This document shows, piece after piece, positions 1-64,000 of a stretch of DNA of 64,000 nucleotides. The stretch is from the sequence record OM386655.1. One strand, 5' to 3'. How positions within the stretch are numbered: position 1 is the first letter of the stretch; every line of letters begins with the position of its first letter. The DNA comes from Escherichia phage vB_EcoM_ESCO10. Under the pieces are notes generated by a model. The model was given only the letters and a program-made list of their open reading frames with translations, was not told the DNA's origin and made no database searches. The translations under genes were made by a program, and so were the position numbers.

Positions 1-887
<887 letters not shown>

Positions 888-896
888 GGACTACAA

Positions 897-1715
897 ATGG
901 CTATTACATTAAGTCCATCTTCAATAGACGTAGAATACGGTGACTCTTATACAGTCACTGCTAATATTCCAGATATTAGCCCTGGTTCATCTATTGTGTA
1001 TAACTGGACTAAGAATAAAAAATTTATTAGTTCCGGAACTAATGTATTCACTGAAATAGCATCATCGGTAGAAACATTAAGTATTGCGTGCCGAATTGAA
1101 ATTATATCACCGGATAAAAACACTGAATATATTTTATCGGATTCTTGCTTGGTTAATGTTAGTAAAAACACAAAAGCGGACGGTATAAATTCTCAGCTAG
1201 TTTATTCACCAGATGTTCATAAAATAGGTGACCAAGTTATTCTTTCTGTAGAATCCCGCCATGTAGACCCTGGCTATATTAAAGGAGTTATTTGGAAAGA
1301 TCCATCGGGTAATGTCGTGTCAATTGGTAAAGAATATACGCATAAGATTAAGACGACAGAAGATGTTGTAGATGTAAAAATAGATTTGGCTTCTGAAAAT
1401 TATGCATATTACAATAAAACACTTCAAATTGTTCTTAAAGCTATTGAAGAAGATAATTCGGAGTGTAGTGTAAGATATATTCATCCTTTAGACCACAGGG
1501 ATTCAGGATACATCTGGATGGGTTGGTGGGTTATGGACGAAATTGAAAGGGCAACGGTAGAAGGATTAAATTGGAAAGCGCCGGACGGTACTGACCTGAA
1601 GTATAAGTGCGACTTGAAAACTCTTTCTATAATGCTTGACTTATATAATAATGTTGAAGTACAAGAATCAAGGAATGGTTATATTCTAAACAGGGCAGAT
1701 TTACTTCCAAAATAA
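897..1715 (+). CDS. Hoc-like capsid decoration paralog (Ig-like region plus Hoc-type C-terminal capsid-binding domain)
   Basis: C-terminus YIHPLDHRDSGYIWMGWWVMDEI...VQESRNGYIL parallels C-terminus of hoc product at 1742-2845. Confidence 0.6.
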   Translation: MAITLSPSSIDVEYGDSYTVTANIPDISPGSSIVYNWTKNKKFISSGTNVFTEIASSVETLSIACRIEIISPDKNTEYILSDSCLVNVSKNTKADGINSQLVYSPDVHKIGDQVILSVESRHVDPGYIKGVIWKDPSGNVVSIGKEYTHKIKTTEDVVDVKIDLASENYAYYNKTLQIVLKAIEEDNSECSVRYIHPLDHRDSGYIWMGWWVMDEIERATVEGLNWKAPDGTDLKYKCDLKTLSIMLDLYNNVEVQESRNGYILNRADLLPK

Positions 1716-1720
1716 AAAAA

Positions 1721-1737
1721 GGGCCGCAAGGCCCTTT
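1721..1737. terminator. bidirectional intrinsic terminator between convergent Hoc-like gene and hoc
   Basis: GGGCC-GCAA-GGCCC hairpin, A-run upstream, TTT downstream. Confidence 0.6.
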
Positions 1738-1741
1738 ATCA

Positions 1742-2845
1742 TTAATAGACGTAATCGTATATAATACCAGCTTCCAATGCCGAACGGTGGACGATACGAC
1801 CGTTACGAGATTCCTGTACATCAACTTCCGGGTAATCACTAAGCATTTTGGCTAATACAGCCAGATGACAATAATACGGTGTATCCTCTTTAGTGGCTTT
1901 TTTCCAATCTGTACTTTCAGATGTTAATTTCTGAATAGCGTCCATAACCCACCAACCACACCAAATATACGCAGTATTACGGACAGGAAGTGGATGTACA
2001 TAAATTAAAGGACATTCTTCTGGAACAACAGGCTCTGCTTCTGCCACCGTAACAGACTTATTACCTGATTTAACTGAATTTGTAAAGCCTGATTGTGATG
2101 CAGTAACTTCACAAGTATATGACTTCAAGCCTTCAGTGGATTCCGTTATTGCTCTTGTTGCTTCTGTTGAGTTGTCGTCCCATTTATATGCAAGAGTAGC
2201 ACCAGGGATAGCAGGGGACACGGAAGCTGTCAAATTGAATGGAACATCAACCGTTGCAGTAGACGGGCCTGAAATCTCAACAGTGAACTCAGGAAATGTA
2301 TTGTTTTCGACCGTAACAACTACTGCATCAGGATTAATAACTTGGTTGTCATAATCTGCAGCAGAAATGGTAATTTGACAAGTTAAAGAAACCGGTCCTG
2401 CAACAGTAGCGGTGCGAGTAATATCTTTGGTAGTTTCACCGGTAGACCACAAATATGCTATTGAAGCTCCACCAGGTTCACCTGTTACATTAGCCGAAGC
2501 TTTATATTCCTGTCCAACTTTAACGGTAGGAGTGGAAGTTGTTAATGTTGCGGTTGCAGACATAGTCTTATTATTAACTGTGATGGTTGTTTGAGCCTCT
2601 GCCGTTTCAGGCTCTCCTTCTTCCGGCGTTGTGGTGGCAACAACTTTAATTACTTTTGAACCTGCTGGCCCAGCTGCAATATAATCCATAGTAGCAATAA
2701 CAGAATCTTGTGGAACCTCATCAACGGTCCATACAAAAGATTCGGTACCAGCGACAGCGGCTCCAGCTCCAGTGGCAGTAAAATTAGTTGTTGCACCTAT
2801 AACCGCTGTAGGTGTTAAAGGGGCAATTGATACAGTATAAGCCAT
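1742..2845 (-). CDS. hoc: highly immunogenic outer capsid protein Hoc
   Basis: tandem Ig-like domains; C-terminal YVHPLPVRNTAYIWCGWWVMD...VQESRNG matches T4 Hoc; ATG 2845 preferred over track TTG 2857. Confidence 0.8.
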   Translation of the reverse strand: MAYTVSIAPLTPTAVIGATTNFTATGAGAAVAGTESFVWTVDEVPQDSVIATMDYIAAGPAGSKVIKVVATTTPEEGEPETAEAQTTITVNNKTMSATATLTTSTPTVKVGQEYKASANVTGEPGGASIAYLWSTGETTKDITRTATVAGPVSLTCQITISAADYDNQVINPDAVVVTVENNTFPEFTVEISGPSTATVDVPFNLTASVSPAIPGATLAYKWDDNSTEATRAITESTEGLKSYTCEVTASQSGFTNSVKSGNKSVTVAEAEPVVPEECPLIYVHPLPVRNTAYIWCGWWVMDAIQKLTSESTDWKKATKEDTPYYCHLAVLAKMLSDYPEVDVQESRNGRIVHRSALEAGIIYDYVY

Positions 2846-2872
2846 AAAAATCTCCAAAAGGCCACTAGGGCC

Positions 2873-3556
2873 TTAGTTTAAACGAATAAAAGATGAGTTA
2901 CGTGTTTCACGAATAAGAATGGAACCGTCACGATTGATATAGTAAATCAAACTAAACAATGTTTGGTGTGCGCTTGCATGAGCAAAAGAAGTGGGGCGTT
3001 CTTTCCAGTCCGGGGTCTCTTTAATCCACTGGTAAATCCACCAAGGGAGGGTACAATACCCAGGAGCTTTGCCCAGCATAAGCAGATTAGGACTAAAATT
3101 TTCAGGTAATTTAAATTTAGGTTTTTCAGATTCAACAATCTTAGATACGGCTTCTTCGAACTTCTCTTCAACAAAAGGAGTTTCAACAACAGCTATTTCA
3201 ACTGTTCCTGGGGTATCTTTTATTTCAATAACTTCAACAGGTTCGGCAGGAGCCGTCGGAGCGTCAAACAATAATTTAGCTTCAATTTTAGATTCTTCAA
3301 CATTTGCCAGGTGAGCATTAGTGCCCTGAAGCTCATCGTCGGCATCGATTAAATCAGTAATAGATAAACCTTCAGTTTCAGGTATAGGTTCATCTGCTAT
3401 AGCCTTAAGGGCTTCAGCGATGTCTATTACCAAGTTGTCAAAACTTTTAGTTTTCTTAAGTTTTAAACCGAACTGTTCGCCGTATTCGATTAACTTAGCT
3501 TTAGCTTCTTTTTTATCTTCGAGTGAACGAAGCTCTTCAATATATTGAGTATCCAT
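2873..3556 (-). CDS. putative Inh-like protein (prohead protease inhibitor) by synteny and size; acidic
   Basis: 227-aa ORF immediately upstream of hoc as in T4; no motif recognised. Confidence 0.4.
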   Translation of the reverse strand: MDTQYIEELRSLEDKKEAKAKLIEYGEQFGLKLKKTKSFDNLVIDIAEALKAIADEPIPETEGLSITDLIDADDELQGTNAHLANVEESKIEAKLLFDAPTAPAEPVEVIEIKDTPGTVEIAVVETPFVEEKFEEAVSKIVESEKPKFKLPENFSPNLLMLGKAPGYCTLPWWIYQWIKETPDWKERPTSFAHASAHQTLFSLIYYINRDGSILIRETRNSSFIRLN

Positions 3557-3575
3557 AATTAGTCTCTTGTTGGTG

Positions 3576-3583
3576 TATAAATA
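3576..3583 (+). promoter_or_regulatory. T4-type late promoter TATAAATA upstream of uvsW
   Basis: exact TATAAATA ~29 nt before uvsW ATG. Confidence 0.45.
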
Positions 3584-3612
3584 TAACTATATTTATTACT
3601 GGGATTATTCCA

Positions 3613-5109
3613 ATGAAGATTAATGTACATTTTGAAGATTTTAGTCATGTCCGAATTGAGTGTGACGATTCCACTTTCTTCGAACTCAGAGACTATTTTA
3701 GTTTTGAAGCCGATGGCTATAAGTTTAACCCAAAGTATCGTTATGGCCAATGGGATGGGAGAATTCGTCTTCTAGACTATAATCGTAAACTCCCTTATGG
3801 TCTGGTTTCACAGATGAGAAAATTCGCAGACCAATTCGAATACCAACTGTGGATTGACCCCCGTATCACCGAAACTGAAGAAATTTCTGAAACCGAATTA
3901 AAAGAATGGATTGCTTCTAAAGAAATCTATTCAGGTAATACTAAGATTGAGCCTCATTGGTATCAAGCTGATGCCGTATTCAATGGTCTTAAACATCGTA
4001 GACGCATTCTTAATTTACCTACATCCGCAGGTAAATCATTAATCCAGGCACTCCTGGCGCGTTATTACGTAGAACATTATGAAGGTAAAATTCTTATCCT
4101 TGTTCCTACTACTGCTCTCGTCGACCAGATGATTAATGACTTCGCTGATTATCGTTTATTCGGTAAACAACATATGCTTGGTATTCGAGCTGGTACCAAA
4201 CGTGATTCAGACGCAATGATTTATGTTTCAACTTATCAAACGGCTGTTAAACAACCTAAAGAATGGTTTGCTCAGTTTGGTATGTTTATGAACGACGAAT
4301 GTCACTTGGCTACAGGTAAGAGTATTTCTACTATTATTGAAGGTCTTACTAATTGCATGTTTAAATTTGGTTTGTCTGGTTCTTTAAAAGACGGTAAAGC
4401 TAACCTGATGCAATACATGGGTTTGTTTGGTGATATTTTTAAACCTGTTTCCACCTCCCAATTAATGGAAGAAGGACAGGTCACCGATTTAAAAATAAAC
4501 AGTATTTTCCTTAGATATCCAGACGAATTCACTGTTAAGATGAAAGGTAAAGATTACCAATCAGAAATTAAAGTCATTACTAAGGCTACTCGTCGTAATA
4601 AATGGGTTGCTAATTTAGCTGTTAAGCTCGCTAAGAAAGAAGAGAACGTATTCTTGATGTTTAAAAACATCGAGCACGGTAAAACTCTTTTTGAAATGGT
4701 TAAAGAGCAACATAAAGAAGTTTATTACGTATCAGGCGAAGTTAATACAGAAACTCGTAATGCTCTTAAGTTAATGGCGGAAAACGGTAAGGGTATTATT
4801 GTTGTGGCAAGTTACGGTGTATTTTCTACAGGTATTTCTGTTAAGAATCTCCATCACGTAATATTTGCCCATCCTGTAAAATCTAAAATTATTGTACTGC
4901 AAACCATCGGTCGTGTACTTCGTAAACATGACAGTAAACAAGTCGCGCAAGTTTTTGATATCATCGACGACATGGGCGTGAAACCTAAATCCAAAGATTC
5001 TAAAAAGAAATACGTTCACCTAAATTATGCATTAAAACATGGATTGGATCGTATTCAACGATATGCAGACGAGAAATTTAATTATGTCATGAAAGAGGTC
5101 CAAATTTGA
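3613..5109 (+). CDS. uvsW: UvsW DNA/RNA helicase (SF2)
   Basis: near full-length match to T4 UvsW as remembered; Walker A LPTSAGKS, DECH box. Confidence 0.95.
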   Translation: MKINVHFEDFSHVRIECDDSTFFELRDYFSFEADGYKFNPKYRYGQWDGRIRLLDYNRKLPYGLVSQMRKFADQFEYQLWIDPRITETEEISETELKEWIASKEIYSGNTKIEPHWYQADAVFNGLKHRRRILNLPTSAGKSLIQALLARYYVEHYEGKILILVPTTALVDQMINDFADYRLFGKQHMLGIRAGTKRDSDAMIYVSTYQTAVKQPKEWFAQFGMFMNDECHLATGKSISTIIEGLTNCMFKFGLSGSLKDGKANLMQYMGLFGDIFKPVSTSQLMEEGQVTDLKINSIFLRYPDEFTVKMKGKDYQSEIKVITKATRRNKWVANLAVKLAKKEENVFLMFKNIEHGKTLFEMVKEQHKEVYYVSGEVNTETRNALKLMAENGKGIIVVASYGVFSTGISVKNLHHVIFAHPVKSKIIVLQTIGRVLRKHDSKQVAQVFDIIDDMGVKPKSKDSKKKYVHLNYALKHGLDRIQRYADEKFNYVMKEVQI

Positions 5110-5801
5110 ATTATCAAAAAATTTATGACAATTTAATTAGAAGCCGAAAGGCTTCTAAACCTGAGGGTTATACAGAATCTCATCATATTATCCCGTCATG
5201 TATTGGCGGGCCTGATACTCAGGAAAATAGAGTACGCCTTACCCCAGAAGAACATTTTATAGCTCATAAATTACTAGCTAAAATTTATCCAAATAACTAC
5301 GGACTCATAAAAGCTGTTATTTCTATGGGTATGAGTTCCAGGACTCATAAAAGACAATTTAGTAAATCATACGGCTGGGAACGTAGACAATTGGCAATTC
5401 TTCAGACTGGCGAAGGAAATCCATTTTACGGTAAGCACCACACTGAAGCTCATAAAGAATACATGAGCAATTTATTTAAAGGTAGACCTATTTTATGGGG
5501 CGATAAAATATCCGCAACTAAAAAAGCGAATCCTTATAAATACACACAAGAACAATGTCAAGCTATATCTGAAAGAAATTCTGGGGTCGGCAACGGCATG
5601 TATGGTAAAAATCATACACCAGAAGCTTCTAAGAAAATTTCAGATAAAGCTAAAGAAAGATATAAAGACCCATCTAAAAACCCGGCAGCTAAAAAGGTTA
5701 CTATACATGGTGTTGAATATGGCTCGATGAAACAAGCTTCCGAAGCCACGGGTCTTTCTCGTCACAAAATCAGAAATTTAATGAAACAGGTGGATTTATG
5801 A
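5106..5801 (+). CDS. HNH homing endonuclease with NUMOD-like DNA-binding repeats
   Basis: HHIIP...N...H motif; two G-N-x-YGK-H-T-E repeats; 4-nt overlaps with uvsW stop and uvsW.1 start; apparent TTG start after AGAGG. Confidence 0.8.
   Translation: MNYQKIYDNLIRSRKASKPEGYTESHHIIPSCIGGPDTQENRVRLTPEEHFIAHKLLAKIYPNNYGLIKAVISMGMSSRTHKRQFSKSYGWERRQLAILQTGEGNPFYGKHHTEAHKEYMSNLFKGRPILWGDKISATKKANPYKYTQEQCQAISERNSGVGNGMYGKNHTPEASKKISDKAKERYKDPSKNPAAKKVTIHGVEYGSMKQASEATGLSRHKIRNLMKQVDL
5106..5801 (+). mobile_element. free-standing homing-endonuclease gene inserted between uvsW and uvsW.1
   Basis: T4 has segE upstream of uvsW, not an HNH gene at this junction. Confidence 0.5.
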
Positions 5802-6025
5802 AGTCCTTTAAAGAAGTTATCTATGAAGCCTCTATCGAGAGCTTCATGTCTAAAATTAGTTCTTGCCAAACCATGGACGGTTTGGAGGAATTGGAGAAGT
5901 ATTACAAAACCCGAAGTAAAGAAGCCGAACTTCGTGATTCGGATGATATCAGTGTCCGTGATGCCCTAGCAGGTAAACGATCTGAATTAGAATCTATGGA
6001 TGATGACGAAGAAGAAGAGTTCTAA
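5798..6025 (+). CDS. uvsW.1: UvsW.1 small acidic protein
   Basis: 75 aa, acidic C-terminus, position after uvsW. Confidence 0.7.
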   Translation: MKSFKEVIYEASIESFMSKISSCQTMDGLEELEKYYKTRSKEAELRDSDDISVRDALAGKRSELESMDDDEEEEF

Positions 6026-6028
6026 AAC

Positions 6029-6057
6029 AAAAAAAGGCCCAACCTTTCGGAAGGGCC
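6029..6057 (-). terminator. intrinsic terminator ending leftward uvsY operon
   Basis: GGCCC...GGGCC hairpin followed on minus strand by T7. Confidence 0.5.
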
Positions 6058-6088
6058 AATAACCATAAAAATGGCTATACACACTAGA

Positions 6089-6256
6089 CTAAAGCAATAA
6101 TTGTGTTTCGTTCAGCTGTTCTTCAGTGTTTTCCGTAACAGGCAGGCTTTGAACGTAATTATAACATGGACCCGGATGAACCGGACCTTTTTCTGTTTCA
6201 ACAACCAATGCAGCATCGATTGGAGTTTTACAGACAACGCAAATCTTATCTGACAT
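6089..6256 (-). CDS. small protein (55 aa), uvsY.-2-like position
   Basis: hand-translated MSDKICVVCKTPIDAALVVETEKGPVHPGPCYNYVQSLPVTENTEEQLNETQLLL; AAGGAG SD 7 nt upstream. Confidence 0.5.
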   Translation of the reverse strand: MSDKICVVCKTPIDAALVVETEKGPVHPGPCYNYVQSLPVTENTEEQLNETQLLL

Positions 6257-6284
6257 GATTGTCTCCTTAGTTTATCTTACATAT

Positions 6285-6383
6285 CTATTTATTACTTGCT
6301 AAAGCAGCGTTAATGAATTCTTGAATAAGCTTCATTTTATCAGCATCTACTTTAATAGGTTTGGTATTTTTAGTACGTCTCAT
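6285..6383 (-). CDS. small protein (32 aa), uvsY.-1-like position
   Basis: hand-translated MRRTKNTKPIKVDADKMKLIQEFINAALASNK; TAATG overlap with uvsY stop. Confidence 0.35.
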   Translation of the reverse strand: MRRTKNTKPIKVDADKMKLIQEFINAALASNK

Positions 6384-6817
6384 TATTTACCTGCCTCAAA
6401 CTGCCTCATCTCGTGCATTGTCTTAAGGTTAAAACCCCTGGCCTTAATAGCATCCAATGCCGAACTACAAAAGTCTTGTAATAAGGCCCAATACTGGATT
6501 GAAGTATCGATTTTAATTACGCTTGAATCTGCAGCCATTACGGTCTTTAATTCCGACCTCTCGTACTGGTCCATACAAACCTCATCACCAGGCTCTCCAC
6601 GTCCCGTGTAGAAATCTAATCTCTTCTTAAGAGAGGTCTTTTTCTGGATTTCTAATCGCATTATCTCTTTCTTACAATTCGTATATAGTCTTAGCCATTT
6701 GCTGTGCAGCAAAACGTTGTTCTGTACTTCATACTGTAAACGAGTCCCATCAATCTTTAAATCTTCATCTAATGCATCTTGGAACGATTCTAATTTATAT
6801 TCAATCTCTTTACTCAT
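6383..6817 (-). CDS. uvsY: UvsY recombination mediator
   Basis: matches T4 UvsY from internal ATG (MSKEIEYKLESFQDAL...); track N-terminal extension rejected. Confidence 0.9.
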   Translation of the reverse strand: MSKEIEYKLESFQDALDEDLKIDGTRLQYEVQNNVLLHSKWLRLYTNCKKEIMRLEIQKKTSLKKRLDFYTGRGEPGDEVCMDQYERSELKTVMAADSSVIKIDTSIQYWALLQDFCSSALDAIKARGFNLKTMHEMRQFEAGK

Positions 6818-6848
6818 GGCATGTTTCCTGTTGAATGACCGTAGGACC

Positions 6849-6875
6849 ATTATACACCATTTGTTTGTACAGCAA
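6849..6875 (-). promoter_or_regulatory. MotA-dependent middle promoter for uvsY
   Basis: minus strand aTTGCTGta, 13 nt, TATAAT; ~30 nt upstream of uvsY ATG. Confidence 0.45.
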
Positions 6876-7265
6876 TTAACCACTCTGTGAGAGCTGGATT
6901 CTAATTTGCTCTAATGTGTCCGGGTCGTCAACAATACTAAACTGGACTGTTACTATAATAGAGTTGTCATCATAAACAGGGGTTACACCTACAGCAAGAG
7001 CAGAAATTCTAGGTTCGAAGTTCCGCACAGCGGAAACTATATTACGCTTAATGGTATCTGTTATTAACGGGGTGATATTCTCAAACAACTGATTGCTAAT
7101 ATCACATCCAAATTCAGGCATAAAAGGGCGAGAACCTTTACGGGTAGTAATAATGCCTAACAAACTATTTTTTACTGCACGGGACCCTGTAGCTTTAGCG
7201 ACGTCTCTATTCCAAGACGTCCTCATTTCAGGGTCCAAATCTGAATACATTTTATTGATATTCAT
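6876..7265 (-). CDS. 25: baseplate wedge subunit gp25
   Basis: strong similarity to T4 gp25 (KNSLLGIITTRKGSRPF...PEFGCD). Confidence 0.9.
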   Translation of the reverse strand: MNINKMYSDLDPEMRTSWNRDVAKATGSRAVKNSLLGIITTRKGSRPFMPEFGCDISNQLFENITPLITDTIKRNIVSAVRNFEPRISALAVGVTPVYDDNSIIVTVQFSIVDDPDTLEQIRIQLSQSG

Positions 7266-7888
7266 TACATCACCTTAAAGAACTCTTTAAGTCCCTCAAT
7301 AACGTGGACGGTGTGCTCACCACATTCACAAGAAATAGGTATAGCCAAAATAGGCTTAGGGGCGACTAGAGCGTCATAAACTTCTTTTATATCTTTTTCT
7401 GTTATCACAGAATAAAGGTCATCTAGTTCCGCATCACTTAAATCAGAAAGAAGAAGCTTTTCGCCTGCAGAAGTTAAAATATAATCGATACACCCTGCGA
7501 CCATCATAGCTCTATTTTTGTCTTCAAAGAGTTTAGGATATCTGAACACAATTTTAAAGTTACCAAAGTCCTTAATAACATCAGGCTCTTTACCTAATGT
7601 AGCGCGAGTTAATGTCATAGGGACAACCTGTGAGCGACCACAACTACAAACCCACTCACGTTCTATATTCACTTCAGCTAATGAATGGGCCCACAGGTTT
7701 ATCACCAGGAGCTCAGATTCTTGCTTGTTTAAATCACGAGCATCTGTGCAATTCAAAATGAGTTCATTGATAAAGGACTCTATTCTGTCTTCTAATTTAG
7801 CTTGGAGCAAGTCCTTATACTCTCTGAGGGTAAATGCTCTGCATTTTATAGTCTTGTTTTTAATTTTTACATCAAAAGTATAATTCAT
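7265..7888 (-). CDS. 26: baseplate hub subunit gp26
   Basis: synteny, size 207 aa, TAATG coupling to gene 25. Confidence 0.75.
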   Translation of the reverse strand: MNYTFDVKIKNKTIKCRAFTLREYKDLLQAKLEDRIESFINELILNCTDARDLNKQESELLVINLWAHSLAEVNIEREWVCSCGRSQVVPMTLTRATLGKEPDVIKDFGNFKIVFRYPKLFEDKNRAMMVAGCIDYILTSAGEKLLLSDLSDAELDDLYSVITEKDIKEVYDALVAPKPILAIPISCECGEHTVHVIEGLKEFFKVM

Positions 7889-7906
7889 TGTCTTCTCCTT
7901 TAAGCT

Positions 7907-7914
7907 TATTTATA
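7907..7914 (-). promoter_or_regulatory. late promoter TATAAATA for genes 26-25
   Basis: plus tatttata = minus TATAAATA, ~18 nt upstream of gene 26 ATG. Confidence 0.6.
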
Positions 7915-7918
7915 AATA
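7911..7918 (+). promoter_or_regulatory. late promoter TATAAATA for gene 51 operon
   Basis: exact TATAAATA ~20 nt upstream of gene 51 ATG; overlaps divergent partner. Confidence 0.6.
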
Positions 7919-7938
7919 CATCAATAAGAGGATACCTT

Positions 7939-8691
7939 ATGGCTAATATAGTACGTTGCGAAATGCCTGATGGAGTCCACCGATTTAAACCTTTTACCGT
8001 AGCTGATTATCGTGATTTTATTTTGATTCGAAATGATATGAATAACAAATCACCTGAAGAGCAAAAACAAATTTTAGATGAGTTACTGGAAGAATACTTC
8101 GGTGAGTACCCTATGTCATGGCGACCATACATGTTTATTGAACTGTATACGTCATCTCTCGGCAAGACCAAAATTCCTATCCGTTACACTTGCAGTAAGT
8201 GTGAAAAAGATAGACAAGTTTTATTTAATTTGAAGCAGACTAAGTTAGATAACCCTACAATTGAAGTGGCTGGCTTGAAACTGACCTTCAAATTCCCTGA
8301 AATAGAATATCATGATAAATCTGAATTGATTTTGAATACCCTCCAAACTGTAGAAGATGAAAACGGGGCCTATAATTGGGTAGACCTTTCTGAAGAGGAC
8401 CAGTTAGCTGTAATAGATGCTATAGACTTATCTACTTTAGAGGATATAGTCAAACAAACCAGCCCTATTCATTTCGAACTCAAGTATGGATGCTGTAATC
8501 GTAGAACAATTACGTATACCGATATTTTAGAAGTGTTTAAGCTTATAGTCAATCCGGATGAGATATTTTTATTTTACCAAATAAACCATTTACTGGTAAA
8601 GAACAATTATTCGTTAGAAAGCATTATGCAGATGATTCCAATCGAACGCGGTATTGCTTTGTCTTTGGTTGAAAAGGACCTTAAGAAATGA
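7939..8691 (+). CDS. 51: baseplate hub assembly catalyst gp51
   Basis: synteny; ATG 7939 with AAGAGGA SD preferred over track TTG 7888. Confidence 0.75.
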
Positions 8692-9857
8692 GTTCAAAAA
8701 CTATGCAGCGTGAAGGCTTTCCTAATATTAGTATACGCCTTTACGAAGATTATGACGCCTGGTTAGAGCATCGTTTTGTTGAACTAGGCGCGACATTTAC
8801 TACCCTAACAATGCGAGACGGGCTTTATGGTAGTAATGAAGGATTGCTCCAGTTTTATGATGCAAAAAACCTTCATACCAAAATGGATGGTGAACAGATT
8901 ATCCAAGTTTCCGTTAAGAACGCCAACTCAGAACGTACCCAATCAAGAATTTATGGAACCAAGCATTTTGCCGTAGGAGTGGATTCTAAGGGCGATAATA
9001 TCATAACAATACAACTCGCCCCTATCCACTTTTTAGAAAATCTTAAATTCGGACGTATGTTTTTCCCTAGTGTTCAAGAAACATTAACTGAAATGATTGG
9101 GGTTATTTACCAGGACCGACCACTTCTTGCCCCACCGCTGAACGGGATAAACGTTTATGTTCCTAATGTCCCGTGGTGCGATTCTATGGATAGATATATG
9201 GAGTTTGTACGAGAAGTCGGTATGGCTGTTGAATCTGATAAATTTGTATTTGTTTGGGAAGATATAGATGGTATTTCTATTATGGACTACGAATTTATGG
9301 TTAATCAAGAGCCGATCAATTTTGTAGTAGGTGAGCCTCGTTTAATAGGGCAGTATGTCCAAGATATGGACACTCCTATTGCATTTGATTTTGAGTGGCT
9401 AACTAAAGCTAACCAACATATCCGAAAACCATACGAAAATGCTACAGTATACGCTCATTCGTTCTTAGATAAAAACGCTACACGAATTACTTTTGGAGAC
9501 GGGCAAAACAGTATACTAGTTTCTCGTTCCGGCGGATATTCTGATTATACATATCGAAACGGATTTGAAGAAGCCGATAGATTAGTTACTATGGCCCAGT
9601 ATGATGGGTATGCTCATTGCAAGGTATACGGGAACTTTGAATTAACCCCAGGTGATAAGATTAATTTCTATGACCCTAAAAACCAATTCCAGTACGATTT
9701 TTATGTAGACGAAGTTATTCATGAAGTGAGTAACAATACATCAATTACAAACCTTTATATGTTTACCAATGGTAAGCCTATTAAGATTGAAGAACCACCG
9801 AAGGTTAAAAATGAACTTAAAACTGATACTCCCGATCAAGAAAATAACGCTGGGTGA
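8688..9857 (+). CDS. 27: baseplate hub subunit gp27
   Basis: synteny and size 389 aa; ATGA overlap with gene 51. Confidence 0.8.
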
Positions 9858-10332
9858 TAAAGAGATTTCTATTCCTAAATTAGGTCTTAAACACCAGAAA
9901 TTAGTTAAAGATGAAAAGGACCCTTATAAAGCTCTTCATATATTAATGGATTCCATTTATAAGGGTTTAACTGCAGCAGAAACTGATTTTGCCGCACTCC
10001 ATCTTTTAGAATTCAACGGACGTCTAAAAGAAAAAGTAACCAAAGATGGATTTACATATAATCTAAATGACCTTTATATCTGCCAACGTCTTGAATTCCA
10101 ATTCCAAGGTAAAACGTTTAAATTTAAATCACACGAACCATTCCAAACATTTGGTCCTGTTGATAGTGTACTACAATCTCTTTATCTTGGTGATGATGTA
10201 CCAGATTTTCTGGATATGCCTGCCTTTGTTGCGACATGGGCCGACGATATAACTTCTACTGTAGCTATCCCTGGTCCTAATGGTCCTATTAAAGGATTGC
10301 TTAAAATCATGGATATCTTAAATGAAGAATGA
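9811..10332 (+). CDS. 28: baseplate hub distal subunit gp28
   Basis: synteny; internal ATG ([11 protein letters not shown]) chosen, overlaps gene 27 end. Confidence 0.6.
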
Positions 10333-12058
10333 ATCTAATCAGAATAGTTTTCGTCGTAATAAACTGATTGAACAAATGGCTCCTCAGCGTCGTGCTGAGG
10401 CGCTAGCCCAAACTCAGAACGACGAATTAGGAAATATAACAGAAGCTTTATCAGAAACCCAGGCATCGTCTGAATTGCTCTCTGAAGTTGTTGAAACAAA
10501 GTCTAATCAGATTATTAGTTCTGTAGACCGAGTAGATAAAAGTGTCCAAGATGTTGTCGCTGGAACAGAATTAACAGCTGAAGCTATATCAGAACAGACC
10601 CAACAATCTAAAGCTCTTTCAGACGCATTAAACGAAAAGATTAATAAGCTTTCTAATATGTTGGAGGCTAAATTTTCTGGTATTTCTATACCACCAGAAG
10701 GGAGCTCGCTAAAGGTTATTGAGGACTCTATTCCAGAAGAACCTAAGGCTGAAACTCCTAAAGTCCCGGCAGTTATTGAAGATATTCTCCCGCCGGAAGA
10801 TAATAAACCTGATGCTGAATTTGTACCAGAGCCTCCTAAAAATTCGGATGAAGGTGAAGAAGGTGGTAAGAGTTCTCTTTCTGATAAAATTGAAGCCCTT
10901 ACAAAAATAACCGAAAAAGGATTTAAAGCTTCTGTAAGCGTAGCCGATAGAATTTCAGGTATGCTTTTTAAGTATACCATTACTGCTGCCGCTGAAGCAG
11001 CTAAACTGGCCGCTGGTCTGGTTCTTTTAATATTTGGTATAGATGCCATTAGAGTTTACTTCCAATATTTTATGAAGCAATTTGAAGCCGGTTGGAAAGA
11101 ATTTAACGAAAAGTTTAAAGAGTGGGGACCTGTACTTGAAGGATTAATGACTTGGGCCAAGAATGCTGAAGCCATGTTTAGTGAAGGAAATTGGCTAGGC
11201 CTAGCTGAAGCTATTATTCGTGGTATGGTTAATCTTACTAAAAATATGGCACAACTTTTAATGCTTGGTATTTCTAAGTTGATTTCATCTATTTTAAGTA
11301 AAATACCTGGTATGGGTGATTTAGCTGAAAATGTAGAGGCGTCCGCTTTAATGTCGTATCAACAAAATACAGGAGCCACTTTAGATGACGAAGACCAAAC
11401 TAAAGTAGCCAAGTACCATGATAGACGTTCAGCAGAGGCTTTAGAAACAGCCGAGAAAATGAATAAGAAGTATAAAGATAAACCTGAGCTTATAAACCAG
11501 GCAGAGAAATACGGTAATCTTACCAAAGAACAAGCTGACCAGTTACGTGCAGGTGGAATTGACACAAGCTTCCGCGACCTCCCTGAAGAAGAACGTTTGG
11601 ACTATTTCAAGAAACGTGATAAAGCCCAGGCTGATATTATTCGTTTAACCCAAACCGCTGATAATATAATGAAGCCTGATTCTAAAGATATCGAAAACGC
11701 TAAGGCATTTAAAGCGGATATCGAGAAACAATTAGCCGACCCTATTATGGCTAAAGGTGGAGCACCCAAAGACCTTAATATTCAGCAATTACTTGATAAG
11801 ATGGATAAATCTTTAGAGAAATTTAATGATGCTGAAAAGCCTAAACCAGCTTCTGTAGCTGAAGCCCCTGAAACAGCTCAAGCTAAAAAGGTTGACGAGC
11901 AAATGAGAGCAAAGGAAAATGCTAAATATAGTCAGCAAGCTCCAACTCAAATAAATCAGCAAACGAATATCAAGAAAACGAGTAAGACTAGTTATAATTT
12001 ACCACCACAGTCTTCTACTCCTGCCCCTGGTATGCGTCAAGCTACTAAAGTTAATTAG
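10322..12058 (+). CDS. 29: baseplate hub subunit / tail length determinator gp29
   Basis: 578 aa, low-complexity central region, synteny. Confidence 0.8.
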   Translation: MKNESNQNSFRRNKLIEQMAPQRRAEALAQTQNDELGNITEALSETQASSELLSEVVETKSNQIISSVDRVDKSVQDVVAGTELTAEAISEQTQQSKALSDALNEKINKLSNMLEAKFSGISIPPEGSSLKVIEDSIPEEPKAETPKVPAVIEDILPPEDNKPDAEFVPEPPKNSDEGEEGGKSSLSDKIEALTKITEKGFKASVSVADRISGMLFKYTITAAAEAAKLAAGLVLLIFGIDAIRVYFQYFMKQFEAGWKEFNEKFKEWGPVLEGLMTWAKNAEAMFSEGNWLGLAEAIIRGMVNLTKNMAQLLMLGISKLISSILSKIPGMGDLAENVEASALMSYQQNTGATLDDEDQTKVAKYHDRRSAEALETAEKMNKKYKDKPELINQAEKYGNLTKEQADQLRAGGIDTSFRDLPEEERLDYFKKRDKAQADIIRLTQTADNIMKPDSKDIENAKAFKADIEKQLADPIMAKGGAPKDLNIQQLLDKMDKSLEKFNDAEKPKPASVAEAPETAQAKKVDEQMRAKENAKYSQQAPTQINQQTNIKKTSKTSYNLPPQSSTPAPGMRQATKVN

Positions 12059-12066
12059 GATTGATA

Positions 12067-13155
12067 ATGAAAGTAAAAGAACTCGACTTTGATGTAGCCT
12101 CCTTATTTAAAGGAGGTTCAAAAACCTCCGCAGGTCAATCTAAAGCTAAACCGGCCCAAACTACGGTAACAGCCCAGTATCCAGCAGAGAGGGCTTCCGG
12201 TAATGATACTTCTACAGATATGGTACTAAACGATTTATATAAAAATGGTTTACTTTTTACAGCATATAATTTTAGCTCTCGTGTATCGCCCGATTTGCGT
12301 AATGACCGTTCGAGCCAAATGACTAAAAAGTTTTCAAAAGCCGCTAATAAACTTACCGGTAATACTGGTGGGTTCAGTGCAGTTAAAAACCTGTTTAGTA
12401 GCAACTCTAAAGGAGTAAAATTTGATAGCCAGGCTTTAGCCAACATTTTACTCCCACGTTCCAAGTCTGATGTTGATTCAGTCACCCATAAATTTAATGA
12501 TGTAGGCGAATCATTAATTACTAAAGGCGGTGGTACTGCTACAGGTATTTTGAGTAACGTTGCTAGTACTGCGGTATTTGGTGCATTGGAATCTGTAACT
12601 AATGGGGTAATGGCTGATTCAGGAGAACAGATATATACCACCGCTCGTAGTATGTACGCAGGACCTGATAACCGTACTAAAGTATTTACTTGGGAAATGA
12701 CCCCTAGAAATGCTCAGGACCTTATCCAGATTATCAAAATATACGAAATCTTTAATTATTATTCTTATGGCGAAACAGGCAACTCTGCCTTCGCGGGTGA
12801 ATTAAAAGAGAAGATTGACACATGGTACAGGTCTACATTTAAAAAAGAAGCTATTGATAACTTTGATGGTAAGCTATTAGGAGAAGGTATTACAAGTTTC
12901 CTTTCCAATGTTATTGTAGTAAGTAACCCGACCATTTGGTATATTCGAAACTTTGGCGATACAAGTTCATATGACGGGCGCGAAGATATTTTTGGACCGT
13001 GTCAAATCCAGAGTATACGATTTGACAAAACTCCTGATGGGCATTTTAATGGTTTGGCTATTGCTCCTAACTTACCATCTACATTTAGTTTAGAAGTTAC
13101 TTTCCGTGAAATCATTACTTTGAACCGTGGCTCACTTTATACGGAAGGATTCTAA
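12067..13155 (+). CDS. 48: baseplate tail tube cap gp48
   Basis: synteny, size; ATG 12067 (track TTG 12061). Confidence 0.8.
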   Translation: MKVKELDFDVASLFKGGSKTSAGQSKAKPAQTTVTAQYPAERASGNDTSTDMVLNDLYKNGLLFTAYNFSSRVSPDLRNDRSSQMTKKFSKAANKLTGNTGGFSAVKNLFSSNSKGVKFDSQALANILLPRSKSDVDSVTHKFNDVGESLITKGGGTATGILSNVASTAVFGALESVTNGVMADSGEQIYTTARSMYAGPDNRTKVFTWEMTPRNAQDLIQIIKIYEIFNYYSYGETGNSAFAGELKEKIDTWYRSTFKKEAIDNFDGKLLGEGITSFLSNVIVVSNPTIWYIRNFGDTSSYDGREDIFGPCQIQSIRFDKTPDGHFNGLAIAPNLPSTFSLEVTFREIITLNRGSLYTEGF

Positions 13156-14108
13156 TGTATACTTTACAAGAATTTCAGAATCAGGCAATTAATATTGACC
13201 TACAAAGGAATAACCTGTTTAGCGTAGTATTTGCTACAGTTCCTTCTTCTAAATCCCAAGCGCTCCTCGACCAGTTCGGTGGAGCTTTATTTAACAACAT
13301 CCCTTTAAATACAGATTTGCTGGGTATTACACAAGGAGAGTTGACTCAAGGTGTTACGACATTAGTGACAGCGGGCACTCAGAAGTTGATTCGTAAGTCA
13401 GGCATAAGTAAATATCTGATTGGTGCTATGTCATCCAGGGTTGTGCAGAGTTTACTAGGTGAGTTTGAAGTCGGGACTTATCTTATGGATTTTTTCAATA
13501 TGGCTTATCCCACTGCGGGACTTTTAGTCCATGCAGTTAAAATCCCGGATAACACGTTGAATTATGAAATGGACCTTAACCATAACTCTCCTAATATAAA
13601 AATCACTGGAAGAGAATATTCCCCATTAGTATTAAGCTTCCGTATGGATTCTGAAGCTGCTAACTACCGTGCTTTTAATGATTGGGTCAATAGTGTCCAA
13701 GACCCTATTACGCAGCTAAGAGCATTACCTGAAGATGTTGAAGCTGACATCCAAGTCAACCTTCATTCTCGTAACGGATTGCCACATACGGTAGTAATGC
13801 TTAACGGTTGCGTTCCCGTTAGTGTTTCATCACCGGAATTATCCTACGACGGTGATAACCAAATTGCTTCGTTTGATGTTACATTTGCTTATAGAAGTAT
13901 ACAGACAGGTGCAGTTGGTAAACAAGCTGCTTACGAATGGTTGGAAGATAAAGTCCTTAAAGGTGTAGCGGGTCTAAGTGAGAGTAACTCATTAAGTTCT
14001 TCTGTAGCTAAATTGAGTAGACTTTCAGGAGCAGCAAGTGGATTGACTGGATTGGTTAATACGTTTGGTGGACGTGCTATTAATAATGGAATATCAAGGT
14101 TGTTATAA
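13155..14108 (+). CDS. 54: baseplate tail tube initiator gp54
   Basis: synteny, size 317 aa; TAATG coupling. Confidence 0.8.
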   Translation: MYTLQEFQNQAINIDLQRNNLFSVVFATVPSSKSQALLDQFGGALFNNIPLNTDLLGITQGELTQGVTTLVTAGTQKLIRKSGISKYLIGAMSSRVVQSLLGEFEVGTYLMDFFNMAYPTAGLLVHAVKIPDNTLNYEMDLNHNSPNIKITGREYSPLVLSFRMDSEAANYRAFNDWVNSVQDPITQLRALPEDVEADIQVNLHSRNGLPHTVVMLNGCVPVSVSSPELSYDGDNQIASFDVTFAYRSIQTGAVGKQAAYEWLEDKVLKGVAGLSESNSLSSSVAKLSRLSGAASGLTGLVNTFGGRAINNGISRLL

Positions 14109-14110
14109 TA

Positions 14111-14136
14111 AAAAAGGAGAGCCTTGGCTCTCCTTT
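14111..14136. terminator. bidirectional intrinsic terminator after gene 54
   Basis: GGAGAGC-CTTG-GCTCTCC hairpin, A5 upstream, TTT downstream. Confidence 0.6.
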
Positions 14137-14141
14137 AGGGG

Positions 14142-14432
14142 TTACTTACGGAACGAGATAAAACCTGCTGCAGTCATTAAGGGTTGCTTTTTAACAAATA
14201 CAGTAACTGAAATAGGAGCTTCAGATTCAAGCTGACCTGTCACTACACCATTAAAGATGTTTTCGGTTTGCTCAGGTTGTGAAAAATTTTCAACCGGGCG
14301 TAAGTCGAACTGCTTGTCTTCACCGAAAACGCGACGTAATTCATTACCTACTGCACTGTCGAACTCTTCAGAAGCTGGGATAACGTTTTCAACTACCAGT
14401 TCTTGACCATTAAAACGGAATGTAGATTTCAT
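14142..14432 (-). CDS. hypothetical protein (96 aa)
   Basis: ORF track; GAGGAG SD; own early promoter. Confidence 0.5.
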   Translation of the reverse strand: MKSTFRFNGQELVVENVIPASEEFDSAVGNELRRVFGEDKQFDLRPVENFSQPEQTENIFNGVVTGQLESEAPISVTVFVKKQPLMTAAGFISFRK

Positions 14433-14460
14433 ATTGTTCTCCTCATGTTTGTGTAAGGTA

Positions 14461-14490
14461 ATAGTACCACATCCTTGTGGTGTTGTAAAC
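14461..14490 (-). promoter_or_regulatory. sigma70-like early promoter
   Basis: minus GTTTAC, 18 nt, TACTAT; overlaps stop of Alt-like gene. Confidence 0.45.
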
Positions 14491-16613
14491 TACATTTTGA
14501 ATTTAGTTGGTAAAGCGGAGATGTTCAAAGATGCTGCAAGGATTTCCATAGCTTCGTTGCTTTCAGAAATAGATTCACTAATCAAGAATTGGCTGAATCC
14601 ATCCATCAGGCGAACTTCGCCGGTTTCCATCAAATGGTCACCATCGTAAACAGATTCGCTGAGCTCTGAAGGAGGTGTTACGGTAGCTTCCATAAGGTAT
14701 TTGTGAGACACTCTATCATTCATGGCAAAAGCCGCTACTTTATCAACCTTCAACAATAATCCGCGCGGAAGGATAATTTCTGCTTCTTCGGCATATTCTG
14801 TAAGGTCGCCGGGAGCGATAACTTTAACTGCTTCAGCACCTCGAATAACCATACCAATTTCAGCAATTCTATCCGCAGGGCCTTCAGGTGCAATTGGATT
14901 ACCAAACTCGTCTTCTTCCCATTCTACCTCTTCGTCATCGACTTCACCCACATCAGATGAACTACCACTAGCCAATTTAAACAACTCATCAGCGGAGGAT
15001 AAAGAACCTTCACCACCAACAAAAACGGCTTGGTTGTCGAGGGCCATATAATTTTTACCGAATTCACCAAAGATGTTAGGCTTTAATGAGGCTGACACAA
15101 AGTTCTTAAAGTAAAATGTTTTGTTATCGATATTATGGCGCAGAATTTTGTATGGCAAATCCTGACCACGATACAAAATAGTACCCTTAGGAAGTTTAAT
15201 ACCCTTAGTAAATGCTGAGTCTAAATCCTTAATCAATTTAATAGCCGTTGTATTGTTTTCGGATTCAGGTTTACCTAAAAGGAATAAGTTCATAGGAGCA
15301 TATTCAGCTGCGCAATATTCAATAATAGCGTTGCTTTCGTCTTTGGTTAGGTCCTTAGGTTTAATGAGCTCACCTGAATAAGCATATGCATCACTAATAG
15401 AATCGTTAATTAGTTTATAAACGGCTTCCATAGCGAAAGCAATTCGAGAGGCCTTTTCTGAAGGGGAGCCTTTAAAACGAGCGCTCAAGTTATTAACAAT
15501 TTTCTTAATAATATCCAGACTATTGGTGGTATTGATTTGCGAAAGGCCGCTTAAAAGTCTATCGACTTCTGTATTAAAAAATGCCATATTTTTAGAGTAA
15601 ATTTCAAACCCTTGTTTATCTCTATTAGCATAATTTAGTTTAAATTTACTATCAGTCATTAAAGCGTGCGTGAGAGCAATGGTGTATCTAAAGTTGGCAA
15701 GGTCCTCGCTCTTAGATTTAAACTGAGAAGCCTGGCGCATTTTGGTAATAGCACCTTTTTTAAAGTTCTGGCTAATCTGTTCAATACCTTCATTCTCAGG
15801 GCCTTCGGCAGTGTGAACCGGTACAGAAGCTTCAAATTCGTTATATACCTGCAATTCTTTAGGGGACAAAGTTTCAGGCTCAGCAGTAGAATACTGTGCG
15901 GCTGCTGCCATACGACGGGAAATCTTAGTACGGGTAATGACAGCCTTATCAGTACGTTTCTCTTCAACCTTAGCGATACTTGCCGCCATAGCTTCGACCT
16001 TACTTACGGCTTGACCTGTTTTCTTAGAAACATAAACTTCACCAACTTTAGACTCGACCTTAGTATAAAGATCGGCATCAATTTCAGGCATACCTTTGAT
16101 ATCTTCGATATTAGAACCACGACGTACTAAAAGAACGTAGGTATGTTTTCCACTGAATTGGAACATATCATCAACAACTTTAAACTTACCACCAGTACGA
16201 GCCATTACTAAACGAGCCAATACACGTTGTACAGTAGGGCCCTTACCTTTCATTTTCTTAGTAGGGAAACGGAACAGAACTGCGTCCATTTTAAGTTTGT
16301 TTACTTGTTCATATACTGTATCGAAAATAGTATTCAATGCACCAAGTGGGTCAGAACCAAGTCCACCTTTGAGTTCAGCCGGGGCTCCTTTGCTTGACAA
16401 ACTCATTAGAATAACATGAACATATTTGTCACCCGGCTTAACCATTTTAACTGCGTCTCCTTGAGACGCATAAGATACCATACGAGCAACAAGGTTATCA
16501 TTACCTGGAGCTTGAATAGAGAAAATCTGTGGGATACCGGAACCTGGTTTAAGATTTGTTACTGGATAGTTTTTAGCGGAATCACTATCAAAAACTTCGT
16601 TTAAATTTTCCAT
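14490..16613 (-). CDS. Alt-like ADP-ribosyltransferase paralog (divergent copy)
   Basis: N-terminal third similar to the adjacent alt product; R (YRGQ), S-x-S (FVSASL), E-x-E (EEAEIILPRG) motifs; acidic insertion. Confidence 0.8.
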   Translation of the reverse strand: MENLNEVFDSDSAKNYPVTNLKPGSGIPQIFSIQAPGNDNLVARMVSYASQGDAVKMVKPGDKYVHVILMSLSSKGAPAELKGGLGSDPLGALNTIFDTVYEQVNKLKMDAVLFRFPTKKMKGKGPTVQRVLARLVMARTGGKFKVVDDMFQFSGKHTYVLLVRRGSNIEDIKGMPEIDADLYTKVESKVGEVYVSKKTGQAVSKVEAMAASIAKVEEKRTDKAVITRTKISRRMAAAAQYSTAEPETLSPKELQVYNEFEASVPVHTAEGPENEGIEQISQNFKKGAITKMRQASQFKSKSEDLANFRYTIALTHALMTDSKFKLNYANRDKQGFEIYSKNMAFFNTEVDRLLSGLSQINTTNSLDIIKKIVNNLSARFKGSPSEKASRIAFAMEAVYKLINDSISDAYAYSGELIKPKDLTKDESNAIIEYCAAEYAPMNLFLLGKPESENNTTAIKLIKDLDSAFTKGIKLPKGTILYRGQDLPYKILRHNIDNKTFYFKNFVSASLKPNIFGEFGKNYMALDNQAVFVGGEGSLSSADELFKLASGSSSDVGEVDDEEVEWEEDEFGNPIAPEGPADRIAEIGMVIRGAEAVKVIAPGDLTEYAEEAEIILPRGLLLKVDKVAAFAMNDRVSHKYLMEATVTPPSELSESVYDGDHLMETGEVRLMDGFSQFLISESISESNEAMEILAASLNISALPTKFKM

Positions 16614-16616
16614 TAT

Positions 16617-18701
16617 TTACCCTTGGATGAATTTTTCTGGGATGTCGTCAAAATCAATACATGAAGCCAAAAGAGGCAACACATCAAAACGTGTGGATTT
16701 TACAAATGAGTCAAAGGACACAGGACTTTCGGAAGTATCAAAATCATCTTGGTATACAGCCAATTCACCGGTTTCCATTAATACGTCACCATCATACACT
16801 ACAGATTCTTGAAGCTCATCTGTTGTCATAACTTCAGCTTGAATGAGCTTTGTATTACTAGATGTTGTCCCGTCATTATTAGAAGCATCAGTTATTTTAT
16901 TAACTTTGACCATCAATCCGCGCGGTAGAATAACTTCAGCTTCTGTTGCTATACCTAATTGGCCTGGATAAACAACATTAACTTTATGAGCACCGTCAAT
17001 AGCCCATCCTATTTGAACTTTAACGTATTCAGGATTTTCTCTATATGCTCTTATTTCGCTTGGGTTAATAGTTATTCCTTCTTCATTTTTATCAACTGTT
17101 AGTTCATTGCGAGCTTCTGGTTCTAAAAGACCCACGCCAGCGTGAGTAACACCAAAACGACCAAAAATAATAGGAGTCAGTGAAGTAGATACAAAATTTC
17201 TAAAATAGAACACTTTATTTTTAACTAGTGCTTCGTATATAGGAGCAGTCATACTTTGGGCACGATAAACTGTAATGCCTTCTGGTATACGGTCTCCATT
17301 TTCAAAAGCTGAATCCAGATTATTAACGGCAGATTCGATATCTTTTTCGCCCATAACCTCATAGTTCTGAGGATTATAACGTCCTAAAAGAAGGTTATTG
17401 ATATCACCATATCCGGAACCACAATATTCACGAATACCACGTTTTTGAGAAGGGGTATATTTATCTGCACTATGACCCAAAGTAATATCAACCATAATAC
17501 CGCCGCCCACACCAGCAAAACTATACACACGTTTTTTAATGAACTTGGTCTTGGCTGCTTTCCACTTGGACTCAGTCAATTCATTCCAGAGGTCATCAGG
17601 TTGCCCTTTACGGGTTTTGTTGTGCGTGGCCACCCACTCGCCTTTATATTCTTCGAAGACACTGTTAATAACCGAAGCATATTTTTCCAGAGCTTTAACA
17701 GATGTTAAAGGTTCATTTTTGATAGCCGTAAGGATTCTCTCTTTAATTTTCTCTTGGATTTCACCAATAGCATGAAGTGGGAACATTTTATATTCGTAAT
17801 GCAACTCTTCAGCAGTACCTTCAGCCACTATATTAACAACCTTATTTTTAGCCGCTGGAGAATTATTATTCGTAACCATTTCCTGCGCGTCAGGGATTAA
17901 TGGAGCTGTAGCCGGTTTATTAAAATCTGCTGAAGTAGCTTCATACTTCTTAAACAGTTCGCTTTCATTACGATAAGATTCTAACGATTGGCTTGCTGCA
18001 ATCGCTCGCCGCGAAATCTTAGTTTTGGTTATAACCATTTTATCAGTGCGACGTTCTTCAACTTTAGCAATACTGCCGGCAATAGCAGTTTCTTTAGTAA
18101 CCTGCACGCCTTCTTTTTTAGAAATATAAACTTCACCAACATCAGAATCTACCTTAGTATACAGTTCAGCATTAATTCCTGGCATACCTTTGATATCTTC
18201 GATATCAGCTTGTTTACGAACTACTAGGATATACGTGTGTTTACCTGTAAATTGGTACATGGCCGGAACTACTTTGAAGCGTCCGCCTGTTTTTTGAGTT
18301 ACTAAACGTTGGATAATTCTCTGGACAACAGGACCTTGACCTTTCATTTTCTTGGTAGGAAAACGGAACATAACAGCATCCATACGAAGCTTTTTAACTT
18401 GTTCGAATACTACGTCGAAAATGGTATTAATAGCATCAATAGGAGTAGGGCCTAAGCCGCCTTTAAGTTCAGCTGGTGAACCTTTAGCTGAAAGGCTCAT
18501 AAGGATGATGTGGGCGTATTTATCACCTAATTTAACCTGTTTAATAGCATCGCCTTCAGAGGCATAAGATACCATACGAGCAACCAATTGGGATTCGGCA
18601 TTACCGATCTTCCAAATCTGGGGCACTTTAAGTTTTGGGTTTAAGTTTACAGTAGGCAGGGTGCCTTCAGACTCAAACACTTCATTTAATTGTTCGGTCA
18701 T
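16617..18701 (-). CDS. alt: Alt ADP-ribosyltransferase (packaged, modifies host RNA polymerase in T4)
   Basis: close match to T4 Alt incl. C-terminus ...LPRGLMVKVNKITDASNNDGT...IQAEVMTT; R/STS/ExE motifs. Confidence 0.9.
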   Translation of the reverse strand: MTEQLNEVFESEGTLPTVNLNPKLKVPQIWKIGNAESQLVARMVSYASEGDAIKQVKLGDKYAHIILMSLSAKGSPAELKGGLGPTPIDAINTIFDVVFEQVKKLRMDAVMFRFPTKKMKGQGPVVQRIIQRLVTQKTGGRFKVVPAMYQFTGKHTYILVVRKQADIEDIKGMPGINAELYTKVDSDVGEVYISKKEGVQVTKETAIAGSIAKVEERRTDKMVITKTKISRRAIAASQSLESYRNESELFKKYEATSADFNKPATAPLIPDAQEMVTNNNSPAAKNKVVNIVAEGTAEELHYEYKMFPLHAIGEIQEKIKERILTAIKNEPLTSVKALEKYASVINSVFEEYKGEWVATHNKTRKGQPDDLWNELTESKWKAAKTKFIKKRVYSFAGVGGGIMVDITLGHSADKYTPSQKRGIREYCGSGYGDINNLLLGRYNPQNYEVMGEKDIESAVNNLDSAFENGDRIPEGITVYRAQSMTAPIYEALVKNKVFYFRNFVSTSLTPIIFGRFGVTHAGVGLLEPEARNELTVDKNEEGITINPSEIRAYRENPEYVKVQIGWAIDGAHKVNVVYPGQLGIATEAEVILPRGLMVKVNKITDASNNDGTTSSNTKLIQAEVMTTDELQESVVYDGDVLMETGELAVYQDDFDTSESPVSFDSFVKSTRFDVLPLLASCIDFDDIPEKFIQG

Positions 18702-18736
18702 AATAATTCCTCTTTAATAACCGTATTTATGCCATT

Positions 18737-18754
18737 AAAGGCCCGAAGGCCTTT
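18737..18754 (-). promoter_or_regulatory. stable hairpin upstream of alt (UUCG tetraloop on transcript)
   Basis: AAAGGCC-CGAA-GGCCTTT; no U-run so not called terminator. Confidence 0.35.
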
Positions 18755-18755
18755 A

Positions 18756-18938
18756 TTAAAGTACTAATAGCGTACGGTATACTTCAAACTTAGGGCCCTT
18801 TTCATACCGGTCAAAAGTATCTTTGAAATCAGCAAAAGTGATTTCATTATCAAATTCAAGGATAATTTGTGAACATGAAGTAGAAACATCTCCACCTTCT
18901 TTATATCCAATAACCACGGTTTCTAAATAAGCTTTCAT
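18756..18938 (-). CDS. hypothetical protein (60 aa)
   Basis: ORF track from internal ATG; overlaps ligase stop region. Confidence 0.35.
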   Translation of the reverse strand: MKAYLETVVIGYKEGGDVSTSCSQIILEFDNEITFADFKDTFDRYEKGPKFEVYRTLLVL

Positions 18939-18939
18939 A

Positions 18940-20463
18940 TTATAACCCTGTCTGAGACCAATCACCAAATACGTCTTCAAACGTATCAGCTTCTGTTTTA
19001 TCAAATCGCCAACCTTTAATAATTGGGAGGAAAATACCTACAGTATCAGTACGTCCTTTAGAATGAACCCAACCATTGCATTCACAATCAGCAATACGTC
19101 CAATCAACTTACCTTCACGTGCTTGTTTCATAAGAAGTTCACGGTCTAAATCAGGACGATCTTCCAATGGAATCGACACCTTTTTACCTGATTTATCTTT
19201 CTTATGGGTGGTATCTTTAAAGCCAGAACCGCAGTCACTTGTAATTCGACGACAACGTGATACTAACTCGACACCACCAAGTTTGTTAGGGTCTTTAGAG
19301 TGTTCATAATAACCTACTACTTCTAAAGCGATATCGATTACTTCTTTGAACTTGATAAGATTCTTAGAACGGCGGTTTTCCCAGTAGGAGTCCATGTTCT
19401 TAAGGATAATACCTTCCAGACCTTGGTCGACGTATTTTTTATAAACGACTTTAGCTTCAGCCAAATTGTTAACCCATTGGTTTTCAATAGCTTCAACACG
19501 TGTTGTACCATGCAATACGACATTATGAGCAACCATAAGTTCTAAGGCAGTAAAGCGTAAATCATACTTATCGCCTTTAATTTTACCTTCGGAATACACT
19601 ACATCTAACGGAACGTAATCCCACGCCTGTAATACCATGCCAGCAGCTTCAGTAGCAGAAATAGTTCCTTGAAGAGCTTTGTTAGCCAAGCCGTTTGATG
19701 TAGAACGATCGGCGACGGTTTGGAATTCCTTTGCCTTACTTAATTCAGGGACTTCTTCATCAAACATGCTAAACAGGTCATTGGATGTTTTGGGTTCAAC
19801 CTTAGGGGTATGGTAAACTAATTCACCGTCAATCATAACACCATTAGGATGACGTTTACGAGCTTCTTCAGTCATCACCATTAATTCGGCTGCCAAAAGA
19901 TTAAGTCCTTGGTATTCATTACCACCACGGGTAAGGAATGTAACACCCGAATCACGTACTTCAGCAAAGCAACGAGCCCCATCAGCTTTTAATTGAGCAA
20001 ATGCAGGCCATTTAATATTTTTCTTAATCAGAGCTTCATCATAAGAACTAGCCAACATCTGAGGTTGTTCAGGGATTAAACCTTTCCAAACCTTGTTGGC
20101 AATAGAAATAGATGCACCACATTCAAGGTCACGCATCATTACACGACGTAATACCTCAACATCTTGTCCTTTGGCATCGGCAATAATTTGGGCAAGTTCT
20201 TCAATGGCCGCATTACCTGTAATCTTACGGGTGGCTAATGTGAACTCAGCGAAATCAAGAAGGTCTTCAAGTGTAATCATACCAAAGGATTGAGACGTAA
20301 ATCCAGGTTCTGGCCACTTTTTAATACCGTAGTTTAATCGGCGCGTATAAGCCATACGATAAACACGTTTAAGAAGCTCGTTGTCCTTTTCACGAGCAAT
20401 AATAGCTTCTTTAGCTTTGGTAGAATCGATAGCAGCAATTTCGTTCAAGATATCTAAAATCAT
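18940..20463 (-). CDS. 30: ATP-dependent DNA ligase gp30
   Basis: strong match to T4 DNA ligase; start at MILDILNEIAA. Confidence 0.95.
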   Translation of the reverse strand: MILDILNEIAAIDSTKAKEAIIAREKDNELLKRVYRMAYTRRLNYGIKKWPEPGFTSQSFGMITLEDLLDFAEFTLATRKITGNAAIEELAQIIADAKGQDVEVLRRVMMRDLECGASISIANKVWKGLIPEQPQMLASSYDEALIKKNIKWPAFAQLKADGARCFAEVRDSGVTFLTRGGNEYQGLNLLAAELMVMTEEARKRHPNGVMIDGELVYHTPKVEPKTSNDLFSMFDEEVPELSKAKEFQTVADRSTSNGLANKALQGTISATEAAGMVLQAWDYVPLDVVYSEGKIKGDKYDLRFTALELMVAHNVVLHGTTRVEAIENQWVNNLAEAKVVYKKYVDQGLEGIILKNMDSYWENRRSKNLIKFKEVIDIALEVVGYYEHSKDPNKLGGVELVSRCRRITSDCGSGFKDTTHKKDKSGKKVSIPLEDRPDLDRELLMKQAREGKLIGRIADCECNGWVHSKGRTDTVGIFLPIIKGWRFDKTEADTFEDVFGDWSQTGL

Positions 20464-20473
20464 AATCACCTCA

Positions 20474-20752
20474 TTAGTCATGGATTCTATTATAAGCCAC
20501 ATCAGCCAAAAGCAAGTCTAATCTCTTATGATAAGAGAACACAAATCTCATTTGACCGTTGGATTTCATTTTAGACATAAAGTGGACATAGATAAATCCT
20601 TGCTCAACGCATTCACGCCAGACCGGATGGTCTTTAGCAGGGTTTACATCAAAAGAATAATCATGATTCACATGTCGAATAAACTGGTTTACATGACCGT
20701 AATCCATTGTAGTGGTAGGGCCACGGTCTGAAATTGTATGAACTACAAACAT
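20474..20752 (-). CDS. hypothetical protein (30.1-like)
   Basis: ORF track; internal ATG abutting upstream stop. Confidence 0.45.
   Translation of the reverse strand: MFVVHTISDRGPTTTMDYGHVNQFIRHVNHDYSFDVNPAKDHPVWRECVEQGFIYVHFMSKMKSNGQMRFVFSYHKRLDLLLADVAYNRIHD
20489..20516 (-). promoter_or_regulatory. MotA-dependent middle promoter for gene 30
   Basis: minus cTTGCTTtt, 15 nt, TATAAT ~25 nt upstream of ligase ATG. Confidence 0.4.
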
Positions 20753-20753
20753 A

Positions 20754-21392
20754 TTAACCTCGAGCAACCCATTCAACGGCTGTATTATTACGAAGAGATT
20801 CGATAGCTGCTATATCGTCCCACGAATTAACCTTTACTGCTAAATTAGGTTTAAAGTCACGTTCACCACGGGCCAACCAATAAACTTGGATATCCATGAG
20901 AACATTAGATGCAGCATCACAGTGGTGAGCCAAATCATCAACATAAAACTTAATACGCTTACCATAAGTATTTTTAGCTCTTACGAACAGGTCTTCTTTT
21001 GATTCTGAATGGCCACACATCAGAATCTCCTTGAATGCGCCAGGGAACAAAGCATTCAAATTGAATTGTCTATTCAGCAGGGCATCAATTGAGTCGCCTA
21101 GCGCAGTCACGGCTACAAAATCGAAGTCTTTTTTGAGCTTGTTGATATGTTTTAGTGCGTCCATATAAGGAGACAGATAACGAATGAAATCTGACTGATT
21201 GTATTTCTCGATTAAACGAGCGCCTAATTCGTTGTCACAATTAAACAACTCACCTGGAGATAAGAAACGTTCGTCCTGAATCATATTCAAAATATGTTCT
21301 AAAGGCAGATTATATTTCTGTGCAAAATAAGGCAAGCCAGACTGCCAACTTAAACATACTCCATCGATATCTGTTAAGATAACTGGTTTCAT
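20754..21392 (-). CDS. HAD-superfamily-like hydrolase (30.2-like)
   Basis: N-terminal DIDGV motif-I-like sequence. Confidence 0.5.
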   Translation of the reverse strand: MKPVILTDIDGVCLSWQSGLPYFAQKYNLPLEHILNMIQDERFLSPGELFNCDNELGARLIEKYNQSDFIRYLSPYMDALKHINKLKKDFDFVAVTALGDSIDALLNRQFNLNALFPGAFKEILMCGHSESKEDLFVRAKNTYGKRIKFYVDDLAHHCDAASNVLMDIQVYWLARGERDFKPNLAVKVNSWDDIAAIESLRNNTAVEWVARG

Positions 21393-21856
21393 AATAAATC
21401 TCTCAATTTGTTTAGGATGTCGATAAACTCTTTTTCAGTTAGTATTGTATCACATTCTGTAAGGTGGCTTGCCATCGAATGCTTTAAAACTTTGCCTTTT
21501 GTAGCTTGTAATGCGTCGCGGAATCCTTTGTTTTGGAGCGCCGCTTCAAAATACGCATTTTCATACAACTCTTTCCATGCTGCAGAGTATCTTGAAAACG
21601 GAACTCCAAGCCAGAACAACGTGCCACGGTCCGCAGCTCTTGCATAAGCTCTTCCAGTTTGTTGGGCTGCAAGCCCGGACATCCTAAATATACGTCTTTG
21701 TTGTTCAACATTTTTCACCTTACACCCTTGGAGGAATCCTTCGAGTCCACCAAATTGGATACCGTCCATAACAAAAGGCCACTTAGCAAAGTTACTTAAT
21801 GCACATGATGGCCATGGGAAATTACTTCTAATTTCTAACTCAGACATCTTTAACAC
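21389..21856 (-). CDS. NADAR (YbiA/DUF1768)-like protein, putative ADP-ribose processing enzyme (30.3-like)
   Basis: F-SNF...PF..DG..F...EG.LQ..K......Q..I......A...GR pattern resembling NADAR signature. Confidence 0.5.
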   Translation of the reverse strand: MLKMSELEIRSNFPWPSCALSNFAKWPFVMDGIQFGGLEGFLQGCKVKNVEQQRRIFRMSGLAAQQTGRAYARAADRGTLFWLGVPFSRYSAAWKELYENAYFEAALQNKGFRDALQATKGKVLKHSMASHLTECDTILTEKEFIDILNKLRDLL

Positions 21857-22052
21857 TTATAATATCGATATCACACCAATGGCCATAACCCGGTAGACGG
21901 TCTTCAACAGATAAACCGCTGACATATTTGAGCATCGTTGTTTTCATTATAACAGGTTCAATATCTTGACCGCCTGGGCGAACGTCTGTTACGCGATAAG
22001 TCACTTCGACCATTTCAGTACCTAACAATTTCTGAATCAGTTTCTTAAACAT
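21840..22052 (-). CDS. hypothetical protein (70 aa)
   Basis: ORF track; overlapping start/stop packing. Confidence 0.45.
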   Translation of the reverse strand: MFKKLIQKLLGTEMVEVTYRVTDVRPGGQDIEPVIMKTTMLKYVSGLSVEDRLPGYGHWCDIDIISVKDV

Positions 22053-22053
22053 A

Positions 22054-22248
22054 TTATCCTCGCTTTAAACATTTGATTACAGACAATTCTTGTCCCATGC
22101 GTACGTCTTCAGTTCCGTCAACCCACAGGACTGAATAGGCTTCTTTAATTACTTTACCGTTAATTTTAAAAGCAGGTAAAACCTTTGAAATCATTCCAGG
22201 AATACCTATGCCTTTTAACTGGACTGTTTGTGATAAAAATAGTTGCAT
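22054..22248 (-). CDS. hypothetical protein (64 aa)
   Basis: ORF track; tight packing. Confidence 0.4.
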   Translation of the reverse strand: MQLFLSQTVQLKGIGIPGMISKVLPAFKINGKVIKEAYSVLWVDGTEDVRMGQELSVIKCLKRG

Positions 22249-22535
22249 TAGAACCTCATCTGAAATCCGTGTGATTTAACATTACCACCATAGACATCAG
22301 AGGTATTGACTTCACGTGCAGCGCTAGGGTCAATGTTAATATCATGGTTGAGCTTAGTGATTGCTAGGGTATCACGACCATTGACGGTACGGAATTCTAC
22401 AGGGCATACCACATCAGCATAGGCCTTAATAGATTCACGAGTAGGCTGTTTGTCAGCAGGAACACCTTTACCGGCTTTAGAGAAAACAACTTCACAGAAA
22501 TTTTTACGAGTATCGAAATAAGTGGTCATAAACAT
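22248..22535 (-). CDS. hypothetical protein (95 aa)
   Basis: ORF track; GAGGA SD. Confidence 0.45.
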   Translation of the reverse strand: MFMTTYFDTRKNFCEVVFSKAGKGVPADKQPTRESIKAYADVVCPVEFRTVNGRDTLAITKLNHDINIDPSAAREVNTSDVYGGNVKSHGFQMRF

Positions 22536-22549
22536 AATATTTTCCTCAA

Positions 22550-22565
22550 GGAGGCCGAAGCCTCC
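22550..22565 (-). promoter_or_regulatory. intercistronic RNA hairpin GGAGGC-UUCG-GCCUCC just upstream of SD
   Basis: perfect 6-bp stem with UUCG loop on minus transcript; identical copy at 60477-60492. Confidence 0.5.
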
Positions 22566-22573
22566 ATTTAAGA

Positions 22574-22939
22574 TTAGATATCAAACTCGTTAAGAACTAC
22601 ATCAAAGATTGCTTCAAGATGTTCAGGTTTAGCTCGGTTACTCAGAATATGACGAATCCAAGTTTTAACTAAGAGTTTACGATTATCACCGTTCCAACAA
22701 GGATGAGTGCCTAAATCGCGTTCACGGAAATCATCATCTAGAGCGATTTTAAAGTTGGAACCTTCCTTAGTTATTGAAAGAGTGATACCGTTTTCAAATC
22801 GCATATAAACGTAGTTAGGAGTCATGCACTGCTCGATTTCACATACTGAACCGTTTTCATGTTTCCACAGGCAAATAACTTCAGAAGAACCAGCGATACC
22901 GTTAGAAACATATTTACGTTCGAAGTTGATGTAGTTCAT
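22574..22939 (-). CDS. hypothetical protein (121 aa)
   Basis: ORF track. Confidence 0.45.
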   Translation of the reverse strand: MNYINFERKYVSNGIAGSSEVICLWKHENGSVCEIEQCMTPNYVYMRFENGITLSITKEGSNFKIALDDDFRERDLGTHPCWNGDNRKLLVKTWIRHILSNRAKPEHLEAIFDVVLNEFDI

Positions 22940-22970
22940 TTTATTATCCTTTGGTTTGATTTCGTATTAT

Positions 22971-23005
22971 TTGGTACAGGTCTATAATAACACAACCTGT
23001 ACCAA
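22971..23005. repeat. perfect 10-bp inverted repeat flanking the -10 element
   Basis: TTGGTACAGG ... 15 nt ... CCTGTACCAA. Confidence 0.7.
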
Positions 23006-23012
23006 AGTAAAA
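22984..23012 (-). promoter_or_regulatory. sigma70-like early promoter
   Basis: minus GTTTTAC, 17 nt, TATTAT. Confidence 0.4.
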
Positions 23013-23015
23013 CAT

Positions 23016-23348
23016 TTATTTCACAACATTCCAATTTTTCATATCAAGTTTACCAACTTTTTTCATCTGAGCAATCAGACGTTCGGCACGCTCACGAGCA
23101 GTAACATAATAGAATTCACCGATTTTGTTTTCTTCAATACGACCTGTAATTACAGTTTTCAGTTCATAAATCCAACCTGTAAAGAAGTTGTGAAGCTCGA
23201 TAGTAAAGGTGAAATCAGTACCCATACCTTCAGTGGTTTCAACTTCAATAATATCACCTTCAACCGCTGTCAGGACCCACATGGTTTCTTGATATTCACC
23301 GTTGAAACATTTAGCTTTAACAGATGCATTCAGGTTTACAGTTTTCAT
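23016..23348 (-). CDS. hypothetical protein (110 aa)
   Basis: ORF track; GGAGAATAAAATG SD. Confidence 0.5.
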   Translation of the reverse strand: MKTVNLNASVKAKCFNGEYQETMWVLTAVEGDIIEVETTEGMGTDFTFTIELHNFFTGWIYELKTVITGRIEENKIGEFYYVTARERAERLIAQMKKVGKLDMKNWNVVK

Positions 23349-23389
23349 TTTATTCTCCAGTTTGTTTTCGTATTTGTTGGTACAAGTCT

Positions 23390-23418
23390 ATAGTATCATG
23401 CCTACTGGAGAAGTAAAC
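23390..23418 (-). promoter_or_regulatory. sigma70-like early promoter
   Basis: minus GTTTAC, 17 nt, TACTAT; flanked by 8-bp inverted repeat 23354-23361/23404-23411. Confidence 0.5.
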
Positions 23419-23436
23419 ACTTTTTTAAAGATACAG

Positions 23437-23464
23437 AAACAAAAATGGGACTCCGAAGAGTCCC
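23437..23464 (-). terminator. intrinsic terminator
   Basis: GGGACUC-UUCG-GAGUCCC hairpin followed by UUUUUGUUU on minus strand. Confidence 0.6.
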
Positions 23465-23469
23465 ATAAC

Positions 23470-23631
23470 TTATGCCCGAGGCTTACCAAAACGAGAAGCA
23501 TCGTCGCGGATAACAGCACGAGCCCGACGCATAATCTTCTCAACTGTCTGATTGATACGTGAGTTAGACGCACGCTTGTAACCAGCGCGTTTAGAGGTTC
23601 CGTCAACTACTTTAACTTCTTTCTTAGCCAT
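23470..23631 (-). CDS. small basic protein (53 aa)
   Basis: hand-translated MAKKEVKVVDGTSKRAGYKRASNSRINQTVEKIMRRARAVIRDDASRFGKPRA; below track cutoff. Confidence 0.45.
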   Translation of the reverse strand: MAKKEVKVVDGTSKRAGYKRASNSRINQTVEKIMRRARAVIRDDASRFGKPRA

Positions 23632-23926
23632 TATAAAATCTCTTTAAATGAAAATGCAGGACTTATTGGCATTGCCTGCGCAAGCCCTCGAAGGGAACAT
23701 AGGTTTTGGATATTTAACGACAGGATAACCATAAACCTCGTCATCATACCAACCACGACTTAGACAGATAACCTTTTTCTGACGCGTGATAGTACAAAAT
23801 ACATTCAAGAGGTACACCGTAAAACTGTCGGGGTCTTAAAACTATAATGATTCGCAAATCATTAATAAGACAGTTCGACGGCTCCTCGATTTTCTAGCCG
23901 CACTAAGGTAGCGAATCACCTAAAAC

Positions 23927-24175
23927 TTATTTAAGGGTAATAACAAAATGACGTACTGCTTTACGAGCTGCCGAAGCCAAAGGCTTAGCATATTTCAGTT
24001 CATCTTTTGCTTCCAGTTCAGAAGCCAAAGCTGCCTGGACCGGGTTCAGATGTTTGAAATAACGCAGGATTTCCAGTGCTTCGGCTTCAACATCAATAGA
24101 TGCGCCATAGTTTTCGTGACCGTTGTTCCAAGCGTTGCGTTGCAGTTCAAGAGCGTGATTCAGATGTTTGTTCAT
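23927..24175 (-). CDS. rIII: rIII-like lysis-inhibition accessory protein (by synteny and size)
   Basis: 82-aa ORF immediately downstream of gene 31 as in T4. Confidence 0.5.
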   Translation of the reverse strand: MNKHLNHALELQRNAWNNGHENYGASIDVEAEALEILRYFKHLNPVQAALASELEAKDELKYAKPLASAARKAVRHFVITLK

Positions 24176-24318
24176 TTTAGTTTCTCAATTCGAGATAAAG
24201 ATTGGTGGACACGTTCTTCTGAATTTCACTTCCTTTCAGCAAGTCTCTCAGTTGTAGTCCACTGCTTAGAAGGTTGGTCATGTCCCTTTGGAGGTAGTTC
24301 TCCAACTCTTCATATTAT

Positions 24319-24326
24319 TATTTATA
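24319..24326 (-). promoter_or_regulatory. possible late promoter TATAAATA upstream of rIII
   Basis: exact match in gap between gene 31 stop and rIII, ~145 nt before rIII ATG. Confidence 0.3.
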
Positions 24327-24650
24327 TCACTTATAAAGACACGGAATAGCTTTATAATGACAAGTAACGAATTTCTGTTTAATTTCTTTAGGCTGTTTAA
24401 TACCTAATGCAACTAACGGATGAGGCACGTTAGCAATCTTACCGACAGGAAGTGGGGTCAAATCACCTACTTCACAAAAATCTTCAGGGACATCAGGTCC
24501 TACAGAATAAACTTCACAGAGTTCAGGGATTTCACCTTGATGAAGTTTGCCAATAACGATACCTGATGCAGTAGTTTCTTCATCACCAGCTTGTTTTGGT
24601 TCGGAAACGAGAATAATATATTCTCCGACCGCTTTAATAGGAAGTTCCAT
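24327..24650 (-). CDS. 31: co-chaperonin gp31 (GroES-like)
   Basis: close match to T4 gp31 (...[23 protein letters not shown]). Confidence 0.9.
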
Positions 24651-24681
24651 ATTTAATCCATGTTGTTTTGTTGATAAGATA

Positions 24682-24709
24682 ATAGTACCACATTATTCTT
24701 AAAGCATAT
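24682..24709 (-). promoter_or_regulatory. MotA-dependent middle promoter for gene 31
   Basis: minus atATGCTTtaa, 14 nt, TACTAT. Confidence 0.5.
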
Positions 24710-25008
24710 TACATGACAAGCAGAGTTTCAGTCTGGAGCCCATTAACAGAAACCAGTTTATCGAAACGGAACGAGCGCCATTCGTTGAGCTTGGTATCAA
24801 ATACCCTGATATAGCTAACAGGTTCTTTACTAGCTTCTGGCCTAGGGGCCTGGATTTCTTTATAAGGGAGCAGGTCCAGGTCGCGAGTACAAGTCATATG
24901 ACGGACACTGCCATCTGTTTTTTCAAACAGAACTTCATGAAAGCCGACAGACAAGATAGTCTTGACTTTTTCACGAAGACGGATAGTTTCTTGTTCAGTT
25001 AAAATCAT
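24709..25008 (-). CDS. hypothetical protein (31.1-like, 99 aa)
   Basis: ORF track, synteny. Confidence 0.5.
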   Translation of the reverse strand: MILTEQETIRLREKVKTILSVGFHEVLFEKTDGSVRHMTCTRDLDLLPYKEIQAPRPEASKEPVSYIRVFDTKLNEWRSFRFDKLVSVNGLQTETLLVM

Positions 25009-25010
25009 AA

Positions 25011-25244
25011 TTATTCCAAGACAGTTTTAATAGTGGTTGCATTACGCTCTTTTAGAGCACTTAATAGGTTATTACAATTCTCAAGAATAGGCGCCGTTTT
25101 GTATTTAGAATAAACATCAACCCAATCTGATTTGTAATATGACTTCCATCGAGAGAAAAAGTACTTTTTGTATTCTACTGAAAAGGCTACTAAGCTTTCA
25201 CCTTTTGAGTTCAGACCTGATATTTTAACAAGACGAAATTTCAT
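25011..25244 (-). CDS. hypothetical protein (31.2-like, 77 aa)
   Basis: ORF track, synteny. Confidence 0.45.
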   Translation of the reverse strand: MKFRLVKISGLNSKGESLVAFSVEYKKYFFSRWKSYYKSDWVDVYSKYKTAPILENCNNLLSALKERNATTIKTVLE

Positions 25245-25789
25245 TATTCACCACAATAGTTTTGAATTGATTCCCAGTTCAGAGAACGGAGGCCTGTACG
25301 GTTATACTGGATAACTTCAATCCCTGATTCACGGAGGATATCGTCCCATCCTTCAGGATTTCGGTCATAGAGTTCAGCATAAACCAATGTTTTAATTCCG
25401 GACTGCGCAATAGACTTAGCACAATCTGCACACGGAGATAATGTCACGTACATAGTAGCTCCGTCAATAGAACTTCCGGTACGAGCCGCAAACAAAATGG
25501 CGTTCAGTTCGGCGTGGATTTCATTTTTAGATGACCATGCGGCATGAGCCATACGATGTTCTTTAAGAAGAATTGATTTATGCGACATTCGTGCAGTGTC
25601 ATACACAACCCGAGTCCAGTCTTGTTCAACTGCATGGTCACAACAGTTCACACCACCGGAAGGCGAACCATTATATCCTGTAGAAATAATGCGGCCATTC
25701 TTTTCGATAACTGCACCCACTTTCCATGAACAACATTTTGATTCTTGAGAAATCAGATATGCAATCTGAAGGTATGTGCTTGCTCTCAT
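25244..25789 (-). CDS. cd: dCMP deaminase
   Basis: HAELNA...SPCADCAK zinc-binding deaminase motifs. Confidence 0.9.
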   Translation of the reverse strand: MRASTYLQIAYLISQESKCCSWKVGAVIEKNGRIISTGYNGSPSGGVNCCDHAVEQDWTRVVYDTARMSHKSILLKEHRMAHAAWSSKNEIHAELNAILFAARTGSSIDGATMYVTLSPCADCAKSIAQSGIKTLVYAELYDRNPEGWDDILRESGIEVIQYNRTGLRSLNWESIQNYCGE

Positions 25790-26127
25790 TACATCACCAC
25801 TAGATAAGCTGTGTTATTGGTTTCGACACGATATAAATCGGTACGAAGTTTAGTGATAGATTTCACACGTGAGGTTAATATACCATAACCGTCTGGGAAG
25901 CGTTTTTGTTTATCGAAAAATACTGCCGCTGGTATTCTATCACCAATTTCAACAGGAAGAACGGTAGCCAGAACAGCATCGTAAGTCGAAATATGAATAC
26001 TTTGGAAATCTTCACTCAGCTTAAAAAGGTCTTTGATATACTGAGCAGCATTTTCAGAGAGACCTCGATGGTCTCCGTCTTCATCAGATTGTAAGGCGGC
26101 ATTAACCGCTGATTTCAAATTAAACAT
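25789..26127 (-). CDS. hypothetical protein
   Basis: ORF track from internal ATG. Confidence 0.4.
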   Translation of the reverse strand: MFNLKSAVNAALQSDEDGDHRGLSENAAQYIKDLFKLSEDFQSIHISTYDAVLATVLPVEIGDRIPAAVFFDKQKRFPDGYGILTSRVKSITKLRTDLYRVETNNTAYLVVM

Positions 26128-26353
26128 TATAAACTCGCTGCGCTTCGACCAAACCATCAGAACCGAGTTTCAACTGGGTAATTTGGTCGCCATCTTTAGG
26201 ATTAACGATAACTAATACCGTACGTGGAGATTCCTGGATTACACGCAGAGTGGCATCAGGAAAACGTACGGAAACCTTATTAATCAGGGCCTGAGCAAAT
26301 TCTTTAACTTTAACATGGAACTGCTCTACAGTAATAGGTTGTTCGCTCAGCAT
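26120..26353 (-). CDS. hypothetical protein (77 aa)
   Basis: ORF track. Confidence 0.4.
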   Translation of the reverse strand: MLSEQPITVEQFHVKVKEFAQALINKVSVRFPDATLRVIQESPRTVLVIVNPKDGDQITQLKLGSDGLVEAQRVYNV

Positions 26354-26907
26354 CAGATAGTCTCCAACTTAAGTTGTCTTGTAGTGGTAGCTTGGGTAAC
26401 GTCGCCTTTAACGATATAACACACTTGTTGGAATGAATTAATCAAAAGCTCCTCGGCTTGTCGATCAGCTTGTTCCTTTGTGTTATGGCGAGAATGGACT
26501 TCAATCTTACCATTTTTAACTACAAGCACTTTCCAGTCGGCAGTAGTTTTTACAGGTTTAGGCTCATCGTTTTCAGGAATACTTACTGATGCCAATGGAC
26601 GTACCACTTCAATAAAGCATTCGAATTCATGGCCAAAAAAGCCTTCTGAATTAAAAAGAACACTATTTGAATCATCAGGATTACCTGTGATTTTACTCAG
26701 GTCAACAAACATCATCTCGTCATATACACGAATTCGGCTTACACGTTCGCGCCCATTATGATAATCAATTTCAACTTCAAACGGATTCATACCTACATAC
26801 TTGGCAAAAGCAGTATTAAGCCTGTAAGCACCGTTATTAGTGAATTTATTTTTATAATGCTCGCTTATAAATTTGTAAAACTTACGCTCTTCAAAGAACT
26901 TACCCAT
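26353..26907 (-). CDS. hypothetical protein (184 aa)
   Basis: ORF track; GAGGAAATCGAAATG SD; own early promoter. Confidence 0.5.
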   Translation of the reverse strand: MGKFFEERKFYKFISEHYKNKFTNNGAYRLNTAFAKYVGMNPFEVEIDYHNGRERVSRIRVYDEMMFVDLSKITGNPDDSNSVLFNSEGFFGHEFECFIEVVRPLASVSIPENDEPKPVKTTADWKVLVVKNGKIEVHSRHNTKEQADRQAEELLINSFQQVCYIVKGDVTQATTTRQLKLETI

Positions 26908-26935
26908 TTCGATTTCCTCATGTGTTGGTAGGACT

Positions 26936-26965
26936 ACTATACCACAGTCCTACCATGGTGTAAAC
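26936..26965 (-). promoter_or_regulatory. sigma70-like early promoter with extended -10
   Basis: minus GTTTAC, 18 nt, TGgTATAGT; 9-bp inverted repeat 26927-26935/26946-26954 flanks -10. Confidence 0.45.
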
Positions 26966-26967
26966 AC

Positions 26968-27246
26968 TTAAATTGCTTCGACAACTACCGTTTGTTTCTG
27001 GAAGTCCATTTTGCATGAAATAGCCAAAATATGGTCATCAATTTTAAATGGAACAATTGCAAATGCTGCGCCTGGCGTGAGTTGAACAGTGATTGCATCA
27101 ACTGCATCCGGGAACATGATTTCCAGAATAGCAGACAAACGACCATGCACTTTTAGTTCAGTCGACACGTCGACGCTTTCGTATAGATAATCGGATACGA
27201 TCTGACTAAAAACTACTTTAACAATTTCAGAATAGGTAGGAAACAT
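26968..27246 (-). CDS. hypothetical protein (92 aa)
   Basis: ORF track. Confidence 0.45.
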   Translation of the reverse strand: MFPTYSEIVKVVFSQIVSDYLYESVDVSTELKVHGRLSAILEIMFPDAVDAITVQLTPGAAFAIVPFKIDDHILAISCKMDFQKQTVVVEAI

Positions 27247-27292
27247 TTCTTTTCTCGCTCAGTTATTGGGGTTATTCAAAGGACCTAGACCC

Positions 27293-27320
27293 ATTATAAC
27301 ATAAAATTTTTTAAAGCATT
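27293..27320 (-). promoter_or_regulatory. MotA-dependent middle promoter
   Basis: minus taaTGCTTtaa, 15 nt, TATAAT. Confidence 0.45.
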
Positions 27321-27534
27321 AATGAACGGTATGCACCTTGACATTAACGATAAATCGGTCGACGACTTCAGTCAGCGGAACGAACTCAACGTAGTACTCG
27401 CCTTTGTAACGTTCGTTCAAATCGTTACGCAGTGCGGCCAGGTTATTGATAAGAGCAGGAGACATATTCTGCCCTACCAGTTTCTGAAGCTCTTTATAAG
27501 CTTCTTCTTCGATTTCATGGTGTTTGTTATACAT
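27319..27534 (-). CDS. hypothetical protein
   Basis: ORF track from internal ATG. Confidence 0.4.
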   Translation of the reverse strand: MYNKHHEIEEEAYKELQKLVGQNMSPALINNLAALRNDLNERYKGEYYVEFVPLTEVVDRFIVNVKVHTVH

Positions 27535-27723
27535 AATGTTCTTCCAAGAAGGCAAGGAGTTCCGGTGCGGATTTAAAAATACCACCATCCACCTTGTCTT
27601 CATTATCATAGTCCATTACATCCAGGCCAATACGTCCATCAGTTAAAGGCCATACGCCGAAGTAAAAGCATTTACGTTTTTCAATCTCTTCGATTGTACG
27701 AAAAATCTTTTCGATGTTATTCA

Positions 27724-27724
<1 letters not shown>
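27527..27724 (-). CDS. hypothetical protein
   Basis: ORF track from internal ATG abutting pseT stop. Confidence 0.4.
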
Positions 27725-28924
<1,200 letters not shown>

Positions 28925-28928
<4 letters not shown>

Positions 28929-29407
28929 ACACCAAGCTCCTTATAAAGTTCTTCGCGACAGGTTTTAAGGATTTTACCAGTTTCATAAGCTGTGCTTTCA
29001 GAAACATCACCAAGTGCAGCGGCAGCTTGCATTTGACCATGGCGTTTAGCAGCATATTCAAAACTTTTTACTAGCTCACGAATACGTTCTTTTTCATTGT
29101 ATTCTCCAATAAATTCTGGATATTCCCAAACCGGGCGCATCATACGATACCACTGTTGGATGGTAATATAATTACTTCCATTCAAATTAATAATCTGTGA
29201 AGGCTCAATAGACCCTGGAGCATAAAAAGTTACCTGTCTTACTACATCAATACCGTCTACAATAGCCCAAGCAAAATCGAAAGTTGCCTTCTTTTCAATC
29301 GGCGTGCTTGCACAGGACCCTAGTTTAAGGAGCTTTTGTAATACAGGAGATTTAATACTTGAAATGTATTCAGGCTTAGCCACAAAACTGTTATCACGTA
29401 ATGTCAT
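28925..29407 (-). CDS. hypothetical protein (160 aa)
   Basis: ORF track; SD; own early promoter. Confidence 0.5.
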
Positions 29408-29439
29408 AATAATTTCCTCAATTTATAATCCGTAGGAGC

Positions 29440-29469
29440 ATTATACTCTGCTCCCAAGAGTTTGTAAAC
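29440..29469 (-). promoter_or_regulatory. sigma70-like early promoter
   Basis: minus GTTTACA, 17-18 nt, TATAAT. Confidence 0.5.
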
Positions 29470-29474
29470 TACTT

Positions 29475-29576
29475 TCCAAAAAGACCATGCATACACATGC
29501 TGAACACAATCCCAAAACAAAAGAATGCAGCGCCAAATCTAACAGCATCCCAACCACAAACACATGTCTCGATCAT
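29475..29576 (-). CDS. possible small Cys-rich hydrophobic peptide (33 aa)
   Basis: hand-translated MIETCVCGWDAVRFGAAFFCFGIVFSMCMHGLFGK; ATGA overlap with o-spanin stop. Confidence 0.25.
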
Positions 29577-29863
29577 TTACACTTCTCCTCTTTTAACCCA
29601 GAACGATAATAACATAACATAGATTTCTGGTCTTGTACATATCTTTTTACATCGTTTAACCAAATACGATGTTCTTGGGAGTCTTCGAACGGCATTCCAA
29701 CCCAAGCCTTACCATCGATTACCTTGACCTGCCACTTAACATTATGTTCGGCAATAGGTTGTGGCCATGAAGGGTGCAGTTGTTGCTTAGGCGCCACAGG
29801 AACATCCTGAGCACACCCGACTAACAAGCCAATAGATAACATTACCACAGCTGATTTAATCAT
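29573..29863 (-). CDS. o-spanin (outer-membrane lipoprotein), pseT.2-like
   Basis: signal peptide with lipobox LVGC; 4-nt overlap with upstream i-spanin. Confidence 0.6.
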   Translation of the reverse strand: MIKSAVVMLSIGLLVGCAQDVPVAPKQQLHPSWPQPIAEHNVKWQVKVIDGKAWVGMPFEDSQEHRIWLNDVKRYVQDQKSMLCYYRSGLKEEKCK

Positions 29864-30213
29864 TCTGTGGTGCTCCTGAAGTCTTTGGCAAAGGAATCGA
29901 AGGAGTTGTTGATTTGTTTTTCGACCAGTCCTGGCTTACTTGCCACCACGTGCGCCTTCTTCGAATCTTTACGGAGCTTTTCATTTTCTACCTTAATTTT
30001 ATCCATTCGGGCGTTCATTTCAGTAGTACGGAATTCAATATCAGCGTATTGGCCGTGAAGGTCTTCTAAAGCTTCAGCGTTCTGTTTAGCTGTTTGCTGG
30101 ATTGTTTTCAGTTCTTCAGTTAGCGTATCAATACGGCTTGATTGATACGAAATAAGACTGTAAGCACCTACTACAATGGCTCCAGCTAAAAGGTAAATAC
30201 TTAATTTAGACAT
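29860..30213 (-). CDS. i-spanin (N-terminal TM helix plus coiled coil), pseT.3-like
   Basis: MSKLSIYLLAGAIVVGAYSLISY TM segment then charged helical region. Confidence 0.6.
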   Translation of the reverse strand: MSKLSIYLLAGAIVVGAYSLISYQSSRIDTLTEELKTIQQTAKQNAEALEDLHGQYADIEFRTTEMNARMDKIKVENEKLRKDSKKAHVVASKPGLVEKQINNSFDSFAKDFRSTTE

Positions 30214-30701
30214 TTGTTAATAATCTCAATGATGTCATCACGTGACAGGGAGTTAATAAGAACAGTTTTAGGATTTTCACACTGGATTTTGTATGTTTCA
30301 AACATCACACACAATTCTTCAGAGGTATGGTAAGGACTTGAAATACCGAGGCGATTAGTTTTATCACCTAGTGGGTCGCAAATCAAATAGAAAGTGATGC
30401 CAGCGATTTTAACATTAGGTTGACTGATATTAATGAACACGTGGGCATCATATTTGGAAAGGTTATTCTGAAGGAATTCGACCATTGCATTAACAGCTTC
30501 AGGCATGGCCTCACGTTTCTCTTCAGTATAACGAGTAGAATATTCTTTTTGTTTAATTTTCTTTTTAGCATTACGAGCCATCGTAACACGAAGGTCGGTG
30601 AGGTAACCAACTGCACGAGAACCTTTGAAAACTTGGATACCGTCAGTTGAGTCACCATAAGCCTTAACAATCATTTCGTTAGTGATAAGTTGCATGTTCA
30701 T
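30201..30701 (-). CDS. Alc-like protein (by synteny next to rnlA)
   Basis: 166-aa ORF in T4 alc position; sequence not independently recognised. Confidence 0.4.
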   Translation of the reverse strand: MNMQLITNEMIVKAYGDSTDGIQVFKGSRAVGYLTDLRVTMARNAKKKIKQKEYSTRYTEEKREAMPEAVNAMVEFLQNNLSKYDAHVFINISQPNVKIAGITFYLICDPLGDKTNRLGISSPYHTSEELCVMFETYKIQCENPKTVLINSLSRDDIIEIINKCLN

Positions 30702-30708
30702 TTTGTTT

Positions 30709-30753
30709 TCTCCTCATTAGTTGATAGGCTTATACTAACACATCATGAGGAGA
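30709..30753. repeat. 9-bp perfect inverted repeat; one arm is the alc SD/start region, the other lies inside the promoter spacer
   Basis: TCTCCTCAT ... 27 nt ... ATGAGGAGA. Confidence 0.7.
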
Positions 30754-30760
30754 TGTAAAC
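30732..30760 (-). promoter_or_regulatory. sigma70-like early promoter for alc-like gene
   Basis: minus GTTTAC, 17 nt, TAGTAT. Confidence 0.45.
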
Positions 30761-31908
30761 TACTCTATCACAATTTCTTTCAAATATTTTTCAGGGATTT
30801 GGGCCTTATGATTTTTCAAGAACACAGAGTTAATCTGGTCTACGACAGTGTCATAATTAATACCGCCTGCGTACGCCTGCATAAGAATAGAGAACAAGCC
30901 AGGGAAGTCTTTGAGGATTAACTGTCCGGTAACGGCATAGTCCTTACGGTCACGCCCCTTGAGCTGAGAATATGCCGCTTCTAACAAGGCTAAAGATTGT
31001 TCTAAGTAGTCTAAATGGATACGTTCAAACGCATTGATTTTCTCGATGGCAAATGAATCCGTACTGAACAAACCTCGGAGGTCATCAGTTCCACCAGCCA
31101 CTACAACTTCAAACAACCGTTCGTTATTGTTAATGGAATCCTTAGTATGATGCAGTGCGCTATACCAAGCAGTTTTGAGTTTAAAGAACGTGCCATCTTT
31201 AAGTACAAAGATAAAGCCTTCAATACCCTCTTGTTTACGGATATCGCCAACAAAATCGCCTTCAGAGAGTTCGTAGCTTTTAACCAAATGCTTACGCAGA
31301 GCGCCATCTTTAAACAGTTCAGCGTAAGGGATATACTCGCCTGTTTCGTTATTACGAACGTTCAGTAAGATAAGGTTTGTTTCTTGGTAAGCCAACACAA
31401 TACGGTTAGTAGGGGCGACGTACTCAAGGTTGCATGTATATCCTGCTTTAGTAATTTCTTCTAAACGGGCAGCGAAGGCCTCGTTTTCAGGGAGACGAAG
31501 GAAACGTAAAGAATCATGCACCATTGATGAATGGATAGAGCCTTTAGATTTAACAGAAAGATACTGCCGGTCCATGAAGGTAGAAATCAAGGAACCATCT
31601 TCCTTAGCCATAACCAAGTCAATATTTTCCGGCGATAAATCCAGACCAATGGTCATAGGGTTTTCATCTAGATTAAAGAACTTTTGCATAGGACGAGCCG
31701 CAATACGTACGGGACCACTCTCGTCCATTTCAAACATAATGCCTCGGCACTCTAGTGCGCCGTCTTCCAACCAATCACTGTACGATGCATAGTTATAACT
31801 AAAGATGCGATAGTTGACTCCTAGCGCACTCTGGAAGTCTTTAAAGAAGAACTTAGATTTAGTCGAGTTTTTAACCAGGGCCATTAAGTTATCATATAAT
31901 TCAATCAT
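30760..31908 (-). CDS. rnlA: RNA ligase 1
   Basis: matches T4 Rnl1 (gp63): ...YRIFSYNYASYSDW...ECRGIMFE... Confidence 0.85.
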   Translation of the reverse strand: MIELYDNLMALVKNSTKSKFFFKDFQSALGVNYRIFSYNYASYSDWLEDGALECRGIMFEMDESGPVRIAARPMQKFFNLDENPMTIGLDLSPENIDLVMAKEDGSLISTFMDRQYLSVKSKGSIHSSMVHDSLRFLRLPENEAFAARLEEITKAGYTCNLEYVAPTNRIVLAYQETNLILLNVRNNETGEYIPYAELFKDGALRKHLVKSYELSEGDFVGDIRKQEGIEGFIFVLKDGTFFKLKTAWYSALHHTKDSINNNERLFEVVVAGGTDDLRGLFSTDSFAIEKINAFERIHLDYLEQSLALLEAAYSQLKGRDRKDYAVTGQLILKDFPGLFSILMQAYAGGINYDTVVDQINSVFLKNHKAQIPEKYLKEIVIE

Positions 31909-32318
31909 TGCTTTATCCTATGTTGGGTATTCCAAGGTGGATTAAATTTCTTTATGAACATTGGCTCTTCAAGAGACATGGTCTCAACTGACATAGTTCC
32001 AAGTTCGTTAGTCATTGACAGATTAAAGCACTGCCGTGCATAGAACTCTACCTTTTTACCTGCCATTAATGCTTCATGAATCAGAATGGACTTAGTCGAA
32101 TCTGACGTTTGGTCCTTACGATTAATAGCGGTTCGGTAGTAGTTGATGCGCTTACGAAGATTTTTAGTCTTCCCGACGTAGACTAGTATATCATCAACCG
32201 CTATAGCATATATGACATTTTGTTTATTTGGTACTGTGAGTGGAGCTATGGTGGCGTCATCTTGGAGTTCTAGGGTGACGTACTTGATAAAGCTAAATTC
32301 GTCTGCGATTTCTTTCAT
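31905..32318 (-). CDS. denA: endonuclease II (GIY-YIG family)
   Basis: matches T4 DenA from MKEIADE...; YVGKTKNLRKRINYYR motif; alternative upstream ATG at 32342. Confidence 0.85.
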   Translation of the reverse strand: MKEIADEFSFIKYVTLELQDDATIAPLTVPNKQNVIYAIAVDDILVYVGKTKNLRKRINYYRTAINRKDQTSDSTKSILIHEALMAGKKVEFYARQCFNLSMTNELGTMSVETMSLEEPMFIKKFNPPWNTQHRIKQ

Positions 32319-32326
32319 AGCAATAA

Positions 32327-32340
32327 GGGGCCGAAGCCCC
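32327..32340 (-). promoter_or_regulatory. RNA hairpin GGGGC-UUCG-GCCCC between SD and denA start codon (split ribosome-binding site)
   Basis: AAGGA SD, 14-nt hairpin, UUAUUGCU, AUG; same hairpin sequence as upstream of gene 38. Confidence 0.5.
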
Positions 32341-32345
32341 ATTCC

Positions 32346-33524
32346 TTAAAAATATTTCTTGTATGATGCCATTACTTTTTCATCGACATCATTATCAATT
32401 TGTGCTACTAAGTAAGAACTGATTTCCACTTCCTGAGGAGCTGCCTGTACTGCATCAGAGTTCAGGTATTCGCGAATCCAAGGGTAAGGATGTCGAGTAG
32501 GGGCATCAGTAATTGGACACGGTAATCCACACTGCTTCATACGCGAAACAGTCAAGTAATCGACAAAAGCACCCATGTTCTGGGTATTTAATCCTGGGCA
32601 GGTACCATCTTTGAATAGGTGAGCGGCCCATTCTTTTTCTTGTCGGTTAACTTCCATGAAAATATCAACTGCTTCTTGTTCACATTCTTGAGCAATTTTA
32701 ACCCATTCATCGCCATCTGTACCAAGTTGAAGTTGACGAATAATGTACTGAGTACCTTTAAGGTGGAGCTGCTCATCGCGTGCAATGAACTTCATAATCT
32801 TGGCATTACCTTCCATGATTTCCATGTTCTTATGGAAGTTAAAGGTGCATGCGAAAGATACGTAAAAACGAATAGCTTCCAAGGCGTTGATTACGTGCAG
32901 GCAGAGGTAAAGAGAACGCATTAGTTCACGTTTCCAATACATCTCATGCTCTATGGCATCTTCATTATCATCTTCGTCTGCGTTAATTTCTTTTTGGTAC
33001 TCAATATCAGCTTTAGCATTCTGCCAATATCTAGTTTTCTTTAAAACATCGTCATAATAACGACCAATAGATTCAGCACGTTTCATGATGGCGTCATCTA
33101 ACAGAATTTCATCAAATACCTTAGATGGGTCTGTATAGAGGTTACGCATGATATGGGTATACGAACGGGAGTGAATAGTTTCACTAAAGGTCCATGTTGC
33201 CACCCAAGTATCAAGGCTAGGGTCTGAAATCAAGGCCTGAAGTGCTGCAGAAGGAGCACGTCCCTGGATACTATCCAGAAGTGATTGATACTTCAGGTTA
33301 TTGGTAAAAATATTTTGCTGGAATTGTGGAAGCTTATTAAATTGAGCAGCATCCATCATCAAGTTAACTTCTTCTGGGCGCCAGAAAAAACTCAACTGCT
33401 TTTCACAAAGCTCTTCGAATACTTTATGACGTTGGATATCATAACGAGCAATACCCAATCCTGAACCAAAGAACATCGGTTCGACTAAAACATCAACTGG
33501 GGTGGTATTAAAAACTGTAGACAT
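32346..33524 (-). CDS. nrdB: ribonucleotide reductase small subunit
   Basis: matches T4 NrdB from MSTVFNT...; uninterrupted (no intron). Confidence 0.95.
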   Translation of the reverse strand: MSTVFNTTPVDVLVEPMFFGSGLGIARYDIQRHKVFEELCEKQLSFFWRPEEVNLMMDAAQFNKLPQFQQNIFTNNLKYQSLLDSIQGRAPSAALQALISDPSLDTWVATWTFSETIHSRSYTHIMRNLYTDPSKVFDEILLDDAIMKRAESIGRYYDDVLKKTRYWQNAKADIEYQKEINADEDDNEDAIEHEMYWKRELMRSLYLCLHVINALEAIRFYVSFACTFNFHKNMEIMEGNAKIMKFIARDEQLHLKGTQYIIRQLQLGTDGDEWVKIAQECEQEAVDIFMEVNRQEKEWAAHLFKDGTCPGLNTQNMGAFVDYLTVSRMKQCGLPCPITDAPTRHPYPWIREYLNSDAVQAAPQEVEISSYLVAQIDNDVDEKVMASYKKYF

Positions 33525-33577
33525 ATTATTCTCATTTGTTGGTGACTCATCCATGAGTCAATTATAATCAGATTTTC

Positions 33578-35833
33578 TTAAAGCTTACAAGCTGCACAAT
33601 CATCGGCTTTAGGAGTTTCGATTTCGTAATCGTCAGTACCAGAGCCATCACGGGTATTATGATAATAGAGATTTTTTCCGCCATAATACCAGAAGTACAT
33701 CAAGTCGTCAAGCATTACTGACATAGGAACTTTTCCTTTTGGAAAAATCTGTGGGTCGTAATATGTATTAGCTGACGCAGATTGGCATACCCATTTCAAC
33801 ATAATCGCTACCTGAGTCAGATAAGGTTTATTACCTTTCTTAGCCAGGGTCCAAGCGTAATCATACAATCCTTGGTTATGTTCTACATTAGGAACTACCT
33901 GACGGAAGTTACCTTCTTTAGATTCTTTAATACTTACTGGGCCGCGCGGAGGTTCGATACCGTTGGTAGAGTTTGAAACCTGGCTGCTTGACTCACATGG
34001 CATGAGTGCTGATAATGTGCTATTACGGATGCCATGTGCAGATAAGTCTTCCCGCAACTGCGACCAGTCACAAACGTATTTTGGAGCTGCGATTTGGTCA
34101 ATCTTTTTATTGTACCAGTCGATAGGAAGCTCGCCTCGAGACCATTTAGTGTCTGAATAATACTCGCAAGGTCCTTTTTCTTTGGCGAGCTTGATTGATG
34201 CTCGGATAAGGCCATACTGTAATCTCTCAAATAATTCATGGGTTAAATCATTAGCATCTTCATAAGAAGCAAAGTTGCTTGCCAACCAAGCGGCATAGTT
34301 CGTAACACCGACACCCAGGTTACGGCGCTTCTTAGCCTTCAGAGCTTCAGGAACAGGATAGCTTTGATAATCTAATAGGTTATCCAGCGCTCGCACTTGT
34401 ACTTCAGCGAGTTCGTTAATCTTGTCTTGGTCTTGCCACTCAAAGTTATCCAATACGAATGCAGACAGAGTACATAACCCAATTTCAGCTTCAGGGCTAT
34501 TTACGTCATTAGTCGGGATCGCAATTTCACAACACAAGTTGCTCTGACGGATAGGAGCACGTTCACGAATAAATGGGGTGAAGTTGTTAGTGTTATCTAC
34601 GAACTGAGGATAAATTCGAGCTGTGCCTGAACGTTCAGTCATGAACAATTCGAAGAGGTCGCGTGCTTTAATACGTTTCTTACGAATACTAGGGTCTTTT
34701 TCAGCCGCTTCATACAATTCGCGGAAACGGTCTTGGTCTTCAAAATAAGAATAATAAAGCTCACCACTCATTTCGTGAGGACTAAACAGTGTGATGTAAT
34801 CATTTTTACCGAAACGTTCCATCATAAGGTCGTTCAACTGGATTCCGTAGTCCATATGACGAATACGGTTCTCATCAACGCCTTTGTTGTTTTTCAGAAC
34901 GAGCAGATTTTCAACTTCCAAATGCCAAATAGGATAATAAGCAGTAGCAGCGCCGCCACGGATTCCACCTTGTGAACATGATTTAACTGCAGTCTGGAAA
35001 TGCTTCCAGAATGGAATAACACCGGTATGTTTGACTTCACCCATACCAATACGAGAACCTTCAGCACGAATCATACCAACGTTGATACCAATACCTGCAC
35101 GTTTAGAAATATATTCGATTATTGAGTTAGCAGTTTTATTAATTGATTTCAGCGAGTCACCGGCTTCAATAACAACGCAAGAACTAAACTGTCGGGTCGG
35201 AGTACGAGCACCTGCCATAATAGGAGTAGGCAATGAAATCTGACGGGTGCTAACAGCATCATAAAAACGAATAATATGCGCTAAACGATTACCCGGTTCT
35301 TCTTGGTGAAGAGCCATACCAATACACATGATAGCGAACTGAGGAGTTTCGTAGATTTTACCTGTGGTCTTATCTTTAACCAAGTATTTCTCTTTCAGCT
35401 GCATCGCTCCAGCATAGGTCAATTCGAAATCACGCTCATGCTTAATATGCGATTCTAAAAAAGTAATCTCTTCTGCAGAATATCGAGACAACAATTCAGG
35501 GTCATATTTGCCTTCGTTAACACAGTAGGAAATATGGTCAATAAAACTACGAGGTTCAAACTGACCGTAAACTTCTTTACGCAGAGCAAACATCAATTCC
35601 TTTGCAGCTACATACTGGTAATCAGGTTCTTCAACCGAAATAAGGTTGGCTGCAACTTTAACAGTCAGATTCTGTATATCTTTGGTGGTCATACCATCAC
35701 GAAGATGTAGTTTAATTTCTTCGTATAATTCGTAGGGATCGATTTGGGTTCCTTCACAACCCCAAGTCAAAACTTTAATAATTTTTTGTGAGTCAAAATC
35801 TTGGGATACACCACTACTCTTTTGTACTTGCAT
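33578..35833 (-). CDS. nrdA: ribonucleotide reductase large subunit
   Basis: 751 aa class Ia RNR alpha; C-terminal CxxC. Confidence 0.95.
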   Translation of the reverse strand: MQVQKSSGVSQDFDSQKIIKVLTWGCEGTQIDPYELYEEIKLHLRDGMTTKDIQNLTVKVAANLISVEEPDYQYVAAKELMFALRKEVYGQFEPRSFIDHISYCVNEGKYDPELLSRYSAEEITFLESHIKHERDFELTYAGAMQLKEKYLVKDKTTGKIYETPQFAIMCIGMALHQEEPGNRLAHIIRFYDAVSTRQISLPTPIMAGARTPTRQFSSCVVIEAGDSLKSINKTANSIIEYISKRAGIGINVGMIRAEGSRIGMGEVKHTGVIPFWKHFQTAVKSCSQGGIRGGAATAYYPIWHLEVENLLVLKNNKGVDENRIRHMDYGIQLNDLMMERFGKNDYITLFSPHEMSGELYYSYFEDQDRFRELYEAAEKDPSIRKKRIKARDLFELFMTERSGTARIYPQFVDNTNNFTPFIRERAPIRQSNLCCEIAIPTNDVNSPEAEIGLCTLSAFVLDNFEWQDQDKINELAEVQVRALDNLLDYQSYPVPEALKAKKRRNLGVGVTNYAAWLASNFASYEDANDLTHELFERLQYGLIRASIKLAKEKGPCEYYSDTKWSRGELPIDWYNKKIDQIAAPKYVCDWSQLREDLSAHGIRNSTLSALMPCESSSQVSNSTNGIEPPRGPVSIKESKEGNFRQVVPNVEHNQGLYDYAWTLAKKGNKPYLTQVAIMLKWVCQSASANTYYDPQIFPKGKVPMSVMLDDLMYFWYYGGKNLYYHNTRDGSGTDDYEIETPKADDCAACKL

Positions 35834-35850
35834 AATTTCCTCAATATGTT

Positions 35851-35880
35851 AGGTTCTATATCTATAATAACATAGAACCT
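35851..35880. repeat. perfect 9-bp inverted repeat flanking -10 element upstream of nrdA
   Basis: AGGTTCTAT ... 12 nt ... ATAGAACCT. Confidence 0.7.
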
Positions 35881-35890
35881 GTTAAGCATG
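35864..35890 (-). promoter_or_regulatory. MotA-dependent middle promoter for nrdA
   Basis: minus caTGCTTaa, 14 nt, TATTAT. Confidence 0.4.
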
Positions 35891-36254
35891 GACTGATATT
35901 TATAGGTCTTCTAATGAGAACGTATCTTTGAAAAGTTTGTTAACAACCAAGGCTATCACATCACCGTGGCAATCCTTAGGTTTGCAGGTACATGCTATTC
36001 GCATACCTCTAAGGGTTTCGAGGTGTTCTCTTTTAATTTCACCTGATTTTATTTTAGCAATAAAGTATTCTTTAAAATTTCTGATGTTTTCCTCGCGGGT
36101 ACCATCTTTAAATGGATTACCCCACATGGTTCCACGCTGGATGTTGACATCAAAATCTTCTTTATACTTGTTAACAACTCTACAGACTCTCATTATAGCA
36201 CCAAATTCAGTCCAACCATAATAATCAAAAATAAGATACCTACGATTTGAATTT

Positions 36255-37932
<1,678 letters not shown>

Positions 37933-37941
37933 TATATTTCC

Positions 37942-38184
37942 TCAAACAGACTTTTTCACAATTTTCCAATCGGCTTTGAACTGGTCAACATCAGAGTGGT
38001 GAATCCAGAAACCAGATGAGCTACCATCTTCATAAAGAGGACAACCATCACACTCATCTTTCCAACCCATTGCACACAAAGTTTCTTCTGCTTTTTCCAG
38101 AGCTTCTGGATTATTACCTTGGATTGTGAAGTACCATTTGCCTTTAACTTCTGAATCTTTGATTGATTCACGTTTTAATTTCAT
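37942..38184 (-). CDS. hypothetical protein (80 aa)
   Basis: ORF track; GAGGAGAATAAAATG SD. Confidence 0.5.
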   Translation of the reverse strand: MKLKRESIKDSEVKGKWYFTIQGNNPEALEKAEETLCAMGWKDECDGCPLYEDGSSSGFWIHHSDVDQFKADWKIVKKSV

Positions 38185-38210
38185 TTTATTCTCCTCAAGT
38201 TGATAAGGCT

Positions 38211-38240
38211 ATAGTATCACTACCATAGCCTGTTGTAAAC
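38211..38240 (-). promoter_or_regulatory. sigma70-like early promoter
   Basis: minus GTTTAC, 18 nt, TACTAT; 7-bp inverted repeat 38206-38212/38225-38231. Confidence 0.45.
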
Positions 38241-38242
38241 AT

Positions 38243-38470
38243 TTATTTTTGAATTAAGCCCATATAAAATTCAGCATCTTCAGCATGCATACCATCACAA
38301 TACTCGTCAGCCATAAAACGAGTCAGGTCTTCAAGAGGACCTTGGATTTCAATTTGGATACTAAAGAATTGAGTATCTTTGATGTAAGCCATACTCAAAG
38401 AAGGATAACGATTACGGATAACTTCGTAAGTGTATTCAAAATCGACGATATCAATATTAACTTTAGCCAT
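38243..38470 (-). CDS. hypothetical protein (75 aa)
   Basis: internal ATG with GAGGAAAATAAAATG SD; track TTG extension rejected. Confidence 0.5.
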
Positions 38471-38475
38471 TTTAT

Positions 38476-38511
38476 TTTCCTCATGTTTTGATATGTCTAT
38501 AGTATCATGTT
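38476..38511 (-). repeat. 36-bp promoter/5'UTR cassette, copy 1 of a perfect direct repeat
   Basis: TTTCCTCATGTTTTGATATGTCTATAGTATCATGTT identical to 39162-39197. Confidence 0.8.
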
Positions 38512-38527
38512 TAAAGGGGTTGTAAAC
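38499..38527 (-). promoter_or_regulatory. sigma70-like early promoter
   Basis: minus GTTTAC, 17 nt, TACTAT. Confidence 0.5.
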
Positions 38528-38531
38528 TACT

Positions 38532-38801
38532 TTATGAAATTTTATCAAGCCATTTGCCAAGTTTAATCATTTCTTTGGTGGCCTTTTCCATACTTCTGAA
38601 CTTAACTAATAAAGGATAAGTATCTACACCCATAACTAAAGTGGTTACAAGACTATGCTCACCTACAAGCCATAGAGAATACGTTTGAATATCAAGTCCG
38701 TAATTTCGGTCTTTATGGACACGTACACCCATCACTTCAAACTGTTCGCTGGCTTTTTCTACTGCATCCAGGAAATCATCTTTAGTCATATTAAATTCCA
38801 A
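38532..38801 (-). CDS. hypothetical protein (89 aa)
   Basis: ORF track. Confidence 0.45.
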
Positions 38802-39156
38802 AGGTAGCTTTAATCAGGGCAATGACTTCAGCAGCATTTTTGTGATTAACCTGCACATGAATGGTTTGGGTGTCAACAACAGGAGCATCTTCATCAACTT
38901 CTAGGAAGTGTCGGAATTCACCTTCAGCGAGTTCAAAGTACTCATCAGCATCATCCATACTATCCAAGATGGTACCATCTTTCATTTCAACTTTTTCGAC
39001 AAAATAATTGCCATCAATAAAGCACATATCCAGGACTTTGAAGGAACTGCCATGCTGTTCCATCAGCTTGACCATGCGCGAATTATCATCCGGACAGTCG
39101 GCGATGAAACGTTTTTTAGCAGCAGGGTCTAATACGTAAGTTTTACCAGTTTCCAT
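38791..39156 (-). CDS. hypothetical protein (121 aa), acidic
   Basis: ORF track; GAGGAAATAAAAATG SD. Confidence 0.5.
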   Translation of the reverse strand: METGKTYVLDPAAKKRFIADCPDDNSRMVKLMEQHGSSFKVLDMCFIDGNYFVEKVEMKDGTILDSMDDADEYFELAEGEFRHFLEVDEDAPVVDTQTIHVQVNHKNAAEVIALIKATFGI

Positions 39157-39161
39157 TTTTA

Positions 39162-39197
39162 TTTCCTCATGTTTTGATATGTCTATAGTATCATGTT
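39162..39197 (-). repeat. 36-bp promoter/5'UTR cassette, copy 2
   Basis: identical to 38476-38511. Confidence 0.8.
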
Positions 39198-39213
39198 CCT
39201 AGAGGATGTAAAC
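39185..39213 (-). promoter_or_regulatory. sigma70-like early promoter
   Basis: minus GTTTAC, 17 nt, TACTAT. Confidence 0.5.
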
Positions 39214-39224
39214 CATTAAATGCC

Positions 39225-39249
39225 AAAAAGGGAAGACCGAAGTCTTCCC
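39225..39249 (-). terminator. intrinsic terminator after gene 32
   Basis: GGGAAGAC-UUCG-GUCUUCCC 8-bp stem then UUUUUGGCAUUU on minus strand. Confidence 0.65.
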
Positions 39250-39265
39250 ATTATAAATCAATAAC

Positions 39266-40171
39266 TTATAGACCAGCTAACAGGTCGTCCAGACCATCGT
39301 CATCAGAAGGACTTACTGACGGCTCAGGAGTAGTGGAACGAGTTGGTGTAGATGGTTTGGAGTCATATGCATCAAGGTCTGCACTGAATGCGTCCAGGTC
39401 ATCACCAATCTTATCAGCGGCTGCAGAAGCTTTAGCGGCAGCACCACCAAGAGCAGCTGTACCAACAACTTTCTTAAACTTGGCTTCGTTAGTTTCAAAG
39501 GATTTGAATTCGAGCAGTTTAGAAAGGTCGTGCATTTCTTCCATCAATTTAGCTTGATAAGCTTCGTCATTGATGTTAGGAATTTCGGACTGGTTCATGA
39601 ACTTGGAATCGTCATAGTTCTTGAAGTCGCCAACTTTCTTAGATTTCAGTACGAAGTTCGCACCATCAAACGGACAAGTGGCATCAATTGGTGTTTCACC
39701 AATATCAGTGTCAACTTCAACCATCTGGTTGATTTTATCCATGATTTTCTGACCGAAACGGAATTTAAACACTTTACCTTCATTAGCAGGCACTGCACTA
39801 TCCTTAATAACAAGGATGTTAGCCCAGAAGGAAGTTTTACGTTTCATCAGTTTGTATTCAGCGTTATTAGTATTAAAGCTGTCGTTCTGGTTCATGTATT
39901 TACATACAGGACATGAATCGAAATCACCGTGAGTAGACGTACAGTTCTCAATGTACCATTGACCATTTTTCTTGAAGCCGTGGTTAACGAGCTTAACGAA
40001 TGGAGATGGGTTTTCTTCGTTTTTCGAAGGAAGGAAACGAATTACCGCAGTACCAACGCCGTTGTCATCTTTCAATTTCCATTCAGCTTTATCGTCGGAA
40101 GAGAAAGAAGAGCCACCTTTCATAGCGGACAGTTGAGCAGCCAGTTGGGCAGGGTCTTTACGTTTAAACAT
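39266..40171 (-). CDS. 32: single-stranded DNA-binding protein gp32
   Basis: matches T4 gp32 from MFKRK; acidic C-terminal tail; alternative ATG 6 nt upstream. Confidence 0.95.
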
Positions 40172-40242
40172 TGACATATTATTTACCTTAGCAGATTTTA
40201 GCAGTTGTATTTTATACACAGTTTTTAACAGATTGAGTTAGT

Positions 40243-40267
40243 ATATTAACACATTTAATATGAAGCA
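40243..40267 (-). promoter_or_regulatory. MotA-dependent middle promoter for gene 32
   Basis: minus aTGCTTca, 14 nt, TAATAT; AU-rich leader follows. Confidence 0.35.
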
Positions 40268-40921
40268 TTAAAACTTACAGGATTTGATAGTTTCAATGAA
40301 CAATTTACGAGCTTCTAAATTATCGATTATAAGAATTTTCTTATAAGCATTTAATTTAGTTGAATACTTAGACCAAACCAGGTCGTTGGTCTGTTCATCA
40401 TGTTTATTTATTATGTCCATAAATGAATCAAGCAAAATAAACGTTTCGAACGAAATAACATTCGATTGAAGGAGCTTAAAAATATAGCTCGAGTTAACTT
40501 TTTTATTATAATCAAAAATTTCAGAAAGCGCTTGAACTTCCACTTTCTTACTGAAATAATAGATGTTTTTGATATCATCCTCAAAAACTTGTTTTATTCT
40601 TTTAAGCCTACCGATATATTCTCGGTAAAAGACTAAGGCGTCAGCATCACTGATGTCACCAATCCATGCGTCTTGGTTAGCCACCAAGTTACTCATGAAG
40701 ATAAGAGCAAGCTCTTTCAAAGTGTATTTATCACTCAATTTCTCAAAGAAATATTTGTCACGACGTTTTTGGTAAGCCGTATCAGAGATTCGCATGACCC
40801 AGTTATATTTTATAACGTCGTATTTGGCATTGAAGTGATGTTTGAGCATTAAGTATAATGAATATACGCTCTTACCATTCACCATACGATTATTGTTTGG
40901 TGGCATGCGAATCTTAATCAT
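40268..40921 (-). CDS. 59: gp59 helicase loader
   Basis: strong match to T4 gp59 (...ALIFMSNLVANQDAWIGDISDADALVFYREYIGRLK...). Confidence 0.9.
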   Translation of the reverse strand: MIKIRMPPNNNRMVNGKSVYSLYLMLKHHFNAKYDVIKYNWVMRISDTAYQKRRDKYFFEKLSDKYTLKELALIFMSNLVANQDAWIGDISDADALVFYREYIGRLKRIKQVFEDDIKNIYYFSKKVEVQALSEIFDYNKKVNSSYIFKLLQSNVISFETFILLDSFMDIINKHDEQTNDLVWSKYSTKLNAYKKILIIDNLEARKLFIETIKSCKF

Positions 40922-41220
40922 AACAAGAAATCCAGGGTATTAGTTTTTTGCGTTCGGGCCATTGAAGGACGAAGCAAGTTATCATCAATGGCTTCGTTCA
41001 TAATTTTATCAATAATTCCTGCAGGCAAATATCGAGCAAAGTTACCTTCAGGGATGCTGTTCTCTTCCAACCATGCAGTAGCCGCTTCGAGATAGCTACA
41101 TCCTTCAGCCTCAACAAAGGCCTCAATATCGAGACCATTTTGTTGCTTGTTCACCAATACATGGACTGGTTCGGAAGCGGTATTAACCGCTCCATCAAAA
41201 TCATTCAAAGATTGTGTCAT
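40918..41220 (-). CDS. 33: gp33 late transcription co-activator
   Basis: C-terminus ...NLLRPSMARTQKTNTLDFLL matches T4 gp33. Confidence 0.8.
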   Translation of the reverse strand: MTQSLNDFDGAVNTASEPVHVLVNKQQNGLDIEAFVEAEGCSYLEAATAWLEENSIPEGNFARYLPAGIIDKIMNEAIDDNLLRPSMARTQKTNTLDFLL

Positions 41221-41470
41221 ACAGTTCTACCACTTCAGTTTTCTCATCTTCGAAACGTTCACGAGTACCTTTATGATACAGGGAGAACAGTTGATTAAAC
41301 ATTTTACCGTCGACACCAAGTTCGGTCTTAGCACGGTCTTTGATATCTTTAATTTCGTCACCGTATGCTTCCATTTTTAATTTAGTATCGGAAGCAGTTT
41401 TAATCAACTGGGCCAGGGTATTACCATGTTCTTCTTGATTGAATTCAACTTTCACTTTTTCTTTAGCCAT
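41201..41470 (-). CDS. dsbA: DsbA double-stranded DNA-binding protein
   Basis: synteny; ATG (MAKEK) preferred over track GTG 41479. Confidence 0.7.
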   Translation of the reverse strand: MAKEKVKVEFNQEEHGNTLAQLIKTASDTKLKMEAYGDEIKDIKDRAKTELGVDGKMFNQLFSLYHKGTRERFEDEKTEVVELYDTIFE

Positions 41471-41480
41471 TATATTCACC

Positions 41481-42428
41481 TTAATAGAAATCAGCTACTG
41501 TAGCGGTTAGTTTAGACAAACCTGATTTAACGAAATAAGGATAAACTTTAGATTTCGAAGGTTTGATGTAGTTATTATATCTTTCAGTAATTAAAGCAAC
41601 AATATCATCTGGGATAAAGTCCATATCAATTAAGATTTGGTTTTCACAGAAACGTTCATATTGTTCTTCAGTAAGAAGTGTTTTAATTATATCATGGTCG
41701 TAATAATTCAGAGCAATTGCTTCAAGTTCTTTAGCACGAGTACTTGGAGTACGTTCGCCTTCAACCATGGTCAACCAATAATCACCGCGAACTTTAATAC
41801 TTGCGACGTTATCCTTGCGGTCGCCTTTAACAACTTTAGTTACACAATCAAGCAACGAGTCACCGGATTTTGTTTTGACGAATTTTTTCTGCATTGGGGA
41901 CCATTGTTTTACCCCAGGGAATTTATGAAGTTGGGTAAAGTCACCGTCAGAAGAACCAATCATTATAGGGTGGCCTAAAGCAGTGAGGATTCGAGTCAAA
42001 ACAGCAATATGGTCATCAGCCTCGATTGTATCGATATTCATAACAATATAAGGCATGTTTTGTTCTAGTTCATCCACAATAATATGCATTGCAGTAAATA
42101 GACCTTCCCAATCAAATGGCGATTCATCACGTGCCTTAGCACGGTTTTTCTTATAATAAGAAGAATAACGACGTCGCCAATACCCTGATTTAGAGTTATC
42201 AACGCAAACGATTAATTGGTTGTAACCTTGTTTTTTAAAGTCTTTAATATTTTTCTTAATTGAGTTCAGCACGAGGTGCCGAAGCATTGCTGTGGTTACT
42301 TTAGGAAATCCAGCGTTTTCACCGAATTCTTGGAAGGCCGCAGCCATAATGATTTGGCTAAAGTCTAACAATAAAAATCCGTCTTTTTGTCGTTCTTCTT
42401 CAGGAAGTAAAAAATCTAAATCGTTCAT
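41481..42428 (-). CDS. rnh: RNase H (5'-3' exonuclease / flap endonuclease)
   Basis: matches T4 RNase H from MNDLDF...; track extension rejected. Confidence 0.9.
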   Translation of the reverse strand: MNDLDFLLPEEERQKDGFLLLDFSQIIMAAAFQEFGENAGFPKVTTAMLRHLVLNSIKKNIKDFKKQGYNQLIVCVDNSKSGYWRRRYSSYYKKNRAKARDESPFDWEGLFTAMHIIVDELEQNMPYIVMNIDTIEADDHIAVLTRILTALGHPIMIGSSDGDFTQLHKFPGVKQWSPMQKKFVKTKSGDSLLDCVTKVVKGDRKDNVASIKVRGDYWLTMVEGERTPSTRAKELEAIALNYYDHDIIKTLLTEEQYERFCENQILIDMDFIPDDIVALITERYNNYIKPSKSKVYPYFVKSGLSKLTATVADFY

Positions 42429-42459
42429 ATGAACCTCTGTCCAATTAGTGTAGGAGTTC

Positions 42460-42488
42460 ATTATATCATGGCCCTAGAAGAAGTAAAC
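42460..42488 (-). promoter_or_regulatory. sigma70-like early promoter for rnh
   Basis: minus GTTTAC, 17 nt, TATAAT. Confidence 0.5.
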
Positions 42489-42495
42489 ACTTTGC

Positions 42496-42503
42496 TATAA
42501 ATA
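42496..42503 (+). promoter_or_regulatory. late promoter TATAAATA for gene 34
   Basis: exact match 32 nt upstream of gene 34 ATG. Confidence 0.6.
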
Positions 42504-42535
42504 GTTCTATACCCTGAAAACGAAAAGGAAATAAA

Positions 42536-45500
42536 ATGGCTGATATTTTAAAACCTGCATTCCGTGCTACATCCGGACTCGATGCTGCGGGCGAGAAAGT
42601 TATCAATGTTGCCAAAGCCGATTACAATGTACTAGATGATGGCGTCAACGTTGAATTCTTTATAGATGAGAACACCATCCAAGCGTACGACGAGACGCGC
42701 GGATATAAGAAAGGGTTTGCAGTAATCCATGACCAACGTATTTGGGTTGCTCAACGTGATATTGATGCCCCTGCTGGAACTTTTGTACCTGGTTATTGGA
42801 CTGCCACTCGTACCGACCCTAAATGGATTACTGTGGCATCTCCTACACGCCAGTTGGCTTCCGGTGAATATATTGCAGTAGATTCAGCTGCAAGCTTTAC
42901 TACATTTACGTTACCTCCGAATCCTACAGACGGGGATACCGTTGTAATTAAGGATATCGGCGGGCGAGTAGGTTATAATGAAATAAAGGTCCAATCTAGT
43001 TCTGCTCCGGGCGGTGGTAATCAGAAAATTGTACGTTTCGGTAACCAGTTCACTGAAACTCTGATTACTAAACCTTTTTCTTATAACATGATTATCTTTG
43101 CCAACCGTTTATGGCATTTCTGGGAAGCCGGTAACGAAGAACGCGGTGTTCGTGTAGAACCTAACACGGCCCAGTTCCAGGCCCAAGCAGGTGATAATGT
43201 TTTACGTCGTTATACTTCAGGCGCAGTAATTAAATTTACTCTTCCTAAGTATGCTAACCAAGGTGATATGATTAAAACCGTTGATATCGATGGCCTTGGA
43301 AGTAAGTTCCATTTAATCGTTGAAACATTCGATGCTTCGTCTGCTTTAGGTAAACAAGGTCAGCATAGTATGGAATTCCGTACCTCTGGTGATGGATTCT
43401 TCGTTTATAACTCTACAGAAAAATTATGGTATGTTTGGGATGGTGACCGTCAAACTCGACTGCGTGTTATTCGTGATGACGTAGAACTATTGGCTAACGA
43501 AAGTATTATTGTTTTTGGTCCTAATAACACGACTCCTCAGACAATTAATATTACATTACCTACCGGTGTTGCCCAAGGTGATACGGTTAAAATTGCTCTG
43601 AACTATCTTCGTAAAGCGCAGACGGTAAATATTAAAGCTGCTGTAGGAGATAAGATTGCTTCTTCTGTTCAATTGCTTCAGTTCCCTAAACGTTCAGAAT
43701 ATCCGCCTGATACTGAATGGGTGTTAAATGATGTACTAACCTTCAATGGTAATTTGAGCTATACCCCGGTTATTGAACTGAGTTATATAGAAGACAACAC
43801 TACAGGTGGAAAATATTGGGTTGTTGCTCAGAACGTTCCTACTGTAGAGCGTGTAGATTCTAAGGACGATTTAACTCGTGCTCGTCTTGGTGTTATTGCT
43901 CTGGCAAGCCAGACTCAAGCTAACGTTGACCATGAAAATAACCCTGAAAAAGAATTGGCTATTACTCCGCAGACTTTGGCTAACCGTGTAGCGACTGAAT
44001 CACGTCGTGGTATTGCTCGTATTGCTACAACTGCTCAAGTAAATCAGAACACCGGATTTGCATTCCAGGATGATTTGATTATTTCTCCTAAGAAATTAAA
44101 CGAACGTACTGCTACTGAAACTCGTCGTGGTGTCGCTGAAATTGCTACGCAACAGGAAACTGATGCTGGTGTTGATGATACAACCATTATCACTCCTAAG
44201 AAGCTACAGACGCGCCAGGGAACTGAAGACCTCTCAGGTATAGTAAAATATGTATCTACTGTAGGAACCACTCCTGCCGATACTAGAGAAAACGTAGGTA
44301 CTAACGTTTATAATAAGAACACAACTACGTTGGTTATTTCTCCTAAAGCTTTAGACCAATATAAAGCTGACCAAAATAACCAAGGTGCCGTATATCTTGC
44401 TACGCAAGCGGAAACCGATGCAGGTGCTACTAATCCGGGATTTAGTAACTCAGTTGTTACTCCTGAAACATTAGGTGCTCGTCGTTCTACTGATACTAAT
44501 CATGGTTTGATTGAAATTGCTACGCAAGTTGAAGTCAACGCCGGAACTGATTATACACGTGCGGTAACGCCTAAGACGTTAAATGATAGGAAAGCTACTG
44601 AAGCTTTAAGTGGTATAGCAGAGATTGCTACTCAGGTAGAATTTGATGCTGGTACTGATGATACTCGTATTTCAACTCCGTTGAAAATTAAAACAAGATT
44701 TAATAATACTGCTAGAACTTCTGTCTCAGCAGCCAGTGGTTTGATTGAATCAGGAACCTTATGGAACCATTATACACTAGATATCAGTGAAGCAAGTAAT
44801 ACCCAACGTGGTACAGCTCGTCTGGCTACACAAACCGAAGTTAACGTTGGTACTGATGACAAAACCATCATTACTCCTCTTAAACTTCAAGCTAAAAAGG
44901 CTACTGAATCCTCTGAAGGTATCGTTAAAATCGCTACGCGAGCAGAGACTATTACCGGAACGAGTATTATTACTGCTGTATCTCCAGGTAGTTTAAAATG
45001 GATTGTACAGTCTGAGCCGACTTGGGCAGCAACCACGACGACCCGCGGCTTTGCTAAGATGTCTGAAGGCGCAATTACTTTTGTTGGTAATGCAACTGCA
45101 GGTTCTACTCAGGCTCTTGACTTGTACGAGAAAAATAGCTATGCTATCTCTCCGTATGAGTTAAACAAAACCCTTGGTAACTTCCTGCCACGTCTGGCTA
45201 AAGCGGTAGACTCTGATAAACTGGACAACCTGGATAGCACGCAGTTTATTCGTCGTGACGTAGCCCAGGATATTAACGCTGCTATGACATTTAAACAGCC
45301 TGTAAGAATTGAAAGTACTTTAACCGTTACAGGTGTGGTTAATTTGAGTGGTTCTATTACTTCAAATAATACTACATTAACCGGTTCTACTACAATCAAT
45401 AGCAATTCTACAGTAGGTGCTCTGAATTACATTGAGTTTACTTCAGAATCTCAAGGTTCCGGTACTTGGAACTCCCAACATGATAGTAATGTTAAAGCTC

Positions 45501-46411
45501 CTGTATTTTTAAATATAACTACTCCGGCAGGCTCATCTAGATATGTTCCTTTAATTAAGCAACGTTATAAAGATGGGACATTTACCTTTGGTACATTGAT
45601 AAATGAACCCACCTCAAATGATGAAGGTGCTTTTATTCTTCACTATATAGATGCGATAAAAACCCAGCGCAAATGGACCTTTAGACGGAATGGTGATTTA
45701 GAAATAACTACAGGTAATTTCGTTCTTGGTGATGGGTCTGCTATAATTAACGGCGGTCTTAGTGTTACTAAAGCTTCAGGTATCACAACCACTGGGCTAG
45801 TTGCTAATAGTGAATCCAGATTCGAAGGCGCTGTTACTATTAACAACTTCCTTACGGTAAGCAACAAAACCACACTTAACAACGGCTTAGCTGTTCAGAA
45901 ATATGCAAGGGTTGCAGGAGATAAGACTTCTGATATCTATAGTAGAAAACCTACAATGGATACCGCAGGTTTTTGGTCTGTTGACATTAATGATTCAACC
46001 ACATATAACCAATTCCCAGGTTATTTCAAAATGGTTGAAAAGACCAACGAAGTAACAGGTTTGCCTTATCTGGTTCGTGGTGAAGAAGTTAAGTCTCCAG
46101 GTACTTTGACTCAGTTTGGTAACACTCTGAACTCACTTTACCAGGATTGGATTACCTATCCAAACACTGCAGACGGAAGCACCACTCGTTGGACCCGTAC
46201 CTGGCAGCAAAATAAAAATGCTTGGTCTGGATTTGTTCAGGTATTTGATGGCGGTAACCCACCTCAACCATCTGATATCGGTGCATTGCCTTCTGATAAC
46301 GCATCGATGAGTAACTTGACTATTCGTGACTGGTTAAGAATCGGAAACGTTCGTATAGTTCCAGACCCAGTAACTCGTTCAGTTAAATTTGAATGGATCG
46401 ATACACCATAA
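42536..46411 (+). CDS. 34: long tail fiber proximal subunit gp34
   Basis: 1291 aa, synteny, repeated ...RRG(I/V)A(E/R)IAT... motifs. Confidence 0.95.
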   Translation: MADILKPAFRATSGLDAAGEKVINVAKADYNVLDDGVNVEFFIDENTIQAYDETRGYKKGFAVIHDQRIWVAQRDIDAPAGTFVPGYWTATRTDPKWITVASPTRQLASGEYIAVDSAASFTTFTLPPNPTDGDTVVIKDIGGRVGYNEIKVQSSSAPGGGNQKIVRFGNQFTETLITKPFSYNMIIFANRLWHFWEAGNEERGVRVEPNTAQFQAQAGDNVLRRYTSGAVIKFTLPKYANQGDMIKTVDIDGLGSKFHLIVETFDASSALGKQGQHSMEFRTSGDGFFVYNSTEKLWYVWDGDRQTRLRVIRDDVELLANESIIVFGPNNTTPQTINITLPTGVAQGDTVKIALNYLRKAQTVNIKAAVGDKIASSVQLLQFPKRSEYPPDTEWVLNDVLTFNGNLSYTPVIELSYIEDNTTGGKYWVVAQNVPTVERVDSKDDLTRARLGVIALASQTQANVDHENNPEKELAITPQTLANRVATESRRGIARIATTAQVNQNTGFAFQDDLIISPKKLNERTATETRRGVAEIATQQETDAGVDDTTIITPKKLQTRQGTEDLSGIVKYVSTVGTTPADTRENVGTNVYNKNTTTLVISPKALDQYKADQNNQGAVYLATQAETDAGATNPGFSNSVVTPETLGARRSTDTNHGLIEIATQVEVNAGTDYTRAVTPKTLNDRKATEALSGIAEIATQVEFDAGTDDTRISTPLKIKTRFNNTARTSVSAASGLIESGTLWNHYTLDISEASNTQRGTARLATQTEVNVGTDDKTIITPLKLQAKKATESSEGIVKIATRAETITGTSIITAVSPGSLKWIVQSEPTWAATTTTRGFAKMSEGAITFVGNATAGSTQALDLYEKNSYAISPYELNKTLGNFLPRLAKAVDSDKLDNLDSTQFIRRDVAQDINAAMTFKQPVRIESTLTVTGVVNLSGSITSNNTTLTGSTTINSNSTVGALNYIEFTSESQGSGTWNSQHDSNVKAPVFLNITTPAGSSRYVPLIKQRYKDGTFTFGTLINEPTSNDEGAFILHYIDAIKTQRKWTFRRNGDLEITTGNFVLGDGSAIINGGLSVTKASGITTTGLVANSESRFEGAVTINNFLTVSNKTTLNNGLAVQKYARVAGDKTSDIYSRKPTMDTAGFWSVDINDSTTYNQFPGYFKMVEKTNEVTGLPYLVRGEEVKSPGTLTQFGNTLNSLYQDWITYPNTADGSTTRWTRTWQQNKNAWSGFVQVFDGGNPPQPSDIGALPSDNASMSNLTIRDWLRIGNVRIVPDPVTRSVKFEWIDTP

Positions 46412-46419
46412 GAGGTAAT

Positions 46420-47547
46420 ATGGAAAGATTTATGGCTGAATTTGGACAAAACTATGTTCAAATTCCTGTATTATCTGAAAATAACGCCGTTCGATATAAA
46501 CTTAGTATAGCAGGGAGCTGTACTAAGTCTACCGTAAAGGCTTATGTTAAATTTCAAGATGAGGTCTTCGGACCTCAAAACTTTTTACCAGGGCTTAATC
46601 TTGTTGAAATAGACCCTGTAACTAACACAATAACGGCCTCTAAGAATTACCAGCTTACAAGTTCCCATGATACTATATCTCAAGCCTTTATAACATATGT
46701 GAACTCTATTCCGGCCAACAGAATAGTTTGCTTAATTTCCTCCGGAAGGCTATTTGCTTCACAGACATTAATAGATTGGTTTAAGGCTGCTGGAAGTACG
46801 GTATTTCCGGATAAATGGCTTATTGATAAAGTAGAACCAAGTTATTCGGCTTTTTATGTTTCGGGTCGAAATGCTATAGTAAAAGAGCATGTGCTTTATA
46901 ACGATGGCATTTTGGTTGAAGATGTATCAACCCCTTTAGAAATGGTTTATGACACTATTAATGATGTAGGAGCCACAGGATTCCCACTTCGTATTATAGA
47001 AGATGAAACCGAATACTTTAGTAGCGGAAGCCAAGAAATTAAACGTTTCCCTACTTCAGAGACCATAACTCCTATGGCAAATTATAATATGAAACCTGGT
47101 GATTGGTTTTATATTAAATTCCAAAGTAATTATGATGCTGCATTGAAGGCTGAAGGAACAACCCAAGTTTCAGTTAGGTTCTTTAATGGGCTTTCATTAA
47201 TCCAGTCCACTGATATGGATATTCCTGTGGGCGCCGGTTCTCCTCCAGCAGGAGCATGGATGAGTTTTGAGCGTTATATTCAAGCCCCAGCAAATTCTGA
47301 CGGATTCACAGTTTATGCTCGTAAAACGGTAAATGTGGGTATTGGCGGTCTTAGAAATATATCATTCGGTGAAATATCCTCGCAAGAACCTCAACCTAAA
47401 GATGCTGAAATCGGTGTGAATGGTATGCGTATGAACTTTGGTACAGAAACACTTAACTTGGCTCCTGATTTGATTTCTCAGTTGAATGATAAAGCTAGTG
47501 GTTATGCAGGCAAGGTATTTGCTGCAGAGTTTAAAGAAAAATATTAG
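46420..47547 (+). CDS. 35: long tail fiber hinge (knee) protein gp35
   Basis: matches T4 gp35 from MERFMAEFGQ; AGAGG SD. Confidence 0.85.
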   Translation: MERFMAEFGQNYVQIPVLSENNAVRYKLSIAGSCTKSTVKAYVKFQDEVFGPQNFLPGLNLVEIDPVTNTITASKNYQLTSSHDTISQAFITYVNSIPANRIVCLISSGRLFASQTLIDWFKAAGSTVFPDKWLIDKVEPSYSAFYVSGRNAIVKEHVLYNDGILVEDVSTPLEMVYDTINDVGATGFPLRIIEDETEYFSSGSQEIKRFPTSETITPMANYNMKPGDWFYIKFQSNYDAALKAEGTTQVSVRFFNGLSLIQSTDMDIPVGAGSPPAGAWMSFERYIQAPANSDGFTVYARKTVNVGIGGLRNISFGEISSQEPQPKDAEIGVNGMRMNFGTETLNLAPDLISQLNDKASGYAGKVFAAEFKEKY

Positions 47548-47567
47548 GAACCTTCGGGTTCCTTTTT
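47547..47567 (+). terminator. intrinsic terminator after gene 35
   Basis: GGAACC-UUCG-GGUUCC then UUUUU. Confidence 0.65.
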
Positions 47568-47573
47568 CGTTTC

Positions 47574-47581
47574 TATAAATA
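47574..47581 (+). promoter_or_regulatory. late promoter TATAAATA for genes 36-37
   Basis: exact match ~24 nt upstream of gene 36 ATG. Confidence 0.6.
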
Positions 47582-47604
47582 CTCTTATTAATAAGGGGAA
47601 CACT

Positions 47605-48264
47605 ATGGCTGATTTAAAATTAGGCTCTACAGCAGGTGGTTCAGTTCTTTGGCACCAAGGTAACTTTCCATTAACTCCTGTAAGCAACGACGTTTATTAT
47701 AAAACGTATAAGATTTATTCTGAATTCAATAAACCTAAAGCCGCGGATAATGATTTCGTTTCTAAAGCTAGCGGTGGTAATTATTTAAGCGTTGTTGGAT
47801 TTGATAAAGATTTACAGTTTAAAGACACCGATGGGTATTGGGTTAAATTAGGACGTAAAGTAAACAACTCTCCGATGTCGGCTGCATATTCTTTCTCTTT
47901 TAGAATGAGTAAAGGAATGGGTCTTGAGACATCTGATGGTACTCCATTTGTTATTTTCGACCCCAGTACAGTGGTCGGCGCAAACCGTCTTACTGTTATG
48001 GGCGATATTTTAGGTCGTCATCTTAAAGATGAATCTGGGAGAGTATTTTCACCGGGTAATACCCCTACTAAAGCTCAGGTAGGTTTAAGTGACGTAGACA
48101 ACGCAAAACAGGTTCAAATAAATAATACTAGCTTACAGACAATGGCTGGTGTTTTGTCTGCACCAAATTTTATATCTAGGAACCCAGGTACATTGAACGA
48201 ACACGTTCCTCGTATTGACCAGGTTGTTCTTAGAGGCACATACGAAGATTTTGGATATTATTAA
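47605..48264 (+). CDS. 36: long tail fiber distal-proximal connector gp36
   Basis: synteny, size 219 aa. Confidence 0.85.
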   Translation: MADLKLGSTAGGSVLWHQGNFPLTPVSNDVYYKTYKIYSEFNKPKAADNDFVSKASGGNYLSVVGFDKDLQFKDTDGYWVKLGRKVNNSPMSAAYSFSFRMSKGMGLETSDGTPFVIFDPSTVVGANRLTVMGDILGRHLKDESGRVFSPGNTPTKAQVGLSDVDNAKQVQINNTSLQTMAGVLSAPNFISRNPGTLNEHVPRIDQVVLRGTYEDFGYY

Positions 48265-48272
48265 GAGGCAAT

Positions 48273-51200
48273 ATGGCTACTTTAAAAGCGATACAATTTA
48301 AAAGAAGTAAGACAGCTGGTGCCAAGCCTACTGTAGACCAGTTGGTTGAAGGTGAACTGGCTATTAACTTACGCGACCGTACGATTTATACAAAAACCGA
48401 CCAGAATCAGATTATTGACCTTGGCTTTGCTAAAGGTGGACAGGTTGATGGTGATATTCTCCAGAACGGCACATTTAACCTCAATGGTAATATGTTCGTT
48501 TACGCTGGTAAGTATATTGAATTCCTGCCTAAAACTGCGGGTAATGGCGCCTGGGCAAACCAACATTTAACTAAAGCTCCTATCTTTGCAGATTTAAGTT
48601 CAACTGCCTCAGTATCAGAATATCATCCTCTGATTAAGCAACGTTATAAAGACGGTACTTTTTCTGCTGGTACATTAGTAAGCGAAGGCTCATTTAGAGT
48701 TCATTATATTGATTCTACAGCTCCAGACAATTCTAAACACTGGGTCTTTAATCGAAATGGTAATTTCATCGTAGATTCTGGTAGTATTGAAGTTCGTACC
48801 GGTAATATTTCTGCTTCAGGCAATATTAACTCTGCTAATGGTATTATCACTGGTCCTGAAATTGTTACTAAAAATATTAATTTCAGTACAAAACCATTTA
48901 TAGCTAATGCCAACATTGGATATGATTGGGTTTCTTTACCTACTTGGGTTTATAACCCACCGGCTGATGGTTCTGATAATACTACTAACGGTTTAAACTA
49001 TTTGCGTAAATTGCGTGCATCAAGTGCATCAAGTATTTTCCATGAAATTGCTGATTGTCGAAAAGGCAAGCCACAAGAAATTTCCTGGTGGACCGGTGTA
49101 GGTCCGGCATCTTTCCAATGGGCGTTTGATACCTCTGGGCGTATTACCGCAGGTAAATCTATTTCAGTAGGTCTTCCTGATAACGGGGCAAATGGGCGTT
49201 ATCCTTTAGATTCAGCTATTTCTATTGGTATTGCCATCGGTGATAACGATACAGGTATTAAATGGGTCCGTGACGGTGTTTACGACCTGATGGCCAATGG
49301 TATTTCATCTGCTACTATTTTGAATAACGGTATTAATAGTACTAAAAAATTGATGGTTGGTTATAGCCGAGATTCAGGTTCTACTTGGGATTTCCCGAAT
49401 AATAACCAAGCAATGTTTACTGCGCGTACTGATGTTGATGGCAATAATAACGGCGATGGTCAGACTCATATCGGTTATAGCAGCAATGCTAAAATGTATC
49501 ACTATTTCCGTGGCGCGGGTCGTATGTCCGTTAGTATGGCCGAAGGGCTTATTGTTGAACCAGGAATTTTAGATATTAAAACCGGTTCCAATAGCGTTGC
49601 TATTAGAGCGGACGGAACAATTAACTCCACCCAGCGTATTTCTATGCGTACGGGCTTGTTTTTAAATGGTGATGATAATACTAATGCTTTATCGTTTAAA
49701 GCGCCTTCTGGTGTTGATGGTACTAAAACTATCAATTGGGACGCGGGTATTCGTAACGGTCAAAACAAAAACACTGTAACACTTAAAGCTTGGGGTAATT
49801 CATTTAATGCAGGCGGCGGTAACAGAGAAACTGTATTTGAAGTATCGGATTCACAAGGTTATTATTTTTATGCCCAGCGTACCAATCCGGCCGTTGCCGG
49901 AGGTATAGGACCTGTCAACTTTAAGTTTAACGGAACTATTGAAACAGGTCATATCATAGGCCTTGGTGATATTACTGCTTCCGGTACAGGTTCTTTTGGT
50001 GGCAATGTTACCATGACTAATGGCCTGTTTGTCCAAGGTGGTTCTTCTATTACCGGCCAAGTTAAAATCGGTGGAACAGCTGATGCATTAAGAATTTGGA
50101 ATGCTGAATATGGCGCTATTTTCCGTCGTTCCGAAGATAAGCTTTATATTATTCCAACTCCGCAGAATGCTGGAGAATCAGGTGGTATTTCTAATTTACG
50201 TCCGTTCTACATTACATTAAGTACTGGTCAAGTTTCTATGGACCATGTAGTAGATATCGGCGGTGGTAGATTTAAAGTAGATACAACTGGTACTACGGCT
50301 GGCCAACGTATTACAGTTAATGCAGCAAGCGATGCTGTTGTATTAAATGCCCCTAATCAAGAATCATCCAACTTTATCCAGGGTCGTAAAGCCAATGTTA
50401 CTAAATGGTATCTTGGTATTGGCGATGGTGGTAACGTTGTTCGTATGCACAACTATACATATGCGCACGGTATTGCGTTGAATGCTGATACTGTTGATAT
50501 AACCAAGGCGCTTAAAATTGGTTCCGATATTCGTATTGGTCTTGATGGCAATATTACAGGCAGCACTGCATTAGAAAACTTTAAAAACCTGAACACCACT
50601 TTAAACCGTAAAGTTAATGTCGGAACTTGGTCGGGTGGTGCGGCTGCGGGTTGGTATAAATTTGCTACTGTAACTATGCCTCAAAGTGTGGCTACTGCCC
50701 AATTTAAAATTACTGGCGGTAACGGATATAATGTCAATTCATCGGAACAAGCCACAATTACTGAAATAGTTCTTAGAACTGGTAATAACAACCCTAAGGG
50801 TATTAATGCCACCTTATGGGCGCGCACAGGTAATGGATTTACTAATATAGCAACAATTAATACCTCCGGCGATGACTATGATGTTTACCTATACGTTGGA
50901 ACTTACGCGGACAAACTTATAGTCGAATATGATTATACAGCAAACACCCGTTATATTTCGGTAGTCGGTCTTAATGATGTGAATCAAACCCCAGTCGCGG
51001 AATTACCTACTGGTCACCAGCGCGGACAAGTGTATATGATGTATTCTGATGCTCAGATACCTTATCCGGTGGGTGCTCCGATTCCATGGCCGAGCGATTC
51101 AGTTCCAGCCGGATTTGCTTTAATGGAAGGTCAAACCTTTGATACCGGAGCTTATCCTAAACTAGCTGCAGCTTATCCGTCGGGTACTATTCCGGATATG

Positions 51201-51821
51201 CGTGGACAGACTATTAAAGGTAAACCAAGTGGTCGTGCAGTGTTGAGTGCAGAAGCTGATGGTATTAAGTCTCACAACCATGGCGGCTCTGTTGCGAGTA
51301 CTGATTTAGGTACTAAAAACACCTCATCATTTGATTATGGTACTAAAAACACCTCATCATTTGATTATGGTACTAAAACCAGCAACACAACAGGTAACCA
51401 TAACCATAGCGTTAGTGGCAATACTGGCGCAGCAGGTAATCATCAGCACTCACAGACAGGTCCAAGAGGTCCTAATAATCAACCAACAGGAATATTTCCT
51501 AATGGAGCTACTCAAATTAGTGGAACCCAGGTTGTTTCTTTTGGCATAAGCAACGGTGTTGTGCCTGGTGTAAACCAATATATTGCAAAGTCATCGACAG
51601 AAGGTAACCATACACACTCTTGGTCTGGAACTACAAATACCACCGGTAACCATGCCCACACCGTTGGTATCGGTGCTCATAGTCATTCGGTCGGTATTGG
51701 TGCTCATAGTCATTCGGTTGCAATCGGGTCCCACGGTCATGGTCTTACCATAAATAGTACAGGTAATACAGAAAACACGGTTAAAAACATTGCTTTTAAC
51801 TATATCGTTCGCTTAGCATAA
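48273..51821 (+). CDS. 37: long tail fiber distal subunit gp37 (receptor-binding tip with His-box repeats)
   Basis: 1182 aa; C-terminal G-N-H-x-H-S repeats; followed by gene 38. Confidence 0.9.
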   Translation: MATLKAIQFKRSKTAGAKPTVDQLVEGELAINLRDRTIYTKTDQNQIIDLGFAKGGQVDGDILQNGTFNLNGNMFVYAGKYIEFLPKTAGNGAWANQHLTKAPIFADLSSTASVSEYHPLIKQRYKDGTFSAGTLVSEGSFRVHYIDSTAPDNSKHWVFNRNGNFIVDSGSIEVRTGNISASGNINSANGIITGPEIVTKNINFSTKPFIANANIGYDWVSLPTWVYNPPADGSDNTTNGLNYLRKLRASSASSIFHEIADCRKGKPQEISWWTGVGPASFQWAFDTSGRITAGKSISVGLPDNGANGRYPLDSAISIGIAIGDNDTGIKWVRDGVYDLMANGISSATILNNGINSTKKLMVGYSRDSGSTWDFPNNNQAMFTARTDVDGNNNGDGQTHIGYSSNAKMYHYFRGAGRMSVSMAEGLIVEPGILDIKTGSNSVAIRADGTINSTQRISMRTGLFLNGDDNTNALSFKAPSGVDGTKTINWDAGIRNGQNKNTVTLKAWGNSFNAGGGNRETVFEVSDSQGYYFYAQRTNPAVAGGIGPVNFKFNGTIETGHIIGLGDITASGTGSFGGNVTMTNGLFVQGGSSITGQVKIGGTADALRIWNAEYGAIFRRSEDKLYIIPTPQNAGESGGISNLRPFYITLSTGQVSMDHVVDIGGGRFKVDTTGTTAGQRITVNAASDAVVLNAPNQESSNFIQGRKANVTKWYLGIGDGGNVVRMHNYTYAHGIALNADTVDITKALKIGSDIRIGLDGNITGSTALENFKNLNTTLNRKVNVGTWSGGAAAGWYKFATVTMPQSVATAQFKITGGNGYNVNSSEQATITEIVLRTGNNNPKGINATLWARTGNGFTNIATINTSGDDYDVYLYVGTYADKLIVEYDYTANTRYISVVGLNDVNQTPVAELPTGHQRGQVYMMYSDAQIPYPVGAPIPWPSDSVPAGFALMEGQTFDTGAYPKLAAAYPSGTIPDMRGQTIKGKPSGRAVLSAEADGIKSHNHGGSVASTDLGTKNTSSFDYGTKNTSSFDYGTKTSNTTGNHNHSVSGNTGAAGNHQHSQTGPRGPNNQPTGIFPNGATQISGTQVVSFGISNGVVPGVNQYIAKSSTEGNHTHSWSGTTNTTGNHAHTVGIGAHSHSVGIGAHSHSVAIGSHGHGLTINSTGNTENTVKNIAFNYIVRLA
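51309..51368 (+). repeat. perfect 30-bp tandem duplication inside gene 37
   Basis: ggtactaaaaacacctcatcatttgattat x2 encoding GTKNTSSFDY twice. Confidence 0.9.
51663..51716 (+). repeat. 27-bp near-perfect tandem repeat in gene 37 His-box region
   Basis: two units encoding VGIGAHSHS with two synonymous differences. Confidence 0.8.
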
Positions 51822-51826
51822 GGAGA

Positions 51827-51840
51827 GGGGCTTCGGCCCC
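51827..51840 (+). promoter_or_regulatory. RNA hairpin GGGGC-UUCG-GCCCC between SD and gene 38 start codon (split ribosome-binding site)
   Basis: AAGGAG at 51820-51825, hairpin, AUG at 51849 (23-nt spacing, ~9 nt when folded). Confidence 0.55.
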
Positions 51841-51848
51841 TTCTAAAT

Positions 51849-52391
51849 ATGAAAATCTATCATTTTTATTTCGATACAAAAGAATTTTACAAAGAAGAAA
51901 ATTACAAACCGGTTAAAGGTCTTGGTCTTCCTGCTCATTCAACAATTAAAAAACCTTTAGAACCTAAAGAAGGATACGCAGTTGTATTTGATGAACGTAC
52001 CCAAGACTGGATTTATGAAGAAGACCATCGAGGCAAACGTGCATGGACTTTTAATAAAGAAGAAATTTTTATAAGTGACATTGGAAGTCCGGTTGGTATA
52101 ACTTTTGATGAGCCGGGCGAATTTGATATATGGACAGATGATGGCTGGAAAGAAGATGAAACATATAAACGAGTAATGATTCGCAATCAAAAAATCGAGG
52201 GGTTTTATAAAGAATTCCAGGTATTAAGTAATATGGTTGAAGCCTCAGTCGCCGATAAGAAAGAAAAATTCTATCACCAGAATCTTAAACGTTTCTTTGC
52301 TCTTTTAGAAAAACATGAACACTTGGGTGGTGAATTCCCGGCTTGGCCAGAAAAAGATAAAAAGCCTTGGTATAAGTGCTTTTTCAAATAA
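51849..52391 (+). CDS. 38: gp38 long-tail-fiber assembly chaperone (T4 type)
   Basis: matches T4 gp38 as remembered (MKIYH.YFDTKEFYKEENYKPVKGLGLPAHS...). Confidence 0.85.
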   Translation: MKIYHFYFDTKEFYKEENYKPVKGLGLPAHSTIKKPLEPKEGYAVVFDERTQDWIYEEDHRGKRAWTFNKEEIFISDIGSPVGITFDEPGEFDIWTDDGWKEDETYKRVMIRNQKIEGFYKEFQVLSNMVEASVADKKEKFYHQNLKRFFALLEKHEHLGGEFPAWPEKDKKPWYKCFFK

Positions 52392-52402
52392 TACTTCTAT
52401 AT

Positions 52403-52410
52403 TATAAATA
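52403..52410 (+). promoter_or_regulatory. late promoter TATAAATA for holin t
   Basis: exact match 18 nt upstream of t ATG. Confidence 0.6.
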
Positions 52411-52428
52411 TCTTTAAAGGAGAAAAGT

Positions 52429-53082
52429 ATGGAACCAAAAGTAGGATTTTCATTAACAGACCTACTTTTTGGACTTCTTGATAGAATTTTTAAAGATACT
52501 ACTTCCGGGAAAGTAGTTTTTTCCCGGGTCCTAGTCGTAATATTATTGTTCTTTATGACATTGATTTGGTATAAAGGCGAGTATATTCTAAACTTTTACA
52601 AAGAGACAACTTATGCCTCTTATACTGAAATGATTAGACAAGACCAGGACAATAGATTTAAAATTGCGGCTATCGAGCAGCTCCGAATAGTGCATTCTTC
52701 TTCAGGCGCAGACTTCACAGCAATATATTCTTTTAGGCCGACCAACATGAATTATTTTGTGGATATGGTAGCTTATGAGGGTAAATTACCAGAAACGGTA
52801 GACGCAAAAAATACGGGAGGGTTTCCGATTGACAAAACGTCAGTAGAGTATATGGCGGGAGTTAACGGGAACTATTTTGAATCATCTACTGAATCAGTGT
52901 TTCTCCCTACAAAAGAGAAAACTTATTTCACTTATATGTTTTCGTGCCCGTTTTTTAATTTGGATAACATCTATGCCGGTTCGATATCATTATACTGGTA
53001 TGACATCAAACCGGATTTAGGATTTCCTAGACTTTCGTCTATGTGTGGTCAGGCCGGGAGGACATTAGGTCGAACTCGTTAA
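52429..53082 (+). CDS. t: holin T
   Basis: matches T4 holin T (N-terminal TM, large periplasmic domain); 217 aa. Confidence 0.9.
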   Translation: MEPKVGFSLTDLLFGLLDRIFKDTTSGKVVFSRVLVVILLFFMTLIWYKGEYILNFYKETTYASYTEMIRQDQDNRFKIAAIEQLRIVHSSSGADFTAIYSFRPTNMNYFVDMVAYEGKLPETVDAKNTGGFPIDKTSVEYMAGVNGNYFESSTESVFLPTKEKTYFTYMFSCPFFNLDNIYAGSISLYWYDIKPDLGFPRLSSMCGQAGRTLGRTR

Positions 53083-53354
53083 AAATTGGAGGTATACATC
53101 ATTAGATAACGGTGTATATCTTCATACCCTTCATTAAATTGCTCAATAAGAGTATCACGTTCATCTTCAGTTAAAGACTTAAAGAGTTTATTAAAAGATA
53201 GACCATTAAGTTCCTTTCCTTGTTCATTACGAATACCTAGCTCGTTCAAAAAGGCAATAAACTCATCACGACGTTGCATGATGTCTTCACAATCCGTTTT
53301 AATTAAAATAGAAACAATAGTAGCAATTTCAGAAACGATTTCAATTTTAGTCAT
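53079..53354 (-). CDS. asiA: AsiA anti-sigma-70 factor
   Basis: matches T4 AsiA (...DEFIAFLNELGI...LIEQFNEGYEDIHRYLMMYT). Confidence 0.9.
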   Translation of the reverse strand: MTKIEIVSEIATIVSILIKTDCEDIMQRRDEFIAFLNELGIRNEQGKELNGLSFNKLFKSLTEDERDTLIEQFNEGYEDIHRYLMMYTSNF

Positions 53355-53403
53355 TTTAATTTACTCAAGTATTCAATAGGACGTTCATTTATTCAGTAAG
53401 AAT

Positions 53404-53432
53404 ATTGTAACACTATTCTTCTAGGTTGTACA
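53404..53432 (-). promoter_or_regulatory. possible sigma70-like early promoter for asiA
   Basis: minus TGTACA, 17 nt, TACAAT. Confidence 0.3.
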
Positions 53433-53664
53433 CATGATTTTTCATCCGTACAACATATTCCTGATATATCTCTTCTACTGGTTCCTGGAACTTAAAATCA
53501 GCTCCCAGGAATTCCTCAAAGCACTCCTGCTCACGTGTACGTTGACCTGATACAGTGTTCTCTAAGTTATGACTCATAGCCTTTACCCTTATGTTTCTGT
53601 TTACGAGTTGACTCTTTAAAGTTTTTCTTCTTGTCCTTATGGACAGAAGCCTTATTGAAATCAT
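53413..53664 (-). CDS. hypothetical protein (83 aa or shorter)
   Basis: ORF track. Confidence 0.4.
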   Translation of the reverse strand: MISIRLLSIRTRRKTLKSQLVNRNIRVKAMSHNLENTVSGQRTREQECFEEFLGADFKFQEPVEEIYQEYVVRMKNHVYNLEE

Positions 53665-53678
53665 GCTTAGCTACTAGA

Positions 53679-53876
53679 TTATTCATAATGTGCAATTACC
53701 TCTCTTAAACATCCACCTGTAAGACTGAAACGCTTGGCTACCCCACACTCAATGATATGTTCTGAAAGCATATTCACATCAGTATAACCCAGCTCGACGA
53801 TGAAGTATTTTATAGTTTCCTTATCACGAGAATTTAAACTACTGAAATACTCTGATTTTGAATTAAGAGTCTTCAT
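53679..53876 (-). CDS. hypothetical protein (65 aa)
   Basis: ORF track. Confidence 0.4.
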   Translation of the reverse strand: MKTLNSKSEYFSSLNSRDKETIKYFIVELGYTDVNMLSEHIIECGVAKRFSLTGGCLREVIAHYE

Positions 53877-54138
53877 GTAATTTCCTTAATTGATATTCTA
53901 AAGAGCTAATAATTTCTTTATTAGTTGCGATATACATATCACGTAGGAATGGCTTAAGGCCTTCCATATTCCCATGAATGGTCTTAGAACTAATATTCTT
54001 TATATATTCATGGTCTAAAGCGTCCCATGCCGGTTGGTTGACATAAGTACCCCAGTTATCTTCCATCATAGCATTCAGACGCTTGATATGATTAATGTGG
54101 GCTTCAATAGCATCAATCTGGATTTGTTTAAGGTTCAT
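53863..54138 (-). CDS. hypothetical protein (91 aa)
   Basis: ORF track; arn-region position. Confidence 0.45.
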   Translation of the reverse strand: MNLKQIQIDAIEAHINHIKRLNAMMEDNWGTYVNQPAWDALDHEYIKNISSKTIHGNMEGLKPFLRDMYIATNKEIISSLEYQLRKLHEDS

Positions 54139-54608
54139 TAGTAAAGGTCCTCTGAATAAAGTTCGTCTTCGCGCCCGCCACGTTCAATACGTACCTGGCC
54201 TGCATAAGTAGCAATAATCATGGCTTCTTTACGGGTCCAATAATTGCTGTATTGGTCGATAAATCCTTGGTCATCACCACATACCTGACATGAAACAACT
54301 CTGTCTTCAACTGCATCTAATACAGCAGCCATGTCTTTAGAATAATGACGAGCACCCGGAATAATGAGTGTTCCACCTTCCTTTAATTTAAAACGGTTCG
54401 CTGCTGAAACAATACGTCGTTGGAATTTCTGGTCATTACACCAGTACCCAAGTTCCCAACAGATTTCAGGAACTTCATCCAGGACATCTTGTTCTGTATA
54501 TTCACCACCATAAGAAGCTAATTTAGCAGCCAGACTTTCAGGAGTCTCGCGTGACAGAGCTTTATCTAACAGAGCCAAACGTTCTTCAAATGTTTTCATT
54601 TGAACCAT
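54138..54608 (-). CDS. hypothetical protein (156 aa)
   Basis: ORF track. Confidence 0.5.
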
Positions 54609-54925
54609 CCTTTAACACGTTGCCAGAGGCTTTTCTGTTGAGCTTTATTAGCACCAATTGAGCGGATAACCGGTTGTGATTCCTGGTATTCTTTGTAGTC
54701 TGCCTGATACACTTCATAAGCAATAGGAACAAAGGAGCTGATGGCAGCCATAAAGTTCTTACGAATTCCCATAGAAGCTTCAGAACCACCACGGATGATT
54801 AAGTATTTACCCGCTTTAATCTTAACAATAGTGCCGAGATAAGCGCCATGGTACCAAATGTCCCAACCTTCTTGAGTAGGTTCTGCACAACGACGAAGTT
54901 CATTAACAATATTCAGCTTGTTCAT
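54596..54925 (-). CDS. hypothetical protein (109 aa)
   Basis: ORF track. Confidence 0.45.
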
Positions 54926-54943
54926 AATAATTTCCTCAGTCAG

Positions 54944-55576
54944 TTAAATTGCATTAGTTACGGTTTTGATAACTTCAGATGATACGTTTTGGAAGTCAAT
55001 ATAAGTATTCTTACCACCAGTCTTAATCTTAACATCAAGGTTCAAGGAAGTAAACACTTGTTTTTCTTTATCAGACATATTATAACCGAAGATGCGCATC
55101 ATTCCATCACGACGAACTTCGATTTGACGAATACCTGCAGTACGTTTTGCGAATCGAACTTCAAGATTACTACGGTTTTCAGCGATTTCACGAATCTCAA
55201 TACGTTCTTCTAACAAAGCTTTGACTTCATCAGCCAGAGTAATCATTTCTGGAGTAACACCACGTGAACTACGTGTTTTACGTTTTTCCAGCATCTCTGG
55301 AGCATTTTCAGAAGCGAACAAATCGGCAGCTTTTTGAACTAGGTCCATTGCTTCACCTGTAGCCACTAAACCGTCACCAGATTTTTCGATAAAACCTTTC
55401 TTAATCAATACACCAATGTTAGAGTTAACTACCGCGGCACTAAATTGCTCACTCAGGGCTTCACGGACTTCGCCTGAAGTGATGAAGTTGTGCTTGATGA
55501 TATGTACTAAGATCGAAGCAGTTTTTTCATTCAGGACGTCTTCAGAAGCTTTGATGATATAAGTAATTTTAGACAT
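54944..55576 (-). CDS. motA: MotA middle-transcription activator
   Basis: matches T4 MotA from MSKITYIIKAS...; track extension rejected. Confidence 0.9.
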   Translation of the reverse strand: MSKITYIIKASEDVLNEKTASILVHIIKHNFITSGEVREALSEQFSAAVVNSNIGVLIKKGFIEKSGDGLVATGEAMDLVQKAADLFASENAPEMLEKRKTRSSRGVTPEMITLADEVKALLEERIEIREIAENRSNLEVRFAKRTAGIRQIEVRRDGMMRIFGYNMSDKEKQVFTSLNLDVKIKTGGKNTYIDFQNVSSEVIKTVTNAI

Positions 55577-55610
55577 TTTAATCTCCGATAACCATTTATT
55601 TGATAGGTCT

Positions 55611-55639
55611 ATAGTATCATGTTTAAAGCATAAGTAAAC
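55611..55639 (-). promoter_or_regulatory. sigma70-like early promoter for motA
   Basis: minus GTTTAC, 17 nt, TACTAT. Confidence 0.55.
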
Positions 55640-55658
55640 ACTTTTTTGCACTAAACCC

Positions 55659-55679
55659 AAAAAGGAACCCAAAGGTTCC
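55659..55679 (-). terminator. intrinsic terminator
   Basis: GGAACC-UUUG-GGUUCC then UUUUU on minus strand. Confidence 0.6.
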
Positions 55680-55784
55680 TTAGTTTTTGAAGTGGGCTGC
55701 TATTAAACCTATAGCTAGACCTGTCGCTAGGCCTAGAATAACGGCAAAGATGCAGAGTAACAAGAACTCTACTCCGAAGCTCAT
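55680..55784 (-). CDS. small hydrophobic peptide (34 aa)
   Basis: hand-translated MSFGVEFLLLCIFAVILGLATGLAIGLIAAHFKN; ATGA overlap with gene 52 stop. Confidence 0.35.
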   Translation of the reverse strand: MSFGVEFLLLCIFAVILGLATGLAIGLIAAHFKN

Positions 55785-57160
55785 AGAGCCTCCAAATCTT
55801 TAACGTACTCGGTCACTACATCAGTAGTTTTCCAGTATTGGTGCTCTTCTTTCTTAGCCTTGGCTTCCAAAGCCAGTTTCTTAGCTTCGTCAGATGTGAT
55901 GTGGAAAATATTCATTGCTACGAGTTTATCAGCGTATTCACCGTAGACTTTATTACTAGCCAATTCCTCAGTTAAAACTTTGCGAGTTTTACCTTGGATA
56001 ACTACTACACCATCAATAACATCTTTAATGAATGTGGCTTTAGCCAGTGCCAGTTTAAATGCTTGTTCGGTTTCGACGATTTTACCGTCAATACGTTTTT
56101 GAACAAAGGTCTTACGGACCTCAACGAAATCACGAATCAGTTCAACAGCATCTTCGTAAACCTTGAGCTTACCTTTCTCATTAATAACTGTCAAGTTTTG
56201 TGAACGACGTTCGATTAACCCGAAGTCCTTCATAATTTTTTCGTGCTTCTTATTTTCTTCAGTAGGTAATTCATATTCTTTACGAATTTTTACCTTGAAG
56301 CCGAAACCATTCTCATCGCAGTCGTCATCATACGTGATATACCCTTTGTCTTCCAGAGGGTCCAGTACTTTGGCCACGTATGTTTCACGGTCGTATTTGT
56401 ATGGGATTTCTGTGATATGCATTTGGGTTCGGGATGTGAACTTATACGTACCACGTAGTTCATAACTTCCAGGTTCAATCTCAATCACGTCTCCGCGGAA
56501 TTCCGGGTAAGCCACTTTAGGCTTAGTTACTCGTTTTTCTTGGAGAACCTGCAATACAGCTTTCTTAACAGAATCAAAACTATGAGGAAGAATATTAGTT
56601 GCATAACCAGTTGCAATACCGGAAATACCATTAAGAAGAACAGTAGGAATAATAGGCAGATAAAAAGCCGGTGGCTTATGTTCGACGTCCGCATGAACCG
56701 GTGCATATTCTGTATCCTTATAAACCTTTGCGAAATTAGTTCCAATACGAGCAAAAATATAACGAGAGGCAGCCGCTTTTTGAACTAAACGAGAGCCGAA
56801 GTTACCTTGTCCATCTAACAAAGGGAAGTTATTGTTCCACGTGTTGGCCATCAAAGCCCCGGCTTCCTGGGCAGAGCCTTCACCGTGGTGGTATCCAAGA
56901 TCAGCTACACCACCCGCAATAGAAGCAAGTTTGTGGAATTTTTCTTTATTACCACGAGCCATATCAAGACAACGAGCAACTACAAATCGTTGTACAGGTT
57001 TAAAGCCGTCAATCATATTTGGAATGGCCCGGTTTTCGACAGTATACATTGCATAAGCCAACGCTTCATTGTCGATAATGCTTTTTAAGTCACGTCGAGT
57101 AAAAGCATCGTCGTAAACATCTAAAGCTTGTTTAAAAAGAGTATCAATTACATCAGCCAT
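55781..57160 (-). CDS. 52: DNA topoisomerase II medium subunit gp52
   Basis: GyrA-like N-terminal domain; synteny. Confidence 0.9.
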   Translation of the reverse strand: MADVIDTLFKQALDVYDDAFTRRDLKSIIDNEALAYAMYTVENRAIPNMIDGFKPVQRFVVARCLDMARGNKEKFHKLASIAGGVADLGYHHGEGSAQEAGALMANTWNNNFPLLDGQGNFGSRLVQKAAASRYIFARIGTNFAKVYKDTEYAPVHADVEHKPPAFYLPIIPTVLLNGISGIATGYATNILPHSFDSVKKAVLQVLQEKRVTKPKVAYPEFRGDVIEIEPGSYELRGTYKFTSRTQMHITEIPYKYDRETYVAKVLDPLEDKGYITYDDDCDENGFGFKVKIRKEYELPTEENKKHEKIMKDFGLIERRSQNLTVINEKGKLKVYEDAVELIRDFVEVRKTFVQKRIDGKIVETEQAFKLALAKATFIKDVIDGVVVIQGKTRKVLTEELASNKVYGEYADKLVAMNIFHITSDEAKKLALEAKAKKEEHQYWKTTDVVTEYVKDLEAL

Positions 57161-57164
57161 AATT

Positions 57165-57305
57165 TTACCATACTAGTGAATGAATAGCCATAATAACATC
57201 GGAAATAAAAAGCACAACTTGGATAAGTCCGAACATTACTCCATAATACAGTGCTACTAACAAAGCAGCAAGGGCTAACGAGTAGCCCAAGATTTGTTTA
57301 ATCAT
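57165..57305 (-). CDS. small membrane protein (46 aa), 52.1-like position
   Basis: hand-translated MIKQILGYSLALAALLVALYYGVMFGLIQVVLFISDVIMAIHSLVW. Confidence 0.35.
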   Translation of the reverse strand: MIKQILGYSLALAALLVALYYGVMFGLIQVVLFISDVIMAIHSLVW

Positions 57306-57466
57306 TTATTAACCACTGATTCTAGAAATTTGACTAAGGCATCCAGTACAAACCATGTGCAAATAAATCCTGTAAAAAAATCACCCGGGACCCATACACC
57401 TGTAGCAAAAAGAGTCACAGCAACGATAACAGCTACGAGCCAGATAAAAGTAAAAACTGTTTGCAT
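57302..57466 (-). CDS. small membrane protein (54 aa), ac-like position
   Basis: hand-translated MQTVFTFIWLVAVIVAVTLFATGVWVPGDFFTGFICTWFVLDALVKFLESVVNK; GAGGAAAAT SD. Confidence 0.4.
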   Translation of the reverse strand: MQTVFTFIWLVAVIVAVTLFATGVWVPGDFFTGFICTWFVLDALVKFLESVVNK

Positions 57467-57473
57467 ATTTTCC

Positions 57474-57554
57474 TCACAGGCGTCCGAAGACGCCGGTAAT
57501 TTTAAGATTATTACGATGCCATTGCATCACATGTTCGTTATAGAAATTACTCAT
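57474..57554 (-). CDS. stp: Stp peptide (26 aa)
   Basis: hand-translated [26 protein letters not shown], close to remembered T4 Stp; below track cutoff. Confidence 0.7.
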
Positions 57555-57720
57555 ATATACCACACATTTTGCATAAACGTTCAAAACATATATATCCGCC
57601 ACCAAAACACATCGCGACAGCGACTTTATCATTAAATGGCGCACCAAAGGCCATAAAGGCTCCAGCCATTGTGAATAAAGCTAAAACAAATATATAACCT
57701 GTTACAAGTAGATGTTTCAT
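57547..57720 (-). CDS. small Cys-rich membrane protein (57 aa)
   Basis: hand-translated [57 protein letters not shown]; TAATG overlap with ndd stop. Confidence 0.35.
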
Positions 57721-58169
57721 TAGTATGCCTGCAGAATGAATTTAAAGTTATCAGCCAGGATTCGGTTCATTTCTTCCAGGGTCTGGAGGTCTGAACTATG
57801 ATTACGAGTGAAAGCCATTGCAATTTGGCCTTTACCAAAACCTGTAGTCAGAGGTTTCATTTTAGAAGCAGGTACATAAAGAACTTCATACAGGACACTG
57901 TTAGTTTTCATGGTACGGTTGGCTTGAGAACGAGCTGAACGAATATTCTTAAGAACACCATCCAGACCTTGTCCTGAGCGCTGGTTACCTACATAGAAGC
58001 GAGCAGCTACGATACGGTTTTCACCAACACCTTTAACAAAGAAATAGAAGCCTGGTTGGGCTGCTGTTTCTTTAGAAGGCCTGCCAATTTTGTATTCGCC
58101 GTTCATAACGTAAGCAACGGTAGTAGCACCAGCAGTCAGAACATTTTTGCGAGTCATATAAGTAGTCAT
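57720..58169 (-). CDS. ndd: Ndd nucleoid disruption protein
   Basis: matches T4 Ndd (...[12 protein letters not shown]...[25 protein letters not shown]...LEEMNR.LADNFKF.LQAY). Confidence 0.85.
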
Positions 58170-58214
58170 ATCAATTTCCTCAGTAAATGATTTATTATCC
58201 AGTCAACGAGAACC

Positions 58215-58243
58215 ATTATAACATGATTCTCGAGGTTGTAAAC
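58215..58243 (-). promoter_or_regulatory. sigma70-like early promoter for ndd (extended -10)
   Basis: minus GTTTAC, 17 nt, TGtTATAAT; 6-bp inverted repeat flanks -10. Confidence 0.55.
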
Positions 58244-58584
58244 TATTTTTGTAGCTGTTCTAAAATAAATCCAGACGTATAAAATGAAGCATTATAAACC
58301 TTATTAAGAGGGTTCAAAGCACGTCCGTAGGTATCACGCAATTCTTTGATAACATTTTCATAGCTTACATAGTAAGCATTGCGATAGTCTGGGTCCAGGC
58401 TCATACGGAATTTAATGAATCGATAGAAGCCTGTTTCAGGGTCTTGAATGAAAACAAAATCAGAACTCATCACAGGTTTTAGTTGTAACCCTGGAATCTG
58501 CCCTTGATTACATAACGATGCGTCTTGAAGGCTGAGTTGTTTAAAGAACATCACCTTAGAGTTACCAAAAAAGACTTTAGACAT
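58243..58584 (-). CDS. hypothetical protein (113 aa)
   Basis: ORF track. Confidence 0.45.
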   Translation of the reverse strand: MSKVFFGNSKVMFFKQLSLQDASLCNQGQIPGLQLKPVMSSDFVFIQDPETGFYRFIKFRMSLDPDYRNAYYVSYENVIKELRDTYGRALNPLNKVYNASFYTSGFILEQLQK

Positions 58585-58598
58585 GATATTTTCCTCAA

Positions 58599-58844
58599 TT
58601 ATTCAGGGTCTACAGCGCCATCCCATGGGTCAACTTCTTCAGATGATTCCATAAGTTCATCGACTGTAAAGCACTCGGTATTATTTTCAATAGCAAAACG
58701 TTTTTGATAAAAAGGATAATCCAAACAATTTTCAGTACGTACAGGACGTTCACTAGAATCCATCAGAGGAGAAATACGAATCAGCTGCTGACCGTTACTA
58801 AGAACAAATTTCTCACCAACTTCAACGTCTTTAAAAAGTTTCAT
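58599..58844 (-). CDS. hypothetical protein (81 aa)
   Basis: internal ATG with GAGGA SD; track TTG extension rejected. Confidence 0.45.
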   Translation of the reverse strand: MKLFKDVEVGEKFVLSNGQQLIRISPLMDSSERPVRTENCLDYPFYQKRFAIENNTECFTVDELMESSEEVDPWDGAVDPE

Positions 58845-58854
58845 AATGTTATCC

Positions 58855-58971
58855 TCAGAAGAAATAGTTAAAATATACACGTACATGGTCAATCATAAAA
58901 GCGATTGGGAAAATGCATAATACCATAAACAGAATAAACATGTTCCAAATTGCTTTAAGTAACTTTTTCAT
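58855..58971 (-). CDS. small hydrophobic peptide (38 aa)
   Basis: hand-translated MKKLLKAIWNMFILFMVLCIFPIAFMIDHVRVYFNYFF; stop overlaps next SD. Confidence 0.3.
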   Translation of the reverse strand: MKKLLKAIWNMFILFMVLCIFPIAFMIDHVRVYFNYFF

Positions 58972-58997
58972 AATCATCTCCATTAGTTGATAGGTCT

Positions 58998-59026
58998 ATA
59001 GTATCATGTCTAATAGAGATGTAAAC
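58998..59026 (-). promoter_or_regulatory. sigma70-like early promoter
   Basis: minus GTTTAC, 17 nt, TACTAT. Confidence 0.5.
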
Positions 59027-59116
59027 TATTTTATGCAAGTTTTAACAACAATAAACTGAAGCATACACAAATAATTGGAATACACAACATCCAGATAAGG
59101 CACCACATTTTGCTAC

Positions 59117-59383
59117 TCAAAATATCACCTCTTTGATTTCAATCAATCCATCAGACAATGCAGTGCGGAGGTCATAAAGAATATCTATACCATCAATATT
59201 GTCCAGCTTACCATCAATAAGCTTTTTTAAATCACGCTTTGAGGCAACTAGTGGGCGAAGAAATTTACAATCAGAAAGAGATAACTCTGTAGTAACATCA
59301 TCACCATCACCTGACGCATCATACATAGCGGCAACAACCATACCTGTAACTTTGTGTTTGGCGTAGTATAATTTAATATCCAT
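59117..59383 (-). CDS. hypothetical protein (88 aa)
   Basis: internal ATG with GAGGAAAACAAAATG SD. Confidence 0.45.
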   Translation of the reverse strand: MDIKLYYAKHKVTGMVVAAMYDASGDGDDVTTELSLSDCKFLRPLVASKRDLKKLIDGKLDNIDGIDILYDLRTALSDGLIEIKEVIF

Positions 59384-59412
59384 TTTGTTTTCCTCTCGTA
59401 GTTGATAGGAAG

Positions 59413-59442
59413 ATAGTAACACCGTCCTTGGTGTATGTAAAC
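59413..59442 (-). promoter_or_regulatory. sigma70-like early promoter
   Basis: minus GTTTAC, 18 nt, TACTAT. Confidence 0.45.
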
Positions 59443-59457
59443 TGATTTATGAAAAAA

Positions 59458-60015
59458 TTATAAGGCGAGATACCAGCCATTGTAATTGCTCTTACGGACT
59501 AGCTTTTTGATGGATTCTCTGTCACCAGAGAACTTAGGAGTGAACAGGACATCGCCTGTCTCATTTACTGAAGTGTCGAATATGATTATACAATCCGCAA
59601 CTTTATGATTCAAGAGCGGTCCCAGGTTAATCCCTGTTCCATAAGGGAAGTCACCGGAGTATCCTGTAGTACAGGAAATCCACTTAGAATCAGATTGGTG
59701 GGTCTTAACCTCTACACGTAGTCCACAATACATAGGATGGGCTAAAACATCCCAGGCATAGGTGTAAGGGTCATCATGGTCTTCCAGGCCACTGTTGACG
59801 TATCCATTCAACCAATCAGCAACCATGTACTCGGCGTACGTTGCGATGACACACCGAGTCAATACCTCTTTCTTATCTTGGGACGGGTCTTGACTTAAGG
59901 AATACAATACTGTATCCTTAATCTTAACCTTCATTTCGCCTGTCAAATCAGATGTCTTCAGGGTAAATGTCGGCATCTTCGACAGTCGAACTAGTCCCGG
60001 ATTTGACGGATTCAT
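59458..60015 (-). CDS. putative endonuclease IV (DenB)-like protein, by synteny and size only
   Basis: 185 aa from internal ATG, between ndd cassette and rIIB as T4 denB. Confidence 0.35.
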   Translation of the reverse strand: MNPSNPGLVRLSKMPTFTLKTSDLTGEMKVKIKDTVLYSLSQDPSQDKKEVLTRCVIATYAEYMVADWLNGYVNSGLEDHDDPYTYAWDVLAHPMYCGLRVEVKTHQSDSKWISCTTGYSGDFPYGTGINLGPLLNHKVADCIIIFDTSVNETGDVLFTPKFSGDRESIKKLVRKSNYNGWYLAL

Positions 60016-60277
60016 AATCACCACCAATATACAATTCTTCGACGTGAACATTACCAAAATAGATACGAGAGTTTTCACTCAATTTACTGTGGTCTAATTT
60101 TTTAAGGTTTTCAACTGAATCGAAAATCACATCTGTTGCAAAAAGATGGCCTGTAGCTTTATCAGATGTGATTACATCTACGCAATAAACCTTATCGACC
60201 ACATGATTACCTTGGAGATAACTATCTTTGATATCTTCGTCGCCGACGTTCATGTAATTAATCATTTTACTCACCAA
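59948..60277 (-). CDS. hypothetical protein
   Basis: ORF track; overlaps denB-like 5' region. Confidence 0.4.
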   Translation of the reverse strand: MVSKMINYMNVGDEDIKDSYLQGNHVVDKVYCVDVITSDKATGHLFATDVIFDSVENLKKLDHSKLSENSRIYFGNVHVEELYIGGDYESVKSGTSSTVEDADIYPEDI

Positions 60278-60464
60278 AATAAGAAATACGAACCTCTAAA
60301 CAATGAGCGTATGCACCCATCGCATCCAGTTGTGCAATCAGTAACCCTTGTTGACGGATATCAAGAGTTTCAAAAACACCACCTTTAATAAACTCTTCAA
60401 GAGCATTAATTTTCAGGGCCAATTGGTCATATTCTTCGATTACACGTGCTTGAAAACCTAACAT
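60267..60464 (-). CDS. hypothetical protein (65 aa)
   Basis: ORF track; GAGGA SD. Confidence 0.45.
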   Translation of the reverse strand: MLGFQARVIEEYDQLALKINALEEFIKGGVFETLDIRQQGLLIAQLDAMGAYAHCLEVRISYFGE

Positions 60465-60476
60465 AATTCCTCATTA

Positions 60477-60492
60477 GGAGGCCGAAGCCTCC
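60477..60492 (-). promoter_or_regulatory. intercistronic RNA hairpin GGAGGC-UUCG-GCCUCC just upstream of SD
   Basis: identical to element at 22550-22565. Confidence 0.5.
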
Positions 60493-60502
60493 ATTTATTG
60501 AT

Positions 60503-61537
60503 TTAGTATTTGTATTCGTTTGCGAACTGTTCAGTGACGTCTTCCAGAACTTCATAATAACATACACGCATTTTAGCATCACCGTAATCAACTGGGATAC
60601 TAACGACATCACGTGGGTTAACTTTACACGAAACTACTTTACAGCTTGAGCTACCAAAGTGGCCGATATAACTACGAGAGCAAACGTGTAGACCACTTGA
60701 ACAAGTTACTTCGTCGTCATCATTAACACGCGAACGAGGCATTTTAACTGGCTTACCTGGTGAGTTATCAAACGTACCAGTGCGACAGTCGGTGTAATCA
60801 GCGTTAACAACTTTCCATGTGATAAATTGGCCGTCTTCAGTGATTTTGATATCGTTCGCTACAAGGAAGTCGAACAGACGTTGCACAGCTTTTTCACTCG
60901 GGTTTTCTAACAGGTTCTCAAGGAACGGCAGGTAGAATTCGAAGTCTTCGCCGTTTTCCATTGAAGCAATAATACGGTCAATAAGACCGGAACGGAGTTC
61001 GATACCTTGATAGACTAGGCGACCGCCTTCAATACGAACGTTACCTTTAACGAAAGCCTTAACAGCTTCTTTAATAGAAATCAGTTTAATCGCATCATCG
61101 AAACGGGATTCTTTAAGAGCCTGTACAATGGTATCAAAATGTTTGTTCTTATTAGTGGTATTCCATACTGTACGTCCTTCAGTGATGGATACGAATTTAG
61201 TGCTTGCATTCCAAATAATTTCAGGACGCGAGCCACCAATGGTAACTTCAACCGGAACTACACGAGGCTCATTAGGAACTGTTACGGTAATATTTCCGGT
61301 AATAACCACTTTTGATGGTTCATTTAAAGGTACAGTAGGCGCTTTTTTAAGAGACTCTGCCATAGAATTAGCTACTTTAGAAAGATTAAATTCTTTATCG
61401 TTTTTAATGACCCTACGAATGGTATCAACCGAAACACTATACCACTCAGCCAGTTCTTGTTGAGTATAATTACCTGAAGCATACAGAGAAACAATTTGTT
61501 TTTGTTCGTATTCAGAGACACATTTAATATTATACAT
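60503..61537 (-). CDS. rIIB: rIIB membrane-associated protein
   Basis: strong match to T4 rIIB (MYNIKC...SGNYTQQELA...VSVDTIRRV...). Confidence 0.9.
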   Translation of the reverse strand: MYNIKCVSEYEQKQIVSLYASGNYTQQELAEWYSVSVDTIRRVIKNDKEFNLSKVANSMAESLKKAPTVPLNEPSKVVITGNITVTVPNEPRVVPVEVTIGGSRPEIIWNASTKFVSITEGRTVWNTTNKNKHFDTIVQALKESRFDDAIKLISIKEAVKAFVKGNVRIEGGRLVYQGIELRSGLIDRIIASMENGEDFEFYLPFLENLLENPSEKAVQRLFDFLVANDIKITEDGQFITWKVVNADYTDCRTGTFDNSPGKPVKMPRSRVNDDDEVTCSSGLHVCSRSYIGHFGSSSCKVVSCKVNPRDVVSIPVDYGDAKMRVCYYEVLEDVTEQFANEYKY

Positions 61538-61550
61538 AATATTTCCTAAG

Positions 61551-63761
61551 TTAAGCCGCTTCCACGGCTTTCATGAATTTAACGATTTGAGCTACAGAAG
61601 CCTCGGTAATGGATGTTCCACGACGATACATATAGTCTGAAACTAAATGGTAATCAGATTCAAACTGTACAGTCATTTTATCATTGTTGTTTGAAGCATT
61701 ATTGGTTAACGTATTGAACGTATTGTTACAGATTCTTTTGATAATAGAAAGTTTGTCATCAGTGATATACCCATGGAAATTCATATAACGGAATATATCA
61801 TAGAAATTACTCAGACGAGTATACGCTTCAGACACCGGCTTATCGCTGAAATACTTAGTCATAAACCCAAGCTCAGGGAACTTAGCAATTATTTCAAGAT
61901 AATACCGGGCGCGGGTATTGCTACCGATATAATCATCAATATCTACAGCATCTAATGCTTCAGCATAAGCTTCTAATGTGGCTTCCATTAGGCATTCGCA
62001 CTGGCCTAACTTTTTAATCTTTTTGGCAATCTGAGGACGAATGATATGGAATTCGGTAATACCTAACAAATTAGCCATACGAGTCATTGTAGTGGTGTTG
62101 ATATCAAAGTTACCATAAGCTTCATCCATTCCTAGGATATCAGAACGTCTACCGAACAACACATAACCTGAAATCTCTTCAGCTTCAGCCGCAGTCAAAT
62201 ACATTGTTTCTTGTTGCCAGCGACCGTCTTTAATGAACCAACGATATGCACTTGGTGTTTTAGGACGAGGTTCAGATGAACGAACTGTAACCGGAATCCA
62301 CGGCTTAACAATCTTATTCAGTTCCGAGACTTTATAAAAATGAATTGTGTCACCCTTAAAAAGAGCTTTAACTTTTTCAAGTTGCTGCATTTGCAGCATT
62401 GAATTCGGGTCAACAAAAATAAGGTCCGTTCCGTATTTAGGAATATTGTGCTCTTTAACAATTTTCTTGGCTTTGACAGAATTATCCATTGCTAGCGCCC
62501 ATAGACCTCGAACCAGAGGCACACGTCCCTTTTCGTCATCATAAACAACATGGATTTCTTTATTATTAATGCCTAATAAGCCGCTAAGTCCTGCCACGGA
62601 AGAAGTATTACCACTCGACTTAATTCGTTTCAAACGAGGGTCCGAAATAACTTCGTAAACTACACCTAAATTAACAAGGTCGTTTTGAAGCGTATAACGT
62701 TGGTACAATTTCTCGTATGTTAATTTTTCAGTTGTGAACTGTTTAGTAACACCTCTTTTAGAAAGGTATTCACGAGCACTATAACCGAGGTTAGCAAGGT
62801 CGCGATAAACATGACGCGGATTATCAGATTCCACCCATTCTTTTGTATCATTTTTAAAGACTACTGCATCTAGGGCTTCAATGCGGGTTGCAATATTTTC
62901 CATAGTACGCTTATCAAGCGACAACGCTTCACGAGATGGAGCAATATCTAATGAACCCATAGGGAACTTAATATAAACTACATCATGACGGGTACGCATC
63001 CATGTGCCTTTAATATAGGCAGAATCTAATGGATAAACAATACCGCCATAAACAGCATAAAGTCCTGAACGTTCAAAATCACCGTAGCCTGTATCAGTTA
63101 CTGAATGGTAGTCTTCGAACTCAGGGAAATAATTAACTTCGACACCATCGACATCACCTAGTCCAATGAAAGGACGCATGATATAACGAATTTCAGTTTC
63201 AAACTTACGGAAATCTTCTTCGTCAACAGGAACAGTGATTTCAATACCTGTTTTATCGCCAGGTTGCATCGGTTCGACAAAAGTAGGTTTAATCTGTGGG
63301 CCATCACCATCCATATAAGCTACATAACCACGAACTTCACCATTATGCCATGATGTAATGTTAAACGTTTCTGTATAACTAAATGGAGATTTCGAACCAA
63401 GTCCAAAGCCGCCAATAAAATCGTTAGAAGCCGTTTTGGATGAAGCGAAATAAGAGTTATACAAACCTGTTTCATTTTCATCACCACGAATCTGGAAATC
63501 ACTCATGCCTGGGCCGAAGTCTCGACATACGAAACGTGGGTCAAGCTTACCAGGAACCTGTACTTTCCAACGTTCTTTATTACCATTCAGAATATGGGCA
63601 TCAATCATGTTGGTGATTAGTTCACGAACTACAGCACGTACCTTATTACTATAAAGGTCTGATGACAAAATTTTAAAGACCTTAGGAGAAGCCTGGATAG
63701 TAAAGCCTGTAGACTTAGAGCCGTTACCGATGATTTGTTCTTTTTCAGTTTCAATAATCAT
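61551..63761 (-). CDS. rIIA: rIIA protein (GHKL-type ATPase fold)
   Basis: 736 aa, synteny adjacent to rIIB. Confidence 0.9.
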   Translation of the reverse strand: MIIETEKEQIIGNGSKSTGFTIQASPKVFKILSSDLYSNKVRAVVRELITNMIDAHILNGNKERWKVQVPGKLDPRFVCRDFGPGMSDFQIRGDENETGLYNSYFASSKTASNDFIGGFGLGSKSPFSYTETFNITSWHNGEVRGYVAYMDGDGPQIKPTFVEPMQPGDKTGIEITVPVDEEDFRKFETEIRYIMRPFIGLGDVDGVEVNYFPEFEDYHSVTDTGYGDFERSGLYAVYGGIVYPLDSAYIKGTWMRTRHDVVYIKFPMGSLDIAPSREALSLDKRTMENIATRIEALDAVVFKNDTKEWVESDNPRHVYRDLANLGYSAREYLSKRGVTKQFTTEKLTYEKLYQRYTLQNDLVNLGVVYEVISDPRLKRIKSSGNTSSVAGLSGLLGINNKEIHVVYDDEKGRVPLVRGLWALAMDNSVKAKKIVKEHNIPKYGTDLIFVDPNSMLQMQQLEKVKALFKGDTIHFYKVSELNKIVKPWIPVTVRSSEPRPKTPSAYRWFIKDGRWQQETMYLTAAEAEEISGYVLFGRRSDILGMDEAYGNFDINTTTMTRMANLLGITEFHIIRPQIAKKIKKLGQCECLMEATLEAYAEALDAVDIDDYIGSNTRARYYLEIIAKFPELGFMTKYFSDKPVSEAYTRLSNFYDIFRYMNFHGYITDDKLSIIKRICNNTFNTLTNNASNNNDKMTVQFESDYHLVSDYMYRRGTSITEASVAQIVKFMKAVEAA

Positions 63762-63768
63762 ATTTTTC

Positions 63769-63972
63769 TCAATTCAGGTTACGTTTAAAAATATCTGCTA
63801 CTTCAAGGAGCTCATCCTTAGTAGCGATGTCGTTGAGTATTTTATACCGTATTTCCTTAAAGCGTTCTTTAAAATCTTCAGCCGCATTGATATCAAAAAA
63901 TCTCTGAATTAGCCGGAATTCTTTGTGGACCGCTTTATCAAACAAATCAATATTGACTTTAAAGTTTGTCAT
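63769..63972 (-). CDS. hypothetical protein (rIIA.1 position, 67 aa)
   Basis: ORF track. Confidence 0.4.
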   Translation of the reverse strand: MTNFKVNIDLFDKAVHKEFRLIQRFFDINAAEDFKERFKEIRYKILNDIATKDELLEVADIFKRNLN

Positions 63973-64000
63973 TTTTAACTACCTCATGTTGAACATATTC

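Follow-up and report, generated by a model that had tools for sequence, protein, structure and literature searches.

A candidate hairpin-split ribosome-binding site at the nrdB/denA junction of a Dhakavirus-like phage, with the architecture of the T4 gene 38 site

Layout of the gene 37/38 and nrdB/denA junctions

We analyzed a 64,000-nt stretch of the Escherichia phage vB_EcoM_ESCO10 genome (OM386655.1; hereafter the window). It belongs to a Dhakavirus-like genome with a T4-type tail-fibre module that carries T4's gene 38 element. At two of its gene junctions, one on each strand, a small hairpin lies between a Shine-Dalgarno (SD) sequence and a start codon:

51819-51821, + strand: gene 37 stop codon TAA, overlapping the gene 38 SD UAAGGAG (51819..51825)
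51820-51825, + strand: gene 38 SD AAGGAG, as read from the sequence
51827-51840, + strand: gene 38 hairpin core GGGGC-UUCG-GCCCC, likewise read from the sequence
51825..51842, + strand: gene 38 hairpin in its extended form, additional A-U and G-U pairs bringing the stem to 7 bp
51849..52391, + strand: gene 38, tail-fibre assembly chaperone (180 aa), start ATG 51849-51851
32348-32346, - strand: nrdB stop codon TAA, overlapping the SD-like AAGGA (32347-32343)
32342-32340, - strand: further in-frame ATG upstream, rejected as the denA start
32340-32327, - strand: denA hairpin GGGGC-UUCG-GCCCC, the same 14-mer as at gene 38
31905..32318, - strand: denA, endonuclease II (137 aa), conserved start ATG 32318-32316

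The 180-aa ORF is 92% identical to T4 gp38 and follows gene 37, whereas the 137-aa ORF, which follows nrdB and matches T4 endonuclease II (EndoII; PDB 2WSH, E = 2e-66), shares only about 76% identity with T4 DenA. The first-pass annotation had placed AAGGAG 23 nt from the gene 38 AUG with a hairpin in between, and had reported the same hairpin on the minus strand between an AAGGA and the denA start; the coordinates proved correct throughout, with GGGGCTTCGGCCCC present exactly at 51827-51840 (+) and 32327-32340 (-). It had overlooked the full geometry that the junctions share. Each consists of TAAGGA, in which the stop overlaps the SD, followed by 2 nt, the 14-nt hairpin, 8 nt and the ATG, with a stop-start gap of 27 nt.

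The linear SD-AUG distance is 23 nt at gene 38 and 24 nt at denA, the latter measured from UAAGGA. The duplex of UAAGGAG with the 16S 3' end at gene 38 has a predicted stability of -9.0 kcal/mol and the hairpin one of -12.5 kcal/mol, while at denA the AAGGA/anti-SD duplex is weak (predicted -5.9 kcal/mol) and the hairpin is predicted at -9.6 kcal/mol. Scanning the window revealed no SD at canonical spacing (4-12 nt) for either start, the post-hairpin tails reading UUCUAAAU at gene 38 and UUAUUGCU at denA. In a window-wide scan for an SD, a hairpin and an ATG lacking a canonical SD, gene 38 and denA were the only good cases. The exact 14-mer occurs twice in the window, and two further copies carry the compensatory double change GAGGC..GCCTC; in shuffled sequences, matches with ≤2 mismatches numbered 0.05, and a total of 4 was reached in 0 of 100 shuffles. 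Likewise, both initiation regions (41-43 nt) fold better than shuffled controls (z = -2.75 and -2.04). In the predicted folds, parts of the SD and the AUG flanks are weakly paired. Lower stems that pair the AUG with upstream bases were given no weight, being A-U-rich and, by inspection, without a conserved counterpart at gene 38 of ESCO47. A search of the whole window against Rfam returned nothing at the gathering threshold; the sole match near the sites with E<1, SCARNA4, lies on the opposite strand and was attributed to chance.

Structured initiation regions of this kind have been documented in T4, where genes 38 and 25 have split sites in which the hairpin shortens the spacing from 22 to 5 nt and from 27 to 11 nt, respectively, and where mutations that destabilize the hairpin reduce initiation at both genes (PMC3014915); Gold 1988 and Nivinskas 1999 are cited for these sites (PMC7297116). 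The earlier remark that T4 gene 38 has such a region was borne out, and the gene 37/38 junction of the window is that of T4, with no base different over the 60 nt upstream of the ATG. With the same SD, the same hairpin and a spacing reduced from 22-23 nt to about 5 nt, the site shows no difference from that of T4 (Gold 1988; PMC3014915). Judged by this identity, the gene 38 half of the observation is already known: because T4 gene 38 has been published as a split ribosome-binding site, the one described here is not new. Searches with gp38, whether as a single sequence or as an alignment, yielded 3 IMG/VR loci, and GenBank phage records were used for comparison instead. Stem variants among these relatives are compensatory (GGGAC/GTCCC and GGGCC/GGCCC), and UAAGGAG is retained.

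Conservation of the denA junction and the start of DenA

We compared 15 distinct nrdB-denA junctions from at least 8 named genera (including Dhakavirus, Tequatrovirus, Moonvirus, Jiaodavirus, Winklervirus, Gelderlandvirus and Marfavirus) and from IMG/VR lineages. AAGG directly after the stop codon was invariant in all 15, whereas the adjacent bases varied and only the TAA is coding. None of the 15 possessed an SD 3' of the hairpin, where the tails are pyrimidine-rich and extend 3-10 nt past the longest pairable stem, or 7-10 nt past the G-C core. The stop-to-ATG gap measured 26-28 nt in all but one junction (32 nt), the value for S16 (28 nt) being taken from its annotation. A whole-junction MAFFT alignment misplaced gaps in the stem, and covariation was scored from a loop-centred, ungapped alignment, in which 97.2% of the cells were paired and 4 of the 6 pairs displayed double changes. 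The covariation score was 0.59 compared to 0.18 in shuffles, was reached by 0 of 500 shuffles, and collapsed on sliding the pairing partner.

At both junctions we therefore find an SD more than 15 nt upstream, no canonical SD, a hairpin between SD and AUG, and compensatory conservation, as expected of a split site. The comparative data strongly support a putative split site at denA, and this is the best reading of the junction because the gene 38 architecture is conserved there with covariation across T-even-type genera. The proposal in the first-pass annotation that folding restores normal spacing thus stands for gene 38 as the T4 site, while for denA it is the reading that covariation favors.

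Both sites are, in our view, probably split (non-contiguous) ribosome-binding sites at compact junctions in polycistronic mRNAs. The SD would be provided by the stop-overlapping UAAGGAG after gene 37 and UAAGGAA after nrdB, with a very stable C(UUCG)G hairpin beginning 1-2 nt past it and the AUG lying 8 nt past the hairpin. Looping the folded hairpin out of the mRNA track of the 30S subunit would cut the linear distance of 23-24 nt to effective values of ~5-6 nt (gene 38) and ~10 nt (2+8 nt; denA), which would permit initiation; the denA value is among the longest that are useful. The denA hairpin may accordingly be predicted, from the sequences compared, to enhance DenA translation or to be required for it.

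The first-pass annotation had also offered the upstream ATG (32342) as an alternative denA start. Were translation to begin there, or at the GTG found in T4, the hairpin would be coding and there would be no split site. Database annotation provides some support for this possibility: the IME08 GenBank and RefSeq records give a 145-aa DenA from the upstream ATG, T4 RefSeq NC_000866.4 gives a 144-aa DenA from a GTG at the equivalent position, and the upstream start codon is in frame in both lineages. However, the upstream ATG directly adjoins AAGGA (0 nt spacing) and its G is the first base of the stem, while in other genera this codon either falls out of frame or reads CAG, GAG, AAG or TAG, the last being a stop. 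Because it adjoins the SD and is not conserved, the upstream ATG is unlikely to be the denA start. In addition, the 8 extra residues differ as protein (MGLRPLIA vs VGRKAHFI) whereas the RNA stem is conserved, the alignment to T4 EndoII starts at the downstream Met, and five other genera have the downstream ATG annotated as the denA start. The DenA N-terminus so defined is MK in nearly all lineages (MN or MQ in three), commonly MKEIA or MKDIA, and experiments on T4 EndoII used the 136-aa MKEIATE form, to which the residue numbering K12 and E118 refers (PDB 2WSH; PMC2764454). Taken together, these observations make initiation at the upstream codon very improbable, and the suggestion was abandoned.

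In T4 RefSeq and IME08, the annotated denA starts lie within the hairpin region. Gene callers and ribosome-binding site models that assume a contiguous SD miss or extend such starts, and annotations of ribosome-binding sites skip denA: the Metamorpho and Moon records contain them for the genes adjoining denA and none for denA itself. No description of the denA junction was found in the searchable literature. The denA site is thus apparently a second, well-conserved putative hairpin-split site in the window that is new to the literature. Split sites are usually cited with two T4 examples only, genes 38 and 25; a third case, belonging to an early nuclease gene and both conserved and covarying between genera, would mark them as a recurrent solution at tight junctions.

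The T4 gene 25 site (Nivinskas 1999; Malys and Nivinskas 2009) resembles that of denA in being intercistronic (26-25) and in its effective spacing (11 compared to about 10 nt), and the gene 25 site is conserved among close T-even phages (PMC3014915). In contrast to denA, which has a G-C-rich tetraloop hairpin of 4-7 bp directly after a stop-overlapping SD, that of gene 25 is no minimal UUCG hairpin and includes alternative SD-like sequences; gene 25 itself lies outside the window. E. coli thrS and rpmE (PMC7297116) also tolerate a stable hairpin in the ribosome-binding region, where it organizes the elements. Theirs, however, is a protein operator placed between an enhancer upstream and an SD at normal spacing. 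The hairpins in the window stand between SD and AUG instead, and nothing points to a binding protein.

Possible effects of the hairpins on the transcript

No late promoter was found between 47574 and 51849, the nearest being at 47574 and 52403; gene 38 is therefore co-transcribed with genes 36-37. Since neither 27-nt gap contains a promoter, -35 and -10 elements being absent at both junctions, both downstream genes need read-through. In a lenient terminator scan the denA hairpin passed, with 5 T in 8 (tail TTATTGCTAT), and the gene 38 hairpin failed. U-tracts in the relatives range from good (S16, TTTTTT) to poor.

These results bear on an alternative in which the hairpins act mainly at the transcript level, either by weak intrinsic termination or attenuation or by blocking 3' exonucleases and so stabilizing nrdB and gene 37 mRNA, with the upstream purines incidental and DenA and gp38 made mainly by termination-reinitiation coupling over 27 nt. 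We consider this alternative rather unlikely, albeit not negligible. The flagging of the denA hairpin as terminator-like agrees with it, as do the better U-tracts of relatives (CCCC-TTTTTTAAT in S16, GGCCC-ATTTTATT in T4), the annotation of the gene 37/38 hairpin as a putative terminator in the MM02 record, and the terminator activity of stem-loops in T4-type intergenic cassettes (PMC2839356). In one lineage (L025), moreover, the denA hairpin is absent and an ATGA stop-start overlap is found instead, so DenA can be made by termination-reinitiation coupling. On the other hand, the alternative accounts poorly for an AAGG that is invariant while the bases around it vary, for the lack of an SD 3' of the hairpin at all 15 denA junctions, and for the constrained gap length. 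The U-tract after the gene 38 hairpin is poor, and efficient read-through into gene 38 is required because it has no promoter of its own; furthermore, the published interpretation of the identical T4 sequence is a split site.

A transcript-level role is largely compatible with split sites as a second function of the hairpins. Some relatives keep the hairpin together with an ordinary contiguous ribosome site, namely Moon gene 38 (L030; the hairpin, then GAGGAAACT-ATG) and RB49-like denA. Given this persistence, bridging cannot be the sole or original function of the hairpin, and an additional role at the 3' end of the mRNA is probable, where the hairpins may serve as 3' exonuclease barriers or weak attenuators after nrdB and gene 37. 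If they do act on the transcript, the split site would be an accommodation of a pre-existing intercistronic hairpin. This probable role at the transcript 3' end was missed in the first-pass annotation.

The hairpins also resemble T4-type terminators and PeSL stem-loops (PMC2839356), which are G-C-rich (GGGG...CCCC) and intergenic, some with U-rich tails. A PeSL is an intergenic cassette in which a stem-loop is combined with an AT-rich region and with a strong early promoter of sigma-70-like type (PMC2839356). In contrast, the junctions in the window have no promoter, that of gene 38 has no U-tract, and the downstream genes rely on read-through.

With a UUCG loop, a C-G closing pair and a short G-C stem, the hairpins at gene 38 and denA belong to the C(UUCG)G class. 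Such hairpins in T4 mRNA were the subject of a 1988 report attributed to Tuerk et al. The T4 class (1988 report, summarized in PMC4371310) likewise comprises intercistronic G-C stems, yet it is defined by thermodynamic stability and not by initiation. Counting the coding strand, the window contains at least 9 C(UUCG)G hairpins, only 2 of which separate an SD from an AUG. Others precede normal SDs or U-tracts, in keeping with a transcript-level role; three of them, of the same class and not split sites, are intercistronic:

22550..22565, - strand: GGAGGC-UUCG-GCCUCC, followed by the contiguous SD GAGGAAAATATTATG
60477..60492, - strand: GGAGGC-UUCG-GCCUCC, followed by the contiguous SD GAGGAATTATG
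57479..57494, - strand: GGCGUC-UUCG-GACGCC, followed by the contiguous SD GAGGAAAATATG

Identity of the two hairpins and occurrence in other phages

The first-pass annotation had read the shared 14-mer as one device given to a late tail-fibre gene and an early nuclease gene. In T4, however, only the gene 38 hairpin is the same as in the window, denA having GGGCC-GCAA-GGCCC. The gene 38 module is also much more T4-like than DenA, and the 14-mer follows TAAGGA in 104 stretches, most of them from contigs that are not recognizably T4-like. Because T4 denA uses a different hairpin and intergenic C(UUCG)G hairpins are common in the window, no co-regulation follows from the identity, and the idea was dropped.

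Recent duplication or mobility of a junction cassette that recombined between the loci in the manner of PeSL-type cassettes could instead account for the two copies. Indeed, both loci share TAAGGA, a 16-nt identical block (GGGGCTTCGGCCCCTT), ATGAAA and their spacing; the gene 37/38 module appears horizontally acquired, gp38 being far closer to its T4 counterpart than DenA is (see above); and shuffling mediated by PeSL stem-loops occurs in RB49-type phages (PMC2839356). Nevertheless, the identity stops at functional elements, with the variable parts of 2 nt and 6 nt and all flanks differing, and the 27-nt gap contains no sigma-70 promoter, a defining part of a PeSL. The denA hairpin is also ancestral at its locus, being found in all genera with a covarying sequence, while the T4 hairpins at gene 38 and denA differ from each other. 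Finally, no other variant is as common as the 14-mer in unrelated phages. The cassette explanation is highly unlikely and was rejected. Presumed convergence on the small hairpin of greatest stability, and not common regulation, best explains the 14-nt identity.

The IMG/VR matches suggest that the module is present in many uncultivated phages. It is possible, although we hold this only tentatively, that a stop-overlapping SD, a UUCG hairpin, ~8 nt and an AUG form a module in wide use across the polycistronic mRNAs of phages, rather than a peculiarity of T4 genes 38 and 25. If so, the hairpin would insulate or stabilize the upstream cistron and would set the 30S subunit, terminating or incoming, held at the stop-overlapping SD beside the next AUG. 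It would follow that the denA starts of T4 RefSeq and IME08 are mis-annotated. The arrangement would also fix a coupling ratio between adjoining genes, such as a low output of DenA nuclease per NrdB; as DenA degrades host DNA, its dose relative to NrdB is a reasonable biological question.

In a sample of uncultivated phages we collected occurrences of GGGGCUUCGGCCCC followed by 5-10 nt and an ATG, and compared ATGs that open a real ORF (57) with those that do not (47). An SD-like motif lay upstream of the hairpin for 23/57 of the former and 6/47 of the latter (p = 0.002, kinship not corrected for). With a stricter definition of the SD the corresponding counts were 15/57 and 3/47 (p = 0.009, kinship among the phages again ignored).

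Layout of the gene 37/38 and nrdB-denA junctions

The 14-nt hairpin GGGGCTTCGGCCCC (GGGGC-UUCG-GCCCC) occupies two junctions of the window, and the coordinates in the first-pass annotation were all correct upon re-examination of the sequence.

48273-51821, plus strand, gene 37 ORF
51827-51840, plus strand, hairpin of the gene 37/38 junction
51849-52391, plus strand, gene 38 ORF
32346-33554, minus strand, nrdB ORF
32327-32340, minus strand, hairpin of the nrdB-denA junction
end at 31905, minus strand, denA ORF

Both junctions have the same layout: a TAA stop within TAAGGA, then the hairpin 2 nt further on and the ATG 8 nt past the hairpin, with a stop-to-start distance of 27 nt in each case. 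The window holds two exact GGGGCTTCGGCCCC matches and 2 further copies, at 22551 and 60478, that differ by a compensatory double change (GAGGC..GCCTC); shuffled sequence yields 0.05 matches when up to 2 mismatches are allowed. The short initiation regions folded better than shuffles (z = -2.75 and -2.04), and a scan of the whole window for an SD, a hairpin and an ATG without a canonical SD turned up no convincing case besides gene 38 and denA.

The gene 38 split site is already known. Split ribosome-binding sites, with a hairpin between SD and AUG, are documented in two T4 genes, 38 and 25; the hairpin shortens the spacing from 22 nt to 5 nt in gene 38 and from 27 to 11 nt in gene 25, and destabilizing mutations lower initiation (PMC3014915). 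PMC7297116 gives Gold 1988 and Nivinskas 1999 as sources for these sites. Over the 60 nt 5' of its gene 38 ATG, the window matches T4 at every position, bearing out the earlier statement that a structured initiation region had been described for T4 gene 38. In relatives, the stem varies in a compensatory manner (GGGAC/GTCCC, GGGCC/GGCCC) while UAAGGAG is kept. Since no late promoter motif (TATAAATA) was found between 47574 and 51849, gene 38 is read from the g36-g37 transcript, and its hairpin, which is followed by a poor U-tract, therefore cannot be a strong terminator. One TATAAATA motif, at 47574 and 5' of gene 36, directly follows a UUCG hairpin with U-tract (AGGAACCUUCGGGUUCCU-UUUUCGUUUC; 47546-47581, plus strand); a second (52403-52410, plus strand) lies just 5' of holin gene t (52429).

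The identity of the two 14-mers is no evidence for shared regulation. In T4 the gene 38 hairpin is the same as that of the window whereas the denA hairpin differs, which argues against reading the identity as one device common to a late and an early gene. The window gene 38 module is T4-like, its product being 92% identical to T4 gp38 (183-aa chaperone type), and phage C6 is the nearest match of the gene 37/38 region (90%). DenA is only ~76% identical to its T4 counterpart, and the denA region matches Dhakavirus phages (IME08, KIT01 and QL01 among them) at 95-96% identity. The two junctions are identical only in TAAGGA, ATGAAA and the hairpin with two additional T. T4 mRNA is rich in C(UUCG)G hairpins (PMC4371310), and the coding strand of the window carries at least 9. 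Three have U-tracts and resemble terminators (23445, 39230 and 47546), and three intercistronic ones precede a normal GAGGAA SD located 1-4 nt downstream:

22550-22565, minus strand, UUCG hairpin
57479-57494, minus strand, UUCG hairpin
60477-60492, minus strand, UUCG hairpin

Two of the latter three are identical (GGAGGCUUCGGCCUCC), and the 5' arm of both contains GGAGG.

Conservation of the denA junction

We gathered nrdB-denA junctions from IMG/VR and GenBank, obtaining 15 distinct sequences from Dhakavirus, Tequatrovirus, Moonvirus, Jiaodavirus, Winklervirus, Gelderlandvirus, Marfavirus and further IMG/VR lineages. In all 15, AAGG (mostly AAGGA) directly follows the nrdB stop and a hairpin is present, with a tetraloop (UUCG, UUUG, or GCAA/GUAA in T4-type phages) except that lineage L026 has a loop of 5 nt. 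The T4 junction reads TAAGGAG-U-GGGCC-GCAA-GGCCC-AUUUUAUU-AUG. None of the 15 has an SD in the tail 3' of the hairpin; tails are pyrimidine-rich and extend 7-10 nt past the G-C core, or 3-10 nt past the longest pairable stem. The nrdB stop lies 26-28 nt from the denA ATG (28 nt in S16, according to the record annotation), and 32 nt in one junction. In a loop-centred alignment, 97.2% of stem cells were paired and 4 of 6 stem pairs changed on both sides. The covariation score was 0.59 compared to 0.18 for shuffles, none of 500 reaching 0.59, and the signal vanished once partners were slid.

In every respect that anatomy and conservation can address, denA is a predicted split site of the gene 38/25 type. 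The proposal that denA and gene 38 use the same device holds for the SD-hairpin-ATG architecture, conserved with covariation, but not for the meaning attached to sequence identity. Klebsiella phage Metamorpho and Citrobacter phage Moon carry ribosome_binding_site features on genes after denA and none on denA; standard RBS finders are evidently blind to this site. No paper on a denA split site was found in the openly searchable literature, and the site is apparently new.

The ATG at 32342, suggested earlier as an alternative denA start, is unlikely to serve as one. It adjoins AAGGA with 0-nt spacing, and the stem begins with its G. Other genera have CAG, GAG, AAG or a TAG stop at this codon, or are out of frame; what is conserved is the RNA stem, not the protein sequence of the eight extra residues. 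Experimental work on T4 EndoII used the 136-aa form beginning MKEIATE (PDB 2WSH; PMC2764454), and the downstream ATG is the annotated start in five other genera. T4 RefSeq NC_000866.4 (137890-138000; L048 1590-1700) starts denA at a GTG (144 aa) and the IME08 records (L049, L050) at the upstream ATG (145 aa), 3 nt past the nrdB stop and within the hairpin region; both are probably longest-ORF mis-annotations.

A possible second role of the hairpins

The g37/g38 junction of Citrobacter phage Moon retains the hairpin ahead of a normal SD (GAGGAAACT-ATG). In its IMG/VR contig (IMGVR_UViG_2706796299; L030 541-600), GGGGCTTCGGCCCC comes after stops TAA TAG, with the normal SD on its 3' side (CTCTGAGGAAACT-ATG), indicating that the hairpin is retained independently of SD bridging. 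In RB49-like denA, too, a normal SD follows the hairpin; good U-tracts occur in several denA relatives, and a lenient terminator scan picks up the window denA hairpin. A further lineage (IMGVR_UViG_2974786931; L025 530-606) has neither hairpin nor gap at nrdB-denA, and its ATGA stop-start overlap implies that denA would be translationally coupled to nrdB. On these grounds we propose a second, transcript-level role, and infer that the hairpins act in both capacities: they would be general intercistronic elements, serving as a 3' barrier or weak attenuator, and in very tight junctions, where the SD falls on the 5' side, would also bridge SD and AUG.

In Salmonella phage Lv5cm (MZ150757; L032 340-400), a ~13-codon match to the gene 38 5' region (TTATTTTGACACAAAAGAATTTTACAAAGAAGAAAATTA) takes the place of UAAGGAG and runs straight into the hairpin, upstream of an intact gene 38. 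This fragment is either a local duplication/rearrangement or an assembly artefact.

Similar arrangements in IMG/VR

The exact TAAGGA-NN-GGGGCTTCGGCCCC module occurs in 104 IMG/VR stretches (L051-L154), mostly contigs not recognizably T4-like. Some resemble split sites, with an upstream ORF ending at the TAA, no downstream SD and an ATG 5-15 nt past the hairpin (e.g. L052, L061, L065, L079, L087, L096, L110 and L112). In others AGGA is taken up into a longer stem as its 5' arm, and a normal AGGAGG SD comes after that stem; still others are terminator-like.

We also sampled IMG/VR for GGGGCUUCGGCCCC followed by 5-10 nt and ATG, counting the ATG as a gene start when its ORF had at least 50 codons. 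Among the matches listed, an SD-like motif lay just 5' of the hairpin in 23/57 with an ORF compared to 6/47 without (p = 0.002), and outside any stem extension in 15/57 compared to 3/47 (p = 0.009), statistics that ignore kinship. Several unrelated gene families are represented among the SD-hairpin-ATG cases. This enrichment beyond T4 is only suggestive.

One ORF family of mostly ~194 aa (N-termini MSTVAN, MPDYAN and MPTVAN; L168, L175, L178, L189, L202, L225, L229, L234 and L240) keeps SD-like TAAGGG or TAGGAG on the 5' side of the same UUCG hairpin, with an ATG 9-10 nt past it and variable flanking bases, and may represent another conserved split ribosome site.

Follow-up and report, generated by a model that had tools for sequence, protein, structure and literature searches.

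Probable recent homogenisation of old stem repeats at the end of gp37, the long tail fibre distal subunit of Escherichia phage vB_EcoM_ESCO10

The 3′ end of the long tail fibre gene of Escherichia phage vB_EcoM_ESCO10 contains a 30-bp unit in two identical tandem copies (U1 and U2) and, farther downstream, a 27-bp unit in two nearly identical tandem copies (D1 and D2), which is followed by a diverged third unit (D3). Here, we analyzed these repeats in the 64,000-nucleotide stretch of sequence record OM386655.1 in which the gene lies (hereafter, the window) and compared them with the fibre ends of related phages and prophages. The repeats are probably rungs of the fibre stem that are older than the event that made their copies alike, and the copies appear to have been homogenised recently, most likely by short-tract gene conversion or template switching that left the copy number unchanged.

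Identification of the gp37 gene

vB_EcoM_ESCO10 is a Dhakavirus obtained from avian caecal content (PMC10269720). Its genome is 171,100 bp long, and the backbone shows 91–95% identity with those of VR5, IME281, and Bp7. The 1182-aa product of the gene was an exact look-up match for UPW37967.1, which is annotated as 'hypothetical protein ESCO10_00047'. When this product was compared with PDB by phmmer, its C-terminal 299 aa matched 2xgf_A (E = 6.8e-76) in two stretches that comprise the collar, the stem, and the C-terminus. Pfam detected the gp37 trimerisation region (gp37_trimer; aa 689–767) and a Collar domain (PF07484; aa 934–981), the latter at E = 8.8e-11, which passes the curated cut-off. 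The Phage_fiber repeat (PF03335) was not called on this gp37 by Pfam, though it is precomputed for many homologues. A gene for a T4-type tail fibre assembly chaperone, gp38, is located downstream and is followed by the holin T gene. Four features of fibres of the needle class were found, namely homology with 2XGF, a preceding Collar domain, HxH motifs on two strands, and a downstream gp38 of the T4 type rather than the T2-type gp38 adhesin. Judged by its sequence, the gene is a T4-type gp37, and its end is a mosaic allele, itself new, of a well-known kind.

Table 1 Features of the gp37 region of vB_EcoM_ESCO10 and nearest neighbours of its segments (positions in the window).
Feature	Position	Strand	Evidence or remarks
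gp37, long tail fibre distal subunit	48273..51821	+	1182-aa ORF, translation, Pfam, PDB match
Eight-HxH span	51273..51740	+	first His at aa 1001, 1043, 1057 (ascending strand), 1113, 1127, 1136, 1145, 1154 (descending strand)
Ascending-strand unit U1, GTKNTSSFDY, aa 1013-1022	51309..51338	+	GGTACTAAAAACACCTCATCATTTGATTAT; equivalent to T4 residues 895-904
Ascending-strand unit U2	51339..51368	+	30/30 identity to U1; absent from T4, present in TuIa, VR7, and others
Partial third ascending unit, GTKTS	51369..51383	+	GGTACTAAAACCAGC; carries the perfect period-30 register on for another 10 nt
Variable tip cassette, aa 1060-1112, presumed receptor-contacting	51450..51608	+	alignment, nearest-neighbour scan; T4 limits from PMC6957217
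Descending-strand HxH unit D1, VGIGAHSHS, aa 1131-1139	51663..51689	+	GTTGGTATCGGTGCTCATAGTCATTCG
Descending-strand HxH unit D2, VGIGAHSHS, aa 1140-1148	51690..51716	+	GTCGGTATTGGTGCTCATAGTCATTCG
Third descending unit D3, diverged, VAIGSHGHG	51717..51743	+	kept in all relatives including T4
gp38, T4-type tail fibre assembly chaperone, 180 aa	51849..52391	+	92% identity to T4 gp38
Segment nearest to GRNsp7	to about 50900		93-99%
Segment nearest to TuIa	51105-51239		99%
Segment nearest to VR7	51195-51419		94-97%
Segment nearest to G2469, JM10, and 348Ecol098PP (tip cassette)	51420-51644		91-95%
Segment nearest to VR7	51645-51824		90-99%

Repeat units at the end of gp37

Tandem Repeats Finder (TRF) detected a period-30 array of 2.6 copies at 51302–51378, the fractional number arising because the partial unit GGTACTAAAACCAGC trails U2. 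The perfect period-30 tract amounts to 70 nt, and a second copy of GGTACTAAAAACACCTCATCATTTGATTAT was expected 0.00 times by chance (100 shuffles). A perfect head-to-tail duplication of the 30-bp unit had already been noted in a preliminary description of this DNA, and the sequence, TRF, and a pattern search agreed on it. The sequence and the pattern search likewise bore out the repetition of the 27-bp unit with two changes between D1 and D2, both synonymous (GTT/GTC and ATC/ATT). Both arrays are in frame within 48273..51821, and they were the only arrays detected by TRF in the window apart from those of a collagen-like gene at its start. The 30-bp array had been placed immediately before a 'His-box' region, a term for which we found no use in the literature. 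However, it does not precede all HxH motifs, being located between the first (SHNH) and the second (NHNH).

Position of the repeats in the needle and length of gp37

In the needle of T4 gp37, the knob (collar) consists of residues 811–881 and 1010–1026, the stem of residues 882–931 and 960–1009, and the receptor-binding tip of residues 932–959; seven Fe ions are arranged along the needle with HxH motifs as metal ligands (PMC6957217). Our numbering of T4 agreed with that source, H929 and H931 falling within EHSHY. In the alignment, the 10-aa unit corresponded to T4 residues 895–904 and the 9-aa units to residues 984–1000. Both repeats therefore belong to that half of the stem which is nearer the knob, outside residues 932–959, and not in the receptor-binding tip to which they were originally assigned.

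T4 gp37 has seven HxH motifs (at 883, 915, 929, 966, 980, 989, and 998), a number equal to that of the Fe ions, in line with the earlier statement that these motifs bind metal in the T4 fibre (PMC6957217). ESCO10 gp37 has eight, three in the ascending strand and five in the descending strand. These are predicted to be metal-binding sites on the three-fold axis, the eighth being a putative addition to the T4 set.

Translation of the ORF and comparison with T4 gp37 confirmed the reported lengths of 1182 aa and 1026 aa, respectively. MAFFT alignment of the two proteins assigned 118 aa of the net excess of 156 aa to the shaft, N-terminal to the collar, including one block of 72 aa (aa 770–841). 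From the collar to the end, the excess was 38 aa, of which 10 and 9 aa came from the repeats and the remainder from the variable tip cassette; exactly +10 aa and +9 aa were found at the two repeat sites. Since the repeats account for just 19 of the 156 extra residues, they do not explain the greater length of this gp37.

Unit numbers in related fibres

Two U and three D units were present in 21 T-even phages, ESCO10 included. The other members of this set are TH57, moha, TuIa (X55190), VR25, TH54, vB_EQ1, 348Ecol098PP, G2469, C6, AV117, F2, 04086, VR7, JM10, JK42, Ge15, P896, O157 typing phage 3, slur03, and APCEc01. T4, GRNsp7, and G2285 lack one unit on each side. The ascending sequence shared by TuIa, TH57, and moha reads DLGTKTTSSFDY-G[TS]KT[TS]SSFDY-GTKTS, and their descending sequence reads HTVGIGAHTHTVGIGAH[TS]H[TS]VAIGSHGH. 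In the best 120 homologous protein clusters, two 10-aa units were found in 21 and one unit in 98; these clusters are chiefly E. coli and Shigella prophage fibres. About 40% of the homologous fibre ends had the architecture with two U and three D units. The copy number in ESCO10 was not above that of its closest relatives, VR7, 348Ecol098PP, G2469, TuIa, and others having equal numbers. The exact unit and the junction had no match in IMG/VR or among the JGI metagenome contigs. As far as sequence comparison can tell, the repeats are old building blocks of the stem, not new copies.

Coupling of ascending and descending units

Among 87 unique tails, those with one FDY unit always had two [IVLM]G[AS]HxH units, and those with two FDY units always had three. 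A wider sample of 149 unique complete tails was obtained by searching 1.84 billion representative proteins. In this sample, a regex census, whose apparent exceptions were artefacts of diverged motifs, was replaced by motif-free HxH spacings: g1, the spacing from the first to the second HxH past the collar in the ascending strand, and R, the length, in HxH motifs, of the terminal run of the descending strand in which neighbours are exactly 9 apart. A g1 of 32 with an R of 3 was observed in 84 tails and a g1 of 41–42 with an R of 4 in 57 tails, 54 of which had the combination (42,4). The longer combinations were (52,5) in four tails, (62,6) in one, and (73,7) in one. In the two apparent exceptions (69,3), the distal HxH of the ascending strand is absent, but one unit is again accompanied by a run of three. 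The coupling thus held in 149 of 149 unique tails, with between one and five ascending units: for every additional 10-aa unit in its ascending strand, a tail has one additional 9-aa HxH unit in its descending strand. ESCO10, with two ascending units, g1 = 42, and R = 4, belongs to the subclass of two-rung stems of the TuIa/VR7 type. Additionally, three distant fibres that are not T-even have three or four tandem FDY units and three or four IGAHxH units, and a search of IMG/VR with a degenerate pattern for at least three tandem units yielded nothing beyond these three.

The published contacts of T4 (G921–F970 and H929–G964) and the domain limits (882/1009 and 931/960) (PMC6957217) give a sum of paired residue numbers (i+j) of about 1891–1893. 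Residues 895–904 should therefore lie opposite residues 987–997, which correspond to the D units. Covariation and these two published contacts, rather than coordinates, thus suggest that the U and D units are paired at the same axial level. An extra descending HxH unit, that is, a predicted metal site, would then need ten more ascending residues.

Mosaic structure of the gene end

We scanned the gene in 90-nt windows for its nearest neighbours. The nearest neighbour switched every 100–200 nt (Table 1), which indicates a swapped tip cassette flanked by conserved stretches containing the U and D units and the HxH motifs. Motif-mediated cassette swapping at distal fibre loci of T-even phages is a known process, at least as it is presented in the discussion of Tetart et al. 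(1996, 1998) in PMC3157838.

Homogenisation of the copies

The copies U1 and U2 showed no differences in ESCO10, VR7, 348Ecol098PP, and VR25, and 2–7 differences in the other 17 phages of the set. D1 and D2 were identical in vB_EQ1 and 04086, differed at two sites in ESCO10, AV117, and F2, and differed at 3–7 sites elsewhere in the 21 phages. The counts of homogenised pairs, 4/21 for U and 2/21 for D, are higher than the number of independent events, since mosaic tails share segments and the phages are not phylogenetically independent.

The closest U1 or U2 of any other phage in the set differed from the ESCO10 unit at two positions. ESCO10, VR7, and 348Ecol098PP have one common unit type (…ACCTCATCATT…), within which they differ at positions 9 (AAA/AAG), 11 (AAC for Asn/ACC for Thr), and 24 (TTT/TTC). 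Two of these three differences are synonymous, and wherever a phage has one of them, U1 and U2 have it alike. The tails of VR25 and Ge15 are nearly identical, and their D units are the same; U2 of Ge15 has three clustered differences from U1, whereas U2 of VR25 is identical to U1.

The D units of ESCO10 retained the trace of a shorter exchange. The 5′ end of D2 (GTCGGTATT) is of the D2 type, as in VR7, C6, slur03, and TuIa, while its 3′ end (AGTCATTCG) is of the D1 type (VR7 D1, AGCCATTCG; VR7 D2, ACGCACACA). The retention of D2-specific 5′ markers together with a D1-type 3′ end indicates a partial tract and not the duplication of a whole unit. In vB_EQ1 and 04086, D1 equals D2, yet U1 and U2 differ at 7 sites in the former and at 4 in the latter, indicating that the U and D units were homogenised independently, with their numbers remaining coupled.

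Asn is present in U1 only in G2469 and JM10, and a U pair with Asn in both copies was found in ESCO10 alone among 267 proteins and 21 phages. Therefore, replacement of U2 by U1 is the simplest history of this pair. Likeness of copies within a genome, lineage-specific changes in all copies, and a partial tract, three features of concerted evolution by gene conversion, were observed. A literature search for concerted evolution of tail fibres gave nothing relevant. With regard to the recency suggested in the preliminary description, these results support a recent event at the DNA level between the copies. They do not support recent new copies, since the relatives already have two U and three D units.

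Proposed mechanism and alternative explanations

We propose that each chain runs to the tip and back, with 10-aa units (G-T-K-x-T-S-S-F-D-Y) in the ascending strand and, at an equal axial level, 9-aa units (V-G-I-G-A-H-x-H-x) in the descending strand, and that HxH pairs from the three chains coordinate a metal ion on the axis of the fibre. ESCO10, like TuIa, VR7, and many others, has one rung more than T4, its stem containing two full U units and a run of four 9-spaced HxH, with eight HxH in all. U1 would have overwritten U2, taking the Thr-to-Asn change into both copies, and D1 would have overwritten the 3′ part of D2. Such overwriting most likely took place through gene conversion over short tracts, or through template switching from one repeat to its neighbour, in recombination-dependent replication, and the copy number would have stayed the same.

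A turnover of units by slippage is an unlikely but still credible origin of the identical U pair. Either slipped-strand mispairing or unequal crossing-over would have removed U2, with U1 re-duplicated later, or a three-copy state would have contracted, so that the identical pair would be a recent duplication that restored the old number. The perfect 70-nt period-30 tract is a good substrate for slippage, and the existence of natural fibres with 1 to 5 ascending units implies that the copy number has changed in the history of the family. Moreover, the end sequence of the U units would be equal to that left by conversion. However, the uncoupled intermediate expected from such a turnover, one or three U units with a run of four HxH, was found in 0 of 149 unique tails. 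The D2 unit, with a partial tract and its own 5′ markers, also points to conversion, since loss and re-duplication of a whole unit would not yield this structure.

Net new tandem duplications by slippage, lengthening the receptor-binding tip with consequences for host range, were put forward in the preliminary description and are very improbable. T4, with one U unit and one D unit fewer, and the identity or near-identity of the copies agree with such an expansion. Nevertheless, two U and three D units are already present in VR7, the closest phage on both flanks of the tip cassette (94–97% and 90–99%), in which D1 and D2 differ at 7 of 27 nt, and TuIa has an identical layout. Furthermore, the units contribute only the 19 of 156 extra residues mentioned above and are located in the stem, the tip subdomain being excluded. 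Because the repeat units are common to the relatives, there is no evidence of ongoing expansion, and the idea that the tip is expanding by replication slippage is not supported, the excess over T4 being chiefly in the shaft.

There is hardly any likelihood that an assembly or sequencing artefact made the perfect 30-bp duplicate: the reading frame is unbroken, the numbers of units fit the coupling that holds across the family, VR7, VR25, and 348Ecol098PP, which were assembled independently, have perfect U pairs of different sequences, the identical protein UPW37967.1 has been deposited, and a 60-bp tract is, by our reasoning, below the typical read length. Parallel selection that fixed the same substitutions in both copies without DNA exchange is just as implausible, for although the recurrence of Asn at unit position 4 of U1 in G2469, JM10, and APCEc01 implies that this residue is tolerated and may be favoured, selection cannot account for the synonymous Lys (AAA/AAG) and Phe (TTT/TTC) differences common to both copies in each lineage, nor for ten of ten codons being identical in the ESCO10 pair while the relatives vary at synonymous sites.

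Discussion

Our analysis indicates that a phage adhesin gene can carry identical tandem units without having an expanding tip. The ESCO10 repeats are best read as conserved structural rungs whose copies recombination would keep alike. The coupling rule indicates which changes in needle length are likely to fold and may help in engineering or classifying receptor-binding proteins. The conserved repeat and HxH stretches beside the tip cassette appear to behave as recombination patches, consistent with the mosaic structure of the gene end. Neither the ladder rule nor the recombination patches would surprise specialists.

A more speculative extension, to which we give little weight, is that T4-type needles may have a stem built as a modular ladder, lengthening or shortening in matched steps only, 10 aa out and 9 aa plus a metal site back. 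Homogenised rungs might then be prone to matched gain and loss at high frequency, giving heterogeneity of needle length within a population that would tune the reach through LPS or capsule and the host range. Register-shifted double crossovers flanking the tip cassette could be a route to such changes.

Among known systems, T4 gp37 (2XGF; domains D10/D11) resembles ESCO10 gp37 in its collar, two-strand HxH arrangement, conserved C-terminus NTENTVKNIAFNYIVRLA, and T4-type gp38 chaperone. In contrast, ESCO10 gp37 has one more ascending 10-aa unit, one more HxH 9-aa unit, a shaft longer by 118 aa, and an unrelated tip cassette that is longer by about 18 aa. The gp37 proteins of TuIa and VR7 (Gaprivervirus, HM563683) share the stem with two U and three D units, and the U pair of VR7 is also perfect. 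They differ from ESCO10 gp37 in that both U units of the latter have Asn in place of Thr, its D2 has SHS in place of THT, and its tip cassette belongs to a different lineage. The side tail fibres of E. coli and Shigella prophages (lambda Stf-like, with Collar and Phage_fiber) also have a C-terminal needle, which occurs in one-unit and two-unit forms, whereas their N-terminal parts are unrelated and their virion context is another.

Host-range duplications in T4 gene 37 obtained in the laboratory reportedly covered the small adhesin domain and raised the copy number above that of the parent. Like the repeats of ESCO10, these duplications, the subject of Tetart et al. (1996, J Mol Biol 258:726; cited in PMC3157838 and PMC6957217), are small, in-frame, and tandem, are located in distal gp37, and arise by recombination at short conserved motifs; unlike them, the repeats of ESCO10 exclude the tip cassette, and their copy number equals that of the relatives. 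Finally, motif-mediated swapping (Tetart et al. 1998, J Mol Biol 282:543) and the ESCO10 gene end have in common a swapped tip cassette between conserved stretches. The exchange proposed here for the repeats would differ in having occurred between neighbouring units within one gene, whereas motif-mediated swapping takes place between phages.

Mosaic structure of the distal gp37 and its shaft

The distal part of gp37, the distal subunit of the long tail fibre, was a fine-scale mosaic in which the nearest neighbour changed every 100–200 nt, alternating among GRNsp7, vB_EQ1, TuIa, VR7, G2469/JM10/348Ecol098PP, and C6. Identity with TuIa reached 99% in one segment. The biggest single contributor to the length difference between this gp37 and that of T4 was a 72-aa block in the shaft; T4 lacks this block, and TH57 and moha have it. 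The shaft also contained a perfect 9-bp tandem repeat of 2.2 copies, GTGCATCAA.

Coordinates of the features in the window.
Feature	Position (nt)	Strand	gp37 residues
Collagen-like ORF	141-887	+	
Repeat arrays	150-452		
gp37	48273-51821	+	
Tandem repeat GTGCATCAA	49015-49034		
Shaft block	50580-50795		770-841
Mosaic region	50700-51870		
TuIa-like segment	51105-51239		
Hairpin	51825-51842		

Annotation and neighboring features

gp37 was deposited as "hypothetical protein ESCO10_00047" (UPW37967.1); therefore, the public record is under-annotated. The gene is not discussed in the paper describing vB_EcoM_ESCO10 (PMC10269720). A G+C-rich hairpin (GGGGC-TTCG-GCCCC, loop TTCG), located after the gp37 stop codon and before the start of gp38, adjoins an AAGGAG ribosome-binding sequence; in the records for G2469 and G2285, a putative terminator is annotated between the corresponding two genes. 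At the start of the window, a 248-aa ORF encodes collagen-like Gly-X-Y triplets in its N-terminal ca. 115 residues, followed by a non-repetitive C-terminal domain, and TRF detected arrays of period 18/45/90 in this ORF.

Stem units in other phages

In gp37 of phage P896 (L102), both U units, the 10-aa ascending-strand repeats of the needle stem, had GGC, not GGT, as the first codon; in that of phage 04086 (L096), only U2 had GGC. This codon pattern is a further small sign of exchange between the copies. Non-T-even fibres (IMG/VR contigs L085, L086, and L087 and proteins P0169 and P0218) carried 3–5 tandem FDY units, which are repeats of the same kind, and their runs of 9-aa descending-strand IGAHxH units were extended equally to match. 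Therefore, the length of the needle stem is wide-ranging in nature.

Follow-up and report, generated by a model that had tools for sequence, protein, structure and literature searches.

Background

The closest described counterparts of the locus analysed here are the t/asiA junctions of phage T4 and of the Dhakavirus genomes VR5, JS10 and IME08, which resemble it in their two genes, in the convergence of these genes and in their role as boundary between late and early transcription. The original location of asiA by Orsini et al. in 1993 was reportedly "at the end of the lysis gene t". T4 differs from the present locus by stop codons that abut instead of interlocking. Its early and middle transcripts all run counter-clockwise and its late ones in either polarity, both strands being transcribed at several sites (PMC2988020), and sense and antisense transcription of T4 gene 32 is cited in PMC3014915. 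The T4 RNA-seq paper is silent on antisense and strand-specific analysis, and our literature search found neither a transcript map of the t/asiA junction nor a discussion of the overlap between the two genes.

Bidirectional terminators, known from E. coli and present at three other junctions of the DNA under study, answer the same need, i.e. ending converging units within tens of nucleotides. The stopping place of convergent polymerases is defined by a stem-loop of the nascent RNA (bioRxiv 10.1101/2022.10.23.513370). The t/asiA junction departs from these terminators by the absence of a spacer, of A-tract and U-tract flanks and of strand symmetry, and by a hairpin that is placed within a coding sequence and is stable on a single strand. 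Tail-to-tail overlaps (TTAA, TTAG, CTAA or CTAG) of compact prokaryotic and phage genomes display the same 4-nt geometry, and the sole distinction of t/asiA is that its partners belong to different temporal classes. Such overlaps being commonplace in compact genomes, the one between t and asiA is of little weight by itself. An example is found in Paraglaciecola Antarctic GD virus 1 (Paraglaciecola phage GD1), a distant AsiA-encoding phage where a 4-nt tail-to-tail overlap (positions 2356-2359 of locus L024) ends the early block; the overlap partners are unrelated there (gp135/gp136).

Results and discussion

Identity and geometry of the converging genes

The window, i.e. the whole stretch of 64,000 nucleotides that was analysed, carries gene t at 52429-53082 on the plus strand and gene asiA at 53079-53354 on the minus strand. 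The 217-residue product of t is a T4-type holin that matched Pfam Phage_holin_T (PF11031) over residues 7-216 (E=5.9e-65, 219.4 bits for a cut-off of 22.2); its counterparts in relatives are called t or holin, and its alignment with the holin of T4 and five others displayed 55 invariant columns. The 91-residue product of asiA, an anti-sigma-70 protein and co-activator of middle transcription, matched Pfam AsiA (PF09010; E=2e-22, 79.6 bits for a cut-off of 25). It also has the usual size of this family (about 90 residues) and its early neighbours, as MotA-like and Arn-like genes precede it in the same orientation. Judging by these protein matches, the identities of both genes are firm. Gene t is the last of a late tail-fibre/lysis block (34-35-36-37-38-t) and asiA the last of an early motA-arn-asiA block. 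An exact match to the T4 late-promoter consensus, TATAAATA, occurs on the plus strand at 52403-52410, 19 nt upstream of the t start codon. This motif is weak by itself, with nine matches in the window for 7.3 expected, and its position directly upstream, as expected for a late gene, points to a putative late promoter of t.

Among the tail-fibre genes that precede t, gp38 (51849-52391) is a T4-type tail-fibre assembly chaperone of 180 residues (PHROG 105) and gp37 (48273-51821) displays T4-like His-rich C-terminal repeats. VR5, the closest genome, has an unrelated gp38 adhesin of the RB51/T2 type, and the DNA match to VR5 starts no earlier than query base 99. These differences suggest that a genome otherwise like VR5 has had its tail-fibre module swapped.

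The stop codons of t and asiA are both held in the tetranucleotide TTAA at 53079-53082. That of t is the TAA at 53080-53082 and that of asiA the TAA read as reverse complement of 53079-53081; with one TAA per strand and a one-base offset, the two codons have two bases in common and the coding sequences overlap by 4 nt. The final t codon, CGT (Arg), also takes its third base from 53079 (T), and 53082 (A) also pairs with the third base of the final asiA codon, TTT (Phe). The overlap described in an earlier sequence-only reading of this DNA was found exactly as claimed in the sequence of the window and its open reading frames.

Convergent junctions of the window

That reading had also stated that no intergenic terminator separates t from asiA, and rightly so: this is the only convergent boundary of the window without one. 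A crude gene map revealed three other real convergent junctions, with spacers of 26-63 nt and canonical bidirectional terminators (A-tract, GC-stem and U-tract between genuine genes). They were found between two Hoc-like genes (1715/1742; terminator 1716-1741, AAAAAGGGCC-GCAA-GGCCCTTT), between a uvsW.1-like gene and a small ORF (6025/6089; terminator 6026-6088, GGCCC...GGGCC), and between a tail-tube-family gene and a small ORF (14108/14142; terminator 14109-14141, AAAAAAGGAGAGCC-TT-GGCTCTCCTTT). These three terminators act as in-genome positive controls for what terminators look like in this phage. The t/asiA junction, with its strand-asymmetric hairpin and no spacer, does not have this organization. 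An apparent convergent overlap at 24327-24349 turned out to be an ORF-calling artefact, i.e. a spurious ORF antisense to a real gene.

The convergent genes at 897-1715 (plus strand) and 1742-2845 (minus strand), separated by a 26-nt spacer, both matched Hoc-like head-decoration families. T4 has a single hoc gene.

In the absence of both intergenic space and terminator, any t transcript must enter asiA in antisense orientation. The sequence-only reading had proposed that late t transcripts read antisense into asiA. Entry is indeed unavoidable and must extend over at least about 45 nt. Free read-through does not follow: a conserved plus-strand hairpin 4 nt past the t stop, and a hairpin-plus-U-tract embedded opposite the asiA tail in T4 and at least six other lineages, indicate that read-through of t is probably limited. 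The lack of an intergenic terminator does not imply the lack of a 3'-end signal.

The junction among T4-like phages

The window belongs to Dhakavirus, its t-asiA region being 98.8% identical to that of Escherichia phage vB_EcoM-VR5 and 91-97% identical to those of other Dhakavirus genomes. The overlap is already present in the public annotation of close relatives, the VR5 RefSeq record (t, 161128..161781; asiA, complement 161778..162053) displaying the identical 4 nt. All examined relatives with an AsiA 77-99% identical to that of the window kept it. The sole junction change in this clade was TTAA<->TTAG, by which t keeps a stop codon (TAA/TAG) and asiA changes synonymously (TTT/TTC). Since the geometry was kept in all relatives examined, it is no chance coincidence of one genome. 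T4 has t up to 160877 and asiA from 160878 on (...AAATAATTATTT...), with abutting stops (TAATTA) and zero spacer.

The survey was extended to 70-odd loci from IMG/VR and GenBank, reduced to 21 non-redundant lineages where asiA directly faces t. Loci L007/L063 and L017/L079, whose spacers were aberrant (duplicated or frameshifted holin region, or contig end), were excluded or treated apart. The spacer was zero or negative in 16 of the 21 lineages (0 nt in eight, -4 nt in seven, and -8 nt in one, Acinetobacter phage 133); it measured +8 nt in two others and +12, +17 and +26 nt in one lineage each. Spacers of +12 to +26 nt contained GC hairpins, e.g. GGGAGAC-TTCG-GTCTCCC in L034 and GGGCC-GCAA-GGCCC in L037. 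In some genera asiA and t are separated by other small early genes, again with a junction that is tight or has a short spacer (+2 nt in Proteus phiP4-3, +43 nt in Aeromonas 31.2 and +33 nt in PspYZU05).

The t-asiA region of L007/L063 (IMGVR_UViG_2974741249 = MK295203, phage vB_EcoM_005) is scrambled and partly duplicated: fragments of the holin gene are repeated, and AsiA occurs at two places of the record. This looks like an assembly artefact and was kept out of the statistics.

Spacer length is free to vary between lineages (-8 to +26 nt), and T4-like genomes are extremely compact. Both features would suit plain genome compaction, according to which the overlap would be a neutral by-product of spacer loss, the hairpin past the t stop would be functionless and both transcripts would run on inside the opposite gene until stopped by Rho or nucleases. 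We regard this account as possible but unlikely, in view of the RNA structures described below.

A strand-specific hairpin past the t stop codon

The plus-strand RNA past the t stop can form a hairpin with a 14-bp stem, in which 53087-53100 pairs with 53111-53124 around a 10-nt loop. It begins 4 nt beyond the stop codon, inside the final 14 codons of asiA, and is antisense to asiA codons 78-90. Segment 53040-53125 reached -22.7 kcal/mol (z -2.68) when folded as plus strand and -9.6 kcal/mol (z -0.09, no better than shuffles) as minus strand, an asymmetry explained by three plus-strand G.U pairs that become C.A mismatches on the minus strand. A synonymous null was built by keeping the AsiA protein and redrawing the codons from the phage's own usage (3000 samples). 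The plus-strand hairpin, at -16.1 kcal/mol, was well beyond this null (-7.2 +/- 2.5 kcal/mol) and was reached in 0.3% of the samples (P=0.003), a result which tells against plain compaction; the minus-strand version stood at the null median (P=0.52). Minority synonymous codons (ATA 17%, CAC 28%, ACC 22% and TCC 10%) make up the stem, which is not what a functionless hairpin would lead one to expect either.

The hairpin was further compared in 12 relatives, where 99.4% of the pair cells were standard pairs; sliding the partner by 1-3 columns lowered pairing to 27-62%. Covariation consisted of just two compensatory events among these 12 related sequences, i.e. double changes from U-A to C-G at two pairs, each in a different clade, next to a single G.U to A-U change. 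Third-codon positions in the 10-nt loop varied freely, and the preservation of the stem by two compensatory changes beside such a variable loop again speaks against compaction.

The compensatory changes are strand-symmetric, and the equivalent short Tyr-codon hairpin of T4 folds better on the minus strand. One might thus suppose that 53087-53124 acts on the other strand or as DNA, for instance by stabilising the 3' end of the asiA mRNA, by binding a protein or by forming a cruciform. This appears improbable, as the three conserved plus-strand G.U pairs are mismatches on the minus strand, whose fold did no better than the null, and as most of the element would be hidden under a ribosome that is finishing asiA. 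At the asiA stop, the weak minus-strand hairpin of 53124-53087 (-6.5 kcal/mol), which has U5 after it, likewise had to be rejected for being no better than the null; its U-tract is not conserved, TTTTT being replaced by TTTCT or GATTC in relatives.

As regards intrinsic termination, the plus-strand hairpin displays the stable stem-loop and lacks the U-rich tract, its tail being AUACCCUUCAUU, a feature compatible with the compaction account. Terminator scans of 51500-54500 yielded no passing plus-strand site. Without U-tract and failing the scan, the hairpin is not predicted to terminate transcription by the standard rule and, lacking strand symmetry as well, it was not filed as a terminator. 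Rfam 15 gave no match at gathering score in the whole window and none at E<=1 in 52300-53800.

Embedded hairpins in T4 and other lineages

T4 displayed a 14-pair hairpin, AAAACCCUCGUUGA-AUUCG-UCGAUGAGGGUUUU followed by CUUAUCUUCU, on the strand of the t transcript, within asiA codons ~64-77 (KTLIDEFNEGF). Two independent scans agreed on this site (L001, 1921-1953; genome ~160,920-160,952), which looks like a canonical terminator with tail CTTATCTTCT and an upstream A-tract. Neither NC_000866 nor AF158101 annotates it, or any other regulatory feature at the t/asiA junction. Compared with the window, where the 14-bp hairpin without U-tract lies 5-42 nt past the t stop, the hairpin-plus-U-tract of T4 lies 43-75 nt into the antisense of asiA. 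A related CGTTGAATTC...hairpin was found at the position equivalent to that of T4 in L036, L047 and L064. In all, T4 and at least six other lineages displayed a canonical hairpin-plus-U-tract in the antisense of the asiA tail, the U-tract being found in T4, L022, L036, L047, L064 and L068. The hairpins of different lineages are not homologous and their positions differ, which would be in keeping with compaction.

Terminator-like sites were counted by the same rule within 160 nt of each stop in the 21 lineages. Past the t stop (plus strand), canonical sites occurred in 8 of 21 lineages for 2.1 expected under the synonymous null, 1.0 of this expectation stemming from the fixed spacer hairpin of L034; past the asiA stop (minus strand), they occurred in 1 of 21 for 1.1 expected. 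This enrichment on the plus strand only is difficult to reconcile with compaction, and so is the excess of plus-strand structure across lineages, specifically the spacer-less ones. By folding energy, without recourse to a terminator rule, nearly all lineages had more structure in the 100 nt past the t stop than expected under the synonymous null (mean z -1.77 over 21 lineages; t-test p=5e-6, such p-values being optimistic as the lineages are phylogenetically related). With protein identities of 45-60%, the lineages are largely saturated at synonymous sites, and the contrast between lineages with and without spacer provides an internal control for this test: mean z was -2.2 in the 16 lineages with a spacer of zero or less vs -0.4 in the five with a spacer. 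Control regions gave mean z values of -0.22 (sense 3' end of t), +0.72 (antisense of the asiA 5' end), and -0.63 and +0.16 (antisense of two internal t segments), the middle anti-t segment (-0.63) thus deviating slightly by itself.

From these comparisons, it seems that the late t transcript retained its 3' hairpin upon spacer loss, in the antisense of the C-terminal codons of asiA. The last 17 residues of AsiA are dispensable for toxicity and sigma-70 binding (PMC2988021).

Probable transcription from asiA into t

The opposite direction, from asiA into t, was missed by the sequence-only reading and should matter at least as much. A sigma-70-like promoter with an extended -10 TG, TGTACA-17-TACAAT, was found on the minus strand at 53404-53432, 50 nt upstream of the asiA start. 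It matches the consensus at 9 of 12 positions plus the TG, and its T4 equivalent is TTTACA-17-TATTAT plus TG. This candidate early promoter (53432-53404) is probably where asiA transcripts begin. No canonical terminator was detected on the minus strand downstream of the asiA stop, either in the window or in any spacer-less lineage scanned. For lack of a recognisable intrinsic terminator, early asiA transcripts most likely continue antisense into t. A weak minus-strand site of the terminator scan (53283-53264, seven pairs) was discounted, since it lies in translated asiA sequence far from the 3' end.

A 15-bp hairpin with two G.U pairs on the minus strand is located 68-106 nt downstream of the asiA stop (52976-53014), antisense to t codons ~183-195 and with no U-tract after it. 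In the window, its region displayed a z of -2.3 (P=0.02). L008-L010 carry a perfect 12-bp inverted repeat at the equivalent place, one register off, and in relatives the register is shifted or the pairing different or absent; strict covariation was not demonstrable. Lineage-wide, the RNA past the asiA stop was barely more structured (mean z -0.98) than the controls (+0.72 to -0.63). The read-through RNAs of both strands are untranslated and have a C/G ratio above 1 in most 80-nt windows. This agrees with the compaction account and is only mildly favourable for Rho, which would be the obvious candidate to end read-through on both strands.

With no intrinsic terminator visible on the minus strand after asiA, an early antisense-t RNA is plausible; T4 is moreover documented, in general, to transcribe both strands at different times (PMC2988020), and a spacer of zero or less was kept in 16 of the 21 lineages. 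Mutual cis-antisense control could be proposed on these grounds. The overlap would have been selected for the pairing of asiA and t read-through RNAs, early anti-t RNA guarding against premature holin and late anti-asiA RNA helping to shut early functions. We give this proposal little credence. Lineages with spacer terminators (L034, L044 and L037) do without the overlap, and so do Aeromonas 31.2, Proteus phiP4-3 and PspYZU05, with their genes between asiA and t. The plus-strand embedded terminators and hairpins argue for limiting read-through, not for promoting it.

Another conceivable but doubtful arrangement is a selected, interdigitated 3'-end module, in which the 3' hairpin of each unit would lie inside the coding sequence of the other gene. 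If true, translation would mask the hairpins in the sense direction and leave them active in antisense. The two RNAs would then have complementary tails of ~150 nt that link holin expression to that of AsiA, the early anti-t tail guarding against premature lysis and the late anti-asiA tail helping to retire the early programme.

A conserved hairpin was also observed inside the holin gene (52498-52535, t codons ~24-36; T4 equivalent, L001 1294-1332). It pairs T/S-G-K/R codons with S-R-V codons (CCGGGAAA...UUUCCCGG) and, in the 21 lineages, its mean z relative to the synonymous null was -1.9 in sense and -2.1 in antisense, 14 of 21 being below -2. Its codons covary (Arg CGG with ..CCG, CGT with ACG, AGA with TCT), the Lys-to-Arg change AAA-to-AGA being accompanied by TTT-to-TTC. 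AUCUUU(A/G)AA follows on the minus strand, and the element had no Rfam match. As a minus-strand structure, it could be a stop for early asiA read-through; on the plus strand, it could control holin translation or mRNA stability.

Conclusions

The explanation that we favour, with moderate confidence and from sequence comparison, is that t/asiA is a boundary of converging units that lost its spacer and whose hairpin is a 3'-end element of the t mRNA. A clockwise late unit (34-38, t) and a counter-clockwise early unit (motA...arn...asiA) would meet at this point, and the spacer would have been squeezed out in the lineage of the window, leaving the two stops interlocked in TTAA. The hairpin at 53087-53124 would be the 3'-end element of the late t mRNA. 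It could make the polymerase pause or terminate weakly, block 3' exonucleases, or do both, and would occupy the stretch of asiA that is least needed by the protein. Early in infection, ribosomes on asiA would keep the weaker sense-strand version melted; late in infection, the untranslated t read-through RNA would be free to fold the hairpin. The t mRNA would necessarily carry at least ~45 nt complementary to the asiA 3' end. Early asiA transcripts, for their part, would run antisense into t and be ended by Rho and/or downstream hairpins. The different timing of the two units may be what makes such an arrangement tolerable, and would avoid polymerase collisions.

The novelty is modest: the embedded strand-specific hairpin is the only new detail, of which we found no description, and it is a small variation on known themes. 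In T4-like phages that lost the spacer at this boundary, the holin message seemingly kept its 3' hairpin by having it written into C-terminal codons that asiA can do without. Since the timing of lysis is set by holin dosage, the 3' end of the t mRNA is a plausible tuning point. As for phage engineering, recoding or tagging the asiA C-terminus, or placing payloads after t, may alter the stability of the t mRNA.
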